Virus record (IMG/VR): IMGVR_UViG_3300010338_000575
Reading direction: 5' to 3' (one strand)
From: a virus
Taxonomy: Duplodnaviria > Caudoviricetes
Length of the DNA: 64,000 nt
The number at the start of each line of letters is the position of its first letter. The first letter of the stretch is position 1. The notes beneath the pieces are model-generated. The model ran no database searches. It saw only the letters and a list, made by a program, of their open reading frames with translations, and had not been told where the DNA came from. Positions 1 to 64,000 of this stretch are shown piece by piece. Position numbers and translations under genes: made by a program.

Positions 1-117
1 GGTAGGGGATTGTATAATGAAAGTATCGGCACGTCTCTTGATATTGAAAAAAGAAATAATTTAATGAATAAAAATGATTTTAATAAGAATTGTGATTACG
101 GTGTTAGTAATTGCTAA
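1..117 (+). CDS. 3' end of a hypothetical protein (partial)
   Basis: Frame 1 open from base 1 (GRGLYNESIGTSLDIEKR...GVSNC) to TAA at 115-117. Confidence 0.6.
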   Translation, partial: GRGLYNESIGTSLDIEKRNNLMNKNDFNKNCDYGVSNC

Positions 118-131
118 TATTTAGAGTTTTA

Positions 132-1316
132 ATGGAAGGTAAATTATTTTTTAATTATTTAAAAAAATTTAGACATCTGCTTAATGAAGGTGTTGCTGAA
201 AATAGTATTATTGATGCAATTAATAATCATGAGTGGATATATTTATATTATGTTGGTGATGATAAAATCGCTAGAGGATATAGGGTTGTAAGACCATATG
301 TTCTTGGTACTGATAAAAGAACAGGTAAACGTGTTTTAAGGGCGTGGCAAGATAATCCGATGAATAGTTGGCATTTTGATAATAGACCAACACGTAAAGA
401 TAGTTTAAAACATGATTATTGGGTTGATAATGAGGGTACAAAACCCGGTTGGAGATTATTTCGTGTGGATAGAATTAGTAGAATATATCCAACTGGTAAA
501 AAATTTGTTGATAGTAATGGTTTGGTTATGATACCTGCTGGTTATCATGAGGGTGGTGATGATGATATGAGTAGTATTGATGTTTATGTGTCGACAAAGA
601 ATGAACCCAATTTTGATTATAAATATGATGTTGACTACTATAATGCTACTTCTACAACACAACCATCAGATATTGAAAGAGAGAAATGGCAAAGTATTCA
701 AAGGGGTAATAAATATAGAAAACAAATTACAAGTACTGATATATCAACATTAGTAAATCTAGCCAACAGATTTTATAAGAAAAAGAAAAGCAATTTTATT
801 GTTGTGATTGATAGTAAGAACAATTATCAATTAGTAACACAAAAACAAATAGATTTTGCAAAGAAAAAATATGGTATTGATATACCTGATTATGCCATCG
901 TTGGTAATTTATCTGATTTATATAATAAATATATTGAAAGAAATATTAAACAACAAATAAGTGAAGAATTGTTACGTGATAATCGTTTTATTGCCAAGAA
1001 AAATGTATTTGAATTTTGGGTTGGAAATGATTTGTTTTTTAAGTTAAAATATAATATTGAGTCACCAAATGAATTATTCAATGAAAAATACGTTTCAATA
1101 TACGATTTAGTGGCATTTGAATCATTTGGTTGTGAGGGTTATGCTAGTAAATTGTTGGATAATATTTTTGATTATGTAAAGAAAAATTTAGGTATTAATA
1201 TAATAACGTTAATTGTTTATAAAAATAATTATGATGCAATTAGTTTATATTTAAAAAAGGGATTTATTTTAATATCTGAATTTGATGATAATTATTCAAT
1301 GGTAAAATTTTTATAA
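132..1316 (+). CDS. WYL-like domain fused to C-terminal GNAT acetyltransferase
   Basis: IIDAINNH..IYLYY..RVVRPYVLG..LRAWQ..WRLFRVDRI (WYL); GCEGYASKLL..LIVYKNNYDAISLYLKKGF (GNAT). ATG at 132 preferred over TTG at 111. Confidence 0.7.
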   Translation: MEGKLFFNYLKKFRHLLNEGVAENSIIDAINNHEWIYLYYVGDDKIARGYRVVRPYVLGTDKRTGKRVLRAWQDNPMNSWHFDNRPTRKDSLKHDYWVDNEGTKPGWRLFRVDRISRIYPTGKKFVDSNGLVMIPAGYHEGGDDDMSSIDVYVSTKNEPNFDYKYDVDYYNATSTTQPSDIEREKWQSIQRGNKYRKQITSTDISTLVNLANRFYKKKKSNFIVVIDSKNNYQLVTQKQIDFAKKKYGIDIPDYAIVGNLSDLYNKYIERNIKQQISEELLRDNRFIAKKNVFEFWVGNDLFFKLKYNIESPNELFNEKYVSIYDLVAFESFGCEGYASKLLDNIFDYVKKNLGINIITLIVYKNNYDAISLYLKKGFILISEFDDNYSMVKFL

Positions 1317-1341
1317 CATAAAGACTTTTTTATTTTTTATC

Positions 1342-1351
1342 AGTATTTATA
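1342..1351 (+). promoter_or_regulatory. putative late promoter AGTATTTATA
   Basis: Recurrent motif, 33 nt upstream of ORF 1384. Confidence 0.6.
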
Positions 1352-1383
1352 ATAAATAATAAAATTTTATATTTTTTTATACT

Positions 1384-2046
1384 ATGAATAAATTAGATTT
1401 AAATAAATTAAAGAGTGAAATTGAAAATAAAAAACAAAAAAAGGGGGATGTGACAACACCAAATAGTGCACCTAAATTTGTTTTCCTAAATGGTTTATTA
1501 GAATCGTTAAATACTGGTCGTGAAACCCAATCAACCGTTTTGTTAAAACATGTGGATAATACTGTATCGAAAAAAAAGGGTGATGAAATTGTATATAAAA
1601 ATATTCCAGAAGTAGCACCACCACATCTGCAACAGAATAATATTAATAGACCAATTAATAATATTGATTTGAATGATAGAGATGATAAATTTTATATGGA
1701 TTTAGATAAGAAACGTCAAGAAACTCTTGCAGATTCAATTGAAAAATACGTGCAAAATAATGTTTTTAATAATGGTGGTGCTAATTTATATAATAAACAA
1801 ACATCTGACTATACAACTTCAAATGGTGTTCAATTAAGTGACAAAATGAAAGAACTGATAATTGAATTTCTTGGTGATAATTTAGTCCCAATAATTGAAG
1901 ATACAATAAAAAATGTAATTATTGAAATGTATACAATTGAAAGAATAAAAAAATCATTAAATGATAATAAAGAAATAATACAAAAAATTGTTTACGATTA
2001 TTTAAAAGAAATAAAAGCCAAATCGAAACAAAACGGGGTGAAATAA
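1384..2046 (+). CDS. hypothetical protein
   Basis: 220-aa ORF flanked by a promoter motif and a terminator. Confidence 0.8.
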   Translation: MNKLDLNKLKSEIENKKQKKGDVTTPNSAPKFVFLNGLLESLNTGRETQSTVLLKHVDNTVSKKKGDEIVYKNIPEVAPPHLQQNNINRPINNIDLNDRDDKFYMDLDKKRQETLADSIEKYVQNNVFNNGGANLYNKQTSDYTTSNGVQLSDKMKELIIEFLGDNLVPIIEDTIKNVIIEMYTIERIKKSLNDNKEIIQKIVYDYLKEIKAKSKQNGVK

Positions 2047-2060
2047 AATCACCCCGTTTT
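2030..2060 (+). terminator. intrinsic terminator hairpin
   Basis: AAAACGGGGTGA-7 nt-TCACCCCGTTTT perfect inverted repeat. Confidence 0.75.
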
Positions 2061-2070
2061 CACATAAATT

Positions 2071-2080
2071 AGTATTTATT
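2071..2080 (+). promoter_or_regulatory. putative late promoter AGTATTTATT
   Basis: Between the terminator and ORF 2114. Confidence 0.6.
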
Positions 2081-2113
2081 ATTAAAATAATAAAAATAAA
2101 TAATATTAATTTT

Positions 2114-4642
2114 ATGTCTAATTTCGATTTTAATTCATTTTTAGATAAATTTAAAAAAATATCAACTTTTATTGGTAGAATTAATTTTGCTAATGAACAT
2201 TTAGAAAAAATCGGTAGTGGTAGTGGTAGAGTTGTTTATAAAATTGATGATTATAGAGTATTTAAAATAGCAAAAAACAATAAAGGTGTTGCACAAAATG
2301 AAGTTGAAATAAGACTTAGTGATGATATATATGCTCCTGATATAATTACTAAAATATACGAATATGCAGATGATTATAGTTGGATTATTGCTGAAAGGGC
2401 AAAGAAATTATCATTGGGTAGATTTAGAGAATTGACAAATGTTAATGATTTGTATAAATTAAAAAACTATTTAGAATGTTCAATAAACCCTAATAAATGT
2501 TATTATGGTAATGTTGACGAATTGAATAAAATATTTGATGATAATGAATTTGCACAAGAATTGTTAGATTTGGTAGTAAATTTTAGTATAAGCGTTGGTG
2601 ATTTTGGTAGATTAAGTAGTTATGGCGAAGTGGTTCGAGATGGTGAATCTCTTGTTGTTATTACCGATTATGGTCTCAATGATGAGGTGTATGAAAAGCA
2701 TTATAATCCACAAAGAAAGGGGAATTTAAAACTATATGAAGTATTTCCATTTTTTGATGGTAATTACGATATATTATCAAATGTAAGTGGTGATGGTGAT
2801 ATAAGAAAATCAATGTGGGCATTATTACCATATGGTGTTGGTGATGGTATTAATGCTGTTAATGAAAATTTTGTTAATTTTGTTTTAAAAAACGATAAAT
2901 ATCCATCCAAACCAATAAAGGATATATATAAATTAGAAAATTGTTATGTTGATTGTGTATCTAATTTAAAAAATATATTAATCAATATCGCAGATATTGA
3001 TGATAGAAAAAGATTCATTACTAATTTAGTTAAATTACAGGAATATTTAAATAAACATAGTGTATTTGGTTTTGATGAAATATTAACAGAAGATATTGAT
3101 GATGATGCAATACCTAAAGTTGATAAATATAATAGTCCTTTTGTTGATTTAAATTATTGGTATAACATTGCTAATGATTTAAGCGAAATGTTGGGTTTGG
3201 GTGGTTTAAAATATATAAAAGGTGGTGGTTTTGGACATGCATATAGAGCGGGGGATAAGGTATTAAAATTGACAGTAGACCCATGTGAAATTGATTCTGG
3301 GATAAAAATTATGGGTGTTAATAATGCTGTAAAACATTTAGTCCATGTTTATAAACTCTATAAAGTTTTTAATACTGAAAAGAATTTATCGTTTTTTATA
3401 TTGGTTTTGGAATATATTGATACAACACGTAATTCAGAATTTAAACAATACTATGATGTTGGTAGTGATATTTTAAAAAAGTGGGATTTATTCGATAGTG
3501 TTTTTAATTTTATATCAAAATTAAAGAATAAAAATTATACATTAGAAATGTATAAAAATGCAATTGATCATATATTAACCGACGATGCTTTAGGCTATGA
3601 TTACGAAACGAGAAAAAATGCACATAAATTTTGGATGGAATTGTATCTAATAAAAAATGAAATAAATGAATTGAATATTAAATCAACTGATTATTTAAAT
3701 TGGGATAATCTTGGTTATAGGGGTGATGTATTGGTTTTTTTTGATTTAGGTGGTTGTCGCCCAGATGAAAATGTTGAGAACAAAATTCCTCTTATTAAAT
3801 TACCAGAAAACGTTGAATACATTAATGAAAATTTAAATTATGATGAAATTGCAAATAAAATAGCAAATAAATTAAATATTAAGGTATTTGATAGAATTGG
3901 TGCTGGTAATTTTGGTGTTGCATATGACATTGGTAATAATTTGGTTATGAAAATAACAAATGATAGTAGTGAAGCGTATGAAAATTTGAAATTAATTGGT
4001 AAGCCATTAAAATATATTGCACAACCATATAAGGTATATAATGTAAATAAAAATGACAATAGTGTTACAAAAAAATTATATGTTATTATTTTAGAAAAAT
4101 TAAAAACAAGTTCAGATATTCGACAATCCTTTGAAAGATTAACATATGTTTTTAAGAATATTTTTAATATTGATTTGCCCGATGCTGTTGAACATTTTTT
4201 AGATATTTGGAAAAACGATAAGATTGATGTGAATAAAATAAATGCATATTTTAGAAAAAATCCACATGATGCAGAATTTTTCAACGGATTATTAAATATT
4301 GGAAAAGAATTGATGAAATACGATATTGTAAGTATGGATTATTTAAAATGGGAAAATCTTGGTTATAAAAATAATAATATTGCATTTTTTGATGTTGGAT
4401 TTGGTAATTATTTTAATTCACCAGATGATGCAGAAACAATTGATATTGATGAGGATGGTAGTTCATTATATTCAACCACTAATACTATTGGTAATGATGA
4501 TTATCCCGTTTATAATCAGGATAATATTCCACCAACAATTGATAATAATATTGATGTGAATACTGCAATATATTCGGAAAATAAAAAATCATTTCTTCCA
4601 AATTCAAAAATTGTTACGATTAAAAAAAAAAGTGTAAATTAG
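2114..4642 (+). CDS. protein with three tandem protein-kinase-like domains; probably the N-terminal part of a polyprotein continuing to 7674
   Basis: GSGSGRVVY/VFKIA/ITDYG; GGGFGHAY/VLKLT/DYLNWDNLG/FFDLG; GAGNFGVAY/VMKIT/DYLKWENLG/FFDVG. Ends just after an A10 run. Confidence 0.75.
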   Translation: MSNFDFNSFLDKFKKISTFIGRINFANEHLEKIGSGSGRVVYKIDDYRVFKIAKNNKGVAQNEVEIRLSDDIYAPDIITKIYEYADDYSWIIAERAKKLSLGRFRELTNVNDLYKLKNYLECSINPNKCYYGNVDELNKIFDDNEFAQELLDLVVNFSISVGDFGRLSSYGEVVRDGESLVVITDYGLNDEVYEKHYNPQRKGNLKLYEVFPFFDGNYDILSNVSGDGDIRKSMWALLPYGVGDGINAVNENFVNFVLKNDKYPSKPIKDIYKLENCYVDCVSNLKNILINIADIDDRKRFITNLVKLQEYLNKHSVFGFDEILTEDIDDDAIPKVDKYNSPFVDLNYWYNIANDLSEMLGLGGLKYIKGGGFGHAYRAGDKVLKLTVDPCEIDSGIKIMGVNNAVKHLVHVYKLYKVFNTEKNLSFFILVLEYIDTTRNSEFKQYYDVGSDILKKWDLFDSVFNFISKLKNKNYTLEMYKNAIDHILTDDALGYDYETRKNAHKFWMELYLIKNEINELNIKSTDYLNWDNLGYRGDVLVFFDLGGCRPDENVENKIPLIKLPENVEYINENLNYDEIANKIANKLNIKVFDRIGAGNFGVAYDIGNNLVMKITNDSSEAYENLKLIGKPLKYIAQPYKVYNVNKNDNSVTKKLYVIILEKLKTSSDIRQSFERLTYVFKNIFNIDLPDAVEHFLDIWKNDKIDVNKINAYFRKNPHDAEFFNGLLNIGKELMKYDIVSMDYLKWENLGYKNNNIAFFDVGFGNYFNSPDDAETIDIDEDGSSLYSTTNTIGNDDYPVYNQDNIPPTIDNNIDVNTAIYSENKKSFLPNSKIVTIKKKSVN

Positions 4643-4920
4643 GTGGTTTAGGTAATGTAAGTGCTGCTTGTAATCAGGGTGATATTAATAATTTATCATT
4701 TTCATTTGTTAAAGAAAGTGTTGGTGATAAGTTATTTCAAAATAAATTTCAATACAAGTCTGATTTTGATGATTTTGAGAAAAAATATAGAAAAGAATTT
4801 GCAAATGATTCAGAAAATATTGTATATTCAGAAGATAATGATTTTTTTATTATAAAAAATCCCAATAATATAAATAATTTAGATTCAGATGTTCGTGCTA
4901 TTGGTGATGATGATGGTAAT

Positions 4921-7674
4921 TTGTACGTTGAATCATATCCCAAATATACACATTCTGATATGCATAATATTTTAAGGTATAAAGGAGTATTAACAAAAAG
5001 TTATGATGAGAATTGGCATAAATCATACCCTAAAAATTATATCTATTTACAAAGAATTGGTGATACCCAAATATTTGTATTAGCAGAATCGTATTTAATT
5101 TTAATATATGATGATGATAGATTTCCCGAAAATTATGATTTGCCTTCAAGAGAAGAAGTATTACCAGTATTTAAATTGTTTTTAGATAAATTAAAACAAA
5201 AAAATCCAAATATTGATTTTGTTAATGAATATATTAATTATTATGTGAATGAAAATATTAATGAAAATGATGATATGAATAATAACGGTGAAAAATACTA
5301 TCGTGCCGTTGATAAATATTTAGGCAAATATGCTAAATTTAAACCAAATGGTTATTATGAAGCAATTGATGATAACAATAATCCCATTTTCAAATATGAT
5401 TCATTTTGGGAAAGTGAAATACCCGAAATTGCTGCTAGTAAACTTATCGGTGGTGCAATTATGGGTTTATATTCAATGTATTTAGAAAATAAAAAAACAC
5501 CCAAAACGTTTTATATATATGAAATCAATGAAAAACCAGACATTGATATATCACATTGGAATATGGGTGATTTTGCGTATTTGAAAGAGGTTCGATATAG
5601 GAGACCTGTTAGTGGTCGTTATGTTGGAAAATTTATATTTGATGATGACACAATAAAAAGATTTGAAGTGTTTTATGAAATAAACAATATTGATGGTTGG
5701 GGAAGTGAGTATGATATTGATGATGAAACGATTGAATTATTTAATAAAACGAATTTTGGTGAATTGTTACGTGATTTAAAAAATAAATTAAGTGAAAATA
5801 ATAAAATTAATGAAAATGATTTAATTAAATTACACGAACTACCGTTTAAAGATGAGATTAAAAAATTAGGTGGTAAAATATATAGTGTTGGTGGTGCTGT
5901 TCGTGATGAATTTCTCGGAAAAAAATCAAAAGATTTGGATTTACTAATTACTGGAATCCCAATGAATAAATTGGAAGAAATATTATCAAAATATGGTCGT
6001 GTTGATGTTGTTGGTAAGTCTTTCGGTATTTTAAAATTTAAACCAAATGGTTTTGAAGATGATATTGATATTGCGATTCCTCGTACTGAAAGACCAACTG
6101 GTGCTGGTGGGCATAAAGGTTTTGAAGTAATATCAAATCATGAACTTCCAATTGAAAAGGATTTAGAACGTAGAGATTTTACAATTAATGCAATTGCGAA
6201 AGATATTAATGGTAATATAATTGATCCATACGGGGGTGTTGATGATTTAAAAAATAAAATAATACGTATTGTTAATCCAGATGCGTTTAGTGATGACCCA
6301 TTAAGAATGCTTCGTGCAGTACAATTTGCAAGTCGTTTTGGTTTTAATATTGAACCCAAAACATTGAAAATGATTCAGAATAATGCACATAGAATCAATG
6401 AAATATCATCTGAGAGAATATTGACAGAATTTGATAAAATTATAAAAAAGGGTGATTGTTTTACTGGTGCGTTTTTATTAAAACAAACAGGGTTATTAAA
6501 AAATATATTTGGTAAAGATGGTGGTATTTTGATTAATGATGATGTTTGGAATAATGTTAGGACGATGGGTGAATTTATTTATTTACTTTCACATAATATT
6601 GTTGATAACCCTGCTGAGTTTTATAAAAAGAAATTAAAGGGTGATATTGATACATATAAAGAAATAAGGGCACTTCAATTAGCATTTGAATATGGTGATG
6701 TAAATAATCCAATCGAATCACGTTCAATTGCACATAATATGTATGTTATAAGTCCCAAAACATTAGATAGTATGATTTTACCTAATAGTATAAAAATTGC
6801 TGCAAATGAATTATTATCAGGTAAATATCCGAAAACTATTAATGAACTTAAAATAAACGGAAATGATTTAATTTCAATGGGATTGAAGGATAAGGAAATT
6901 GGTAAAATGTTAAAACAACTATTATTAAAAATATATGCAGATAAGATAGTTAATGATAAAAAAACATTACTTGATTTTGTGAAAAATAGTACACAAAAAA
7001 TTAATGAGAATGGTGTATCATTATCGCATCTAAATTATAGTTTAAGATATCCTAATAAAGACGTATTAGTGTTTGTGCCTGTTGATAAATTATTATCACG
7101 ACACGAAATAGATGATCCAGATTACGCAATTACTAATAAAAATAATCAAATTGGCAATCGTGTTGAAAGAGCAAAAGAATTTTTACAAAATTATGTTGAT
7201 GATATTTGTTGGATTAATCCACAAACTGGTGTGCGTAATGATAAATATAATGTAATTTTTGAACCATCAATTGCATATTTTTATAATAATAAATTAAAAT
7301 TTAGTGATGGTAGGCATCGAATATTGGCTGCGAAAGAATTGGGTTATGATAAAGTTGCGCTTGAAATACCACAAGAACAATTAGATTTATTTGTTAACGA
7401 ATTGGATGCGGAAATTGTTGATAAAAAAATAAATGAGGGAAAATGGTATGTTGATGGTAAATTGGTTGATATTAATTTTTTTATAAAAAAATTTGATGAA
7501 TGGAATCAAAAAAACGGTGGTAAGTTTGAAATAACAAGAGAAGTTGTAAAAAATTTTTTAATATCAAATTTTAAAAAATTAAGCAACAATAAATGGTTAT
7601 TTAATGAATTGGTATGGGCGTTAAATGATAGAGATTTGTTAAATGAAAATCTTTCTAAACGTGATAATAATTAA
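4921..7674 (+). CDS. cca: multidomain protein: ART-like + CCA-adding tRNA nucleotidyltransferase + ParB/Srx-like domain (frame open from 4624)
   Basis: VGGAVRD..DLD, DLERRDFTINAIA, DDPLRMLRAVQFASRF (class II nucleotidyltransferase); FSDGRHRILAA (ParB-like). Confidence 0.8.
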   Translation: MYVESYPKYTHSDMHNILRYKGVLTKSYDENWHKSYPKNYIYLQRIGDTQIFVLAESYLILIYDDDRFPENYDLPSREEVLPVFKLFLDKLKQKNPNIDFVNEYINYYVNENINENDDMNNNGEKYYRAVDKYLGKYAKFKPNGYYEAIDDNNNPIFKYDSFWESEIPEIAASKLIGGAIMGLYSMYLENKKTPKTFYIYEINEKPDIDISHWNMGDFAYLKEVRYRRPVSGRYVGKFIFDDDTIKRFEVFYEINNIDGWGSEYDIDDETIELFNKTNFGELLRDLKNKLSENNKINENDLIKLHELPFKDEIKKLGGKIYSVGGAVRDEFLGKKSKDLDLLITGIPMNKLEEILSKYGRVDVVGKSFGILKFKPNGFEDDIDIAIPRTERPTGAGGHKGFEVISNHELPIEKDLERRDFTINAIAKDINGNIIDPYGGVDDLKNKIIRIVNPDAFSDDPLRMLRAVQFASRFGFNIEPKTLKMIQNNAHRINEISSERILTEFDKIIKKGDCFTGAFLLKQTGLLKNIFGKDGGILINDDVWNNVRTMGEFIYLLSHNIVDNPAEFYKKKLKGDIDTYKEIRALQLAFEYGDVNNPIESRSIAHNMYVISPKTLDSMILPNSIKIAANELLSGKYPKTINELKINGNDLISMGLKDKEIGKMLKQLLLKIYADKIVNDKKTLLDFVKNSTQKINENGVSLSHLNYSLRYPNKDVLVFVPVDKLLSRHEIDDPDYAITNKNNQIGNRVERAKEFLQNYVDDICWINPQTGVRNDKYNVIFEPSIAYFYNNKLKFSDGRHRILAAKELGYDKVALEIPQEQLDLFVNELDAEIVDKKINEGKWYVDGKLVDINFFIKKFDEWNQKNGGKFEITREVVKNFLISNFKKLSNNKWLFNELVWALNDRDLLNENLSKRDNN

Positions 7675-7728
7675 ATAATTAATATTATTAATGAAAATAA
7701 TTAGTTTTATATTCAATATAAATATAAT

Positions 7729-7890
7729 ATGAAAGAAGCAAAAAAAATTAAACCAGAAGATGTTGCAAAATATCTTGATTTGGAAATTGAATATGATAAT
7801 GCATTATTATTAGAAGAAATGTTAAAAAAAAATTATGAAATTATAATGTCAGATTATTTTGAAAATAATAACATTAACATAAAAAAATAA
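7729..7890 (+). CDS. 53-aa protein similar to the C-terminal tail of ORF 8151
   Basis: MKEAKKIKPEDVAKYLDLEIEY vs KKGKHITPMDVAKVLGVTDEY. Confidence 0.55.
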   Translation: MKEAKKIKPEDVAKYLDLEIEYDNALLLEEMLKKNYEIIMSDYFENNNINIKK

Positions 7891-7898
7891 ATTTTATT

Positions 7899-8135
7899 AT
7901 GAAAAAAAATATTAATGAAGCCTTTGTTGTTAGTAAAAGGTTTGATAAAAAAGGAAATCCAATTGCGTTTATTGATCCAACCAAACCCGAAAATAATAAC
8001 ACATTTAAATATAAAGATATTTTAAAAGATTATGGTGCTAAATGGGATGGTGAAAATAAATATTGGTTTTGGTATATTGGAAAAAATAAAGAACAATGGA
8101 ATAATGTCTATCATAAATTTATCGAACCAGCATAA
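7899..8135 (+). CDS. DUF5710-like small domain; likely the N-terminus of the 8151 protein, split by an in-frame TAA
   Basis: TFKYKDILKDYGAKWDGENKYWFW; same frame as 8151. Confidence 0.55.
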   Translation: MKKNINEAFVVSKRFDKKGNPIAFIDPTKPENNNTFKYKDILKDYGAKWDGENKYWFWYIGKNKEQWNNVYHKFIEPA

Positions 8136-8150
8136 AAAAAAATACATTCA

Positions 8151-9443
8151 ATGGAAAATGTTGGTGAGGATGATAGTAAACAATCATTGATTAAATCAAT
8201 AGAAAATGTATTAGAAGAACTTAATAATACGCCAGTTGGTAGTGATGAAAATGTTACTAATAACGATAAGTTTGATGTTAAAAATAGATTGCAAAAATTT
8301 AAAGAAATGTTAATTAATATTGATAATGATGAAGATTTTAAAAAAACAATGAGATCAATATTAGCATTTAAAAACTTATTGGGACACATATATAGTTTTC
8401 GTAATACATTGCTCATTTATATACAAAGACCAGATGCTCAAATGGTGAAAAGTGAGTTGAATTGGAATGCCGTAAATAGAGAAGTTGTTGATAAATCAAA
8501 AAGAATACTAATTATAGCACCAGCGAGAAGTGCTTTTAAAAGATACACACCTGATGAGAAAAAAAGAATTATCATTAATTTTTTAAATTCGTTGGGTAAA
8601 AAATCAGAAGATGAATTAACATTAGGTGAAAAAGAAAAATTAAGAGTATTGTTGCGTGGTAAATTGGTGAAAAATGAATTTGAATTAGCACCTGTTTATG
8701 ATATTACTGATACTAAACAAATTGAAGGTAAAGAGAATTTGGTAAAAGATGTTGATGATTTCATAAATATGAAATGGTATGTTGATGATTATAAAACGAG
8801 TGAAATAACACCATTATATAACGCTTTATTAAAATTTGCCGATGAAAATGGAATATCTATTAGTTTTGAGGAAAAAGATTCTAAAATATTAAAAGGAGCA
8901 AGGGGTGCTAGTATTGGTGGTAAGATTTATGTTTTAAAGAACGATGGTAATGATGTTGGAATTACAAAAACACTTGCACACGAAATATTTCATGAATTGC
9001 TACATCAAAAATATTTAAGTCAAAAAAATTCAAAATATGCAGCATATTTTGTCGGTAATGAGAATGGTAGGGGATTGGTTGAACAACAAGCAGAATTATC
9101 TGCATGGATGTTATTGGCATCGTTTGGTTTTGATTTAAAAACCACATCAATAAATTATGTTGCAATTTGGGGTGCTGATAAGGATGCAATGGTTCGTGTG
9201 TTTGATACAATTGCAAATGTTGTGAATTTTATGATAGATTATGTAAATGGTGTAATCACAACATTTGCATCAACAAATGTGAAATTAAGTGAGGTTGAAA
9301 ATATTGTAAAAAAAGGAAAACATATCACGCCAATGGATGTTGCAAAGGTGCTTGGAGTTACCGATGAGTATAAAGAAGTTCTGAGTGATTTAAGAAATAA
9401 AATTAATGAACATTTTTATAGATTTGTAAAAAGAAAATTATAA
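8151..9443 (+). CDS. ArdC-like ssDNA-binding domain + zincin metallopeptidase (polyvalent-protein type)
   Basis: YSFRNTLLIYIQRPDA..W..VNR..ILIIAP..PVYDITDT (ArdC-N); TLAHEIFHELLH..EQQAELSA..SINYVAIW (MPTase). Confidence 0.75.
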   Translation: MENVGEDDSKQSLIKSIENVLEELNNTPVGSDENVTNNDKFDVKNRLQKFKEMLINIDNDEDFKKTMRSILAFKNLLGHIYSFRNTLLIYIQRPDAQMVKSELNWNAVNREVVDKSKRILIIAPARSAFKRYTPDEKKRIIINFLNSLGKKSEDELTLGEKEKLRVLLRGKLVKNEFELAPVYDITDTKQIEGKENLVKDVDDFINMKWYVDDYKTSEITPLYNALLKFADENGISISFEEKDSKILKGARGASIGGKIYVLKNDGNDVGITKTLAHEIFHELLHQKYLSQKNSKYAAYFVGNENGRGLVEQQAELSAWMLLASFGFDLKTTSINYVAIWGADKDAMVRVFDTIANVVNFMIDYVNGVITTFASTNVKLSEVENIVKKGKHITPMDVAKVLGVTDEYKEVLSDLRNKINEHFYRFVKRKL

Positions 9444-9461
9444 AAATTTTGAAATTTTTTA

Positions 9462-9469
9462 TACCTTTG
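9462..9469 (+). promoter_or_regulatory. Bacteroidota sigma-A -7 element TACCTTTG
   Basis: TAnnTTTG 20 nt upstream of ORF 9489. Confidence 0.5.
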
Positions 9470-9488
9470 TAAAAAAAACATAAAAACT

Positions 9489-9866
9489 ATGAATAAAATT
9501 CGATATAGTGCAGTTGTATTGGATGAAAAATCACATAATGAAATTGTTAATCGATTTAAAACAATAATTCCAACTGGTTGGGAAATAATTGCACATCACA
9601 TGACGATTAATTTGGGTGAACTTGATGAAAAATATAAAAAGTATTTAAATAAATCAGTAAAATTAATTGCACATGATATTGGTATTGATGATATGGCGGT
9701 TGCAGTTGGAGTGTCTGGTTTTTTTAGTAAAAATAAAAAACCACATATCACATTAGCGGTTAATAGAAAAAATGGTGGTAAACCTGTAATGTCGAATTAT
9801 ATAAATGATTGGATGCCATTAACAAATCCAATCGAATTAATTGGTATTGTTAAAGAAATTGAATAA
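9489..9866 (+). CDS. 2H phosphoesterase (RNA-repair cyclic phosphodiesterase type)
   Basis: Two HxT motifs: HHMTI and PHITL. Confidence 0.75.
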   Translation: MNKIRYSAVVLDEKSHNEIVNRFKTIIPTGWEIIAHHMTINLGELDEKYKKYLNKSVKLIAHDIGIDDMAVAVGVSGFFSKNKKPHITLAVNRKNGGKPVMSNYINDWMPLTNPIELIGIVKEIE

Positions 9867-9868
9867 TT

Positions 9869-10426
9869 ATGATAAAAAGATTAGTAGCGTTTGATTTTGA
9901 TGGTACTTTAATAGATTCACCATTACCTGAATATGGTAAATTAGTTTGGTCTGAAAAAAAGGGAATTCCATATCCACATTCTGGTTGGTGGAGTAAACCA
10001 GAAAGTCTTGATATTGATGTTTTTGACATAAAACCCAATCCCGTTGTATATTCGCAATATTTAAAAGAAATATCAACACCAAACACATATGTTATTATAT
10101 TAACATCGAGACTAAAAAAATTAGAAGAACAAATTAAATTGGTATTAGAACAAAACAATATATTTGTTAATGAAATCAATACAAAAAATACAAACGAAAC
10201 TAAGGGAATTAGAATACTAAAATATTTAGACAAATTTCCTGAAATAAATGAGATTTCAGTATTTGATGATAGTATTGATGTGATTGAAAATGAATACAAT
10301 ACAATTAAACACTTATTACCAGATAATTTATCGTTTAATATATATTTTGTTAATAATAATAAATTAACATTAGTTGAATCAAAAATAATTGATATTATTA
10401 GGGATGAATTAATAAAATTAATTTAA
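9869..10426 (+). CDS. HAD phosphatase (Swiss-Army-knife RNA repair-like)
   Basis: FDFDGTL, ILTSR, K, VFDD motifs. Confidence 0.75.
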   Translation: MIKRLVAFDFDGTLIDSPLPEYGKLVWSEKKGIPYPHSGWWSKPESLDIDVFDIKPNPVVYSQYLKEISTPNTYVIILTSRLKKLEEQIKLVLEQNNIFVNEINTKNTNETKGIRILKYLDKFPEINEISVFDDSIDVIENEYNTIKHLLPDNLSFNIYFVNNNKLTLVESKIIDIIRDELIKLI

Positions 10427-10427
10427 T

Positions 10428-10437
10428 AGTATTTATT
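10428..10437 (+). promoter_or_regulatory. putative late promoter AGTATTTATT
   Basis: Upstream of ORF 10458. Confidence 0.55.
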
Positions 10438-10457
10438 ATATAATAAATAAAAATTTT

Positions 10458-11279
10458 ATGCATAAAAACGGTAGACCATATTATTTACCACAAATAAGTG
10501 CGCCATATAATATTGTTTTAGATAAATTGAATGATGATAATATTGGTTATAATATCATTAGATTTAAACCCAATGATAATGATAAAATATTACCATCACA
10601 AAAGGTTATTTATTCAGATATTATTGAAAAATGTGAAATAAATAATAATAACCCGATTTGGTTATCAACTGATAATGATGTATTAACAATTTGTGATGGA
10701 CATCATCGTTATTTTAAGGCTCTTTATGATAATGTGCCGATATTAGGTATTGTATTGAATGTCTGTTTTAACGATGCTTGTCGTATTTTAAATAAAATTC
10801 AAGATATTTTTGATTATGAAAAATCTAAATCAATTGAAAATGACGTTAATCAAAATATAATTGATTTGAAACAAGATGATGAAAATCAATTTTTAAATGC
10901 GCTTGAAGAACATAATGGTTTATTAGGTGGTAATAAAAATAATAAAAAAATAATTGCATATAGAAAAGGTTCAATTATTGAAAATTCGGTTATTGGTAAT
11001 TTTTTTTGTTTAAATCCAATTAAGGGTTATGATAAATACGAAATTGAATTTGATAATTTATTGGATGTGAAAGACTTGGGTGTAAAATATAGAAAAAACG
11101 AAAAACCCGTAGATATTTTGTGTAATATTTGGTTTCCGCATATTAATTTTAACACACTCGCAAGTAAATATAACGTATCTTTGGATAATTTAAAATATAA
11201 GGCAATTACAGAATTTGCAAAAAAATTGGGTTATGACGGTGTTAAATATGATGATAATTTAATACAAGGGTTTAAATAA
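10458..11279 (+). CDS. ParB-like N-terminal domain + ART-like C-terminal domain
   Basis: PIWL..ICDGHHRY; IAYRKG..GNFF..YEIEFDNLLD..AKKLGYDGVKY. Confidence 0.5.
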   Translation: MHKNGRPYYLPQISAPYNIVLDKLNDDNIGYNIIRFKPNDNDKILPSQKVIYSDIIEKCEINNNNPIWLSTDNDVLTICDGHHRYFKALYDNVPILGIVLNVCFNDACRILNKIQDIFDYEKSKSIENDVNQNIIDLKQDDENQFLNALEEHNGLLGGNKNNKKIIAYRKGSIIENSVIGNFFCLNPIKGYDKYEIEFDNLLDVKDLGVKYRKNEKPVDILCNIWFPHINFNTLASKYNVSLDNLKYKAITEFAKKLGYDGVKYDDNLIQGFK

Positions 11280-11307
11280 TAACATAATTATAATAATATA
11301 ATGAAAT

Positions 11308-11685
11308 ATGACTAATTATAAAATATCAAACATTACAGATAAATTGAATAAAAGAGATGTCAACTATAATAAAATCATTGATTTTAAATTTGTTGACGGT
11401 ATGTATGTTAGACACATAAAAATTGAACCGGGTGATTTTGTTGTATTAACAATATCAAAATTACCAATATCAGTACAAAAATATAAATTAAAAAATTTGA
11501 TAAACATTGAAATAATTGGTGATGATGTTTTGAAAAATTTAAGAGAGTATAAAAATATGGGTATTGTTAATAACAATAAAAAAGATAATATTGACACAAT
11601 TGATAAGAATTTTAATAGTAAAAAAAATGCTACAAAAAGGAAAAACGAAAAGAGTGAAAACGTTTCAACAGATTCTGATAAATAA
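11308..11685 (+). CDS. hypothetical protein
   Basis: 125-aa ORF in operon. Confidence 0.7.
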   Translation: MTNYKISNITDKLNKRDVNYNKIIDFKFVDGMYVRHIKIEPGDFVVLTISKLPISVQKYKLKNLINIEIIGDDVLKNLREYKNMGIVNNNKKDNIDTIDKNFNSKKNATKRKNEKSENVSTDSDK

Positions 11686-11708
11686 TATTGTGTTATAATA
11701 GTTACAAT

Positions 11709-11740
11709 AAAAAACCAGCAAAAAATTTTGCTGGTTTTTT
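11709..11740 (+). terminator. intrinsic terminator
   Basis: AAAAAACCAGCAAAA / TTTTGCTGGTTTTTT inverted repeat. Confidence 0.75.
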
Positions 11741-11814
11741 ATTTAAATTTCAATATTTTGTGCCGATAATCGTATATTATTATTGAATAATAAAATTTAA
11801 TAAATTTTTATAAT

Positions 11815-13209
11815 ATGGATAATAGAATAAGAGTGTTGTTTTATAATACGGATGGTGCTGGTGTTAATTATTTTAGAACATTAACACCAGCAATTGAATT
11901 GGATAAAAATCATAGTAATGAATTTTATACTGAAATTAATCCACAATTAAATTTTGACGATCCTAATATAATTAATTATTTAAAATCATTTGACATAATA
12001 CATTATCATAGACAATTAGTACCCGATTTAAATAAGATGAAATCAATTGCTGATGAATTGAAAAAAAATGGGACTATTTTAGTTTGTGATATTGATGATT
12101 ATTGGCATTTACACCCCAAACACCCATTATATGGTTTAAATATTGAAAAAAAATTATACGTTATTGTTCTTGAAAATTTAAAAATTGCTGATTATATTAC
12201 GACTACAACCGAATTATTTGCAGATGAAATTCGTAAAGTAACTGGTAAAAATAATGTTATTGTTTTGGAAAATTCAATTGACCCAACATGGATGAAACAA
12301 TTCCAAAATAATTGGAAGCCCGATCCTGATGGTTTGGTTAGAATTACATATATGGCAGGTTCATCACATTATGTTGATTTGGAACAGTTAGAAGGTGTTG
12401 TTAATGTATTGTGGAATAATCCAGAATTAAAGGGTAAATTTAAAATTATTGTTGCTGGTTGGGATACACAAGGTGTTACAACGGAAATTACATTAAATCA
12501 GGATTTTTTGAGTGATTTACAAAAACGTGGTTTATGGACACAAGAAATGATTAATGAAATTAATCGAAGCAAGGGGGATGTTAATAAAATTAAAAATTTA
12601 CCAAATGATTTGAAAAATAAATATAATAACAATATCTTTCTTATAAAAGAAAGAAATATAAAATCGGAAGAAAGTGTATATTATTTTTATGAAAAAATAT
12701 TAACCGATAATCATAGAATTATTGAAAATGAAGATTATAAAAGATGGTTGTTGAATTTTGAAAGAAATGTTAAATATCCCAATGAGGGTAATTATGCTAG
12801 AAGATGGACACAAAAAGCCAATATTTATGCACAAGTATTGGATGAAACGGATATTGTTATTGCACCGCTTGCCGATAATCAATTTAATAGAATGAAATCA
12901 AATTTAAAACAGGTTGAATGTTGGTCAAGAAAATTACCTATTGTATGTTCTGATATACCACCATATAATGTTGATGGTCGACATATGGAAAATTGTGTAT
13001 TAATACCCGCAGAAAAAAATGCACATAAATATTGGCAAAAATATCTAAAGAGGTTAATATTAGATGCTGATTTACGTAAAAAATTGGGCGAGCAATTATA
13101 TGAAGATTTTAAAGAAAAATATCATTTAGCAAATGTTACAAAGAAACGTGCTGATTTTTATAGTAATATAGTTTTGAAAAGAAAATTGAACAATAATAAC
13201 AATAATTAA
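11815..13209 (+). CDS. glycosyltransferase (GT-B, GT4-like)
   Basis: GVNYFR, DIDDYW, ADYITTTT, DIVIAPL..FNRMKSNLKQVE..PIVCSDIPPY. Confidence 0.75.
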   Translation: MDNRIRVLFYNTDGAGVNYFRTLTPAIELDKNHSNEFYTEINPQLNFDDPNIINYLKSFDIIHYHRQLVPDLNKMKSIADELKKNGTILVCDIDDYWHLHPKHPLYGLNIEKKLYVIVLENLKIADYITTTTELFADEIRKVTGKNNVIVLENSIDPTWMKQFQNNWKPDPDGLVRITYMAGSSHYVDLEQLEGVVNVLWNNPELKGKFKIIVAGWDTQGVTTEITLNQDFLSDLQKRGLWTQEMINEINRSKGDVNKIKNLPNDLKNKYNNNIFLIKERNIKSEESVYYFYEKILTDNHRIIENEDYKRWLLNFERNVKYPNEGNYARRWTQKANIYAQVLDETDIVIAPLADNQFNRMKSNLKQVECWSRKLPIVCSDIPPYNVDGRHMENCVLIPAEKNAHKYWQKYLKRLILDADLRKKLGEQLYEDFKEKYHLANVTKKRADFYSNIVLKRKLNNNNNN

Positions 13210-13221
13210 TATCAATAATGT

Positions 13222-14151
13222 ATGATAAATTTTTTTAAAAAAATCGCATTTTGGGTATATGTTAAAATACATGGGATATTAATTAATATAAGTATTGCAT
13301 TACATAATACTGAAGTCGATATATTAAAAGCCGATCCCAATATTTATGATGAAAAGGATAAAAAAATACAGAGAAAAAGGCATAGAAATGAAATTCTTGA
13401 AAAATTTTATGCTGGTCAAACTGATGAAAAGTATATTCAAGAATATTACGAAATTTTAAAAAAAGCAGATAATTTTATTAAAAATTCAACATATAGAAAA
13501 ATTGCGATGACTGCTGATAAACATATTAGATATGATGGTGTTGAAAACTATGATGATAGTTCTAATGTTGTTAAAGATAAATATGGTAGACGTGTTGCAC
13601 ATTATGGTTTTTTTGATGAAAAACACAAATATTATGGTAAAACACTTGCTGAAGTGATTGAAATTGAAAAAAAGGAAAGACGAACAAATGATGATGATTT
13701 TGAATTAATTTATATCTTTAATAATAAGCCATATGAATTAGGTATTGTTGATGTTTTTGATGTTGTTAATGAACAAAAAAACGATATGATGGTTGATGTT
13801 AAAAAAATATCAAAAAAATTTAAATTTCCAATTAAAATTTATCGTGATAATGATAATATAATTAATAAAATTGAAGAAATTACTGAATATTTGCACGTAA
13901 AAAGAATTGGTTTTGAATTTAGACAATTAGAGTTTTTTATTCCATTGCATTTTAAAATAGATGAAGTTGAAAATGATTCTGAAATTTTTAAAGAATTAAC
14001 AAACATAAAAAGTGTGTTTGTTAACGATGATTATGGTAATCTTATTGGTTTTACCGTAAATAAATTCGTAAAGAGAATAAATTATAATAACACCCATGAA
14101 GTTTGGAAATTTGAAGGTGTTGAAATGGATGTTATAAAAACAAAATTATAA
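13222..14151 (+). CDS. hypothetical protein
   Basis: 309-aa ORF. Confidence 0.75.
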   Translation: MINFFKKIAFWVYVKIHGILINISIALHNTEVDILKADPNIYDEKDKKIQRKRHRNEILEKFYAGQTDEKYIQEYYEILKKADNFIKNSTYRKIAMTADKHIRYDGVENYDDSSNVVKDKYGRRVAHYGFFDEKHKYYGKTLAEVIEIEKKERRTNDDDFELIYIFNNKPYELGIVDVFDVVNEQKNDMMVDVKKISKKFKFPIKIYRDNDNIINKIEEITEYLHVKRIGFEFRQLEFFIPLHFKIDEVENDSEIFKELTNIKSVFVNDDYGNLIGFTVNKFVKRINYNNTHEVWKFEGVEMDVIKTKL

Positions 14152-14177
14152 TAATATTAATAATAATTATAATAATT

Positions 14178-14603
14178 ATGAGTAGAATTGTAAAAGCATC
14201 GGATGAATTAATTAATTTGTTTAATTCAGTTAGAAAAAAAACAACAATACCTGTTTGGGTTCAGTTTGAACTTCTTTCAAATAATAAACAAAAAACATTA
14301 TATAAAATAATGAAAACAAATAATGTCGTCGAAGTGATGACTAATGGTGTCAATTTTGCAATCATTTTCAATGAATTAATATTTAATGAATTGCCTGATG
14401 ATATGAAAGTTATTGCTATTGATGAATGTCTTGCGGGTATTTATGTGAATAATTATGATAATATTTATTTAGAAAAACCAAATTTCAATACATATATATC
14501 AATATTACAAAAATATGGTCATGATTCAATAATAAGATTACATGAATCAATAAAAAGTTTATATGATGTGAAGAAACAAAATGATGATAATAATGGCGTG
14601 TAA
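14178..14603 (+). CDS. hypothetical protein, putative phage metallopeptidase-like fold without HExxH
   Basis: FAIIFNE..FNELP..IAIDECL..YG pattern. Confidence 0.45.
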   Translation: MSRIVKASDELINLFNSVRKKTTIPVWVQFELLSNNKQKTLYKIMKTNNVVEVMTNGVNFAIIFNELIFNELPDDMKVIAIDECLAGIYVNNYDNIYLEKPNFNTYISILQKYGHDSIIRLHESIKSLYDVKKQNDDNNGV

Positions 14604-14622
14604 ATAAAAATTGTGTTTTTTT

Positions 14623-14649
14623 AAAACCCAACATAAATTGTTGGGTTTT
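14623..14649 (+). terminator. intrinsic terminator
   Basis: AAAACCCAACA-5 nt-TGTTGGGTTTT. Confidence 0.7.
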
Positions 14650-14658
14650 TTCTTTATT

Positions 14659-14668
14659 AGTATTTATA
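14659..14668 (+). promoter_or_regulatory. putative late promoter AGTATTTATA
   Basis: Directly upstream of the baseplate operon. Confidence 0.65.
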
Positions 14669-14684
14669 AAAAAAATAAAATGAA

Positions 14685-15089
14685 ATGGGTATTAATTCAA
14701 TAAACATATCATATCCAATTAATGATGATAATCAAAAAGGTGGTTTTGTTAATACAACAAAAACGACAAAAGATGCAATTGTTTCAAATTTATTATTACT
14801 TTTATTAACAATAAAAGGTGAAAGGTATTATGATCCCGAATATGGGACTAATTTAATTAAATCAATTTTTGACCCTAATGATAGTACAACAGAAGGTGAA
14901 ATTGAATTGGAAATAAAAAATACTGTTCCAAAATATATTTCTAACATTAGAATAAATAGTGTTAGTTTTTTAAGAGATAAAGATAATGAGGGTTATGATA
15001 TTGATGATAATCAATTAATTGTTAACGTTACTTTTACATATGAAGAAGGTACAATTAATGAAACTAATAGTATTAATATAACATTTTAA
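14685..15089 (+). CDS. baseplate wedge subunit, gp25-like
   Basis: AIVSNLLLLLLTIKGERYYDPEYGTNL..IFDP. Confidence 0.85.
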   Translation: MGINSINISYPINDDNQKGGFVNTTKTTKDAIVSNLLLLLLTIKGERYYDPEYGTNLIKSIFDPNDSTTEGEIELEIKNTVPKYISNIRINSVSFLRDKDNEGYDIDDNQLIVNVTFTYEEGTINETNSINITF

Positions 15090-15100
15090 ATAATAATAAT

Positions 15101-16945
15101 ATGGCAGTAAATGTATTAAATAATATTGTTCGATATAATAGTAGAACATTTGGTGAAATACGTGATGATTTAATAGCATATATAAAGCAAGCATATCCAG
15201 AAGTGTTAAAAGATTTTTCAGATTCAAGTGTTGGTGCTGTATTAATTGACCTAAATGCTGGTGTTGCTAATAATTTAGCAATAAATACTGATAGAGTGTT
15301 TCAAGAAACACAATTGGAATATGCACAACAAAGAGCGTCGATATTAAATATTGCAAAAAATTTAGGTTTTAATATACCACCCAAAAGACCATCGGTCACT
15401 GTGGTTGATTTTACTGTAACAATACCAGTATTGGGTAATAAACCTGATTCTAGTTATTATCCAGTGTTGGATGCAGGTGCACAAATTGTTGGTGGTGGTA
15501 CTGTGTTTGAGACATTATATAAAGTTGATTGGGGTTCAGAAAATAGTTTGTTTGGATATCCAAATCGTAAAATTGTGCCTAATTATGATTCAAATGGTAT
15601 TGTTATTAATTATTTAGTATCAAAAAGAGAAATTGTTGTAAATGGTGCTACTAAAATTTATAAAAGAGTAATTACTAATGATGATATTGTGCCTTTTTTT
15701 AGTATAACATTACCAGATAATAATGTGATTGATATTGATGGTGTTATTTTAGTTGAGGGTGTTGATTATAATGTATTACCAACATATGAAGAGTTTTATG
15801 ACAATAATAAAAGATACTTTGAGGTTGATTATTTAGCGCAACAAAGAGTTTTTATTGAAGATACATCGAATGTAAAAACCGATTCATCTGGAATTAAGGC
15901 TGGTAAATGGTTTGATGTTACTAAGAAATTTATTAAGGAATACACATCACAGGGTTATTGTAAATTAATATTTGGTTCTGGTGATCCTGATTTAAATGCA
16001 TTTGAAAGTGGGTTATTAAAAGAAGATGTTACAAATAAATATTTTCTTGAAAATTTTTTAAATAATACAGCATTGGGTGAAAAATTAAAGCCAAATCACA
16101 CATTATTTGTTAAATATAGAATTGGTGGTGGTATTGATTCTAACATTGGTGCTGGTGTTTTAACACAAATGGGAACGTATAGATTAAATGTATTGGGTTC
16201 TCGTACTGATTATAATCAAATTGTGCAAAGAAGTTTAAAAGTGACAAATCCAATACCCGCAATTGGGGGTAATGATGGATTGAATGTTGAACAAATAAGA
16301 CATTTGATAAAATATAATTTTTCAAGCCAAAATAGATGTGTTACGTTAACTGATTACATATTACAGATTTATAAAATGCCGGGTAGGTTTGGTTCACCGT
16401 TTAGGGTAAATGCCTATAAAGAAAATAATAAAATCATGATATCAATATTGGGTATTGGTTCGGATGGTAAGTTATCAAATGTTAGTAATAGTTTATTAAA
16501 AGAAAATATTGCAGAATATCTTAGTCAATATAGAATGATTAATGATTATATTGAAATTAAAGATGGTAAAATATTTAATTTAGCATTTGATATTGATATA
16601 TTTGTTGATAATATTTCGGATAATACTATCGCAAATAATGTAATTAATATTGTTAAAAATTATTTGGATATTAATAAAAGTGAAATGAATGAAGATGTGT
16701 ATTTAGGTCAATTACAAAATGAAATATTGAAAGTTAATGGTGTTATTAATGTAATCGATATTGTTGTTTATAATAAAGTTGGTGGTAATTATTCATTAAA
16801 TATGATTGGTCAAGAAATATCAGATATTGGAACTGGTAAAATTAGAATTATTAATAATACAATATATTCTGAACGTGATTCGATGTTTGAAATAAAATAT
16901 CCAGAGAAAGATATTAGAGTTATTATGAGAAAAAAGATATCATAA
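15101..16945 (+). CDS. baseplate wedge protein, gp6/J-like
   Basis: TFGEIRDDL..DFSDSS..ETQLEYAQQRASILNIAKNLGF; FGSG; YRIGGG..SN; AIGG..QNRCVTLTDY. Confidence 0.85.
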   Translation: MAVNVLNNIVRYNSRTFGEIRDDLIAYIKQAYPEVLKDFSDSSVGAVLIDLNAGVANNLAINTDRVFQETQLEYAQQRASILNIAKNLGFNIPPKRPSVTVVDFTVTIPVLGNKPDSSYYPVLDAGAQIVGGGTVFETLYKVDWGSENSLFGYPNRKIVPNYDSNGIVINYLVSKREIVVNGATKIYKRVITNDDIVPFFSITLPDNNVIDIDGVILVEGVDYNVLPTYEEFYDNNKRYFEVDYLAQQRVFIEDTSNVKTDSSGIKAGKWFDVTKKFIKEYTSQGYCKLIFGSGDPDLNAFESGLLKEDVTNKYFLENFLNNTALGEKLKPNHTLFVKYRIGGGIDSNIGAGVLTQMGTYRLNVLGSRTDYNQIVQRSLKVTNPIPAIGGNDGLNVEQIRHLIKYNFSSQNRCVTLTDYILQIYKMPGRFGSPFRVNAYKENNKIMISILGIGSDGKLSNVSNSLLKENIAEYLSQYRMINDYIEIKDGKIFNLAFDIDIFVDNISDNTIANNVINIVKNYLDINKSEMNEDVYLGQLQNEILKVNGVINVIDIVVYNKVGGNYSLNMIGQEISDIGTGKIRIINNTIYSERDSMFEIKYPEKDIRVIMRKKIS

Positions 16946-16948
16946 GAA

Positions 16949-17197
16949 ATGGAAATTATTCGCAAAACAATATTGCAAGCGGTTACAACTGGTACAACAT
17001 CATCAAATGTGGATGGTGGTTTTATTATTGTGCCAGATTTAACTGCTATTTATAATATAAAATTTGGTTTGGTTCAAGATGTAAATGATGTTGGTTTTTT
17101 ATCGGCATTTGTTGAAAATAAATATCAATATTATTATTATGGTGATGATATTAATGCAATTGGTATCGGTGAAGAATTATTGGATTTTTTCATATGA
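16949..17197 (+). CDS. hypothetical structural-module protein
   Basis: 82-aa ORF in the baseplate operon. Confidence 0.6.
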   Translation: MEIIRKTILQAVTTGTTSSNVDGGFIIVPDLTAIYNIKFGLVQDVNDVGFLSAFVENKYQYYYYGDDINAIGIGEELLDFFI

Positions 17198-17216
17198 AAA
17201 TGTGTTTTAGATTATT

Positions 17217-18113
17217 ATGAAGTATGTTCATTCGCTATGGTCAAAGCCAGCAACCACAAATAATTTTGATAATAATTATGATGTTAAATATATCACAAAA
17301 AATTTTTATACATATTTATTGAGTTTATTATTGGTGAAACGATTGGGATATTCAATGGAATTATATTGTGATGAGTTAACTTTTGAATATTATAATAAAT
17401 TACCATATGATAAATTTAATATTGTTGATTTTGATAGTGATGGTATTAGTTCTAAATTTTGGATTTGGGGTAAAATAAAGACCCATTTAATGATGAATGA
17501 ACCGTATATACATATTGATGGTGATGTTTTATTGTTTAAAGATGTGATTGGGAATAAATTTGATAACACATATTCGGTTATTGTGCAATCAGTAGAAGAT
17601 GATAAAACAATACCAAACTCATTTAATGATTTGTATAGAAACGGTTATAAACCATTTGAAAACATATATATTAATTATGGAAAATATGATTATGTTGCTT
17701 ATAATTGTGGTGTTGTTGGATTTAACGATATTAAATTTAAAAACGAATATGCTAATAATGTGAAAAATGTATTATATTATTTATCAAATAATTCTGATTT
17801 CGATCATAATAGGCAAAAATATAATGGTATGTTTTTAATTGCAGAACAATCATTATTATACTATATGACGAAAGAAAAAAATATTAAAGTATTTGAAATA
17901 ATACCGTATGAATTAATAAAAAATAATAATTATAGTTTTGATTATTGGTATTCTGATTTACCAAAACAAATTGGATATTGTCATTTATTAGGATATTCTA
18001 AATATAAATTAAGTAACATTAATAAAATTAAATTAATTATAAAAAATAATTTTCCAGAATATTATAGTATTGTTACCGATTTTGAAAAGAAATATAACGT
18101 TAATTTAAATTAA
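17217..18113 (+). CDS. DUF6734-like nucleotide-diphospho-sugar transferase-like protein
   Basis: W..GKI..PYIHIDGDV (DxD), YNCGVVG, AEQ, YCHLLG. Confidence 0.6.
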   Translation: MKYVHSLWSKPATTNNFDNNYDVKYITKNFYTYLLSLLLVKRLGYSMELYCDELTFEYYNKLPYDKFNIVDFDSDGISSKFWIWGKIKTHLMMNEPYIHIDGDVLLFKDVIGNKFDNTYSVIVQSVEDDKTIPNSFNDLYRNGYKPFENIYINYGKYDYVAYNCGVVGFNDIKFKNEYANNVKNVLYYLSNNSDFDHNRQKYNGMFLIAEQSLLYYMTKEKNIKVFEIIPYELIKNNNYSFDYWYSDLPKQIGYCHLLGYSKYKLSNINKIKLIIKNNFPEYYSIVTDFEKKYNVNLN

Positions 18114-18122
18114 TAAAAAACA

Positions 18123-18560
18123 ATGATTAGTGGTACTACGAAAAATAGTAGATTGTATGAATTGAAAAAATATGTTGTTACAAATAATTTTATGGAACAA
18201 TATGTTGGCAATGGTTCATATAATAATAATGGTGTTGATTATAATAATTCAGTTGATGACGAATATATAACATATTATATTGATGGTATTAAATATGTTG
18301 ATGATTTAACTCAAAATATTACAACATTTTATACGTCACCATCAATTACAAGTAGTCCGAATTTTATTAATACTAATTATTTTAAAGATTTTAATAAAGA
18401 AAATATAATAAACAATCCAAAAATACATAATGATGTATTTATTGATAGATATGAACAATCTGTATTTATTGATAATTATAGATTAAGATATGTTACTAAT
18501 TTATCCGATTTAACAACATTTGTTGGTGGAATTTATTTTAATATAATAAATAATACATAA
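18123..18560 (+). CDS. putative virion structural protein
   Basis: Tail-module context. Confidence 0.6.
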   Translation: MISGTTKNSRLYELKKYVVTNNFMEQYVGNGSYNNNGVDYNNSVDDEYITYYIDGIKYVDDLTQNITTFYTSPSITSSPNFINTNYFKDFNKENIINNPKIHNDVFIDRYEQSVFIDNYRLRYVTNLSDLTTFVGGIYFNIINNT

Positions 18561-18561
18561 T

Positions 18562-19464
18562 ATGGCTGTTGGAACATATGGAATTACAAGACCTGCTGAT
18601 GTAAGTATCGATGATATCGATATTTATTATAATTATACACCAAATAGGGAAACCTTTAATGATGTTATTTATAAATTAAATGCTAATGAAATTTTATCAT
18701 ATAATATATTACCTGATGAAGATAAAATTGATGGTAGTGATAACATTTTAGAGGGTTTGTATAATTTAAAACTACCTGCAAGTGTTTTTAATAAATTGGG
18801 TATATATACTATTTATATTAAACCCAAACGAATTATTACAACTATTGTTGATTGTGGTGTGTTATCATCGTTATCAAATGTAAGAGGTATTGTGTTAGAT
18901 GCGAATCAATTACCAGATGGATTAAAATCAAATAATGCGTTACAAGGATATCGAATTGAATATATAGATACGCTGACAAATAAAAAAATTAGAAATCTTT
19001 CTAGATTTGTTGTCACATCAAATAAAGTAATTCCTGTTGTTGATAACAGTAATGGTGCATCAGAAAAATCAACACGATATAAATTTGATGATAGTAGTAA
19101 CTTATTATTTTTACAATTAACACCAAGTAGTTCATCCGACATTAAATCAAATTTATTACCATTTATTGGTACTGCCAATCAAAAAATAATAATATCAAAT
19201 ACGTTTTTTTCACCAGTTGTATTAGAAATTGATTTAGTTGCAAATACGATTGACACATTAACTGATTTAGTTGGTGGTGAAGTGATAAAAGATATTGATA
19301 ATGGTATTATTACGTATTTTGATTCGAATCGAAATATAACAAGACAATTTAATGTTTATGAAATTAAAGATGATTTTGGTAATGTATCGTTATTTGAAGT
19401 AAAAGAAAGACGTACAAATATTGATGAATCACAAGATTTTGATGTTGTTACAAATGGTATTTAA
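18562..19464 (+). CDS. putative baseplate/tail structural protein
   Basis: 300-aa ORF in tail module, beta-rich. Confidence 0.6.
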   Translation: MAVGTYGITRPADVSIDDIDIYYNYTPNRETFNDVIYKLNANEILSYNILPDEDKIDGSDNILEGLYNLKLPASVFNKLGIYTIYIKPKRIITTIVDCGVLSSLSNVRGIVLDANQLPDGLKSNNALQGYRIEYIDTLTNKKIRNLSRFVVTSNKVIPVVDNSNGASEKSTRYKFDDSSNLLFLQLTPSSSSDIKSNLLPFIGTANQKIIISNTFFSPVVLEIDLVANTIDTLTDLVGGEVIKDIDNGIITYFDSNRNITRQFNVYEIKDDFGNVSLFEVKERRTNIDESQDFDVVTNGI

Positions 19465-19486
19465 TAATTAATTTTTTATAAAAAAT

Positions 19487-19517
19487 AAAAATCCCAATAC
19501 AATAAATTGGGATTTTT
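19487..19517 (+). terminator. intrinsic terminator
   Basis: AAAAATCCCAAT..ATTGGGATTTTT. Confidence 0.65.
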
Positions 19518-19527
19518 TTATATTATC

Positions 19528-19536
19528 GTATTTATA
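19528..19536 (+). promoter_or_regulatory. putative late promoter GTATTTATA
   Basis: Upstream of the GTG start at 19553. Confidence 0.6.
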
Positions 19537-19552
19537 ATAAATTGAATATAAA

Positions 19553-22500
19553 GTGGCAAAAATAAAAGTAATTAATAATAAACTTGATGGTAATTTAAAT
19601 GGTGGTGATTTTACCGATAATCCATCAAATATAATATTTTCATTTGGTAGTTTTTTTGTTACTAGTAATTTTGAAGGTAAGAAAAATATCACATATCAAA
19701 ACACATTAAATAATTTTGTCAGACCAGTAACACTTGAAACATTGAATCTTACTGATATTCAATCTAATATTATCGAAACAAAATCAAAATCATTTGTATT
19801 AAATTTTGATAATAAAGATTTAAATACATTTGTTAGATTTGGTTCGGCTTATGATTTTCTCAGAATTTCAATTGAAAATATAATTCTTAAATATCCAAGT
19901 AGTCTTTTTGCTAATTCATTAAGATTAGGTAATAATCCAATACCAACATTTAGTGGTTGTAATTATAATGATGTTACCAATATATCTACATTTTATGTAT
20001 TGGTTGATTGTATTGAAAATAGATTTGGAATGGTATTTAATAAGGATAATGAAACCATTCCTGATAATGATGTTTTAAAAAATTTAAACTTATCGTATAA
20101 TGATTTTGTAATTAGTACTGCATCAAATTATGATAAATCATATCCGATAATCGGATATACTGGTAATACAATTAATAGTACCAATCCAACGTTACGAAAT
20201 TTTATTAAATTTAAAGTGATTGGTAATCCATTTTCAGACGTGATGACTGGTAATACAAATGGTATTGGTTTTATAAATTTTCACATAAAACCAAATAACA
20301 TTAAATTTGAAGAATTTAGGGCACAATTAAAACCATATGAAAGATATATCATGTCTGAAAGAGTTGGTGTTGATGGATTTAAATTTGTTTTAAAAAATCC
20401 AACATTGGATGATAATGGCGAAATTATATATGTTGATAAAACATTAATATGGACAACCACAGATGGTTATAATATTGATTTTGATAATAATGCATATAGA
20501 AATTTTTTGAATGCGGTATTAGCAATAGGTGATAAATATGATAAAATTAAAACAAATTTAATTATTAGAATGTTAGTGCCGTCATCTGTTATAACATATG
20601 ATTTAACTGAAAATCGTAAAATTAGTAAACTATTAAAAATATATGGTTGGGAATTTGACCAAATTAGAGGGTTTATTGATTCATTAATGTATATTAATAA
20701 AATTACATATGATAAAATTAATAACACACCAGATATTATAATAAAAAATATTGCGAGAACATTTGGTTGGGACTATTTTAATTTATTGAACGAAAATGAA
20801 TTAGTTGATAGTATTTTAACCATAGATGAACAAGAAAGAAATTTACATAAAGATTTATTACCAGCAGAAATTGACATTGAGTTATGGAGAAGAATTTTAT
20901 TAAATACTAATTATTTTTGGAAATCTAAAGGAACTCGTGATGCGATTAAATCAATATTTTTACTAATTGGAATTCCAGAACCTTTTATTAATATTACTGA
21001 ATATGTATATACCGTTGATGGTAAAATTAATCCACAAAATGTAAAATTAAATATACGTGATTTTCCAACACAATCGTTGCCATATGATAATAGTGGCTAT
21101 CCAATTGCACCACTTGAATCAAATTCATTTTATTTTCAAGTATCAGGTGATACTGATGGTGGTCAAACATATCTTAATGTTTTTCGTAAAGCGGGTTTTA
21201 TATTGAACGAAACCGTTGATAATAAAAAATCTTGGGTACAATCGGGTGCAACGTATAGAAAACACCATACAACACCACAGTATTATCAAGAAGATAGTAG
21301 GTTGATTATTAATACGAAAGAAGTTGATATTGCTTTAGATGTTGCAAGAGGTATTGAATATGATGTGTATAAATATATAAAAGATTATGATTTTCCAGTC
21401 AACAATAGTGGATATACATTACCATATTCATATGTTAACATATCGTTAAATTATACAGGAACTCAAAATACATTCACATTACCATTTGAATATGACAATA
21501 CACAAGGTGATTTGGAAGTTAGATTTAATGGTATATTATTAAATGCCCCTAAAACAGGTGTTACTAATAATGTGTTGACAAATGCTGATTACGTTGTGAC
21601 AGGTAATACTTTTACAATATTAAATGATAATTATGCAAAAAATTATGGAAATCATAGAGATGTGATACAAGCAACCTTTATATATTCATCGGATGAACCG
21701 ATATCGGGTATTACAGTCAATTATATTGTTACTCGAATTAAAGCCAATTTAACTGGTACTATTATACCATTACCAACAACACCACGTGGTGATGTTCAAG
21801 TGACTATTAATGGCATTGCTTTATCAAAAGGAACTCCCCAATATACTGCAGATTATAATATTAATTATAATACCAATGAAATTATCATATTAAATCAAGA
21901 TGTGATTTCATATTTGGTTGATAATCCTGAGGTACAAGTATCTTATGTTGAAGTTATTAATAATAATGATATTTCATTGAAAAATGAAACCGTTAGAATC
22001 GATAGTTTTAGTAATAGTAAAATATATTATAGTGCTAATGCTAATAAATACGTATACAAACTAAATTATAAAGTAAATGATGCTAAGGATATTAAATTTT
22101 TAGTGGATGGAATTGCATTAGAGCCAATTAAAGATTATAGTATTAATACATTAAACCCATATGAAGTGTTTTTACCAAAAGGATTGAGATATGGTAGTGT
22201 TCTCAGTGTTTATTATTTGGTTGGTGGAAATACTGTATATAAACCAGTAGTATCAGATTCATTTAGTATTGGTGATATTAGCAAATTATCATTTCTTGAA
22301 TTTCTTGAATTAATTCAAAGAAAAATGATTAATGCTAGAAATAGAAAAACAATTACCGATTCCAAAGGGGGATGGTATTCAACTGTACTTAAAATATATG
22401 AAACGTATTTAAAACGAAGTGAACTTGAAATCAATAATCCGTTACATTCTAATGGTTATTCATTCAGCAATTTATATCAGTTTTTAAATAAATATAATGC

Positions 22501-23908
22501 ATTTTTTAATAGATTTGTAGAACAATTACTATCATCAACAATAATTCTAAAAAAGGGTGGATTGTTAGTTAGGAATAGTATATTTACTAAGCAAAAGTAT
22601 GTATATAAAAGAGGTGTTAACGTTCACGAAAATGCGATTTTAAATTTTGATAATGTTAATACAACGATAAAAAATAGGTCAACATTATATCATTTAGGTG
22701 ATGATGGTAGTGTTTTTACAATACCAGTGGAATATAATACACCTTCACCAATTGAGTTATATGTTGACACTAAATTAGGATATGCTGGTATTGGTAAATT
22801 GGTCGATATTGGTGGTGAAAATATTGTTAATTATGAAAATATCACACAGTACGGTATTCAATATAAAGAAACAATTTCAAATAATTGGATACAATATCCA
22901 TTATTAACACAACCATTAACCACAAATAATTTCACATTAACGATAACTGGGTTGTCTGAAAACACGTCATATGATTATCGTGCAATTGTATATTTAAATA
23001 ATATTAGTGCAACTGGCGATACAAAAACATTAACAACACTCGCAACACCACCACTACCAGTACCATCTGGTAAAACAAAACTGATGACATCATCAACAAC
23101 CACATCAATAATCGGAACTGGTGGTTATGATATTCAAAGATACCAAGATGTTGATTGGTATGGTGTTCAATATGAGCCAATTGGTACGACAATCATCGAT
23201 TTTAACGTAACACCAACACAATTCACAAATGTGCCTGCAAGTAATACTGGATTAACAGTTACAGTATGTGGTGATATATCAAATTGTTATGATGTTAGTA
23301 CGAATGAATTATGGTTTATATTATCAATACCTAATCCACCAATACCACAAGGTAATTCATATAATATTGGTGTTAAGGCAAATACTTCAACATCACCAAG
23401 AACAGGTACTATTTGTTTTATACCACAATCTGGTGATACTAAAACGGTATGTGTAACACAATTAGGTTCACCAATAGTAACAATACCTGTTAATGTATGT
23501 TATTACCCCAACAATGGTGTTGATTATTATACTTGCACAACATGTTCAAGACGTGGTGGTTATGTCACTAAACCACAAAATGGCGAGTGTTTTAATGTTA
23601 AATTAGATTATTCAATATCAAAATGTTCAACACCGCTTATAACAGAATCGTGTGTGTGGGTTAAATGTAATGGTTCTGAAATATTTTCTTGTGAAATTGT
23701 TTCAAAAATAGCAAAAGAAATATGTGGTACTTTTGGTGTTGTTACAGTAACACCAAATACATGTTTAGAATTATTTGCATATGCTGAAACAACATCATCA
23801 AGAATACCGTCAATTTCAAAAATTTATATTAACGAAGTGAATAATATTTGCGGTAATTATTGTTTAGGTGGTTCTAATCAAATTGTTGCTGGTGCTGGTT
23901 TAGTTTAA
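19553..23908 (+). CDS. large baseplate/tail protein with gp7/P2-I-like region, FN3, BACON-like and Cys-rich C-terminal domains
   Basis: IARTFGW..WRRILLN..KSKGTRDAIKSIF; ITGLSENTSYDYRA (FN3); ANTSTSPRTGTI..VCVTQ (BACON). Confidence 0.7.
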   Translation: MAKIKVINNKLDGNLNGGDFTDNPSNIIFSFGSFFVTSNFEGKKNITYQNTLNNFVRPVTLETLNLTDIQSNIIETKSKSFVLNFDNKDLNTFVRFGSAYDFLRISIENIILKYPSSLFANSLRLGNNPIPTFSGCNYNDVTNISTFYVLVDCIENRFGMVFNKDNETIPDNDVLKNLNLSYNDFVISTASNYDKSYPIIGYTGNTINSTNPTLRNFIKFKVIGNPFSDVMTGNTNGIGFINFHIKPNNIKFEEFRAQLKPYERYIMSERVGVDGFKFVLKNPTLDDNGEIIYVDKTLIWTTTDGYNIDFDNNAYRNFLNAVLAIGDKYDKIKTNLIIRMLVPSSVITYDLTENRKISKLLKIYGWEFDQIRGFIDSLMYINKITYDKINNTPDIIIKNIARTFGWDYFNLLNENELVDSILTIDEQERNLHKDLLPAEIDIELWRRILLNTNYFWKSKGTRDAIKSIFLLIGIPEPFINITEYVYTVDGKINPQNVKLNIRDFPTQSLPYDNSGYPIAPLESNSFYFQVSGDTDGGQTYLNVFRKAGFILNETVDNKKSWVQSGATYRKHHTTPQYYQEDSRLIINTKEVDIALDVARGIEYDVYKYIKDYDFPVNNSGYTLPYSYVNISLNYTGTQNTFTLPFEYDNTQGDLEVRFNGILLNAPKTGVTNNVLTNADYVVTGNTFTILNDNYAKNYGNHRDVIQATFIYSSDEPISGITVNYIVTRIKANLTGTIIPLPTTPRGDVQVTINGIALSKGTPQYTADYNINYNTNEIIILNQDVISYLVDNPEVQVSYVEVINNNDISLKNETVRIDSFSNSKIYYSANANKYVYKLNYKVNDAKDIKFLVDGIALEPIKDYSINTLNPYEVFLPKGLRYGSVLSVYYLVGGNTVYKPVVSDSFSIGDISKLSFLEFLELIQRKMINARNRKTITDSKGGWYSTVLKIYETYLKRSELEINNPLHSNGYSFSNLYQFLNKYNAFFNRFVEQLLSSTIILKKGGLLVRNSIFTKQKYVYKRGVNVHENAILNFDNVNTTIKNRSTLYHLGDDGSVFTIPVEYNTPSPIELYVDTKLGYAGIGKLVDIGGENIVNYENITQYGIQYKETISNNWIQYPLLTQPLTTNNFTLTITGLSENTSYDYRAIVYLNNISATGDTKTLTTLATPPLPVPSGKTKLMTSSTTTSIIGTGGYDIQRYQDVDWYGVQYEPIGTTIIDFNVTPTQFTNVPASNTGLTVTVCGDISNCYDVSTNELWFILSIPNPPIPQGNSYNIGVKANTSTSPRTGTICFIPQSGDTKTVCVTQLGSPIVTIPVNVCYYPNNGVDYYTCTTCSRRGGYVTKPQNGECFNVKLDYSISKCSTPLITESCVWVKCNGSEIFSCEIVSKIAKEICGTFGVVTVTPNTCLELFAYAETTSSRIPSISKIYINEVNNICGNYCLGGSNQIVAGAGLV

Positions 23909-23941
23909 TAATATAATTATTTAAAATATAATGGTGTAATA

Positions 23942-24001
23942 GTATGACTTGGCAATGCACAGAATTAAAACGTATGACTTGGCAATGCACAGAATTAAAA
24001 C
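23942..24001 (+). repeat. perfect 30-bp tandem duplication spanning a start codon
   Basis: GTATGACTTGGCAATGCACAGAATTAAAAC x2. Confidence 0.95.
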
Positions 24002-24894
24002 AAGGTCCTCTCACTAATAATTCATATACAATAGATATTACTGGATTAACTCCAAGTACAAAATATCGTTATCGTGCATATTTTGTTGTTGATGGTGTTG
24101 AATATTATGGTAATATATTAACAGGCACAACTGCATCAATATCAATAACAACACCAACTGTAATAACAGGTGAAGCATATCATGATTTAGATGCCCCATC
24201 AACAGCAATAAGGGTTTATAATAATTGTATATCAAATAACGGCAATGCACCTATTCAAGAATATGGTGTTTTGTATACAAAAAGCATTCAGTTTAGTTGT
24301 GATAATTGCCTAATAATTGAAAATTATCCAAATTATGTAATGAAAAAATCATTATATGATGATGGGCAAATGAACCCATATTTCATTGATGATTCAGCAT
24401 ATTCAATTTGTAATTTGGAATCTGACACAACCTATTATTATAGGGCATATGCAAAAAATGCTGCAGGTTATTCTTATGGTAGCGTAAAAAATATAAAAAC
24501 AGAATCACCCCCATCACCACCAATTAATATTGAAGTAAATATTACGTGGAATGATGAAAATAATTTTGGTCGTAATGATGGTTTTGGTGGTAGTTTTTCT
24601 ATAATGTGTTGTGATAATTCGTTAATATCTACACATACAATACCATCATATTCAAAAAATAGAACTTGTTTGATTTGTTTAAATGCTGGTTGTTATTACA
24701 TCGATTTAAATAATATCGAAGCAAGAATTGATTATAATTTAATATCATATGATATTGAATGGTCATTATCATGTAATGGATTTGAAACAATACCAATTAT
24801 TTGTCCAATAACAAGTTGTTTTAATGGTGATGTGACAATTTCAGTATCATTACCCAATTTTGTTGGATATGATGGTCAATTACCACCAATATAA
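23944..24894 (+). CDS. FN3-containing Cys-rich tail accessory protein
   Basis: ITGLTPSTKYRYRAY; NLESDTTYYYRAYAKNAAGYSYG. Confidence 0.7.
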   Translation: MTWQCTELKRMTWQCTELKQGPLTNNSYTIDITGLTPSTKYRYRAYFVVDGVEYYGNILTGTTASISITTPTVITGEAYHDLDAPSTAIRVYNNCISNNGNAPIQEYGVLYTKSIQFSCDNCLIIENYPNYVMKKSLYDDGQMNPYFIDDSAYSICNLESDTTYYYRAYAKNAAGYSYGSVKNIKTESPPSPPINIEVNITWNDENNFGRNDGFGGSFSIMCCDNSLISTHTIPSYSKNRTCLICLNAGCYYIDLNNIEARIDYNLISYDIEWSLSCNGFETIPIICPITSCFNGDVTISVSLPNFVGYDGQLPPI

Positions 24895-24909
24895 AAAAAA
24901 TAAATAATT

Positions 24910-24918
24910 GTATTTATA
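24910..24918 (+). promoter_or_regulatory. putative late promoter GTATTTATA
   Basis: Upstream of ORF 24932. Confidence 0.6.
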
Positions 24919-24931
24919 ATAAAAAAACAAA

Positions 24932-26230
24932 ATGGCATTTATAGATAAAAAAAACCCAGTTGTAATTAATATAAAATTAACATCTAAAGGTAGAGAGTTG
25001 TTATCGAAGGGTAAATTAAATTTCACATATTACGCTATTGGTGATAGTGAAATTGATTATAATTTTGTTTCAAAAATAGAGAACGATCCGAATGTGACTG
25101 ATTATTCAGCATTCAATTCAATGATATTAAGACCTGTTGATAAAAATCCAAATATAATTTCGTTTATTCCCAAATCATTATCAGGTGATCCTTATAATTA
25201 TATTAATATAGTACCAACATCATATTATACAGTGCATAATAAAGTTGATAGTGTTGGATTTTTTAGTAATAGTGGTGAAACTTTTATTACCGATAGTAAT
25301 CATATAAAGCAACCTGATGTAATGATTCAGGTGAATACTGTTAATGGTGGTCAATCGTTAACATTAAAAAAAGCACCAACATACGGTACGAGTACATTAG
25401 AACCAACTGTCGGTGATTTATTATTTGTGAGATGGACATATACAAATTCAACTACTGGTTATTCAGTAAATAATACATTTCCAACACCTAATTTATTTTA
25501 CAAGATAACTGGAATTGTAAGTGGTTCATTATCGACAAACGATTTAAATGTTGTGGTTGATCGTGAATTACCTAATTTTAGTAATTTAACAATACCATCA
25601 AATATACATGCAGGTGCAATGGTATTATATGATTTAATTAATTATACGGGGTCGACATTATTAAACATGTCATCAACTGATTATGTTGATGAAAGTGTTT
25701 TATCATTTTTAGAAAATAGTCAATCACCAACAATAATTTATCCATTTTGGAATTTATCGATAATATATACTGAAGAAATTGCAGGTGTTGGTGCAAATAA
25801 TTTAAAATATACCCAATTTAAAAATAAAGCAATGGGTGGTTTTGTATCATATATACAAAATCAAGCACCAATTTATAAAAAATTAGGTGTTATACACTAT
25901 ACAAATAATTCACCTGCAAATGTATATGCTGAAGGATTTTTATTAAAAACACCAACAATTAGAATACCAACAATAATGTGGCATAAATCTAATAGTGATA
26001 CATTAGGTGTTACACTAATTGCTAGTGGTGATAGTAAATTATTAACTGGAACAACAAAATCATTAGATGTTGTATATTATGATTTATGTGATATAAATGG
26101 ATTTGTTGTGGGTAAGGTGTTTCCCGATTTAAAAATATTTGTTATTGAGGATCAAGAGTTATTATTTGCCATGTCATATAAATCAAATAGGTCGTGGACG
26201 TTACCTAATTATATAATAAGTAGTATTTGA
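24932..26230 (+). CDS. tail/baseplate structural protein with collar-fibre-like N-terminus
   Basis: LTSKGRELL..FTYYAIGD. Confidence 0.55.
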   Translation: MAFIDKKNPVVINIKLTSKGRELLSKGKLNFTYYAIGDSEIDYNFVSKIENDPNVTDYSAFNSMILRPVDKNPNIISFIPKSLSGDPYNYINIVPTSYYTVHNKVDSVGFFSNSGETFITDSNHIKQPDVMIQVNTVNGGQSLTLKKAPTYGTSTLEPTVGDLLFVRWTYTNSTTGYSVNNTFPTPNLFYKITGIVSGSLSTNDLNVVVDRELPNFSNLTIPSNIHAGAMVLYDLINYTGSTLLNMSSTDYVDESVLSFLENSQSPTIIYPFWNLSIIYTEEIAGVGANNLKYTQFKNKAMGGFVSYIQNQAPIYKKLGVIHYTNNSPANVYAEGFLLKTPTIRIPTIMWHKSNSDTLGVTLIASGDSKLLTGTTKSLDVVYYDLCDINGFVVGKVFPDLKIFVIEDQELLFAMSYKSNRSWTLPNYIISSI

Positions 26231-26242
26231 TAACATAAAAAT

Positions 26243-26968
26243 ATGAAAACATATACAATATTTACAACTTATGTATTAGTACCAACTGGTGGTACTTTTG
26301 GTATGCCATATAGTATGGCAATACATTGTAATTATATTAATAAAACACAAATTGAAACTGAAAATATTAATATACATGGGTTTAAATTATATTTTCCAAA
26401 CCCCGATGAATTTAGGTTTTTAAATAACACATTAAATGGTGTTGGTTATACAGCAAATAAAATATATATTTTATTTCAAATTGTAGATAATACCAATGCT
26501 AATGGTGGTGAAATAATTCCAATATCATCAGAATGGAGATATGTTGACGTTACCAATCAAATACAAAATCATGGTCAATATTTATCTGCAAATGATTTAA
26601 CAAACACCGTTTTTTATATTCAATTTAATAATTATGATAATTATCCAATCTATAATTTAAATTATTTATCATATCCACAATATAATCAATCGGATAAATT
26701 GTCGTTTGGTGATGAAACGTATTTCTTTGGTGTTGTTGAAACTGAAATAAAAGCAGATGTATATACGACAGATATTTCTATTAATTTACCATTAAATGAA
26801 TTTAACACAAGTACAAATTCAACATGGGATGGTAATTCAAAAGTATACATAAGTGAAATTGGTATATATGATAGTGATAAAAATTTGGTTGCTATTGGGA
26901 AATTGAATAATCCAGTACCTAAAGATTCTACAATATCTAGAACTATTGTTTTTGCAATTGATTTTTAA
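26243..26968 (+). CDS. tail/baseplate structural protein with collar-fibre-like C-terminus
   Basis: ISEIGIYDSDKNLVAIGKLNNPVPK..IDF. Confidence 0.55.
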   Translation: MKTYTIFTTYVLVPTGGTFGMPYSMAIHCNYINKTQIETENINIHGFKLYFPNPDEFRFLNNTLNGVGYTANKIYILFQIVDNTNANGGEIIPISSEWRYVDVTNQIQNHGQYLSANDLTNTVFYIQFNNYDNYPIYNLNYLSYPQYNQSDKLSFGDETYFFGVVETEIKADVYTTDISINLPLNEFNTSTNSTWDGNSKVYISEIGIYDSDKNLVAIGKLNNPVPKDSTISRTIVFAIDF

Positions 26969-27005
26969 AAAAAATTAATAATTATATAATTTTTTATAAA
27001 ATCTT

Positions 27006-27015
27006 AGTATTTATT
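27006..27015 (+). promoter_or_regulatory. putative late promoter AGTATTTATT
   Basis: Upstream of the RHH-RuvC-GIY-YIG unit. Confidence 0.55.
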
Positions 27016-27048
27016 ATAAAATAATTTTTATAATAAAAAAATACAATT

Positions 27049-27246
27049 ATGTCAAATATTGAAAAAAAATTTAAATCGATAATTATTAATGGTGAATTAC
27101 ATTATAGATTAAAAATCTATTGTAAGGGAAAAAGTTTAAAAATTGGTGGTGTTATTGAAGATTTAATTGATTTGTATCTAACAAAGCCTAAAGAATTACA
27201 AAAAATGATTGAGGAAAATAATAGTAAAAAAAATGTTGTTATATAG
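27049..27246 (+). CDS. ribbon-helix-helix-like DNA-binding protein
   Basis: KSIIINGELHYRLKIYC..IGGVIEDLI pattern. Confidence 0.5.
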   Translation: MSNIEKKFKSIIINGELHYRLKIYCKGKSLKIGGVIEDLIDLYLTKPKELQKMIEENNSKKNVVI

Positions 27247-27255
27247 TATAGTGTT

Positions 27256-27870
27256 ATGGAAAATTATGTATGGTCATTAGATATAAGCACAACTAATATT
27301 GGTAGTGCTCTTTGGAATTTGGATGGTAAGTTAATTGAATTAAAACATCTCGAATTAAAAACCCCCAAAAATATCGATGTTGAACATAGGGATATTTATA
27401 AGGGTGAAAATTTTAAAAATTATGTTGTTGAGTATAAAGAAAGAGTATTAAATGAATTAAATGGTAAGATTGTTCAAATAATTGTTGAAGAACCGCTTGG
27501 TGGTAGTAATAATATTAATACCGTGTCGTTATTATATGGTTTTAATGGTATTTGTAGATATATATTGTATACCGTTTTTGGTGTTTATCCAATAAAAATT
27601 AGTGTATATGAATCAAGAAAATTATTTTGCCCCGAATTAGTCAAAACATCATATGATAAAAAGGGTGTGAAAAAAGAAACACTTTCATTTCCTAAAGAAT
27701 ATGAAAAAAAGAAAAAATTGTATATTTGGGAAAAAGTTTCTAAATTAGAACCCCAAATTAATTGGGTTTATAAGAAAAATAGCAACGAACCAAAGGATAT
27801 GTGTTTTGATATGTCTGATAGTTATGCTGTTGGTTATGCTGGATTAAAAAAAATGGGAATTATTAAATGA
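27256..27870 (+). CDS. RuvC-like Holliday junction resolvase
   Basis: SLDISTTNIG, IIVEEP, DMSDSYAV acidic tetrad. Confidence 0.7.
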   Translation: MENYVWSLDISTTNIGSALWNLDGKLIELKHLELKTPKNIDVEHRDIYKGENFKNYVVEYKERVLNELNGKIVQIIVEEPLGGSNNINTVSLLYGFNGICRYILYTVFGVYPIKISVYESRKLFCPELVKTSYDKKGVKKETLSFPKEYEKKKKLYIWEKVSKLEPQINWVYKKNSNEPKDMCFDMSDSYAVGYAGLKKMGIIK

Positions 27871-28175
27871 AATATGTTTATTTGATACAATCGTTAGAAA
27901 ACGGCTATTATAAAATAGGTGTTTCAACACAACCACAAAAAAGATTAAAACAATTACAAACAGGTAATTCTTCAACATTAAAATTAATTGATGCGTTTTT
28001 ATCTGAATATGCAATGAAAATTGAAAAATCGTTGCATAATAGATATTCGTATTTAAAAAAAGAAGGTGAATGGTTTGATTTATCCATTGAAATTGAAGTT
28101 AATTTCATTGATGAATGTAAAAAAATTGAAAATAATATTAAGATATTAAAAGAAAATGGGAATGTTTTTATCTAA
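27867..28175 (+). CDS. GIY-YIG family (T5orf172/MUG113-like) nuclease
   Basis: YVYLI..YKIGVS..RLKQLQTGN..E..LH..GEWF. Confidence 0.8.
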   Translation: MKYVYLIQSLENGYYKIGVSTQPQKRLKQLQTGNSSTLKLIDAFLSEYAMKIEKSLHNRYSYLKKEGEWFDLSIEIEVNFIDECKKIENNIKILKENGNVFI

Positions 28176-28181
28176 AAAAAC

Positions 28182-28212
28182 TTGCAATATTCATAATTTT
28201 ATTGTATGTTTG
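28182..28212 (+). promoter_or_regulatory. Bacteroidota sigma-A promoter
   Basis: TTG-N20-TATGTTTG. Confidence 0.55.
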
Positions 28213-28259
28213 ACAAAATTTTTTTAATTATTTTATTTGTCTAATAATATATAAAAAAA

Positions 28260-29696
28260 ATGACAAGAGAAAGAATTGAAAATGCTGTTAATGTTATTAA
28301 TTATGCTATTAATAACGGTATTTCGGTAAGTGAAGCATCAATAAAATGTGGGTATGCAAGAACATACATAAAAAACGTAAAAGCATTAATTTATGAAAAA
28401 TATGATAATGGTATTTTAGATGATGATTTATTTGAATTATTTAATAATGCTTATCAAAGATATTTAAACAAATACAATAATTATCGAATCAAACCTGATG
28501 ATTTGGTTGATACTAATAATTTAAATAAGGTTATTGTTGATGGTGTATCAGTAACATCAAATGATAATGAACTTAATATAGAATGGTCTGGTGATGTTAA
28601 ACACGTAAAAACATTGGAAGATTTGTTAGAGGTGACTAAGGTAAACCTAAATGATTGGAATGTTGAAAAGTATGTAATTAATAAATGGGATGTAACATCA
28701 TTTAAAAACAATAAACCAATAGTTGCACAGAATTGGCAAGTAAAAGCACAATTAGTGAAAAATAAAACAAAAATTCATGAGCATCAATTGGGTGAAATAT
28801 TTATAAAAATGATTAGTGATTATAAACCACCTGTATTAAATGTTAATTACAAAAAAAAATTTGATAAAACATCAAACGAAGATAACAATTTATTAGAAAT
28901 TTCGATATTTGATTTACATTTAGGTAAATTAGCATGGCGTGGAGAAACATATGAAAATTATGATATAAAAATTGCACGTGAAAGATTTCTATATTCAATC
29001 AATTCTTTAATAAAAAGAGCAAGTGGTTTTTCAATTTCAAGAATTGTTTTTCCAGTTGGAAGTGATTTTTTTAATAGTGATACTATATTCAATACAACAA
29101 CACAAGGAACACCACAAGATGAAGATTTGCGTTGGCAAAAAACGTTTGATATTGGGTGTAGATTAATTATCGATGCTATTAATGTTTTAAAACAAATAGG
29201 AGTGCCAATTGATGTTATTATAGTACCCGGTAATCATGATTTTGAAAGAAATTATTATTTAGGTAAATTTATTGATGCTTGGTTTAATAATGATTCTCAA
29301 GTTATTGTTGACACACATGCGTCGCCAAGAAAGTATTATAGATTTGGTAATTTATTGTTAGGATTTACTCACGGTGATCAGGAAAATGAAAGTAGTTTAC
29401 CGATGATAATGGCAACAGATATACCCTCAAAACCATTATGGAGTCAAACAAAATTTCATGAATGGCATGTTGGTCATATTCATAGAAAAAGAAATGTTAA
29501 ATATGAATTGAATAAAGTAACTGAATTAAACGAAAATTTAGGGGTGACTATTAGATATTTATCCAGTTTAACAGGCACAGAAGAATGGCATCATAAAAAA
29601 GGTTTTATTGGTAATAATAAGGCAGCAGATGCGTTTATTTGGAATTATGAATATGGTTTGGTTGCACACATAAATACAAATATAATAATTGATTAA
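28260..29696 (+). CDS. calcineurin-like metallophosphoesterase with N-terminal HTH-like region
   Basis: DLHLG, GSDFF, PGNHD, HGD, GHIH. Confidence 0.8.
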   Translation: MTRERIENAVNVINYAINNGISVSEASIKCGYARTYIKNVKALIYEKYDNGILDDDLFELFNNAYQRYLNKYNNYRIKPDDLVDTNNLNKVIVDGVSVTSNDNELNIEWSGDVKHVKTLEDLLEVTKVNLNDWNVEKYVINKWDVTSFKNNKPIVAQNWQVKAQLVKNKTKIHEHQLGEIFIKMISDYKPPVLNVNYKKKFDKTSNEDNNLLEISIFDLHLGKLAWRGETYENYDIKIARERFLYSINSLIKRASGFSISRIVFPVGSDFFNSDTIFNTTTQGTPQDEDLRWQKTFDIGCRLIIDAINVLKQIGVPIDVIIVPGNHDFERNYYLGKFIDAWFNNDSQVIVDTHASPRKYYRFGNLLLGFTHGDQENESSLPMIMATDIPSKPLWSQTKFHEWHVGHIHRKRNVKYELNKVTELNENLGVTIRYLSSLTGTEEWHHKKGFIGNNKAADAFIWNYEYGLVAHINTNIIID

Positions 29697-29699
29697 ATT

Positions 29700-30218
29700 A
29701 TGGGTAAAAAAATAATAAAATTAGCAAAAAAAGGTGTTGATGTGACAAATAACAATGAAACAAACACCACTAATGGCACAAAATCGGCAAATGTTGATGT
29801 GCGTAAAGAAATGGCTAAAGCCAAAGTTGATGAACTATTACAAGATATTGATGTTGATGTTAAGATAAAAAAAGATGTGTTGGGTATTGATTTACCAACA
29901 AAAGATAAAATTAGTAATAATGATGTTACTTGGTTACAAGAACAATTATCAATATTAGTTGAAAAATATGAAACGGTATCAAATGATTATTCATTATTGC
30001 GTGAAGAGTATGAAAAAATGCAAAATGAATATAATGAACTAAAAAAATTACCACAAAATGATGAAGTGAAAGATGTTGTGAATAATGTGATTGCAGTATT
30101 TAATGAATTACAAACAAATCACATGAAATACGGTCATAATTTTATAATATATCCAATTGCCTTTATGAATAGACTGATTATGTTTTTTCCCTTTTTAAGT
30201 AAATATAAAAAATATTAA
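29700..30218 (+). CDS. coiled-coil hypothetical protein
   Basis: 172-aa ORF with heptad pattern. Confidence 0.7.
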   Translation: MGKKIIKLAKKGVDVTNNNETNTTNGTKSANVDVRKEMAKAKVDELLQDIDVDVKIKKDVLGIDLPTKDKISNNDVTWLQEQLSILVEKYETVSNDYSLLREEYEKMQNEYNELKKLPQNDEVKDVVNNVIAVFNELQTNHMKYGHNFIIYPIAFMNRLIMFFPFLSKYKKY

Positions 30219-30302
30219 TTTTTTTTCTAAAAAAAATCACAATATGGTATTATTATTGTGATTTTTTTTTATTTTTGTGTGTTAAATAATAAAAAAAATG
30301 AA

Positions 30303-31322
30303 ATGAATAATATTCGTGGTATTGAATTTCATTCAATTATACAGAATATATTTGGCGATGTTAAGGGTATTAACGTATCAGAACAATTACAAGTAAATTG
30401 TCCTAAATGTCAAAAACGTGAGGGTTTACTAAAGCCAGATGGTAAATATAATCTTGAAATCAATACAGCAAAACGAGTATTCAGATGTTGGAAATGTGAT
30501 GACCCTAAATTTAGTGGGTCTTTAGGTAGTTTAATAAAAATTTTTGGTAATTCATCAGATTTTGAATTATATAAATCATATGCAAGCATATATCAAGAAT
30601 ATGTAACTGATGATAATATTGAAATCATTAATGTTCAATTACCAAACGAAATGATTTTGTTTTCAGACATGGATATTAATAATCCAGAACATTTACAAGC
30701 ATATAATTATTTGGTTTTAGATAGAAAAATTAATAGAGAATTGATTTTAAAATATAGGCTTGGATTTTGTCTCGAAGGTAAATATTCGCAAAGAATAATC
30801 ATACCATCATATGATGCTAATGGAATTCTCAACTATTTTGTTGCTAGGAGTTATAATCCTAAAATAAAACGCTCTAAATATTTAAATCCTAATGTGGATA
30901 AAAATAGTATCATATTTAATGAAGGTTATATTAATTGGGATTCAACAATATTTTTGGTTGAAGGTGTTTTTGATATGCTTTCAATTCCAGTAAATACAAT
31001 ACCATTGTTAGGTAAAACAATATCAGCATTATTATTTAAAAGATTGTCAGAATATAAACCTAATGTTGTGATAATATTAGACCCTGATGCATACAAAGAT
31101 TCAATTAATTTGTTTTACACATTACAATCCATATACATTGATTGTGATGATAAAATAAGATTAGTTAAATTACCAACAAATGAAGATATTGATGAATTGA
31201 GACGAGAAAAAGGTGTTGAATTTGTAAAAAAATGTGTATATGGTGCAAGAAAATTAATAACAGAAGATTACTTTATTAGTAAATTAAATAATTATTATGG
31301 AACAAATAATAGACGATATTAA
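30303..31322 (+). CDS. DNA primase (Zn ribbon + TOPRIM)
   Basis: CPKC..CWKC; RIIIP..YFVAR..KYLNP; LVEGVFD; LDPDA; DIDE. ATG at 30303 preferred. Confidence 0.85.
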   Translation: MNNIRGIEFHSIIQNIFGDVKGINVSEQLQVNCPKCQKREGLLKPDGKYNLEINTAKRVFRCWKCDDPKFSGSLGSLIKIFGNSSDFELYKSYASIYQEYVTDDNIEIINVQLPNEMILFSDMDINNPEHLQAYNYLVLDRKINRELILKYRLGFCLEGKYSQRIIIPSYDANGILNYFVARSYNPKIKRSKYLNPNVDKNSIIFNEGYINWDSTIFLVEGVFDMLSIPVNTIPLLGKTISALLFKRLSEYKPNVVIILDPDAYKDSINLFYTLQSIYIDCDDKIRLVKLPTNEDIDELRREKGVEFVKKCVYGARKLITEDYFISKLNNYYGTNNRRY

Positions 31323-31935
31323 ATTAGTTCGTGATATTATAAACGGTGATAAACAATCAGAAAAAATATTTTATAATAAATATTCTAAAATTATAAAAAA
31401 CTTTTTGATAAAAAAATATACATTTTATAATGATATTGATGATGATGTATCTGAAATAATGATAAAAATCTTTTTAAATTTAAAACAATATGATGCCAGT
31501 AAATCAAAATTGAATGTATGGATATTTAGTATCGTAAAAAATTATTTGATTGATAAATGGAGATGTAATAATAAATCACATAATACTCAATATGTAGATG
31601 TCAACTATAGTAAAGTTGAATATAATTATGAAATAAACAATACGTTTTATGATAAGAAAAAAACTTCCACAATTAATGTTGATTATATTGATAATAAACT
31701 TTATAATAGTACAATAAATTATGATGATGTTTATAATAGTTATGAAAATAATGAATATATTAATTATATTACAACATTAATATCACCAAAAGATTATGCC
31801 ATGTTAAATATGAAATATGTGTATGGTTTTAATTATAATGAAATCGGTAATGAATTTCAATTAACAAGTACCACTGTTGGAAATAGAGTTAATTACATAA
31901 AAACTAAATTAAAAAAGAAATTGATGAATGAATAA
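31297..31935 (+). CDS. ECF-type sigma-70 factor
   Basis: Region 2 DDDVSEIMIKIF..YD..WIFSIVKNYLIDKWR; region 4 LNMKYVYGFNYNEIG..TVGNRV. Confidence 0.8.
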   Translation: MEQIIDDIKLVRDIINGDKQSEKIFYNKYSKIIKNFLIKKYTFYNDIDDDVSEIMIKIFLNLKQYDASKSKLNVWIFSIVKNYLIDKWRCNNKSHNTQYVDVNYSKVEYNYEINNTFYDKKKTSTINVDYIDNKLYNSTINYDDVYNSYENNEYINYITTLISPKDYAMLNMKYVYGFNYNEIGNEFQLTSTTVGNRVNYIKTKLKKKLMNE

Positions 31936-31938
31936 TAT

Positions 31939-31966
31939 AAAAGGGGGAAAAATTTCCCCCCTTTTT
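31939..31966. terminator. bidirectional terminator between the convergent sigma and hsp20 genes
   Basis: AAAAGGGGGAAA..TTTCCCCCCTTTTT. Confidence 0.7.
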
Positions 31967-31967
31967 A

Positions 31968-32381
31968 TTATTTTACTTTTATTATTCTTTTTTTATTAAT
32001 AGAATCAATATTTTTGGGTATTTTTATTGACAATATACCATTACTTAATTCAGATTCAATTTTATCAACATCAACATCATCTGGTAGTGTAAATGATTTT
32101 TCGAATAAACCAAAATAAGTACCTTTGTAATTATACTTATCCTTTTCGTTTATTTTTCGTTCTGCACTAACTGTCATTATTTTTTTATCAACTTCAATTT
32201 TAATATCTTCTTTATTAATACCTGCAAGTATTATTTGTACTTCATAACCATCATCCGTTTCGAGAATATCAAAAAACGGTTCTTTTCTAATTTTTGTTTC
32301 TTTTTTTGATTCTGTTAAAATTTCATCAATAAATTTGTTAATTAAATCTAAATTTGGTTCACTATAAATTATTTTAAACAT
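31968..32381 (-). CDS. Hsp20 small heat-shock protein
   Basis: DILETDDGY..LAGINKEDIKI..YFGLFEKSFTLPDDVD..NGILSIKIPK. Confidence 0.9.
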   Translation of the reverse strand: MFKIIYSEPNLDLINKFIDEILTESKKETKIRKEPFFDILETDDGYEVQIILAGINKEDIKIEVDKKIMTVSAERKINEKDKYNYKGTYFGLFEKSFTLPDDVDVDKIESELSNGILSIKIPKNIDSINKKRIIKVK

Positions 32382-32428
32382 ATGATTTATGGTTTTTAAA
32401 TTAAGTTATTTTTTCAAAAATTGAAAAA

Positions 32429-32444
32429 ACAAAATAAATGCCAA
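32429..32444 (-). promoter_or_regulatory. sigma54-like -24/-12 promoter of hsp20
   Basis: Minus strand TTGGCAT-TTATT-TTGT, GG-N10-G spacing. Confidence 0.5.
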
Positions 32445-32511
32445 AGACAAAATATGAATTTTTGACATTTTTAATTAAAAAACATTATGACTTTTTGACT
32501 TATAAAAAAAC

Positions 32512-32542
32512 TTGCTTGATTGAAATTTATTTTATAGTTTTG
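32512..32542 (+). promoter_or_regulatory. Bacteroidota sigma-A promoter
   Basis: TTG-N20-TAGTTTTG upstream of 32577. Confidence 0.55.
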
Positions 32543-32550
32543 TAAAAAAA

Positions 32551-32588
32551 ATGAGTTATGATAAAGAAAATGAGTTATGATAAAGAAA
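32551..32588 (+). repeat. 19-bp tandem duplication spanning a start codon
   Basis: ATGAGTTATGATAAAGAAA x2. Confidence 0.9.
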
Positions 32589-35500
32589 ATTGCACATCTT
32601 GCTGATATTCACGTAAGAAAATCTCCATTAAGATATGAAGAATATCAATTAGTATTCAACAATTTAATTAATTCATTATCTGAGAAAAAACCAGATAGAA
32701 TTGTTATTATTGGTGATTTGGTTCATGATTATCTTGATTTACAAGGTGAACAATTAATATTAGTTAGAGAATTATTAAAATCGTTAAGTAAAATTGCACC
32801 AGTTAGAATTGTTAGAGGTAATCATGATTTTTTAAGAAGAAATTCAAAACGAATTGATAGCGTTAAGGCAATTGTTAAAACATTGGAAAATATTGACGTA
32901 ATTTATTATGATAAAACTGGAATGTATCGTGATGACAATATCACTTGGTGTGTTTGGCATCATGGTGAACAAAAGAATAATCCTTGGATGTTAAAGAAAA
33001 GTGCAGAATATATTGAAAATAATAAAGATACAATATTTATTGATTTATTTCATGATCCGATTTCGGGTTGTATAACACCAAGTGGATTTGAGAAAAAGAG
33101 TAAATTATATTATAATATATCGGATTTTAAGGGTGATTTATCGTTATTTGGTGATATACATAAAATGCAATTTTTAAATAAAGAAAAAACAAAAGCATAT
33201 TGTGGTTCATTAATTGCACAAGATATTTCAGAAGGTGATGATGCGTTTCATGGATATTTGTTTTGGGATGTTGATTTAAAATCTGCTGAATTGGTATCGG
33301 TATATAATGAATATTCATTTAAAAATGTTAGAATAAGTCAATACACCGATTTTGATGATTTGGATTTCGATATATCAAATCCAACAAAATATATGACAGT
33401 TAGATTTATTTGGAATACATTACCACAAACAAGAACGTTTGAAAATGAAAGAAAATTAAATGATTATGTTAAATCAAAATACAATAACTCAACAATAAAA
33501 ATATTAAATACGAATGATTTTATCGAATCAGATAATATTGAAATAAAAGAAACAGTAACATTAAATAACATATCATCAAATGAAGTACAACATGAAATAT
33601 TTAAAGAATATTTAGCGAAAATTGGTTGTGATGAAAAACAAATTAATGATGTTATTGCATTAGATAATGAGGTTTTAAAAGAAATTGAAATCGATGATGA
33701 TTTTGGTGTTGAATGGGATATTATAAAATTTGGCGGTGTAAATTTCATGTCATATGCTCAATTAGATGTTGATTGGCGAAATATGACTGGTTTATTTCAG
33801 ATAACTGGTGTTAATACTGCTGGTAAAACAACCATAATGAAATTGATTTCATATATATTATTTAATAAAACATTAGAAACTGAAACAAGAGTTAAGTTTG
33901 GTGATATTCGTTATATAAACAATAGAAATGGTGCAGAGTTTTGTGAGGGTTATTTAGTATTATATGCAAATGGTGAATATTATGGTATTAAAAGAAGAAC
34001 TGAAATTCAAAAAAATAAATCAGGTGATATTATTGGAGTGCCGACCACATTGAATTATTATTTACTTAATGATCCTGATGATGTGTTGAGTGATGATAAT
34101 AATATTGATAAATTGGATGGTGATAGAAGAGTAAAAACACAAAATAAATTAAATTCAATTATTGGTAGTTATGATAATTTTATGCGTATCGTTATGACAA
34201 CATCAGATACGTTAAATAGAATATTATCTAACGATATGGCGGTTTTTGTTGATTCATTATTATATGATAGTGGATTGGATATTTTTGATAAAAAACTTGA
34301 AGGTTGGAAAATTTTAAATAAAAGATTTAATGAAAAACCTAAAATATCTTGTGATATTAGTGCAGTAACACAACAAAATAAACAATTAAATGATGAAATT
34401 TTTGATTTAGAAAATAAAATTAATAAAATTGAAACTGAAATATTACCTGATTTGATGAATAGAATATCAACAGGTAAGAATTATATTGAGAACTTAACAA
34501 AAAAATTATATAAAATTGACGATGAGATTTATAATTTAGATGTGTCTAAATTAAACAACGACATTTCTATAAGAAATAAAATTATTAACGATCTAAAAAA
34601 TCGCCAAACATTATTAATGAAAAATATTTCAGAATTAAAAGAAAGTTATGATGAAAAAAGATTAAATGATTTGTTGGAAAAAAAAGAAACGCAGAAATCT
34701 AATGAATATGCATTGAGACTTAAAATAAAGGAAAGTGAAAGAATTATATCTGATGAACAACATTCAATTGAAATCATTAATGGTGATAATTATAGATTAA
34801 AAAATGATATCGATAAAATTAATAGTGAGATTGTTAGTTTAAAAAATAGTAAAATTTGTAAATTATGTGGACAATTAATCAATAAGCCAGAACATATTGA
34901 ACATATAAATAAAACTGTTGCTGAAAAAAATGAAGAAATTACACAAATCAATAAGAAAATAAAAGAAAATGAAGAAAAAATTCCAATACATTTAAATAAT
35001 ATTGAAACACAAAGAAATAATATTCAAAACATTAAAAGTGAAATAGAAAAAATGACACTTGATATGGAATCGATTTTAAAAGAAATCGGTATTTTGAATA
35101 ATGATAAAAATGATGTTGAAAAACGTAAAGAATTACAAAATGAATTGGATAAAATTCCAATAAAAATACAAAACGAAGAATTAAGCATTAGTATATGTAT
35201 GCAAAAAATAAATAATTATGAAAACAGTTTGAAACAAATTGAAGAAAATAAAAAAATTGAAAATCAAATTAGTCTTGCAAAATCAAGATTGGAAACATTA
35301 GAAAATGAGGAAAGAGATGTTAGAGAAAGTATAATATTGTATAAAACTGCGATTGCTGATAAACATATGAAAATAAAAACAAATAATAATTTGATTGATG
35401 AATTCAAAAAACAAGAATATGTTGAGAATATTATGAAATTATATAAAAAATGTGTTCATCGTGATGGTATACCAAAACAAATGTTATCAAACTATATTCT

Positions 35501-35903
35501 ACCAAAAATAAATCAAACGTTAGGTGATATTTTATCTGTAGCACCTTTTAAAATATGGTTGGATGAAAATGATTTTAAACCTAAATTAATGTATTATAGT
35601 AGACCAAATTCAATAATTGATTGTATTTCAGCAAGTGGTAAGGAAAGAACATTTTCTAGTGTTGTATTAAAATTTGCATTAAATCAAATTAATGTTAAAT
35701 CAAAACCCACATTATTTTTATTGGATGAAGTTACGGGTAAATTGGATGAAAATAGTATTGAAGAATTTGTTGATATGTTGCATCTGATAAAAAATTCAAT
35801 AAAAAGAATTTTAGTGGTTGAATATAAACACGAAATAAATCCCAAATATGTAATTAATGTTGAGTTAGATGATAATGGTATATCATCATTATCAATCGAA
35901 TAA
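32577..35903 (+). CDS. fused SbcD/Mre11 nuclease - SbcC/Rad50 ATPase (gp47-gp46-like)
   Basis: ADIH, GDLVH, GNHD, GDIH; Walker A GVNTAGKT; zinc hook CKLC; signature ASGKE; Walker B LFLLDE. Confidence 0.85.
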   Translation: MIKKIAHLADIHVRKSPLRYEEYQLVFNNLINSLSEKKPDRIVIIGDLVHDYLDLQGEQLILVRELLKSLSKIAPVRIVRGNHDFLRRNSKRIDSVKAIVKTLENIDVIYYDKTGMYRDDNITWCVWHHGEQKNNPWMLKKSAEYIENNKDTIFIDLFHDPISGCITPSGFEKKSKLYYNISDFKGDLSLFGDIHKMQFLNKEKTKAYCGSLIAQDISEGDDAFHGYLFWDVDLKSAELVSVYNEYSFKNVRISQYTDFDDLDFDISNPTKYMTVRFIWNTLPQTRTFENERKLNDYVKSKYNNSTIKILNTNDFIESDNIEIKETVTLNNISSNEVQHEIFKEYLAKIGCDEKQINDVIALDNEVLKEIEIDDDFGVEWDIIKFGGVNFMSYAQLDVDWRNMTGLFQITGVNTAGKTTIMKLISYILFNKTLETETRVKFGDIRYINNRNGAEFCEGYLVLYANGEYYGIKRRTEIQKNKSGDIIGVPTTLNYYLLNDPDDVLSDDNNIDKLDGDRRVKTQNKLNSIIGSYDNFMRIVMTTSDTLNRILSNDMAVFVDSLLYDSGLDIFDKKLEGWKILNKRFNEKPKISCDISAVTQQNKQLNDEIFDLENKINKIETEILPDLMNRISTGKNYIENLTKKLYKIDDEIYNLDVSKLNNDISIRNKIINDLKNRQTLLMKNISELKESYDEKRLNDLLEKKETQKSNEYALRLKIKESERIISDEQHSIEIINGDNYRLKNDIDKINSEIVSLKNSKICKLCGQLINKPEHIEHINKTVAEKNEEITQINKKIKENEEKIPIHLNNIETQRNNIQNIKSEIEKMTLDMESILKEIGILNNDKNDVEKRKELQNELDKIPIKIQNEELSISICMQKINNYENSLKQIEENKKIENQISLAKSRLETLENEERDVRESIILYKTAIADKHMKIKTNNNLIDEFKKQEYVENIMKLYKKCVHRDGIPKQMLSNYILPKINQTLGDILSVAPFKIWLDENDFKPKLMYYSRPNSIIDCISASGKERTFSSVVLKFALNQINVKSKPTLFLLDEVTGKLDENSIEEFVDMLHLIKNSIKRILVVEYKHEINPKYVINVELDDNGISSLSIE

Positions 35904-35938
35904 AAATAAGGTATAATTATTTTAAAATTAGTTAATTT

Positions 35939-36337
35939 ATGTCATTAGATATTACATTTCAAAAGAAATTCACGTTTGATGATGTTATAAATAAAACATC
36001 AATAACAATTGTTAATAAAAACAATTTTTGGTGGATGCGTAAAAACAATTCAATTGTTTTAATAAAATATTATATACCACCCAATAATAACGAATTAATA
36101 ACTAACAATAATAATGATAATAGAATTATTTGGGGTATAACAGCATATGCTTGGAGTAAATATCATGACGTTTTAGATGAGTTGGTTTTGACATTTCAAA
36201 CAAAATTTATTACTGATTTAGAAGAAGAAATGTATATAAGAGATAATACATTGGATATTAATAAATTATTTGATGCTGTTACCCAAAATTTTGGTTTTGT
36301 TATTGAAGATGGTGTGATTATAAAATCAAACCAGTAA
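35939..36337 (+). CDS. hypothetical protein
   Basis: 132-aa ORF. Confidence 0.65.
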   Translation: MSLDITFQKKFTFDDVINKTSITIVNKNNFWWMRKNNSIVLIKYYIPPNNNELITNNNNDNRIIWGITAYAWSKYHDVLDELVLTFQTKFITDLEEEMYIRDNTLDINKLFDAVTQNFGFVIEDGVIIKSNQ

Positions 36338-36378
36338 TTGTTAATTAACTATTTATTAACATACACATAGTTATTAAT

Positions 36379-37518
36379 ATGGATCAATTAAAATACGAAA
36401 AATTAAGGAAAAAAAATAGCAAAAAAGATTTTGAGCAAAGTAATAAATGGTTAGATTGGTGGTTATTTAATTTATCATTTGTTGGTAATATATTATCAAT
36501 ATTTTTTGCAGTTTTTTTATTATATCCCAAATTATTAAGTGCAGTTGAAATTAATATTAGTGATGGTATTATATCGGAAATAATTGCAATAACGATAACA
36601 TTATTAATATTAGTAGCAGTTGAAGCGATAAAAAGATATGTGATTAGGAATTTTTCAAACGAATTTTTGAAAAATAGAATGGTGTTTAAATCAACGGGTT
36701 GGTTAATTACATCTGTATCAATACAATTAATTAGTTTTTATATGTCAGTCGTTGGTTCAAAAAATTTGGGAAATATTGGTCAATATAAAAAAGATGTTAT
36801 TGATAATCAGTTAATGGCAGAAAAAATAAGAATAACAAATAAATATGATAGTCTTATTGCACAAAAAAATAATTATATTTTAGAATTAATTGAAATTAAT
36901 AAAAAGATTAATGAAAAAATTGATAAAACACCATTAAGTTGGGAGAAAATAAAAAATGGATATAGACTTGATATTAAGAATAATGATGCGAAAATTGATG
37001 CCACAAAAAATGAAATTAATGTATTATATTCTGAATTAGAAAAAGAATTGTCTAAAATCGAACAAAATGTTAATAATAAGAAAAACAACATTGATAGTGA
37101 AAACGTTCAAAGTATTTTATTATTTATAATAATAGCAATTATTAATGAATTTTTAGTGTTTTCTGGAATATATTTTAGAGAATGGTATGAATATAAATTA
37201 TTTATACTTAATCAACATAAATATGAAAAAAGATATCTAAAAAGAGATAGATTTAGATTACTTACAGTATTTTTATATAAAAACGGTCAGTCAAATGTGG
37301 GTGATGTTGTTTTAAGTGGTATTAAATTGAAGGAAATCATAAAAGAAAAAACAACAATACAGCCCAAAATAGTTGATGAATATTTTAATTATATGGATAG
37401 TAATGGTGTATTTAATGTCGTTGGCAAAAGAAGATATTTTGCAAAAACATTTGATGAAGCAATTGATATTGTTGATAATTTTGATGATATTTCACAAATA
37501 TTTGACGAAATGAGATAA
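36379..37518 (+). CDS. multi-pass membrane protein with coiled coil
   Basis: 3 TM + coiled coil + TM; preceded by TATTTATT at 36350. Confidence 0.7.
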   Translation: MDQLKYEKLRKKNSKKDFEQSNKWLDWWLFNLSFVGNILSIFFAVFLLYPKLLSAVEINISDGIISEIIAITITLLILVAVEAIKRYVIRNFSNEFLKNRMVFKSTGWLITSVSIQLISFYMSVVGSKNLGNIGQYKKDVIDNQLMAEKIRITNKYDSLIAQKNNYILELIEINKKINEKIDKTPLSWEKIKNGYRLDIKNNDAKIDATKNEINVLYSELEKELSKIEQNVNNKKNNIDSENVQSILLFIIIAIINEFLVFSGIYFREWYEYKLFILNQHKYEKRYLKRDRFRLLTVFLYKNGQSNVGDVVLSGIKLKEIIKEKTTIQPKIVDEYFNYMDSNGVFNVVGKRRYFAKTFDEAIDIVDNFDDISQIFDEMR

Positions 37519-37541
37519 ATTTATTACATAACAAATAAAAT

Positions 37542-37718
37542 ATGGGTAATAATAAAGAAATTGCAAAAATATTAAAGGAATCATTATCAATTGTTGATGA
37601 ATTAGGTAACCTTGATGTCGAAGATTTGGATGATTTTGATAATGATATGTTAGAAGAATTATTATCGATAATTGAAAGAGCAAAAAAATTAAAAAAAAAC
37701 CATCATTGGAAATTATAG
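37542..37718 (+). CDS. 58-aa acidic hypothetical protein (not in the ORF track)
   Basis: MGNNKEIAKILKESL..HHWKL; fills the intergenic gap. Confidence 0.6.
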   Translation: MGNNKEIAKILKESLSIVDELGNLDVEDLDDFDNDMLEELLSIIERAKKLKKNHHWKL

Positions 37719-37748
37719 TGCATTTTTTTAATTAAAAAACCAATTTTT

Positions 37749-38366
37749 ATGTTACAAATTGACGATAAAACATATTGGATTAATGATTTTAATCGATATA
37801 GAACTCAAATTCCAAAAACACAAATTATTATTGGTTTTAGTTTAAGAAAAGATAGCAACCATATAATAAGACTTCAACATAAAGAATTTGGTAAAACAAA
37901 AAGTTGGAATACGTTTACTGTGTGTAGAAATGGTTTAATATATCAACATTATGATCCAAAGTATCATACAGATTTTATCGGAGTTAAAGAAGTCGATAAA
38001 AAATCAATATCAATTGTGCTTGAAAATATGGGATGTTTATATAAAACACCTGATAATAAATATATTAACTGGATTAATGAAATTTGTGATAATGATAGTG
38101 TTGTTGAAAAAAATTGGTATGGTTGTAATTATTGGGAACAAATTCCAGAAATACAGTTTTTAAATACTGCAAAATTGTGTGTTGATTTATGTAATAAATA
38201 TAACATACCAAAAAAATGTATTGAATTCCAATTATATCATAAGGACACAATTAAATATAATGGAATTGTATTTATTGGTAATTATATTGATAGTAGTAGT
38301 AATACAAATCCATTATTTGATAATGATAATTTTAATAAATTAATTAATGAATATGAAAATGAATAA
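37749..38366 (+). CDS. Amidase_2-like protein lacking Zn ligands (probably inactive)
   Basis: Aligns to the 43480 amidase (KTQIII, G.IYQ, SI.I.LE, Q..L...L..KYNIP) but has IIIGFS in place of IVLHHT. Confidence 0.6.
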   Translation: MLQIDDKTYWINDFNRYRTQIPKTQIIIGFSLRKDSNHIIRLQHKEFGKTKSWNTFTVCRNGLIYQHYDPKYHTDFIGVKEVDKKSISIVLENMGCLYKTPDNKYINWINEICDNDSVVEKNWYGCNYWEQIPEIQFLNTAKLCVDLCNKYNIPKKCIEFQLYHKDTIKYNGIVFIGNYIDSSSNTNPLFDNDNFNKLINEYENE

Positions 38367-38965
38367 TATAAAAAAATAATATTAGAAGAAATTTCTCAAA
38401 TTTCTAGAAAAAAGGATGATGAAATTTTTGATTATAGTAATATCATTGATTTTGAATGGGATAAGATTACAAAAGAGGCAATGAATTTTCAAAAAATATA
38501 TTTTGATTTAGAAAATAATGATAGTACTGGTGAAAAAAAGACTTTTTATATTAAAAAGAATCTTCGAAAAAATCAGCCATATAAATATGAAATAAATGCT
38601 GAACTATTTGAAGCAGGCGGTGATTGGGAGATTCCTGTATTATATTTTAAAATTGAATTTACAAAAGGTGCGTCTTTTTTGAAAAAAATAAAAAGAAAAT
38701 TGAATTTGTTTGGGATATTGAAAGAGAAAATTCATATCAAACATTATATAATAATTTTTGCTTAATACCACCTAATGATGCTGGAAATAAACTAAAATAT
38801 GATGAAGAAAAGAATTGTTGGTATGCATGGCATGTTAATGATGTTGATAAAAAAATGAAAAAAGAATTAAAAATAAGTGATGATGATAGAAAAAAAGCAT
38901 GGGCATGGTTAAAAAACACACTTGAAAAATTAATTGATGATAGACACGAAATGTTAGATGATTAA
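38359..38965 (+). pseudogene. ~200-aa gene broken by two homopolymer frameshifts (pseudogene or sequencing errors)
   Basis: MNNIKK/IILEEISQ..FTKGASF/EKNKKKIEFVWD..MLDD; shifts at A7 (38370-38376) and T6 (38675-38680). Confidence 0.6.
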
Positions 38966-38968
38966 AAT

Positions 38969-38978
38969 AGTATTTATA
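38969..38978 (+). promoter_or_regulatory. putative late promoter AGTATTTATA
   Basis: Upstream of ORF 38994. Confidence 0.6.
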
Positions 38979-38993
38979 TAAAAATAATAAAAT

Positions 38994-39479
38994 ATGTCTG
39001 AAAATTTTAATGATAAAAAATCATCAATTCAAATGCGTGAATTGATAAAAAAAGTTCGTAATGGTAATAATGATAATACAACAACACTTAACACAAAAAA
39101 AAACATCACAATTCGTGATTTTTTAAAAATTACTCGTAAATTAAATGAAAATGAAAAAATAAAATTAAATAGAAAAACCGTTTACGATCAGAAAAGAGAA
39201 GAGGTTAATTTTATAAATGCATTAAAGGATTTAAATGTTATTGTTGATTTTAATGATTTAAAAATTTATGATGATGAAGTTATTTGGGGTGGTATTATTG
39301 ATGGTATTATTGAATTCAAATATAAAGTAACAAAGAATGAAAATACTAGTGGTGTTGAATTTGATTATTTAACTGGTTTTTCACCCGATAATCCTGACAA
39401 TGAAATAATTGTTGATAGAGTTGAAAAACATTTTGATAGTTTTTATAAATATTGGCGAGATAATTTAATACAAAAATAA
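38994..39479 (+). CDS. hypothetical (putative virion) protein
   Basis: Late promoter; RKLNE motif after an N-terminal segment. Confidence 0.7.
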   Translation: MSENFNDKKSSIQMRELIKKVRNGNNDNTTTLNTKKNITIRDFLKITRKLNENEKIKLNRKTVYDQKREEVNFINALKDLNVIVDFNDLKIYDDEVIWGGIIDGIIEFKYKVTKNENTSGVEFDYLTGFSPDNPDNEIIVDRVEKHFDSFYKYWRDNLIQK

Positions 39480-39506
39480 TAATTCAATATATTAATATTT
39501 ATTCAA

Positions 39507-40295
39507 ATGATTAAAATTAAAAAAAATATCATATTAATCGTATTAGGTATTATAATACTTTTGGGTATTATTATTTATTTTCAATACAACACTATAATAA
39601 AATTGAAAAATAATGTACAAGAAACTGAAAATTTATATATTGCACTTTTTGATTCAATTAATTATTATAAAAATAAAAATAATGAATTGGTTGCTGAAAA
39701 ATTAACGATTCAAACTACGTATAATATTTTAAAAAACAATTATGATAATTTAAATAACACACAAAAAGAATTATTGGATCGAATTCTTGAATTAGATAAA
39801 AAAAATAAAATAATAACAGCAGCATTAATTAAAAGTGAAATTAAAATTGATTCATTATTGATTATTATGGGTGCAAATAATATTGCAATTAATATTGATA
39901 CCATTAACAATAAAATTAATTTTAATAATTTACAAACTAATGATAGTACGTTTATTTTTGATATTGATGTAAATAATATTTATTCGATGAAAAACAAAAA
40001 ACCTGAATTGTTGTTCAAATCGATTATAATACCAAATAAACAATTTATTGAATTTCATTGGAATAATGATAAAAAAAAGGGTTATCCCGTATCATTTAGC
40101 GTTATTAATACCAATAAATATTTTAAAGTATATGATATTGAAAGTTATGCTATACCACAACTAGATAAATCTGATTTAAGTCCAAATGGATGGCAAAAAT
40201 TGGGGCTTTTTATAAAAAAGAATGGTAAATCGATGTTTTTAATTGGATTGGGGGCTGCTGGTGGAATTGGTGGTTATTATTTATTAACTAAATAA
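39507..40295 (+). CDS. membrane-anchored coiled-coil protein (spanin-like)
   Basis: N-terminal TM, coiled coil, C-terminal Gly-rich TM. Confidence 0.45.
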   Translation: MIKIKKNIILIVLGIIILLGIIIYFQYNTIIKLKNNVQETENLYIALFDSINYYKNKNNELVAEKLTIQTTYNILKNNYDNLNNTQKELLDRILELDKKNKIITAALIKSEIKIDSLLIIMGANNIAINIDTINNKINFNNLQTNDSTFIFDIDVNNIYSMKNKKPELLFKSIIIPNKQFIEFHWNNDKKKGYPVSFSVINTNKYFKVYDIESYAIPQLDKSDLSPNGWQKLGLFIKKNGKSMFLIGLGAAGGIGGYYLLTK

Positions 40296-40356
40296 AAATA
40301 ATAATAGTTTAATATATACCCACAGAGATGGGGACATAATTAATAAAACAAATAAT

Positions 40357-40384
40357 TGGGGTGTATATGTTTATATATGCCCCA
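40357..40384 (+). terminator. hairpin/terminator
   Basis: TGGGGTGTATATG..TATATGCCCCA followed by T-rich tract. Confidence 0.5.
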
Positions 40385-40412
40385 TTATTTTATTTTTTTT
40401 TTATATTAGTTA

Positions 40413-40422
40413 AGTATTTATA
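40413..40422 (+). promoter_or_regulatory. putative late promoter AGTATTTATA
   Basis: Upstream of ORFs 40442 and 40673. Confidence 0.6.
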
Positions 40423-40441
40423 AACAATAGGAATGTATTTT

Positions 40442-40648
40442 ATGAATAAAACAGAAATTAAAGAAATTGTTAAAGATGAAATAAATAAATTTATTGAAAA
40501 TTCTTTAGATAAAGAATTAAAAAATCTTTTAAAAAATCCAAACAGTCAATCAAGAAACGAATTAATAAAAACAATAAAAGATTCGCTTGAAGCAGTTTAT
40601 AAAACGCTTTGGAGTAAAAGAGATTTTTGGAAAAATGATATTAAATAA
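40442..40648 (+). CDS. small putative head-associated protein
   Basis: MNKTEIKEIVKDEI leader (alternative start 40433). Confidence 0.6.
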   Translation: MNKTEIKEIVKDEINKFIENSLDKELKNLLKNPNSQSRNELIKTIKDSLEAVYKTLWSKRDFWKNDIK

Positions 40649-40672
40649 TTTAATTAAAAAATTAAATTAAAT

Positions 40673-42982
40673 ATGGATAATTTAAATGAAGATACGATTA
40701 AACCAACATTAAATAAACCAATAAACGCACAATCAAATAATTTTGAAAAAAATTTTAAAAATATTATGAAAAGTAATGCACCTGATGTTCGTATTAATGA
40801 AATTGATGCTAATCTAAGTGAAGCAGAACAATCATTAAAGAAGAAGATTTTTAAGTTGGATAAAGTGGAAGCATTGGTATTTTCTGAACCAAAGTTAACT
40901 GCAATTTATAATGAAATGGCAAAAAATGGTGAAGAAAAATATGGTTACCACTATAATGAAACCATCATGAATATCATATTTAATGATTATATATTAAATA
41001 GTGCCAAATATTTGCAAAAATATAAAATGGCAATACCTAAAAAGAAAAAAAGAAGAGATAAATCTGGAATTAATCAATTAATGAAAAAATTTAATAAAAA
41101 AATGAATGAAAATATTAATGACGAACCAATTAAAGTAATGTTTTTGGTTAACGATTCTGATGATTCTAATGTTTATGCCTATTTTCCTGATTATGATTAT
41201 GATGAAAATAAAAAATATAAAGTAGCCTATTCGCATATTGGTCAACATTCTGCAATACATCCCGATTATGTGAAAAATAGTAGACCTGCAACACCTGAAG
41301 AATATTCTGAATTAAAATCTGAATTAGAAAACTTGGGATATGATTTGGAAGTTATCAATCCAACAAATGAAACGACTACTTCAGCATCATCTGGTGCATA
41401 TTCAGGTCCTGCTGTGTGGGGTGATGGTGATTTAATGAAGGTTAAAGGTAATTCAGTAATTAAAAGAAAACCAATTTGGAAGGGTGGTACAATTATACAA
41501 GAAACAAATTATTTAATCGATTCATCTGGTTTTGAAAAGTTTGTAAATATTATGGAAGAAACTAAAAATGATTTTAATATGTTAGATGAAAAGGCAAAAT
41601 CAAAAAAACAACAAAAATTTATGGGTATGGTTCGTGCAATACAAAAGGGCGAATTAGACCCCAAAAAGGTAAGTCCTGAAATGCGAAAAGTGGCAAAAAA
41701 TATGAAACCAAGCGATGTTAAAGATTTTGCGAAAACAAAGCATGAAGGACTACCCGAAAAAGTTGATGAAACAAAAAACGAAAATTCTATTGAATTTAAT
41801 GTTCCTGCAAAACAAACATCAATTGAACAAAATGATCAACAAATGAATGAAACAGAACAATCAATAATTGCAAAACCAACAAATACAATGGCAAATTATC
41901 CAATTGCAACTGGTGAATTGGGTAATAATGTTCCAAAAGGAACACAAAATAGTGGTGGTGTTAGTGAAAGTAATTTAAAAAATGATTTTGATTTATTAAA
42001 TGAAATAAACAACGAATTAAATGCGTATTCAAAATATCATAATAATTTAAAAAAGATTGCTGAAATGAGAAAACCATCTGCATTAGTATTAAGAGACCGC
42101 CTTGGTTCAGAAAACGAAAAAAATTTTAAAAAGGATATGAAAAATAGTGACACAGGTCAAATTATTGATATTCAAAAAGAATTACAATGGAAGGAACAAC
42201 AAACCGAAATTGATGATCCTCAAAAACTTGGTAATGATATTGAAAAAAATGTTATAAAGAAAACAAAAGGTGTTGCATTTAAAAATGTCGGTGACAGTAC
42301 AAATGATAAAGGTGATGAAATACCAAAACGTAATTTAACACAAGATGAACAAGAAGAAGTTGAAATGTATCGTTTAGGACAAGAAAGTTTAATATATGAC
42401 AACGAACCAAGTGAACGTTTTATTGAACGTATGAAAAACGATATGGGTGAACGTTTATCACAAAAAAGGGAAAAACAAATAAAATTTAGAAAAAACGCAC
42501 CGATGTATAATAAAGATACACAACCAATTGAAACTGGTACAAAAAAATCACAATTTGATAAATATGAATCGGAATGGAATGAACGTAAGGGTATTAAAGA
42601 ATCAATGATTACTGGAAGGTTTGTTGATGCATTGGGTAAAAATAGAATTATTGATTTTTATATAAATGAAGTGTCTATTGTAGATGATGTTAATAATTTG
42701 TTTGAAATAAATTTTGATGGTTTGGGTAATACATATGTTAATCGAACTGTTGATGGTAATATTGTTCTTAATGAAGATGCAATCAAATTAATTAATACGC
42801 ATAAATTATATACTGATGGAAAAAAGGTTGTTGCGATTGAAATGAATAGCAATCTAAATGAAAACTATACCGAAAATAAAAAGATTAACGCTGATTTTGT
42901 TAATAAAATTAAACATCTTTCAAACTATGATAGCAGAAAATTTATTGATACTAAAAATGTAAAAATAAAAAGAGGTTTTTAA
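40673..42982 (+). CDS. putative internal head polyprotein with DUF3008-like module
   Basis: AKSKKQQKFMGMV..QKGE..MKPSDVKDFAKTKHEGLPEKV; many (I/L/M/V)xE motifs. Confidence 0.65.
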   Translation: MDNLNEDTIKPTLNKPINAQSNNFEKNFKNIMKSNAPDVRINEIDANLSEAEQSLKKKIFKLDKVEALVFSEPKLTAIYNEMAKNGEEKYGYHYNETIMNIIFNDYILNSAKYLQKYKMAIPKKKKRRDKSGINQLMKKFNKKMNENINDEPIKVMFLVNDSDDSNVYAYFPDYDYDENKKYKVAYSHIGQHSAIHPDYVKNSRPATPEEYSELKSELENLGYDLEVINPTNETTTSASSGAYSGPAVWGDGDLMKVKGNSVIKRKPIWKGGTIIQETNYLIDSSGFEKFVNIMEETKNDFNMLDEKAKSKKQQKFMGMVRAIQKGELDPKKVSPEMRKVAKNMKPSDVKDFAKTKHEGLPEKVDETKNENSIEFNVPAKQTSIEQNDQQMNETEQSIIAKPTNTMANYPIATGELGNNVPKGTQNSGGVSESNLKNDFDLLNEINNELNAYSKYHNNLKKIAEMRKPSALVLRDRLGSENEKNFKKDMKNSDTGQIIDIQKELQWKEQQTEIDDPQKLGNDIEKNVIKKTKGVAFKNVGDSTNDKGDEIPKRNLTQDEQEEVEMYRLGQESLIYDNEPSERFIERMKNDMGERLSQKREKQIKFRKNAPMYNKDTQPIETGTKKSQFDKYESEWNERKGIKESMITGRFVDALGKNRIIDFYINEVSIVDDVNNLFEINFDGLGNTYVNRTVDGNIVLNEDAIKLINTHKLYTDGKKVVAIEMNSNLNENYTENKKINADFVNKIKHLSNYDSRKFIDTKNVKIKRGF

Positions 42983-42993
42983 TATTTTAAATT

Positions 42994-43371
42994 ATGGCTA
43001 AAAAAAGAAAGGAAATAACTAAAGAGCAATTAGATGCTGCTATGGCAAAATATCCACCAAGTAAATATATTATTTGGGGTTATAAATTTTTTTCAACAGC
43101 ACCCTTAAATAAAAATTTTAAAGAAAAATCAATATTTTTTTATTTATTATTAGTGTTTTTCTTTATTGGATTTTTTGGTACTATATTTAATGCATCGCAT
43201 AAATTAATTGCAACGGTAACAATTGGATATTTTGCATTACTTTTATTATTAACAATGTTTTCTTTAAGTGTTTTTATATTAAATGTAATAAGAATAAAAA
43301 AAATATGTAATGAATTAAAAATTAGTATTAAAGAGTATGATAAATTAATTGAAAAATATTATGAAAATTAA
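42994..43371 (+). CDS. two-TM membrane protein (holin candidate by position only)
   Basis: Two hydrophobic helices; next to the amidase. Confidence 0.45.
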   Translation: MAKKRKEITKEQLDAAMAKYPPSKYIIWGYKFFSTAPLNKNFKEKSIFFYLLLVFFFIGFFGTIFNASHKLIATVTIGYFALLLLLTMFSLSVFILNVIRIKKICNELKISIKEYDKLIEKYYEN

Positions 43372-43381
43372 TAATATTTAA

Positions 43382-43412
43382 TTGTAAATTTAATATAAAT
43401 ATTTTACCTTTG
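43382..43412 (+). promoter_or_regulatory. Bacteroidota sigma-A promoter
   Basis: TTG-N20-TACCTTTG. Confidence 0.55.
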
Positions 43413-43413
43413 T

Positions 43414-43440
43414 AAAGTGTCAAGTGTATCTTGACACTTT
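43414..43440. other. perfect 11-bp hairpin/palindrome
   Basis: AAAGTGTCAAG-TGTAT-CTTGACACTTT. Confidence 0.8.
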
Positions 43441-43457
43441 ATATTTTTAATTATATT

Positions 43458-43466
43458 GTATTTATA
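43458..43466 (+). promoter_or_regulatory. putative late promoter GTATTTATA
   Basis: Upstream of ATG 43480. Confidence 0.55.
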
Positions 43467-43479
43467 TAAAAAACTATAT

Positions 43480-44238
43480 ATGTTTAGTTTAAATAAAATA
43501 TCATTCGGAATTTTATCTGATACTGATAAATATGCTCAATCTAAACTAGATGATGAGTATAAAGAATATTCCAAATTAAATTTAAATGATATTATTAAAG
43601 TTGATTTTCCTGATAATCAATATTATAGGGAACAAACAACAAAAAAACAAATAGTATTGCATCACACTGTATCAGGAAAGGGTGTTATGGGCGATATTGA
43701 ATGGTGGAAAGGCACACCAGAAAGAATTGCAACATCAATTATAATTCAATATGATGGTAAAATTTATCAATGTTTTTCAAGTTTATATTGGGCACATCAT
43801 TTAGGTTTAAAAACATCAAATAATGTTATTTTAAATAAAGCATCGATTGGTGTTGAAATTGATTCGTGGGGACCTTTAATGAAATATCAAAACAAATGGT
43901 ATCCGATTATATGGAGTAATTCTTTAAAAAAAGAAATACCAAATATTAAACAAAAACCTATTGACGATAATAATGTAATTATATATCCTAATGGATTTAA
44001 TGGTTATTACGCTTTCGAAAAATATACAAATAATCAAATTGATAGTTTAAGAAAATTATTAATATATTGGGGTGATAGATATAACATACCACTTGATTAT
44101 AATGATGATATGTGGTCGGTGAGTGAAAGGGCATTAAGTGGTGTGTCTGGTATTTGGACTCATGTTAGTTATAGAAGTGATAAATCAGATTGCCATCCAC
44201 AACCCGAATTAATTGAAATGTTAAAATCATTAAAATAA
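43480..44238 (+). CDS. N-acetylmuramoyl-L-alanine amidase (Amidase_2; endolysin candidate)
   Basis: IVLHHT, WAHHLG, SIGVEI, YT..Q..L..L, IWTH..KSDC. Confidence 0.8.
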   Translation: MFSLNKISFGILSDTDKYAQSKLDDEYKEYSKLNLNDIIKVDFPDNQYYREQTTKKQIVLHHTVSGKGVMGDIEWWKGTPERIATSIIIQYDGKIYQCFSSLYWAHHLGLKTSNNVILNKASIGVEIDSWGPLMKYQNKWYPIIWSNSLKKEIPNIKQKPIDDNNVIIYPNGFNGYYAFEKYTNNQIDSLRKLLIYWGDRYNIPLDYNDDMWSVSERALSGVSGIWTHVSYRSDKSDCHPQPELIEMLKSLK

Positions 44239-44239
44239 T

Positions 44240-44671
44240 ATGGAAAAGATATTAACACATGTTATTGTTAAGGAAAGGGTAGAAACTTATAAAGATTTTA
44301 CTATCAATTTATTATATTATATTTATAATTATTATATTGATAAGGAAAGTCTTGATGATGATAATGATATAAGAAATCATTTTAACTGGTGTTATAAATG
44401 TGTTTGTGATAATTTTAAGAAAGAAGGGATATTATTTGATAATAATGAAGAATTAAAAGAATATTTTTATACCTATTATTATACACAATTTTATAAAATA
44501 AAAGTTGACCCAATAAAAGATATTGGTTTTAAATTTTATGAAAATTTTTGGAATAGTATTTTTAACATTGAAAAATATGTAAATAAGGATAAGGTTAAAT
44601 TATTTATTGAAATTTATTTAATTTTCGATAAAACATTTATAAATGTATATGAAGATACAAAAATTTTATAA
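44240..44671 (+). CDS. hypothetical protein
   Basis: 143-aa ORF. Confidence 0.7.
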   Translation: MEKILTHVIVKERVETYKDFTINLLYYIYNYYIDKESLDDDNDIRNHFNWCYKCVCDNFKKEGILFDNNEELKEYFYTYYYTQFYKIKVDPIKDIGFKFYENFWNSIFNIEKYVNKDKVKLFIEIYLIFDKTFINVYEDTKIL

Positions 44672-44763
44672 ATTTTTTTAAAAAAAACCTTGTATATTTC
44701 GTATTAATATTATATTTTTACAAAAATAAAAATAACATTAATTTTAAATAAAAACAAACAACT

Positions 44764-45039
44764 ATGGCTAATTTGAAATTAGATTTACTAAACAAAGTAT
44801 CAATTGACAAGATGTATGAAGAAATGGAACTTGTACGATTGGCACAAGAACCTAACATGAATTATCGTGAAAAGGTAGAAACAATGATTGAAAGGTTGAA
44901 AAATATTGCTATTTTAAACCAACAAATCACTTTAATCAATCAATATTTTCCTGAACAATCACAACAAAATCAGGTACAGCAACCTCAACAACAATATCAG
45001 ACACAACAACCACATCACGGTCAAACACACGCTGAATAA
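44764..45039 (+). CDS. hypothetical protein with Gln-rich tail
   Basis: 91-aa ORF. Confidence 0.7.
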   Translation: MANLKLDLLNKVSIDKMYEEMELVRLAQEPNMNYREKVETMIERLKNIAILNQQITLINQYFPEQSQQNQVQQPQQQYQTQQPHHGQTHAE

Positions 45040-45047
45040 CAACGAGT

Positions 45048-45242
45048 ATGTTTATTTTTGATGAAATATATCAAATGTTGTTTATATCTTCCATCGTTTT
45101 TATAATATACGTCAGTTTTGATTTATTTATAAAAACGTATGGAAGATTTAAATTAAATAGAGAAACTAGGTTTGTTTTAACAAAAACCGAAAAAATAATA
45201 TTATGGTTATCAATATCAATATTTTTTACATATTTAATTTAA
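45048..45242 (+). CDS. small membrane protein
   Basis: Two hydrophobic segments. Confidence 0.6.
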   Translation: MFIFDEIYQMLFISSIVFIIYVSFDLFIKTYGRFKLNRETRFVLTKTEKIILWLSISIFFTYLI

Positions 45243-45243
45243 T

Positions 45244-45771
45244 GTGATGAAAGTAGTTTACGAAAAATTAAAACCTCTTGATGGTTATTTAGTTTCAATT
45301 GTTGTAAATACCATAAATGGTTGGTATGAACTTGAAATTGGTTTACCAATTAATTGGGTATATGATGAAAATTCGGAAGTTGGGTGTAGTGTTATATCAA
45401 AAAATGATAATGGTGTTTTATTAAAAATACATCCCAAAAATGAAAATGTCGTAATTGATGATTTAATTAATTTTGTTAAAATTATAATTGAAACTAATAT
45501 AAAAATTGAAGAAAAGGAAAAAGAATTTACTGATAAAATGAAAAAAATGAAAGAACAACTGGAAGAAGAAGCACGTAAATTTTATGATGAATTGGATGAT
45601 ATGAAAAATAAATCTTTTAAGAATTTTAATGATACTTTTGTTGAAGAAATTAAATCTGAAAAAAAGAGTAAAAACAGTAAAAAAACAAGTACAAAAACAA
45701 AAGAAATTGTTGAAAATTATGATGAAAATGATGATGTCGATATAATAAAAGATATTTCGAATGATAAATAA
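45244..45771 (+). CDS. hypothetical protein with coiled coil
   Basis: 175-aa ORF. Confidence 0.7.
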   Translation: MMKVVYEKLKPLDGYLVSIVVNTINGWYELEIGLPINWVYDENSEVGCSVISKNDNGVLLKIHPKNENVVIDDLINFVKIIIETNIKIEEKEKEFTDKMKKMKEQLEEEARKFYDELDDMKNKSFKNFNDTFVEEIKSEKKSKNSKKTSTKTKEIVENYDENDDVDIIKDISNDK

Positions 45772-45780
45772 ATCTTTTAT

Positions 45781-46131
45781 ATGGACGAAAAAAATGATTT
45801 AATATCTATCGATTATGATGATAATAATGATAATTATGAATCATTTAATAATTTTATAACTGGTTATACCGAAACACAAAAAAATCTCTTTATTAATGAT
45901 GTTGAAATTTATGGTAGTTTATATTTAGATGAAATTGAAAAGAAAAAGAAAATTTATAATGAAAAAAAGAAAAAAATGATTCCATATATTTTGAAATCCA
46001 CTGATAAATATACTGAAAATGAACTAATTAAATATAGTTTAGATGATGTTATTAATATTTATAATGAATGTAAAATAAAAAACAGACCGTTTTTAGTAAA
46101 ATTATTCCATTTCATTTTCAATTTTGATTAA
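45781..46131 (+). CDS. hypothetical protein
   Basis: 116-aa ORF. Confidence 0.65.
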   Translation: MDEKNDLISIDYDDNNDNYESFNNFITGYTETQKNLFINDVEIYGSLYLDEIEKKKKIYNEKKKKMIPYILKSTDKYTENELIKYSLDDVINIYNECKIKNRPFLVKLFHFIFNFD

Positions 46132-46181
46132 ATGTTATTATATTTGATGCGCATGTCGAACCATTAAATTCTAATTAAATT

Positions 46182-46967
46182 ATGGGACAATTTAACACAA
46201 TTTTTAACAAAGCGAGTATATATGAAATGTTTTTCTTTAATGTTAAGGCTGCGTTAATATATCCAACGTTGAATGATTTAACCACAAACGTTGAATTATA
46301 TAATAATTGGATTAAGTTATCAAAATTTAAATATGGGCTAAATGATAATTCATCGCAAGATGATTTGAATGCAACATATCTTGAATATGCGCCCAATCAT
46401 ACTGATTATGTAAAGATTATTGCAATAACATACGCAACATTATATTTAGAAGATGGTAAAATAAAACGCTTTTTTAAAAAAATTATTAATAATGATGAAT
46501 CTTCTAATATTGAACATTTTTTTGATGTATTAAATCAAATATCATCAGATGGTGTTGCATCACAACCACAATATTTTCCAACATTATGTGGTTATAATAT
46601 AATTAATTATGATATACCATTATTATTGAAAAGATTTTTGGTTTATAGAGATAACATAAATGAAAATAATAAAAAAATACCATATATTTTAAAAAGATGT
46701 TTAGATACAAAACCTTGGGATAGTGATATTATTGATGTGATGAATCTTTTTAAATTTAATGGTTATGATGGAATGCCATTATCATTGATTATCAATATGT
46801 TAAATTTGAAAAAAAAGGATGATTTATTATCGAATGCTGATTTATCAAAATATTATTGGGAGAATATTAATGTTGATGTTGATAAAACCCTAGAATTTGT
46901 TTCATTACAATCAGCAATACAAACAAATGCTTGTATTCAAATCGTTAATGAGTTAAGACAATTATAA
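46182..46967 (+). CDS. PolB-type 3'-5' exonuclease-like protein with degenerate active site
   Basis: LCGYNIINYDIPLLLKR..KPWD..IDVM..; ExoI DxE replaced by NVK; TATATTTG at 46139 upstream. Confidence 0.6.
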   Translation: MGQFNTIFNKASIYEMFFFNVKAALIYPTLNDLTTNVELYNNWIKLSKFKYGLNDNSSQDDLNATYLEYAPNHTDYVKIIAITYATLYLEDGKIKRFFKKIINNDESSNIEHFFDVLNQISSDGVASQPQYFPTLCGYNIINYDIPLLLKRFLVYRDNINENNKKIPYILKRCLDTKPWDSDIIDVMNLFKFNGYDGMPLSLIINMLNLKKKDDLLSNADLSKYYWENINVDVDKTLEFVSLQSAIQTNACIQIVNELRQL

Positions 46968-46986
46968 TATCATTTTTTTTATGATG

Positions 46987-47011
46987 AATGGTAATAATTT
47001 TTATTACCATT
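46987..47011 (+). terminator. intrinsic terminator
   Basis: AATGGTAATAA-TTT-TTATTACCATT + T run. Confidence 0.65.
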
Positions 47012-47075
47012 TTTTTTTATATAATAATGATAATCATATGTGTTTTTGTATTTATTATTGAATAATATTATTAAA

Positions 47076-48026
47076 GTGGGAAAAAGAGCGTGTTTGATTT
47101 CAGGTGGTGGTATTTGGACTGCATATAATTGTGGTACATTAGAACGAATTGATAATAATTATGATTTGGTTGTTAGTATTTCAACTGGAAATTTAATTGC
47201 ACCTTTTGTTGCATTAAATGATTGGAATACATTAAAAAATGTGTTGTTTAATATAAACGATTGGAATTTTTTTTATGGTAATCAAAGATTATATCATCCC
47301 AATAGAAATTATAAAAGGTTACAGATTTTACCAATATTATTATCACTTTTTTTTAAAAAAAAATATAAAATCATATCAAAAAACATTTATGATTTAATTA
47401 ATACAAATTTTACTGAAAAACATTATTTCGAGTTAATTGAAAATAATAAAGAAGTGGTTATTGGTGCAATAAATTATGCACAGATACCAGCAAAAATACA
47501 CTATTTTAATTCGAAATATGTCGAATTTAATGATTTTAAAGATTGGATGTGGGGTGGTGCAAATAATCCATTTTATTTGTTTTTACTAACAAAAGGATGG
47601 AAAGACTCAAACAATTATTTTCACGTGGGTAAATGGGGTAATGGTGGTATTATTGAACTTGTTAATTTTGATATGTTGTTTAATAAAAACTATACAGAAA
47701 TTGATGTGATATTAACAAGAACAAAACCTTATGAAATTTTTGAAAACAATAATATTAATTCAATTAATAATAAATTACAAATTATAATCGATACAATACA
47801 ACATAATCTTGAATTTTCATATTTTTACGAAAAAATAAAAATACTAAATAAACAAGGTGCTAAAATTACTGTATATTGGTTGCCAAATGATTTTGATATT
47901 AATATATCACCTAAAAATAAAAAATCGGTTGAAAATTTATGGAAATTGGGATATGATAACGCATTTAATATGGATAGAATTGATGTTTATAATCCGATTA
48001 ATTGTAAAAAGAATAGATATTTATAA
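47076..48026 (+). CDS. patatin-like protein with degenerate catalytic motifs
   Basis: LISGGG, SISTG (GxSxG), WGNGG (DGG to NGG); GTATTTATT at 47048 supports the GTG start at 47076. Confidence 0.65.
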   Translation: MGKRACLISGGGIWTAYNCGTLERIDNNYDLVVSISTGNLIAPFVALNDWNTLKNVLFNINDWNFFYGNQRLYHPNRNYKRLQILPILLSLFFKKKYKIISKNIYDLINTNFTEKHYFELIENNKEVVIGAINYAQIPAKIHYFNSKYVEFNDFKDWMWGGANNPFYLFLLTKGWKDSNNYFHVGKWGNGGIIELVNFDMLFNKNYTEIDVILTRTKPYEIFENNNINSINNKLQIIIDTIQHNLEFSYFYEKIKILNKQGAKITVYWLPNDFDINISPKNKKSVENLWKLGYDNAFNMDRIDVYNPINCKKNRYL

Positions 48027-48049
48027 ATGATTTATTGGAATGTGGCTAA

Positions 48050-48358
48050 TTACACCCATTCCAATAAATCAGAAAATTTACCATCAATATAATCAGAATC
48101 ATATATTTTATCAAATTCATTTTCAGATAACATGGCGATTTTTATCTTTGATTCACCATAATATACCGAGTTAATCAAATCGATTATTGTGTGATAAAAT
48201 GTATAATTTAATGTTTTATGATTAAAACTATAAATTATACATTCGTGCCAATTGTTGTCATTCTGATCGATTGAATAATTTAATATAACACCAATTGTTC
48301 TTTTGATTGTAATTCCAGTAATTTCTTCGTTGTGAATTGTTTTAATTTTAGTTTTCAT
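48050..48358 (-). CDS. hypothetical protein
   Basis: 102-aa ORF. Confidence 0.65.
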   Translation of the reverse strand: MKTKIKTIHNEEITGITIKRTIGVILNYSIDQNDNNWHECIIYSFNHKTLNYTFYHTIIDLINSVYYGESKIKIAMLSENEFDKIYDSDYIDGKFSDLLEWV

Positions 48359-48369
48359 AACTATAATAT

Positions 48370-49113
48370 TTATTGATTAATCAACACTATATTGTTCATA
48401 AATATCGAATCTAATGGATTTTTCAAATCCTCTGATTGATGTATTTCATAATGTAAACTAAAACCAGTAGTGCGACCCGAATTACCAACAGTACCAATTA
48501 ATTGTTCCTTAGTGACAAAATCATTTTCCTTAACATATATTCTATTTAAATGTGAATATAATGTTTTAAAACCGATAGAATTTTTTATAATAATATAGTT
48601 ACCATAATCCAAGTTTTTTTGCTTATTATTTTTTCTAATAAAAACCACCTTACCACTCATTGTTGCATATACATTACTATTAAATGGGGCAGCAATATCA
48701 ATACCCTTGTGAAATTGTTTTTTATGCGTTATTGGATTTATTCTCCATCCAAATTCAGATGTTATTTTTACTGATTCTGATTTTTTAATTGGTAATTCAG
48801 TTGGAAATAAATTATAAAATTCATTCAAGTATTTGATTATTGAATCAGTTGGCATGTTATTTACATCAATTTTTTTGTTCATAAATCTAATATAGATGTT
48901 ATCCATAAAATCAGAAACAATTTTATTTCTCTGATATAATTCATTATTTTTTTTGGATAATTCGTTATTTATATACGATAATTGATGATTATATTTACCA
49001 TCAATTGATGTTGCATTAGTGTTGTTAGTCCCATTAATTGTAATTAATAGACTTAATATAAAAAATAACAACAATACAACAACCATTTTAATGATTAAAT
49101 TCAAATATTTCAT
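48370..49113 (-). CDS. M23 family peptidase with N-terminal TM/signal
   Basis: ITSEFGWR..HKGID..YGN..YSHL..GNSGRTTG..LHYE. Confidence 0.9.
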   Translation of the reverse strand: MKYLNLIIKMVVVLLLFFILSLLITINGTNNTNATSIDGKYNHQLSYINNELSKKNNELYQRNKIVSDFMDNIYIRFMNKKIDVNNMPTDSIIKYLNEFYNLFPTELPIKKSESVKITSEFGWRINPITHKKQFHKGIDIAAPFNSNVYATMSGKVVFIRKNNKQKNLDYGNYIIIKNSIGFKTLYSHLNRIYVKENDFVTKEQLIGTVGNSGRTTGFSLHYEIHQSEDLKNPLDSIFMNNIVLINQ

Positions 49114-49392
49114 AAGACAAAAATTTAGTTACAATTATTTTTTTACAAAAAAAATAAAAATTAGATTAATAATAAAGTTATGATTATTTAGTTTATAAAT
49201 GAAAATGCCCGAAATTTTTTGTTTTTCGGGTATTTGTTGCATATATAGTGGTTACATGTCCACTTATTGTAATGATAGTGGTGTATTTGAAAATTCGGTG
49301 ATTTAATTTTATTTAAAAAAAAATTAAACATATCAAGTATAAATAGTTTTTATTTTAAAAAAATACCATAATACTAATTATCAATATGTTAA

Positions 49393-50127
49393 TTAATTTG
49401 ATTCAATTCTGTCGTTATTTATTGTTTTATAAGTAATTCTTTTTATAAAATAATTTGGATTAAAAATAAATAAATTTGTGTTTTTTATTTGATTAAAATC
49501 ATATTTTTCTAATATTGAATGTATTTTATGTGTATTTGTTTCTATATTATTTTTATCAAAAAAATTGTTTAATCCATAATAATTCATTCCAGATATTTTA
49601 TTTTTTTTATCATCATCAACATATAAAAATTTTCTATATTTAAAATAGTCAAAATCAATTGGATTGTATTGGAATGGTAATGCTAATGTTAATATTAACG
49701 TATTTTTATTATAAAATTCTCTATAAATCATTTCAAAAAATTCGTCAACAATGCCACATTTTCTATACTCTTTATGTAGCACAAATGTGTTGATGAATAC
49801 AATTTTGTCATAATCATTAATGTTGATATAATTATTATTAATTGCAAATAATAATTCATTGTATGATTTAACAAATTTATAATTATATAATAATGTGATT
49901 ATATCAAGATTTAGCATTTTTACCAATTCAACATTCCAAATCGATATCATATATTCACCAATAATTAACGGCTTTTTTTGCTCATCAATTCTTAATTTTG
50001 AAATAATTCCATCACAATGTGTTATAATATTATCGTTATTATCAATTAAATCAAAATTTTTTCGATATGCGGTTGTTTTAAATGAAATATTTTTCCACAA
50101 ATTCCATATTTTTTTATCAACAGTCAT
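49393..50127 (-). CDS. hypothetical protein, possible GNAT-like fold
   Basis: FINTFVLHKEYRKCGIV. Confidence 0.5.
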   Translation of the reverse strand: MTVDKKIWNLWKNISFKTTAYRKNFDLIDNNDNIITHCDGIISKLRIDEQKKPLIIGEYMISIWNVELVKMLNLDIITLLYNYKFVKSYNELLFAINNNYININDYDKIVFINTFVLHKEYRKCGIVDEFFEMIYREFYNKNTLILTLALPFQYNPIDFDYFKYRKFLYVDDDKKNKISGMNYYGLNNFFDKNNIETNTHKIHSILEKYDFNQIKNTNLFIFNPNYFIKRITYKTINNDRIESN

Positions 50128-50194
50128 ATATAATATGCAATTAAGATAGTGTTTATAAATTGAATATCAATCATAAATGATTGATTATTTGAGA

Positions 50195-50647
50195 TTAATG
50201 TTGATTTAATTCAAACGATTTATTCATTTTATTCATTAATTGAACATAATATGTTTTAATAGTATCCACACTTAAATAATCTTTTGGTTCATATTCATGT
50301 TCAATTGTTTTTGACCAATATAAATTGATATTTAATCTATTCATATCATTTATGAAATCATTTACAGTTAATGGTAAAGGTAATGATTGTTTTATATTTT
50401 GTTTATTTATAATATAATGATTGGGGTAAAATTCTAATATAATATTTTCACTATTAGTAAATTTATACCAATTAACCATATTTTTTCCAACCCAATCATC
50501 AAATAATAATTTCACATTATTTTCATCATCACATACACGAAATAACATATTAATATGAAACGATTGTTTCAATAATTTTTTATATTTAATCGTACCACAT
50601 GTATCAATATATGGTACAACTTTAATCATCTCAGTTTTATTAAACAT
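50195..50647 (-). CDS. hypothetical protein
   Basis: 150-aa ORF downstream of an ECF-type promoter. Confidence 0.7.
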   Translation of the reverse strand: MFNKTEMIKVVPYIDTCGTIKYKKLLKQSFHINMLFRVCDDENNVKLLFDDWVGKNMVNWYKFTNSENIILEFYPNHYIINKQNIKQSLPLPLTVNDFINDMNRLNINLYWSKTIEHEYEPKDYLSVDTIKTYYVQLMNKMNKSFELNQH

Positions 50648-50672
50648 AATAAATATTTATTTCTTTAACGAA

Positions 50673-50701
50673 TATACGAATCAAACAATAAAATGTTACA
50701 A
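50673..50701 (-). promoter_or_regulatory. ECF-type promoter TTGTAACA-N14-TCGTATA
   Basis: Exact motif upstream of 50647. Confidence 0.75.
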
Positions 50702-50742
50702 AATTGATTAATAATTTATCAATTTATAACATTTTTTAAAAA

Positions 50743-50973
50743 CTATTCGTTAATTAAATCATATTCTTCTGCAACAATGACTAATATTTTTGACGGTAAT
50801 GGTTTTTTTTGGTTTTTAAATTCATTTTTCATTAGTTCCGTAATATTATGTGAAGTAAATACTTGACCAATATCCATCCACGTTCTATTTGTGATGGTGA
50901 ATAATAATTCTTCAGTATTACTATCATAAATCTTCACACTTATTCTTGGTGTTTCTTTGTTGTATCTACTCAT
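50743..50973 (-). CDS. hypothetical protein
   Basis: 76-aa ORF. Confidence 0.65.
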   Translation of the reverse strand: MSRYNKETPRISVKIYDSNTEELLFTITNRTWMDIGQVFTSHNITELMKNEFKNQKKPLPSKILVIVAEEYDLINE

Positions 50974-50979
50974 ATTTTA

Positions 50980-51222
50980 TTATTTTTTTTGTTCATTATT
51001 ATGTTTTAAAATACTTAACAAAATATTAACCATATTAAATGAATCATATCTCAATAATTTATATATAAATATAATGTAAATCCATTGAATATAATTAATA
51101 TCAATTTTAAATATTTGTTCAATACTAACATCAGATATTAGTGATATGAAAACCCCTAATATAATGGATTCGAATATAAAGATGCTAATAACACCAATTA
51201 ATACTGATATAATTCTAATCAT
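50980..51222 (-). CDS. small membrane protein
   Basis: Hydrophobic 80-aa ORF. Confidence 0.6.
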   Translation of the reverse strand: MIRIISVLIGVISIFIFESIILGVFISLISDVSIEQIFKIDINYIQWIYIIFIYKLLRYDSFNMVNILLSILKHNNEQKK

Positions 51223-51229
51223 AGGTAAA

Positions 51230-51748
51230 TTATTTAATGTTTATTTTCAATCCCATATTTTTCATTTTTAATAAAACTTCCGCATTACCCATTGCATCAT
51301 CTAACGGATTGTGAGTATGTTCGGTATCTCGTAGATGTTTCCAACTCGCAAATGTGTCTTTAACCATACCACAATAAAGATCACCAATTCGTCTTGATGA
51401 ATGACCAAAAGGATTTTTTCCGTAAAAAACCCAAAAATAATAATTAATCCAACTGGCATCAAATCCATTATTGTCGGATATTAAAATGGGTCTACCCTTA
51501 GTATTATTATTAATCCATTCGGCAAATTTTGACATAACAATATGTGGGTCGTCAAAATTTTCATGCTCACTACGACTATAACCAGAAATTTTTAACGTTT
51601 CAGGTATATATTCGTTTGATATTGGTTTTATTTTACCAATAAAATTCGTATCTAATTCATAAGTCAATTTAACTGCAGCAAAACACACAATACTATGTTT
51701 TCCAATAATAGGACCATCAGTTTCAACATCAACAACAAAATAACTCAT
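51230..51748 (-). CDS. DEDDh 3'-5' exonuclease
   Basis: VDVETDG, NGFD, HTHNPLDDA. Confidence 0.85.
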   Translation of the reverse strand: MSYFVVDVETDGPIIGKHSIVCFAAVKLTYELDTNFIGKIKPISNEYIPETLKISGYSRSEHENFDDPHIVMSKFAEWINNNTKGRPILISDNNGFDASWINYYFWVFYGKNPFGHSSRRIGDLYCGMVKDTFASWKHLRDTEHTHNPLDDAMGNAEVLLKMKNMGLKINIK

Positions 51749-51753
51749 ATTAT

Positions 51754-52239
51754 TTATTTTATTATTTTTAAAATATTATTAATCACATTAGTATCAGCAA
51801 TACCCTTTCGATAATTACTACAGTATGCAAAATTATTTGGCAGTATTTCTGATAAGTTAAGATCATCAATTGCAACAAATTTAGTAATGTTATGTTCATT
51901 AACATATTTTAAAATTTCACTACCTCGACAGGCTTCAAGTTCACTCAATTTTTTAAATTGAACACCCCATAAATTTGGCGTAAAATCACTAATACCACCA
52001 ATAACTTTATTATCACGAAAAATTTCATTAATTTGTGTTATTGAATATGACAATTTCCAATCACTTGATAATACAATTGTTGGATTTGTTTTTTTTATAA
52101 TAAAATTTAAAGCAAAAACACAATCGGTATCAAATAATGGTACTTGATATTTATGATGATAATCTTTTATTGTTAGTGGTTTTGATGTTACTAAAACACC
52201 ATCAATGTCTAAAAAGAGATATTTATTACCTATGCTCAT
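51754..52239 (-). CDS. HAD-family protein (Swiss-Army-knife type 2)
   Basis: FLDIDGVL, IVLSSDWK, RGSEI, FVAIDD. Confidence 0.8.
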   Translation of the reverse strand: MSIGNKYLFLDIDGVLVTSKPLTIKDYHHKYQVPLFDTDCVFALNFIIKKTNPTIVLSSDWKLSYSITQINEIFRDNKVIGGISDFTPNLWGVQFKKLSELEACRGSEILKYVNEHNITKFVAIDDLNLSEILPNNFAYCSNYRKGIADTNVINNILKIIK

Positions 52240-52260
52240 ATTGTTATTTTTTATTTATAT

Positions 52261-52289
52261 TATACGATAGTTTTATTATATTGTTACAA
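52261..52289 (-). promoter_or_regulatory. ECF-type promoter TTGTAACA-N14-TCGTATA
   Basis: Exact motif upstream of 52239. Confidence 0.75.
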
Positions 52290-52292
52290 TTT

Positions 52293-52859
52293 TTATGATT
52301 TATTCATGATTGTTTTCCAAATCATATGACAATATTTAATTTGATGTTTACAATCATCAATTGGATTATGTCTAATACCATTAAAGGATAAATTTTTCTT
52401 TATTTCAGGTAATAATGATACTAATGTTCTAACATCTCTTTCTTTTTTTGTGTTCCAAGGTACTTCTTTAAATCCACAAACAACATATGCATTTGTTAAA
52501 ATGCTTAAATCAAAACTAATTCCATTCCCCCAAACCTCAACATCATAGTTTAATGACTTGATGAAATACGTTAATTTATTTAATACATTTAATATATTAT
52601 CACCATCACCATTAAACAATTCGTTTTTTGATATTGGGTTTTGTTTTAACCACCAAAATAAAGTAGATGCATCTACTTTCATTCCTAAATCAAGACAAGA
52701 TTGGATATCAACTCGTTCATAAAATTCTCTACCCAATTCACCTGTTTTTAAATCGAACTCAACAGCAGCAATACTAAGAATTACAATATTTTTGCTAATA
52801 TTAATACCTAATGTTTCAATATCAATCATTAAATGTCCTAAATTATTTTCTCTTATCAT
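52293..52859 (-). CDS. DEDDh 3'-5' exoribonuclease (Rv2179c/DUF5051-like)
   Basis: MIDIETLG, TLFWWLKQ, WGNGISFD, RDVRT, HNPIDDC. Confidence 0.85.
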   Translation of the reverse strand: MIRENNLGHLMIDIETLGINISKNIVILSIAAVEFDLKTGELGREFYERVDIQSCLDLGMKVDASTLFWWLKQNPISKNELFNGDGDNILNVLNKLTYFIKSLNYDVEVWGNGISFDLSILTNAYVVCGFKEVPWNTKKERDVRTLVSLLPEIKKNLSFNGIRHNPIDDCKHQIKYCHMIWKTIMNKS

Positions 52860-52992
52860 AATTACTATAGGGTTTTTGGGGTTTTTTTTGAAAATGACCT
52901 TTGATTGATAAATTTATTATACCGAACACAATAAAAAACAGCAAAAACATGCCAATAATTACTGATAATAATACAATTAATTCGTTTCCCAT
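52843..52992 (-). CDS. 49-aa single-TM protein
   Basis: MGNELIVLLSVIIGMFLLFF.. Confidence 0.55.
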   Translation of the reverse strand: MGNELIVLLSVIIGMFLLFFIVFGIINLSIKGHFQKKPQKPYSNYDKRK

Positions 52993-52999
52993 AATAATA

Positions 53000-53506
53000 T
53001 TAATTTTTATTGTATAATTTATAAATTTTAATTGAATCATATTTACCATATATTGATTTATCATCAATTGATTGTAAAAAATCAATTCTTTGTGTATATC
53101 TTTTATTTAAAACATCATGAACAATCCAAATGCCATTAATTTTTTCATGTTTACTAACAACCATAATGGTATCACCAAATTTTATTTTACCTTTAAATCT
53201 ATTATCATTTTTATTGTTAATATATTTTAATTTTGAAGTATCATATAGCATATCTTGACTTATTGCCACCCATCTTAATGTACTCGCATTATCGATATCA
53301 ATACGTGAACCATCAGCAGTGATATCTGGTGTATCATCACATTGATTTTTTGTGGGATAATAAATAGTAGCAACTATATTATCATATAATAAATATGATT
53401 TAACAAAATTATAATGTTCTAAAAATAGAAATTCACTTTGTCCAATTTTATTAAATGTTATTAATAAAATTGTTGTTATTGTTAAAATTTTAATTAATGT
53501 TTTCAT
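53000..53506 (-). CDS. 3D-domain (MltA-like) peptidoglycan hydrolase with signal peptide
   Basis: ATIY..QCDDTPDITADG..VAISQD..GDTI..VHD..RIDFL. Confidence 0.75.
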   Translation of the reverse strand: MKTLIKILTITTILLITFNKIGQSEFLFLEHYNFVKSYLLYDNIVATIYYPTKNQCDDTPDITADGSRIDIDNASTLRWVAISQDMLYDTSKLKYINNKNDNRFKGKIKFGDTIMVVSKHEKINGIWIVHDVLNKRYTQRIDFLQSIDDKSIYGKYDSIKIYKLYNKN

Positions 53507-53543
53507 ATTGAATGAAAATTAATTAATTTTAATAATGTGCAAA

Positions 53544-53572
53544 TATACGAAACTTTTTTTTTATTGTTACAA
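53544..53572 (-). promoter_or_regulatory. ECF-type promoter overlapping a host-type TATATTTG element
   Basis: TTGTAACA-N14-TCGTATATTTGCAC. Confidence 0.75.
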
Positions 53573-53616
53573 TATTTTTATAAAATATTTTTTTTTGGGG
53601 GTATGTATTAATATAT

Positions 53617-53645
53617 TTGTAACAATTTTACATAAAACTCGTATA
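53617..53645 (+). promoter_or_regulatory. ECF-type promoter, divergent from 53544-53572
   Basis: TTGTAACA-N14-TCGTATA. Confidence 0.75.
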
Positions 53646-53679
53646 AAATAATTTAAAACAATATAAAATATTAAGAATA

Positions 53680-53973
53680 ATGTATAGTTTTTGTTTCGAT
53701 AACGATTTGGATTACAATAAGGGTACTCTAAAAAGTAGTTTTTTAAATAAAATTATTGAATTGGGATATAAACCAATTGGAATTACTCTTTTGTTAAATG
53801 AAGAAGTTATTATATTTAAAACACAAAATGAAGTTAATGATATTAAAGAAGAATTTAAATATTACGGATTGTTCTATGATATTGAATCATGGAAAATGAC
53901 ACATGCCATTTATATAAATGATATTTATGGTGGTGTTGATACGTCTGCACCTGTTATATATTGGATTGAATAA
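53680..53973 (+). CDS. hypothetical protein
   Basis: 97-aa ORF. Confidence 0.65.
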   Translation: MYSFCFDNDLDYNKGTLKSSFLNKIIELGYKPIGITLLLNEEVIIFKTQNEVNDIKEEFKYYGLFYDIESWKMTHAIYINDIYGGVDTSAPVIYWIE

Positions 53974-53992
53974 CAGATAATATATATATGGT

Positions 53993-54730
53993 ATGAAATT
54001 TTTATTACAAACAATCGACGGTAAAATTAAGTACGATTATGTGTTTCATTTACATAATTTAATTGAATTCCATAATTGGTATAATCCAACCAATATTATT
54101 GAGTATTTGTTTTATGATGTGCGTTCAAATCAAAATAATTATAGTTTTAAAAATTCATATCGAAAATATGTTCCAATTGGTGATATAAATTTTGTTGAAT
54201 CGTTTTTAAATAAATTTTATGGATTAAATTTAAAACCAATTAACATACCAGTTGAATTATTTGGTTTTGCGGGAAGATTTGTTATGAATGGTAATGATAA
54301 AGATATTATGAAATTAGATGGAATATTCTTTATAAAGAGTAATGATGTTTTTTATGAACATTTTAATATATTAGATACTAATGCCGATATTATAAAAATA
54401 CCAATTGGTAATTATCAAATATCAGAATATGTTGATATTAGTAATAAATGGCGTGCATTTGTTTATGATAAAAAATTGGTAGGTTTACAAAACTATGATG
54501 GTGACTTTACTAAATTTCCTAACGTAAAAAAAATATTAGGTATGATTAGTTCTTATAAATCATCACCAATTGCATATTCAATGGATGTTTTTGTTAATAA
54601 TAATGATACATATTTATTTAATGTAAACAATTTTACATCATGTCATTTATACGGATTTTTTAATTATAAATTATTGCCTGTAATGTTTTCCAGATGGTTT
54701 TATGAATATGTGAAAAAATATAATAAATAA
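53993..54730 (+). CDS. ATP-grasp (DUF4343/R2K-like) protein, degenerate
   Basis: PIGDINFV..IP.EL..GR..FIKS..ISEYV..KWRAFV..YDGDF..AYSMDV..LFNVNN. Confidence 0.65.
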   Translation: MKFLLQTIDGKIKYDYVFHLHNLIEFHNWYNPTNIIEYLFYDVRSNQNNYSFKNSYRKYVPIGDINFVESFLNKFYGLNLKPINIPVELFGFAGRFVMNGNDKDIMKLDGIFFIKSNDVFYEHFNILDTNADIIKIPIGNYQISEYVDISNKWRAFVYDKKLVGLQNYDGDFTKFPNVKKILGMISSYKSSPIAYSMDVFVNNNDTYLFNVNNFTSCHLYGFFNYKLLPVMFSRWFYEYVKKYNK

Positions 54731-54734
54731 TATT

Positions 54735-55043
54735 ATGGTATTTAAAGCAGAATATAAATTACAGTATACTGTTGATAATAATATTAGGGAATTATTGGTT
54801 GAAGTCGAACTAGTAAAAAATGATTTACCACTCAAACCCCGTGAAAATATATATAAAGGTGTTGTATTAGTTAATGGTCAACATTATTATGATGTTGATG
54901 TATCGCATATTGTAAATGCTTTGTATGCTGCTGAGGAAATTGGTCAAAAAATAAAGAAAGATATTAAAAAAAAGTGTCGCAAACATGGGAATGTTTTTAG
55001 GGTAAAAAAAGAACTGATATATGAAATCCCCAAAAATGTATAA
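54735..55043 (+). CDS. hypothetical protein
   Basis: 102-aa ORF. Confidence 0.65.
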   Translation: MVFKAEYKLQYTVDNNIRELLVEVELVKNDLPLKPRENIYKGVVLVNGQHYYDVDVSHIVNALYAAEEIGQKIKKDIKKKCRKHGNVFRVKKELIYEIPKNV

Positions 55044-55078
55044 TTTTATTAATATATTCACAAAATAATTTAAGTATT

Positions 55079-55107
55079 TTGTAACAAAAAAAAAATACTT
55101 TCGTATA
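55079..55107 (+). promoter_or_regulatory. ECF-type promoter
   Basis: TTGTAACA-N14-TCGTATA; host-type TAAATTTG at 55130. Confidence 0.75.
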
Positions 55108-55184
55108 CTAACAATAATTAACAATTTATTAAATTTGCAAATTAAATACTTAATCAAGTATTTATTTTAAAAATTGTTATATAA

Positions 55185-55769
55185 ATGAATATCCGAAAAC
55201 TTTTTAATATACCAGATAAAGAACAATCGATTATAATTAAAAACCAAATTAATGAGGTTTTTGATAAATGTAATCAACTTGCTGATGTTGAAAATAGTGA
55301 TCAAATTGAATATAAAAAATTTCATGATAATATCTGCCCCAATTGTAAAAATAGAAATGAAAAGACAATTGTAAATAAAATTATTCTTGGAAACGGTAAT
55401 GCTAAAATAAATGGTAGTTTTATTTGGGGGTTTGGTAATATAAATGGTAGTTATATTAATGAATTTATTGAAATTAATCATTGTAATGAATGTGGTAATG
55501 AGTGGTTTAAGTATAAAACAAAAAATATCGATTCAAATAGAATATTAAGGGTTTTGTTGAAATATTTAGCACAAATCATAAAAGACCCAAAAGAAAATAA
55601 TGATGATTGGAAATTAGAAGTAATTCAAATATTTTCAAATTGTTATGCCGAAACAATTTTTAAATTAAAAAATATGGTTGTATTACCTGATGAATTTATT
55701 GATGTTTTAACAATAAAAACTCTCCGTAAACATTATAAATCAATTTTTGATGAAACAATCAACAAATAA
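55185..55769 (+). CDS. Zn-ribbon-containing hypothetical protein
   Basis: CPNC..CNECGNEW. Confidence 0.7.
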   Translation: MNIRKLFNIPDKEQSIIIKNQINEVFDKCNQLADVENSDQIEYKKFHDNICPNCKNRNEKTIVNKIILGNGNAKINGSFIWGFGNINGSYINEFIEINHCNECGNEWFKYKTKNIDSNRILRVLLKYLAQIIKDPKENNDDWKLEVIQIFSNCYAETIFKLKNMVVLPDEFIDVLTIKTLRKHYKSIFDETINK

Positions 55770-55802
55770 TTTGTTTAATATTAACATGATAAATAACGTT
55801 AA

Positions 55803-56315
55803 ATGAAATTAATATTAATTGCTGCTGTTAGTGTTGATGGTGTTATTGGTATTGATGATAATATACCTTGGCATATCCCTGAAGATATGAAACATTTTAG
55901 AAACACTACAATAAATCATTCAATTATTGTTGGTTATAATACTTATTTAACATTACCACCCAAAGCATTTGAAAATCGTAGTTATTGGGTTTTAAGTAGT
56001 AAAAATAAAATTGTTGATAGACAGAATATTATTCAATTTAAAACAATTGATAATATTTTTGAGAATTTAAAAAAATGTAATAATTGTGATAAAATTTTTG
56101 TGGCTGGTGGTGCGATGATATACGATTCAATGATTGATTATTGCGATGAAGCGATAATCACTTGGGTTAATAAAAAAATACCTAATGGTAATAAATTCTT
56201 TCCAGTTTTAAAATTATTTAATAATTTTGTGCCGACAATAAATGATGTTGATTGGTTACTAAGTACCACTAATATTGAATATAAAATTATTCAATATAAT
56301 AAAATCAACATTTAA
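55803..56315 (+). CDS. folA: dihydrofolate reductase
   Basis: LIAAVSVDGVIG..IPWHIPEDMKHFRNTT..IIVG..T..R..VLS..FVAGGAMIY. Confidence 0.9.
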   Translation: MKLILIAAVSVDGVIGIDDNIPWHIPEDMKHFRNTTINHSIIVGYNTYLTLPPKAFENRSYWVLSSKNKIVDRQNIIQFKTIDNIFENLKKCNNCDKIFVAGGAMIYDSMIDYCDEAIITWVNKKIPNGNKFFPVLKLFNNFVPTINDVDWLLSTTNIEYKIIQYNKINI

Positions 56316-56394
56316 CAATGGTAGTGTTTTAGTATAATATATTAATCAATACACAAACAATTTTGTGTCGGTTTTTAACTAAAAAAGATTTGTT

Positions 56395-56607
56395 ATGAAC
56401 AAAAATGATAGATGTGGTTACAATATTTCCGATTTTTATTCAGAAGAATGGAAATTAAAAATGGAAGCATCTAAAATAAAAAATATTGTTGAAACAGGAT
56501 ATGGTTATACAAATAAAAGAATATCATCAAAAAGGTTGTTAATGTTGATGAATAGACTTACTGAAATTGAGGCAATTTTAAATAATAATGATAAAAATAA
56601 TGAATAG
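56395..56607 (+). CDS. hypothetical protein
   Basis: 70-aa ORF. Confidence 0.55.
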   Translation: MNKNDRCGYNISDFYSEEWKLKMEASKIKNIVETGYGYTNKRISSKRLLMLMNRLTEIEAILNNNDKNNE

Positions 56608-56706
56608 TTGAATGTATTGCATTGTTTAAAAAAAATCTTTAATTGTAAAGATGATATTAGAAGTATCGATTTGTGATGATAAATTAGGAAATTTATAGTT
56701 ATTCAT

Positions 56707-58158
56707 ATGGAATTTTACGCAGAAAGTTCAAATATATCAGATAATCAATTATTATTACCAAATGGTAATGTAATTACATTTAATGAAATGCAATATGAAG
56801 GCATTTTAAAAATAAAAAAATGGTTGGGTGATTATAATAATCAATTTTTCACATTAGCGGGTTATGCTGGTACTGGAAAATCAACAATAGTAAAAAAAAT
56901 ACTAGACAAATATAAACTAAGACATAATGTAGTTGTTAGCGCACCAACACATAAAGCCAAAAAAGTGGTGTCGAATACAACAGGTATTAATGGTTTAACA
57001 TTACAATCTTTATTAGGATTAAGACCAGATATTAATTTAGATGATTTTAATCCCAATGATCCACAATTTAATCAAATTGCGATACCAAAAATTGATGAAT
57101 ATGATTTGGTTGTGATTGATGAAGCATCAATGATTAATTCTGATTTATATGAATTAATAAAAAATACTGTTGCTAATATAAACACTAAAATATTATTTAT
57201 TGGTGATCCTGCGCAAATACCACCAGTTAATGAAAAGGAATCTATAATTTTTTATGATAACACAATTCAAACACATTGGTTAACAAAAATTGAACGTCAA
57301 ACTAATACAAATCCATTATCGCTGATATATGATAATCTTAGAAATAATTTAGATAAAATTAATGGTGGATTTGTTAGAAAGACTGTAATGAATGAATTGG
57401 GTGAAGGTATTGTTTTCACAAAAAATAAAAAAGAATTTAGAAATATTGTTATTGATAAATTTAATAGTTTAGAATTTAAAAGAGATAGTGATTTTTGTAA
57501 AGTAATTGCATGGAGAAATGAAACCGTAAATAGTTCCAATAAAATAATAAGAAATGAATTATTTGGTAAAAATAGTGATATTATTGAAATTGGTGATATA
57601 TTAATGGGATATCGTAATGTTAGTCATGAAAGTCAATGGTATAATATTATTGAAAATAGTGCTGATTATGTTGTCGTGAAAAAATCAAAATTAGAAGAAA
57701 ATGAATATGGTATTAAGGGATTTAATGTTCAATTAAGAGAAAATTTGTCGTCTGATCAGTATCAATATACTGATGTTTTTATAGTCGATATAAATGATTA
57801 TGATAATTTACATCAATACGCAGAAATGCACGATTTTTTTAGAGATATTGGTAAATCAAATAAAAAACTGTGGTCTAAATATTATAAATTTAGAAGAGAT
57901 AATTTAATAATGACCACAATTAATAAATATCGTGATGGTAGTTATCGTGAATCTTATAATGTAATTGTTAAAGACCTTGATTATGGTTTTGCAATAACAG
58001 CACATAAATCACAAGGGAGTACATATTCACATGTCTTTATTATGGAAAATGATATTAATTTAAATCGTCAACTAAAAGAACGTAATCAAATTAAATATGT
58101 TGCATTTACACGACCACGTATGTCTGCAATTGTATTAACCGATGTAAACGATAATTAG
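56707..58158 (+). CDS. dda: Dda/RecD-like SF1B DNA helicase
   Basis: GYAGTGKS, APTHKA, IDEASM, GDPAQIPP, ERQ, AITAHKSQGST, YVAFTR. Confidence 0.85.
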   Translation: MEFYAESSNISDNQLLLPNGNVITFNEMQYEGILKIKKWLGDYNNQFFTLAGYAGTGKSTIVKKILDKYKLRHNVVVSAPTHKAKKVVSNTTGINGLTLQSLLGLRPDINLDDFNPNDPQFNQIAIPKIDEYDLVVIDEASMINSDLYELIKNTVANINTKILFIGDPAQIPPVNEKESIIFYDNTIQTHWLTKIERQTNTNPLSLIYDNLRNNLDKINGGFVRKTVMNELGEGIVFTKNKKEFRNIVIDKFNSLEFKRDSDFCKVIAWRNETVNSSNKIIRNELFGKNSDIIEIGDILMGYRNVSHESQWYNIIENSADYVVVKKSKLEENEYGIKGFNVQLRENLSSDQYQYTDVFIVDINDYDNLHQYAEMHDFFRDIGKSNKKLWSKYYKFRRDNLIMTTINKYRDGSYRESYNVIVKDLDYGFAITAHKSQGSTYSHVFIMENDINLNRQLKERNQIKYVAFTRPRMSAIVLTDVNDN

Positions 58159-58159
58159 T

Positions 58160-58528
58160 ATGAATATGAAACAAGATTTTATTTTAAAATTTGTTAAAGA
58201 AAATAATAATAATTGGTATATTGATTTACCGAATTGGACTGGTAGAAAATCTGCATTGCAAATGGTTTCTGGTGCAGATGAACTATTAGATTTAATATCA
58301 AATAATAATAATGAAGTTACATTATATGTTTCATTTAATGATTTTGATGGTGCTAATAGAATTAAGTTAGTGAATAAATGTTGGTTTAATGGTGCTAATT
58401 ATATTTGTGATAGATATGATAATAAAACAATAAATCATAAATTATGGCTTTGTGATGTCACAAAATTCGTGTTTGGTCGTTTTCCAGATGTTATCTATTT
58501 TGCACCAATAAAACCCATTAAATTATAA
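58160..58528 (+). CDS. DUF6717-like protein
   Basis: WYIDLP..LQMVSGADELLD..WLCDVTKFVFGRFP. Confidence 0.55.
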   Translation: MNMKQDFILKFVKENNNNWYIDLPNWTGRKSALQMVSGADELLDLISNNNNEVTLYVSFNDFDGANRIKLVNKCWFNGANYICDRYDNKTINHKLWLCDVTKFVFGRFPDVIYFAPIKPIKL

Positions 58529-58531
58529 ATT

Positions 58532-58560
58532 TTGTAACAATTTTTATTAGATTTCGTAGA
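58532..58560 (+). promoter_or_regulatory. ECF-type promoter
   Basis: TTGTAACA-N14-TCGTAGA. Confidence 0.7.
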
Positions 58561-58585
58561 ATTGATAAATTAAAGTACAAATCAA

Positions 58586-58972
58586 ATGAATAAAAATTTA
58601 ATTATACTTAGAGGATTACCCGGTTCGGGAAAAAGTTCGTTTGCTAAAGTAATTGATGGTGTTATTTGCAGTGCTGATGATTATTTTATCAGAAATGGTG
58701 AATATATTTGGTCAGCAAATTTAATTGGTGATGCTCATGCATGGTGTCAGCGAAAATGTCAAAGATATATGAATATTGGTGTGAGTAAAATTGTCATTGA
58801 CAATACATCTACAACTGAAAAAGAATTAAAACCATATATGGATTTGGCAAAAAAATATGGTTATAAAGTTTTTTCAGTTATTGTTGAAAATAGACATGGT
58901 GGCATAAATACACATAATGTTCCCCAAGATACTTTAAATAGAATGAAAAATCGTTTTGAAATTTCATTATAA
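58586..58972 (+). CDS. P-loop kinase (AAA_33, polynucleotide-kinase-like)
   Basis: LRGLPGSGKS, SADDYF, AH.WC, IDNT, HNVP. Confidence 0.8.
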   Translation: MNKNLIILRGLPGSGKSSFAKVIDGVICSADDYFIRNGEYIWSANLIGDAHAWCQRKCQRYMNIGVSKIVIDNTSTTEKELKPYMDLAKKYGYKVFSVIVENRHGGINTHNVPQDTLNRMKNRFEISL

Positions 58973-58982
58973 ATTAATAGAT

Positions 58983-59510
58983 ATGAATAAATTAAAAAAA
59001 ATTGTAAAAAGGGCATTTTCAAAAAATAAACCGCAAACATACGCAAGTGCGTATGAATTGCAATTTATATTAGATATAATAAATTCAGACGATCCAAATT
59101 TATCAGAAATTATTGATGATATCAATAATATTGACATAAATTCAATGATATATCAATCTAATGTCGATTATTTTGATAGTTATAATACTATGTTATTTAT
59201 TAATACTATAAAAAATCTGACAAACTTAAAAATAACATTAGGTGGATTGTTGGCATTAAAATATCGAATTGTGTCAAAAGAAACCGCATTGATATATGTG
59301 TATTATTTGTTTGATGTATTACCATCAAATACAACAATAAACGCATATAATTTATTGCAAAATGTTTTTAGATATGGATTTTTTTCCGATAAGCAAATTG
59401 AAGATATTTGGAATTCACTAAAAATTGATGCAGATGTTGATATGAGTAAATATTATTGTTTTGGAAGTCCAGATACATTATTTGAATATTTTGAAATTTG
59501 GTTAAATTAG
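58983..59510 (+). CDS. hypothetical protein
   Basis: ATG at 58983 preferred. Confidence 0.65.
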   Translation: MNKLKKIVKRAFSKNKPQTYASAYELQFILDIINSDDPNLSEIIDDINNIDINSMIYQSNVDYFDSYNTMLFINTIKNLTNLKITLGGLLALKYRIVSKETALIYVYYLFDVLPSNTTINAYNLLQNVFRYGFFSDKQIEDIWNSLKIDADVDMSKYYCFGSPDTLFEYFEIWLN

Positions 59511-59517
59511 TATAATT

Positions 59518-59655
59518 ATGAGAATTTTTAGAAATAAACTTTTTAATTCCGATACAATTTTAATTGGTTTTGTTATTATATTAATCATTTTTATAATGTA
59601 TATGATCGGTGTTTATATTTACCTTGAATTTAATCCATTACATTGGCTAAAATAA
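59518..59655 (+). CDS. 45-aa single-TM protein
   Basis: MRIFRNKLFNSDTILIGFVIILII.. Confidence 0.5.
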   Translation: MRIFRNKLFNSDTILIGFVIILIIFIMYMIGVYIYLEFNPLHWLK

Positions 59656-59682
59656 TTATAAAGTTTATAAAAAAATATTATT

Positions 59683-59925
59683 ATGAATGTCATTGAATTC
59701 AATAAATTTTTACAGGATAATTATATAAGATGTAATATTAATAATCCACCATCGATAGGGGATTGTGTGTATTATCCAATTTCTGAAAGTGTTATTTATG
59801 ATGACCCTTATATAATTGAAGGAATTTTAATTGATATTGTTAATGATGATTTTATTGTTAATATTAATAGAATTGGCATTTTTAGAGATAAATTAGAAAA
59901 ATTTTATACAAAAAAAAATAATTGA
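59683..59925 (+). CDS. hypothetical protein
   Basis: 80-aa ORF. Confidence 0.6.
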   Translation: MNVIEFNKFLQDNYIRCNINNPPSIGDCVYYPISESVIYDDPYIIEGILIDIVNDDFIVNINRIGIFRDKLEKFYTKKNN

Positions 59926-59948
59926 TTTATTAATTAAATTTAACAATT

Positions 59949-60227
59949 ATGAATGAAAATAAAAATTATAATTTTCTTCAAGAGATTGAACAAACCAGAG
60001 AAGAAAAATATGCAATGTATATGAAATTATCGAAAAAAGAATTAATTGAATTATTAATTAATTCTGATGAAATGATACGTCATTTAATAAAATCAAATAA
60101 TTATACCAATACAATCAAATTAAAATGTGATGGTTGTGGTTGTGAACCTAATGTAATTTATAATACATTGAATGGTAAATATTGTTCAACATGTTTTACA
60201 AATAATACGAAGCATTACCTTTATTAA
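59949..60227 (+). CDS. small Zn-finger protein
   Basis: CDGC..CSTC. Confidence 0.6.
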   Translation: MNENKNYNFLQEIEQTREEKYAMYMKLSKKELIELLINSDEMIRHLIKSNNYTNTIKLKCDGCGCEPNVIYNTLNGKYCSTCFTNNTKHYLY

Positions 60228-60426
60228 TTTTTTTGATGTTTTTTATATGAAATTATTTTTTGGTTTTAATAATACTGAAATAAGTATTTTAAAAGATATT
60301 ATTGGTATTGTTTTCATATTAATTATGTTTTTTTTTAGTATGTTTGCGTTTTCATTTTTCACATAATTATATTAATTTTTTAATGGAAATATGATTATAA
60401 CACCATATCGATAATAGTATTTTTAT

Positions 60427-60435
60427 GTATTTATT
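60427..60435 (+). promoter_or_regulatory. putative late promoter GTATTTATT
   Basis: Upstream of ORFs 60454 and 61044. Confidence 0.55.
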
Positions 60436-60453
60436 AGTAAATATATATAAAAT

Positions 60454-61017
60454 ATGAATATTGATAATATAATTAAAAATACAATTTTTGAATTTGTTAA
60501 TGAACATCGTAATTTATTTGAAAATTTAGATTTAAATAATTGGGATAATATTATTAATTGGTTAAATAAAAACGCACCTGAAAGTATTTTTGATGATAAT
60601 GGTAATATTGATTGGGATTACAGAGAACCAATGTATGGTGATGATTTAGAAACGTTAATTTATACTTATAAAGCAATATATAATGATGTGATTAGTAAAG
60701 AAAAAATTGAAGTATATCGTTTGTTAAAATTAAATACAATCAATGATTTAGATATTAATAACGTTGGCGTATTTTGGTCATTTAGTAAAGATAATGTTGG
60801 TAGTTATGGTATTACCAATACAGATGATTTAAATAAAAATACTTTTATATTAACTGCAATTGTAAAAACTGCTGATATTGATTGGGAAAGCGGTTTTTAT
60901 TCGTTTTTATTATATGGTAGATATGAATTAGAATGTAACATGAAAAAGGGTTCGGAATGCTTAATCACACATATTAATGATAAAAAATTATCAACACCAA
61001 TTAAAGGTACTTGTTAA
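60454..61017 (+). CDS. putative head-packaged ADP-ribosyltransferase-like protein
   Basis: Leader IIKNTIFEFVNE; VYR..GVFWS..ELE (R-S-E-like). Confidence 0.45.
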   Translation: MNIDNIIKNTIFEFVNEHRNLFENLDLNNWDNIINWLNKNAPESIFDDNGNIDWDYREPMYGDDLETLIYTYKAIYNDVISKEKIEVYRLLKLNTINDLDINNVGVFWSFSKDNVGSYGITNTDDLNKNTFILTAIVKTADIDWESGFYSFLLYGRYELECNMKKGSECLITHINDKKLSTPIKGTC

Positions 61018-61043
61018 AATAATACAATATAAAAATATATTAT

Positions 61044-61580
61044 ATGAAAAATTTAAATTTGTTTAAAATAAGACGAATAATTAAAGAAGAATTTAATAAT
61101 TTACACACATCACAATTACCAGAATTTGGAGATAGGTTACATAATTTGAATGAAATTGAACTAACTACAAAAGAACCATATAAGTATAAACGTAGTGACA
61201 TTAGTTACGATTATGTTGAATATGAATTTGATAGTGAAAATTATGAATATCTTGCAATATTTCAATTAGAAAATAGATATAAAAGAATTTGGTCATTTCA
61301 ATTTGGTGTTTCTGATGGTACACCTGAATCAATTACTAATGAATTTAAGATTTCAAATGTTATGTCAACAATTATTAACATAATTCTTGATTTTATTAAT
61401 AAATATAAACCAAACGCAATTAAAATACATCCTTCCGATCAAAGAAGATATAGATTATATACTGCAGCAATAAAAGAAGTTGAAAATGATAATCCAAACT
61501 ATTATCCCCGATATATTGGTGAATATATTGTGATTGAAAGAAAAGTAAAAATTTTTGATAAAAACGCAATTGAATTATAA
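61044..61580 (+). CDS. putative head-packaged hypothetical protein
   Basis: Leader IRRIIKEEF..LNE. Confidence 0.6.
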   Translation: MKNLNLFKIRRIIKEEFNNLHTSQLPEFGDRLHNLNEIELTTKEPYKYKRSDISYDYVEYEFDSENYEYLAIFQLENRYKRIWSFQFGVSDGTPESITNEFKISNVMSTIINIILDFINKYKPNAIKIHPSDQRRYRLYTAAIKEVENDNPNYYPRYIGEYIVIERKVKIFDKNAIEL

Positions 61581-61601
61581 CAATTTTTGATATTATTCGT
61601 A
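61575..61601 (+). promoter_or_regulatory. ECF-type promoter variant
   Basis: TTATAACA-N14-TCGTA upstream of 61635. Confidence 0.55.
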
Positions 61602-61634
61602 ATACATAGTCGTAAATAATAACTATAAATAAAT

Positions 61635-61901
61635 ATGAGTTGGAACTATAGAATATTAGCACATAAAAGCAATAATGATGATATGTATTTACAAATACAT
61701 GAGGTGTATTATAATGAAAATAATATTCCAATAGCATATACCAAAAATCCAATATCAATCGGCGGTACTGATATTGATGAAATTTTATGGGTAATTGATA
61801 AAATACGTGATGCCGTTAATAAACCAATTTTATTGGCTGGTGAGAAATTCCCAAACGAATATCGCAATGAAGATTTAAACAAATCTGACGAATATCAATA
61901 A
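61635..61901 (+). CDS. conserved phage hypothetical protein
   Basis: MSWNYRI..IHEVYY..P..A.NKPIL. Confidence 0.7.
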   Translation: MSWNYRILAHKSNNDDMYLQIHEVYYNENNIPIAYTKNPISIGGTDIDEILWVIDKIRDAVNKPILLAGEKFPNEYRNEDLNKSDEYQ

Positions 61902-62347
61902 ATTTACACACAATGATAAATGGCGAAATTGTGTGAATTATCTACGTAAAAAATTGAAAATTGAATGGGATTTAGCAAATTGGAATCCATATGATATTAA
62001 ATTCTGAATATTTTTTTCATGTGAATGCAGTATATAATTCTAAAAATAAATGATATTGTTGAAGTTGTTTTAAGAGTTAGTGAAAACCAATCCATTACAG
62101 ATGATTTATCAATACCTGATTATTGGGGTTGGTTTTGTTATACTCAAAATAAATTTACAATTATACAATTAAATTATCCATTTCGATATTTGTTACGATA
62201 TAGTAACACAAGAAAACAATTACTCGTCATATATTATTGAAAATATTGGTGATAAAAATATAACAATGTGTGAATTTGCTATTAGTTTTATAAAATTTTG
62301 GAAAGAATATATAAATTTATTGGATGAAAAAAATTTTTAATGAAATT

Positions 62348-62376
62348 TTGTAACATAATTTTATATTATTCGTATA
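62348..62376 (+). promoter_or_regulatory. ECF-type promoter
   Basis: TTGTAACA-N14-TCGTATA upstream of the RNA ligase. Confidence 0.75.
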
Positions 62377-62403
62377 TCTTTTTAGTATAAAAAATTTCAT
62401 GTT

Positions 62404-63390
62404 ATGAGAAAATTAGCATCAATACAAAGAATCAAATCAATAAAACCAATACCAGATGCTGATGCTATTGAAGTTGCAGAAGTATTAGGTTGGAAAGTTG
62501 TTGTTAAAAAAAACGAATTTAAGGTTGGTGACTTGTGTGTTTATTGTGAAATTGATTCACAATTACCAGAACGTCCCGAATTTGAATTTTTAAGAAAATC
62601 AAACTTTAGAATAAAAACCTTGAAGTTAAGAGGTCAAATATCACAAGGTATTTGTTTTCCATTATCAATACTTAAACAAGACGTTGATTTGGTTGAAGGT
62701 GCTGATGTTACCGAAATATTAGGTGTTGTTAAATACGAACCACCAATACCTGCAGAATTATCTGGAACTGCTAAGGGTAAATTTCCATCGTTTTTTCAAA
62801 TTACCGATGAAAAAAGAATACAAACACTACCTAATATTGTTGAACAGTATTCAGGAAAATCTTTTATTGCAACAGAAAAACTTGATGGTAGTTCTTGTTC
62901 ATTCTATTGGTATAATGGTACTTTTGGCGTTTGTAGTAGAAATTGGGATTTATATGAATCCCCAACCAATACAATGTGGAAATTTGCAAGAGAAAATGAT
63001 ATTGAAAATAAATTAAAATCATTAGGTAGGAATATTGCATTACAAGGTGAAATAATTGGTGAAGGTATTCAAAAAAATAAATACAAAATAAAAGGACATA
63101 CCGTTAGATTTTTTAGGGTTTTTGATATTGATCAATATCAATACCTGTCATACGAAGATATGATACCTTTAATTAATGGTTTAGGATTGGAAACAGTACC
63201 AATTCTTGATATGAACTATATTCTACCATCAACAATTGAGGAAGTTCTTAAATATGCTGACGGTAAAAGCAAACTTAATCCTCAAGTTGATAGAGAAGGT
63301 GTTGTTTTCGTAAGATATGAAACTTCAAATAACGGTAGACTATCATTTAAAGCGATTTCAAATAAATTTTTAATTAAAAATAATGAATAA
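62404..63390 (+). CDS. RNA ligase, Rnl2 superfamily (DRB0094 type with N-terminal OB-like domain)
   Basis: RKLASIQRI..YCEIDS..SQG; TEKLDG, SRN, QGE, FD, EGVV, FKAISN. Confidence 0.9.
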   Translation: MRKLASIQRIKSIKPIPDADAIEVAEVLGWKVVVKKNEFKVGDLCVYCEIDSQLPERPEFEFLRKSNFRIKTLKLRGQISQGICFPLSILKQDVDLVEGADVTEILGVVKYEPPIPAELSGTAKGKFPSFFQITDEKRIQTLPNIVEQYSGKSFIATEKLDGSSCSFYWYNGTFGVCSRNWDLYESPTNTMWKFARENDIENKLKSLGRNIALQGEIIGEGIQKNKYKIKGHTVRFFRVFDIDQYQYLSYEDMIPLINGLGLETVPILDMNYILPSTIEEVLKYADGKSKLNPQVDREGVVFVRYETSNNGRLSFKAISNKFLIKNNE

Positions 63391-63646
63391 TATGAAAAAT
63401 TTATATTTGGTTACAACCAGAGGTTTGGGTCAATATTATATTATTGCTAATGACCCAACAGAAGCCGAAAATGCTTTGATGAAAATTTTTAATGACCAAG
63501 AATATGGTTTTGAAACTGATCGTCGTGTTATGAAGATTGAATGGCTCGCAGCATCATTTATACCCCATTATATTGATAATAATAAACCATTCTTATCAAA
63601 AAAAGATACATGTTTACTTATAGTTGATGATTGGAAATTAAAATGA
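63383..63646 (+). CDS. hypothetical protein
   Basis: 87-aa ORF. Confidence 0.65.
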   Translation: MNNMKNLYLVTTRGLGQYYIIANDPTEAENALMKIFNDQEYGFETDRRVMKIEWLAASFIPHYIDNNKPFLSKKDTCLLIVDDWKLK

Positions 63647-63927
63647 GTGAAAATTTGAGTAATAATTTATCAGAGTATTATGAAAAAAGCACTCGCTTTT
63701 TTCTACCACCTAATACATATACTATTATTCAAATACAAAATTCAAACTATACTAATTTCAACACAAGTAATAGTGGTGATAAATTTAGTGATGAAATTAT
63801 GGATTGTTTGAAAGAAACAGCATCTGAACTTCTCCTAAAGATACCAACTGCCAAATTAATTTTTGTTAATTATTATGAATTGGATGTATTATGGCATGCC
63901 CTTAACAGAGGATTTAGAACACATTGA
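63643..63927 (+). pseudogene. degenerate, truncated tRNA-His guanylyltransferase (Thg1)-like gene
   Basis: YEKSTRFFLPPNTYTIIQI..F..MDCLKETA..LL..AKL.F...E; catalytic Asp residues absent; sequence changes character at ~63890. Confidence 0.5.
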
Positions 63928-64000
63928 TTTAAATGGCTACACTGCATATTATGGCAATGGCAAACTCTACCTTATGCACAAAGGATTTACCACCGATACC
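63891..64000 (+). other. fragment resembling the C-terminal region of a type III R-M Mod methyltransferase
   Basis: Alternative frame reads GMPLTEDLEHIDLNGYTAYYGNGKLYLMHKGFTTDT; higher GC. Confidence 0.5.

Follow-up and report, generated by a model that had tools for sequence, protein, structure and literature searches.

A frame-broken polyvalent-protein gene in an uncultured T4-like phage, with candidate Glu-ending cleavage linkers between its modules

The window, a 64,000-nucleotide stretch of tailed-phage DNA, carries two long open frames on one strand that meet at a run of ten adenines and hold kinase-like, tRNA-end-repair and other modules. This arrangement raises the question of whether the two frames belong to a single gene and, if so, how so large a chain would be produced and taken apart. 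The question reaches beyond this locus. A phage is believed to deliver its polyvalent proteins into the cell before any others, and the way in which their domains are freed is unsettled.

Two open frames and the A10 run

The elements that define the layout of the locus are the following:

2030-2060: terminator hairpin of the upstream gene, GC-rich and with T/A runs; an equivalent hairpin occupies the same place in relatives
2072-2079, + strand: promoter-like element GTATTTAT, candidate late promoter, 42 nt before the ATG
2114-4642, + strand: ORF1, 842 aa, the zero-frame product, ending KKKSVN-stop just past the A run
4622-4631, + strand: A10 run, the frame break and a candidate -1 slippage site (transcriptional or ribosomal)
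4624-7674, + strand: second frame, 1016 open codons, beginning within the A run

Both frames and the A10 run lie where a sequence-only reading of this DNA had placed them. The same reading held that removing one A would join the frames, which proved wrong: A9 reads ...KKKV-stop, and the frames fuse only with A8 (two As out) or A11 (one A in, equivalent to a -1 shift), the join quoted at the time (..VTIKKKCKLGG..) corresponding to A8. The fused open frame has 1852 or 1853 codons (A8 or A11). With ten As in the lysine-codon run at the junction, or nine in one variant, the zero frame ends at 842 aa. Since the gene is out of frame in this genome, the full polyprotein is possible only as a slippage product.

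In the A10 genome the second frame runs open for 99 codons ahead of any start codon. A separate start was considered and ruled out, since the earliest in-frame candidates, TTG 4921 (99 codons in) and ATG 4960 (112 codons in), both fall within folded module A. A slippery A10 run is thus followed by a downstream frame without its own start, as expected of a recoding site. No stimulatory RNA structure was found 3' of the run (fold z-score 0.18), and transcriptional slippage does not need one.

The gene had also been described as sitting behind a TATTTAT late motif, located here at 2073-2079. The bare motif occurs at chance (125 observed against 135 expected) and, its count being uninformative, the extended motif and its conservation were used instead. 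In this form the claim is sustained: GTATTTAT is found upstream of the gene in 32/32 loci, those of the window and of 31 relatives, and also ahead of a scaffold-like head gene in one of the loci, L081. The window holds 17 copies of the element on the + strand, nine of them 22-42 nt before an ORF start, and 6 on the - strand. Its placement and conservation make it a candidate late promoter.

The relation between the two frames is settled by comparison with other genomes. Single ORFs, 1100-2370 aa in length, encode the kinase part together with the junction peptide and other modules in some 60 IMG/VR loci and in about 17 database homologues. The peptide spanning the junction is strongly conserved in these relatives, and the joined frame of the window reproduces the same peptide. 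Because both halves share one ORF in about 60 distant relatives and the junction peptide is conserved, ORF1 and the downstream frame are, judged by sequence comparison, one gene, as had been suggested, and this gene is a member of the known class of polyvalent proteins of Iyer et al. 2017.

Several features place the gene in that class. The kinase N-terminus is constant in the single-ORF genes of the clade, while the C-terminal set of modules is shuffled and repeated, giving a variable architecture. Additional ART-PolyVal, ParBc, 2H and DUF5661 domains are carried by relatives, in which the Pfam families PF18760, PF02195, PF13563 and PF18905 are found. Several unrelated effector domains are present per chain, in this genome only by way of the -1 shift. 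The setting is that of phage virion genes, with a baseplate wedge gene and other phage genes within the window and gp23- and gp21-type genes in syntenic relatives. The phage itself belongs to a clade of uncultured T4-like large myoviruses, whose members share the flanking genes in synteny, with amino-acid identities of 40-76%. The nearest cultured phages have a baseplate wedge protein only 29% identical, and no close record was found by megablast among phage records. Neither the exact DNA pattern of the junction, in the viral and metagenome contig sets scanned, nor the window's own proteins, used as queries in contig scans, gave a match.

Modules of the joined chain

The first frame contributes the kinase half of the chain:

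2171-2668, + strand: protein-kinase-like domain 1 (about aa 20-185), from AlphaFold, Foldseek, a PHROG kinase match and invariant columns
2669-2854, + strand: low-confidence stretch, aa 186-247, holding LYE (E209), from pLDDT and alignment
2861-3073, + strand: small helical domain, aa 250-320, from AlphaFold
3083-3097, + strand: short linker, aa 324-328, with LTE (E326); pLDDT <50, partly conserved
3146-3793, + strand: protein-kinase-like domain 2 (about aa 345-560), from AlphaFold and Foldseek
3800-3829, + strand: linker with LPE (E565) and INE (E572); pLDDT <50 at 565-572
3836-4453, + strand: protein-kinase-like domain 3 (about aa 575-780), with IDE at its end (E780), from AlphaFold and Foldseek
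4454-4621, + strand: disordered ORF1 tail running into the junction peptide; pLDDT about 35, alignment

The presence of three kinases, proposed from the letters of the sequence, is confirmed at the level of modelled fold: all three domains are protein-kinase-like by Foldseek with probability close to 1, the best matches being JAK, APH(2''), PknS, CaMK and GCN2. A Pfam search with the kinase domains gave no match. In domain 1, the GSGSG G-loop (G34/G36/G38), Lys51, Glu65, Asp163 and Asp185-Tyr-Gly are invariant across the family.

The second frame encodes the remaining modules, numbered here in second-frame residues:

4624-4716, + strand: junction peptide KKKCKLGGLGNVSAACNQGD..VKE, between x-E sites, in frame in about 60 relatives
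4717-5241, + strand: module A, aa 32-206, confidently folded alpha/beta, from AlphaFold and alignment
5242-5286, + strand: linker with VNE-N-INE; pLDDT <50 at 207-221, homology breakpoint
5287-5796, + strand: module B, aa 222-391, with conserved YYRAV..AASK..EVRYRR, from AlphaFold and alignment
5788-5814, + strand: linker with LSE and INE; low pLDDT at 392-400, homology breakpoint
5836-6993, + strand: class II CCA-adding/poly(A) polymerase-type nucleotidyltransferase, aa 405-790, from Pfam, PHROG and PDB
7000-7008, + strand: INE bordering the CCA module on its C-terminal side; a phi-N-E follows this module in most relatives
7012-7404, + strand: module D, aa 797-927, ParB/Srx-like candidate with DGRHR, from alignment and a profile match
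7429-7437, + strand: INE separating modules D and E; homology breakpoint at about aa 935-941
7441-7647, + strand: module E, aa 940-1008, a conserved unit of about 65 aa with ..DRDLLNE at its end, from alignment

The CCA enzyme, an assignment of the sequence-only reading, is confirmed by homology. The module scores 83.9 bits against PF01743 (cut-off 23) and 53.9 bits against PF12627, matches PDB CCA enzymes with an E-value of 5e-29, and carries the catalytic motifs GGAVRD..DLD, RRDFTINA and DDPLR. It is therefore classed as a class II CCA/poly(A)-type nucleotidyltransferase.

The junction peptide is the best-conserved stretch of the family and contains a Cys. Module A has invariant NP, R, H and R residues and is present in up to three copies in relatives; its fold resembles NFACT-R domains weakly (VIA-align, Z up to 3.9), and searches of the protein atlas and, with Foldseek, of PDB and BFVD gave no match. 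The ART-like call of the sequence-only reading is not supported beyond a possible likeness in module B. Foldseek against PDB and BFVD gave no match, the Pfam ART families were not matched, and comparison of the partly low-pLDDT model with five ART-fold toxins by VIA-align was weak, with Z of 2.0-2.9.

For module D, the claim of ParB likeness is moderately supported, as ParB/Srx-like: DGRHR is invariant in 20 sequences and the best PDB profile match, although weak, is to SbnI (E=0.04), whereas Pfam ParBc was not detected. This module also occurs as stand-alone proteins of about 150 aa and within giant proteins. Module E is terminal or near-terminal in many relatives. Pfam is blank for the stand-alone homologues of modules D and E.

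Glu-ending linkers and the head genes of relatives

The sequence-only reading had the domains bordered by hydrophobic-x-Glu tripeptides, all of which were found where it listed them: LYE 2732, VNE 2858, LTE 3083, INE 3821, VKE 4708, VNENINE 5245, LSE 5788, INE 5806, INE 7000, INE 7429 and LNE 7639. Bare [ILVM]xE is common, with 37 occurrences in 1852 aa, and the enrichment of generic phi-x-E is mild (1.36, compared with 1.17 in neighbouring genes). Its placement is more telling. In the AlphaFold models of joined residues 1-1236, low-pLDDT linkers take up 18.7% of the length and hold or adjoin 12 of 26 [ILVM]xE tripeptides, a placement beyond chance (P about 0.0025), as opposed to 4/27 for phi-x-D and 5/43 for phi-x-K.

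Family-wide, the signal is carried by [ILVM]-N-E, which reaches 2.9 times expectation (phi-N-D 1.1, phi-N-K 0.93), and 43% of phi-N-E fall in homology-breakpoint zones against a background of 13%; as the tested sequences are related, the z-scores overstate their independence. Asp, Lys and Asn control tripeptides are neither enriched nor biased towards boundaries. The Glu islands are conserved within otherwise variable linkers: E209 of LYE, E565, E780 of IDE and second-frame E31 are kept in 14/14 relatives, E251 of VNE, just beyond the low-confidence stretch, in 13/14, and E572 in 12/14. Conservation, breakpoints and pLDDT therefore agree that such linkers bound the modules. An origin of the boundary motif in DNA microhomology was ruled out, as codon choice at the sites varies just as in the bulk and matches its usage. 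With 37 distinct 9-mers also present, this indicates selection on the peptide.

One module also exists as a separate gene. A stand-alone gene of the window, at 9489-9866, corresponds to a C-terminal polyprotein module in seven relatives, in five of which the module begins 2-3 residues past an L-x-E.

The head genes of relatives offer a protease that may recognize these sites. In the syntenic relative G002, a Peptidase_S77 gene is 29% identical to T4 gp21 (E 1e-19), the scaffold-like protein is dense in phi-x-E, and the gp23-like capsid protein has INE as a candidate site at the boundary of a conserved propeptide with the core, the position of LTE65 in T4. The capsid targeting sequence (CTS) of T4 is MKTYQEFIAE. 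An MTYxEF.. leader, similar to it in sequence, opens all 45 of the family's ORFs identified in the loci of relatives, and about 1630 further ORFs from those loci all lack it. In the window, the protein opens with MSNFDFNSF and has lost both Glu of the CTS-like motif.

Proposed mechanism, alternatives and known systems

From these observations we infer virion packaging, cleavage and slippage. A chain of about 1850 aa, with three minimal kinase-like domains, a helical domain, the junction peptide, two further domains, the CCA enzyme, a ParB/Srx-like domain and a C-terminal module, would be made late and enter the prohead by means of a T4-CTS-like signal at its N-terminus. There, a gp21-type prohead protease would cut after Glu in [ILVM]-x-E linkers, with a preference for [IL]-N-E, and the freed modules would enter the host together with the injected DNA, serving as a kit for host takeover and counter-defence. 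In the strain group of the window, the full-length protein would come only from transcripts or ribosomes slipping -1 on A10, yielding a mixture of kinase-only protein and complete polyprotein. This reading, a polyvalent polyprotein gene whose product is packaged, cleaved and injected and reaches full length here by slippage, is held as a whole with slightly better than even confidence. Its extension to the entire clade, as a true polyprotein of dsDNA phages with capsid-targeted, shuffled modules released at [IL]-N-E, stand-alone copies of modules, and RNA polymerase slippage on A10 setting the ratio of kinase-only to full product, is put forward tentatively.

The frame break itself can be explained differently. 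Its restriction to five near-identical database sequences, all ending at the ORF1 stop, suggests that it may have arisen recently as a lesion and may not be a programmed device; in that case the 842-aa triple-kinase protein would be the only product, and the downstream 1016 codons would be silent or decaying. The shift is not conserved, the roughly 60 more distant relatives all being in frame; the run is followed by no frameshift-stimulating structure; and neither run length seen in these strains, A10 (four sequence variants) or A9 (one), is in frame. In the A9 variant, a gene caller placed a 1020-aa ORF beginning at TTG, just before the run, from which the downstream codons could be translated. 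However, these codons remain stop-free at a genome GC of 25% with all CCA catalytic motifs intact, the A10 genome offers the second frame no usable start, the broken state persists in several distinct strains, and slippage on A runs of this length is known to rescue such genes. A recent break is accordingly regarded as unlikely, though as the most serious of the alternatives. An assembly or sequencing artefact, with a true A11 or A8 and an intact gene, is very improbable. Errors are frequent in homopolymers of at least 10, the run varies among records (A10, A9), and in-frame A9 or A10 runs occupy the equivalent site in relatives. Yet the four variants, which come from at least 9 contigs in JGI, ENA and Logan assemblies, all have A10, run lengths in other assemblies being judged from protein termini only, and the sole deviant, A9, is likewise out of frame.

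A further alternative concerns the linkers, which might not be prohead-protease sites at all. The chain could work as an intact multi-domain enzyme with phi-N-E as a favoured linker sequence, or another peptidase, such as the zincin-like product of 8151-9443, could cut it before packaging or after injection. Embedded or associated metallopeptidases have been proposed for the processing of polyvalent proteins (PMC5512222). The 8151-9443 gene weakly matches MPTase-PolyVal and ArdC-like families, and N and E are abundant in an AT-rich proteome. Against this, the Asp, Lys and Asn controls lack both enrichment and boundary bias, and the motif recurs at the expected maturation site of the relatives' capsid protein and throughout their scaffold-like protein. 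T4-type prohead proteases are, moreover, known to cut after Glu. This alternative is considered rather improbable, and cleavage by a gp21-type protease is the preferred reading.

If the preferred reading is true, this family offers a concrete answer to how polyvalent modules are released, combining Glu-ending linkers, a CTS-like leader and a gp21-type protease. Module borders could be read straight from the sequence, which would help to excise hundreds of effector domains from giant metagenomic proteins for functional tests. Effector candidates at this locus include, besides modules A, B and E, the junction peptide and a kinase-plus-tRNA-end-repair set that would act against host defences. In addition, the family would represent a naturally occurring case of many different cargo enzymes packaged in a T4-type head, and the A10 break is a candidate for slippage-dependent expression in a phage.

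The closest known systems are the polyvalent proteins, which Iyer, Burroughs, Anand, de Souza and Aravind (2017) liken to viral polyproteins, proposing that embedded peptidase domains release the modules (PMC5512222). Giant size, many unrelated effector domains, shuffled architecture and a virion-gene setting are common to both. The distinctive minimal kinase clade, reported for phages of Bacteroidetes and Verrucomicrobia (PMC5512222), is included here, and relatives have ART-PolyVal, ParB and 2H domains. Contrary to that model, no peptidase is embedded in the present chain, and the conserved [ILVM]-x-E linkers fit a T4-type prohead protease acting in trans; the family additionally has a T4 CTS-like N-terminus. 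The CCA-type nucleotidyltransferase module goes unmentioned in PMC5512222, where the string "CCA" does not occur.

For the A10 run, a parallel is found in tssM1 of Citrobacter, in which transcriptional slippage on an A11 run gives two length variants (PMC4256274). Both genes have a stop soon after a long A run, ahead of the frame encoding the rest of a conserved protein. In the present case, however, the shift is conserved in one strain group only, and slippage is a prediction.

With regard to packaging, the ejection proteins of phiKZ, 201phi2-1 and SPN3US are also head-packaged and cut after Glu (S/A/G-x-E) by a gp21-related protease, some of them at multiple sites. They differ in losing long propeptides instead of being modular enzyme chains, in having no sequence relationship to the present family, and in the P3 preference, which is Ile/Leu here. 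The internal proteins of T4, including Alt, which carry a CTS, are processed by gp21 and are injected, share with this family the MKTYQEFIAE-like N-terminus (in relatives, the window's own CTS-like motif being degenerate) and the hydrophobic-x-Glu motif. Relatives also have gp21- and gp23-type head genes, and an injected, host-modifying role is predicted here. The T4 proteins are cut once and lose a propeptide of 10-20 residues, whereas about ten internal sites here would free up to nine modules from one chain.

One gene across two frames

In the window (25% GC, densely coding under table 11), the gene is distributed over two frames that meet at a run of ten As.

Features of the gene, its modules and its surroundings (window positions; aa counted within ORF1 or the second frame)
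2114-4642: ORF1, 842 aa
ORF1 aa ~20-185, 345-560 and 575-780: three protein-kinase-like units (Foldseek on AlphaFold models)
4622-4631: A10 run
4624-7674: second frame, open for 1016 codons, overlapping ORF1 inside the A run
Second frame aa 32-206: module A, confident fold (pLDDT ~90)
Second frame aa 222-391: module B
Second frame aa 405-790: class II CCA/poly(A) nucleotidyltransferase
Second frame aa 797-927: module D, ParB/Srx-like candidate with invariant DGRHR
Second frame aa 940-1008: module E, conserved; in many relatives the last or nearly the last module
9489-9866: stand-alone gene, 125 aa, start MNKIRYSAVVLD..
1343, 2072, 10429, 14660, 19528, 24910, 38970, 55158 and 60427, among others: GTATTTAT copies, plus strand

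When the region was rebuilt with 7 to 12 As and each version read for an open frame, solely A8 and A11 gave a single one (1852 or 1853 codons), and the frames are therefore related by a -1 shift. The sequence-only reading had the frames joined by removal of one A, which is wrong, since the A9 version terminates at KKKV-stop; save for this error the observation is real, and every Glu-ending tripeptide it listed lies at its claimed coordinate. The second frame lacks a start codon for 99 codons, and its first TTG (4921) and first ATG (4960) both fall within a confidently folded domain.

That ORF1 and the second frame form a single gene is nearly certain. Among 5.8 billion proteins searched, there are homologues of ORF1 (35-43% identity) whose single chain runs on through the opening 30-70 residues of the second frame and then into varied extra domains. 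A scan of IMG/VR found 80 loci, about 60 of which carry in frame the peptide that spans the join (consensus ..GSxxVxVKKKC[RK]LGG..G..S..CNQGD..), with 400-1100 codons upstream and 300-1600 downstream, in proteins of 1100-2370 aa. The flanking genes are syntenic with those of the relatives (40-76% identity), which makes the window phage a member of this clade, and the gene is firmly assigned to the polyvalent-protein class. The family is most strongly conserved in the junction peptide (V-x-V-K-K-K-C-R/K-L-G-G..G..S..C-N-Q-G-D-I-x-N-L, window 4624-4716), which has two invariant Cys and conserved x-E sites on either side; it could serve in docking or anchoring, or form a small metal or disulphide knot. 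In one relative (L060, about 10101-10412) it is present as a tandem duplicate.

All five near-identical database versions of ORF1 terminate at the A run, four with KKKSVN (A10) and one with KKKV (A9); a 1020-aa call of the second frame matches the A9 variant, where a TTG slightly upstream becomes in-frame. An assembly artefact is an unlikely cause of this break, because at least nine assembled contigs from three sources share the A10 state. RNA polymerase is known to slip on long A runs and so give two length variants, as at the A11 run of tssM1 (PMC4256274), and slippage on the A10 run would by that precedent yield two proteins, an 842-aa one with the kinases only and, in smaller amount, the full-length one. 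No RNA structure was found 3' of the run. Distant relatives mostly hold an interrupted AAAAAGAAA at the junction, and some have A9 or A10 runs that are in frame. As the -1 shift is not conserved among relatives, the rival reading, a recent and perhaps tolerated lesion, must be taken seriously, and the dependence of full-length expression on slippage in this strain is an evenly balanced proposition.

The gene also appears fragmented in L026 and L028, where the ORF that holds the junction motif (around 10230-10480) spans just 84-180 aa. P0006, an 838-aa relative with 42% identity, stops at ..VKKNVDLGV, exactly at the lysine run, and may represent a further lineage with a break at this position.

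Modules, neighbouring genes and promoter

Among the domains proposed from the sequence, the three kinases and the CCA enzyme are confirmed. The top Foldseek matches of the ORF1 units are all kinase folds (JAK tandem kinases, APH(2''), PknS, CaMK and GCN2; probability ~1), and in the first unit the Gly-loop, Lys, Glu and both Asp are invariant. These units are consistent with the minimal kinase clade described for polyvalent proteins (PMC5512222). The CCA enzyme has Pfam, PHROG and PDB matches and intact motifs. The ParB-like assignment, here module D, is plausible but unproven: beside the invariant DGRHR, its best PDB profile match is the ParB/Srx-fold protein SbnI (E 0.04), while Pfam gives no match. 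The ART-like domain is not established, as the matches of module B to ART-fold toxins are all weak (Z 2.0-2.9). Module A has no convincing structural match and weakly resembles the NFACT-R domain of Rqc2/NEMF/RqcH-type proteins (Z up to 3.9); it occurs three times in tandem in L053 (10635-12311) and twice in other relatives. Homologues of the DGRHR module (45-55% identity) are found within giant proteins of 3500-5650 aa (P0049, P0052, P0055, P0059, P0073 and P0093) and as stand-alone proteins of ~150 aa.

The product of the stand-alone gene at 9489-9866 matches, along its entire length and at 47-54% identity, the last polyvalent module of seven relatives, in five of which that module begins two or three residues past L-x-E; the modules therefore work as separate proteins. 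The adjoining gene at 9869-10426, near the CCA module, has weak HAD_SAK_1 and polynucleotide-kinase-family matches, which fits an RNA-end repair theme. The 430-aa product of 8151-9443, a gene whose position downstream of the polyvalent gene is conserved across 11 loci, weakly matches the polyvalent zincin-like metallopeptidase PF18818 (E 0.009) and PHROG metallo-protease and anti-restriction families. Just upstream of the polyvalent gene, 111-1316 appears to encode another polyvalent-type protein of lesser size (401 aa), whose first ~280 residues are conserved in 57 loci and which ends in a GNAT acetyltransferase domain.

The late motif proposed ahead of the gene, TATTTAT, occurs at chance frequency when taken alone, but its extended form GTATTTAT lies ~25-42 nt before the polyvalent gene start, behind a terminator hairpin, in almost every one of 32 loci examined (TATTTAT in 32/32, GTATTTA in 30/32). 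The octamer is strand-biased in the window (17 plus, 6 minus), nine of the 17 plus copies being placed 22-42 nt before ORF starts, including those of genes adjoining the baseplate wedge gene. It looks like a phage promoter class, and a late promoter is a reasonable, though presumptive, reading.

Glutamate-ending linkers and the head protease

The proposal that [ILVM]xE sites, candidate cuts for a T4 gp21-type prohead protease, punctuate the modules was tested on the frequency and the placement of the motif. The bare tripeptide is frequent in the joined protein (n=37) and only mildly enriched, at 1.36x expectation in the family and 1.17x in neighbouring genes, whereas [ILVM]-N-E reaches 2.9x in the family (1.44x in neighbouring genes; family controls with Asp or Lys in place of Glu, 1.1x and 0.93x). 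On an independent map of module borders, drawn from BLAST homology breakpoints between differently built relatives, border zones hold 43% of the [ILVM]-N-E sites but only 13% of positions overall, and for the Asp and Lys controls the share is 11-13%; border sites have Ile/Leu at P3 in 77% and Asn at P2 in 30%. Alignments reveal invariant or near-invariant Glu islands amid variable linkers (E209, E251, E565, E572, E780 and E867), and modules A, B, CCA and E nearly always have a site of this type beside them, irrespective of the neighbouring module.

The sites named from the sequence coincide with segments of pLDDT <50 in the two AlphaFold models (ORF1: 186-247, 324-328, 565-572, 781-842; second frame: 1-32, 207-221, 392-400, together with brief drops at 51-53 and 358-361 and a low region, 232-268, within module B). 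Twelve of 26 sites lie in or adjoin low-pLDDT segments (18.7% expected, P ~0.0025), and control tripeptides are at or below expectation. Because codons at the sites are as varied as the bulk, the constraint acts on the peptide, and DNA microhomology was rejected as its source.

Packaged proteins, whether internal or ejection proteins, are processed by T4-type and phiKZ-type proteases, whose cuts follow Glu (PMC5694885). A relative's record syntenic with the window (G002, behind locus L012) encodes a Peptidase_S77 protein with 29% identity to T4 gp21, beside it a scaffold-like protein dense in hydrophobic-x-Glu sites and preceded by GTATTTAT, and a gp23-type capsid protein. Aligned with T4 gp23, the latter shows the same W..LLEG..FENQ motif in the propeptide and the same ..VRR.. 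at the start of the core, and has INE followed by Ser between these anchors, at the place of the T4 LTE65 site. In T4 the capsid targeting sequence reads MKTYQEFIAE (PMC8442874); a MTYxEF.. start is found in 45/45 polyvalent ORFs of the relatives' loci and in none of ~1630 other ORFs there. The window protein starts MSNFDFNSF.., a degenerate version without the Glu, which weakens the case for this protein itself. Among the mechanisms, cutting by the prohead protease has the best support and is judged somewhat probable.

Comparison with known systems

The authors who described polyvalent proteins already likened them to viral polyproteins freed by embedded peptidases (PMC5512222), and no account of a comparable phage polyprotein cut by a prohead protease turned up in a limited literature search. 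The nearest cultured phages are so distant (~29% identity in the baseplate wedge protein) that experiments would call for a new isolate or heterologous systems. New here are, in a clade of T4-like large phages, conserved linkers of trans-protease type combined with a leader that resembles the capsid targeting sequence of T4; the interchange of stand-alone genes and polyprotein modules at Glu-ending linkers; and the strain-specific break at an A run, where full-length expression would need slippage.
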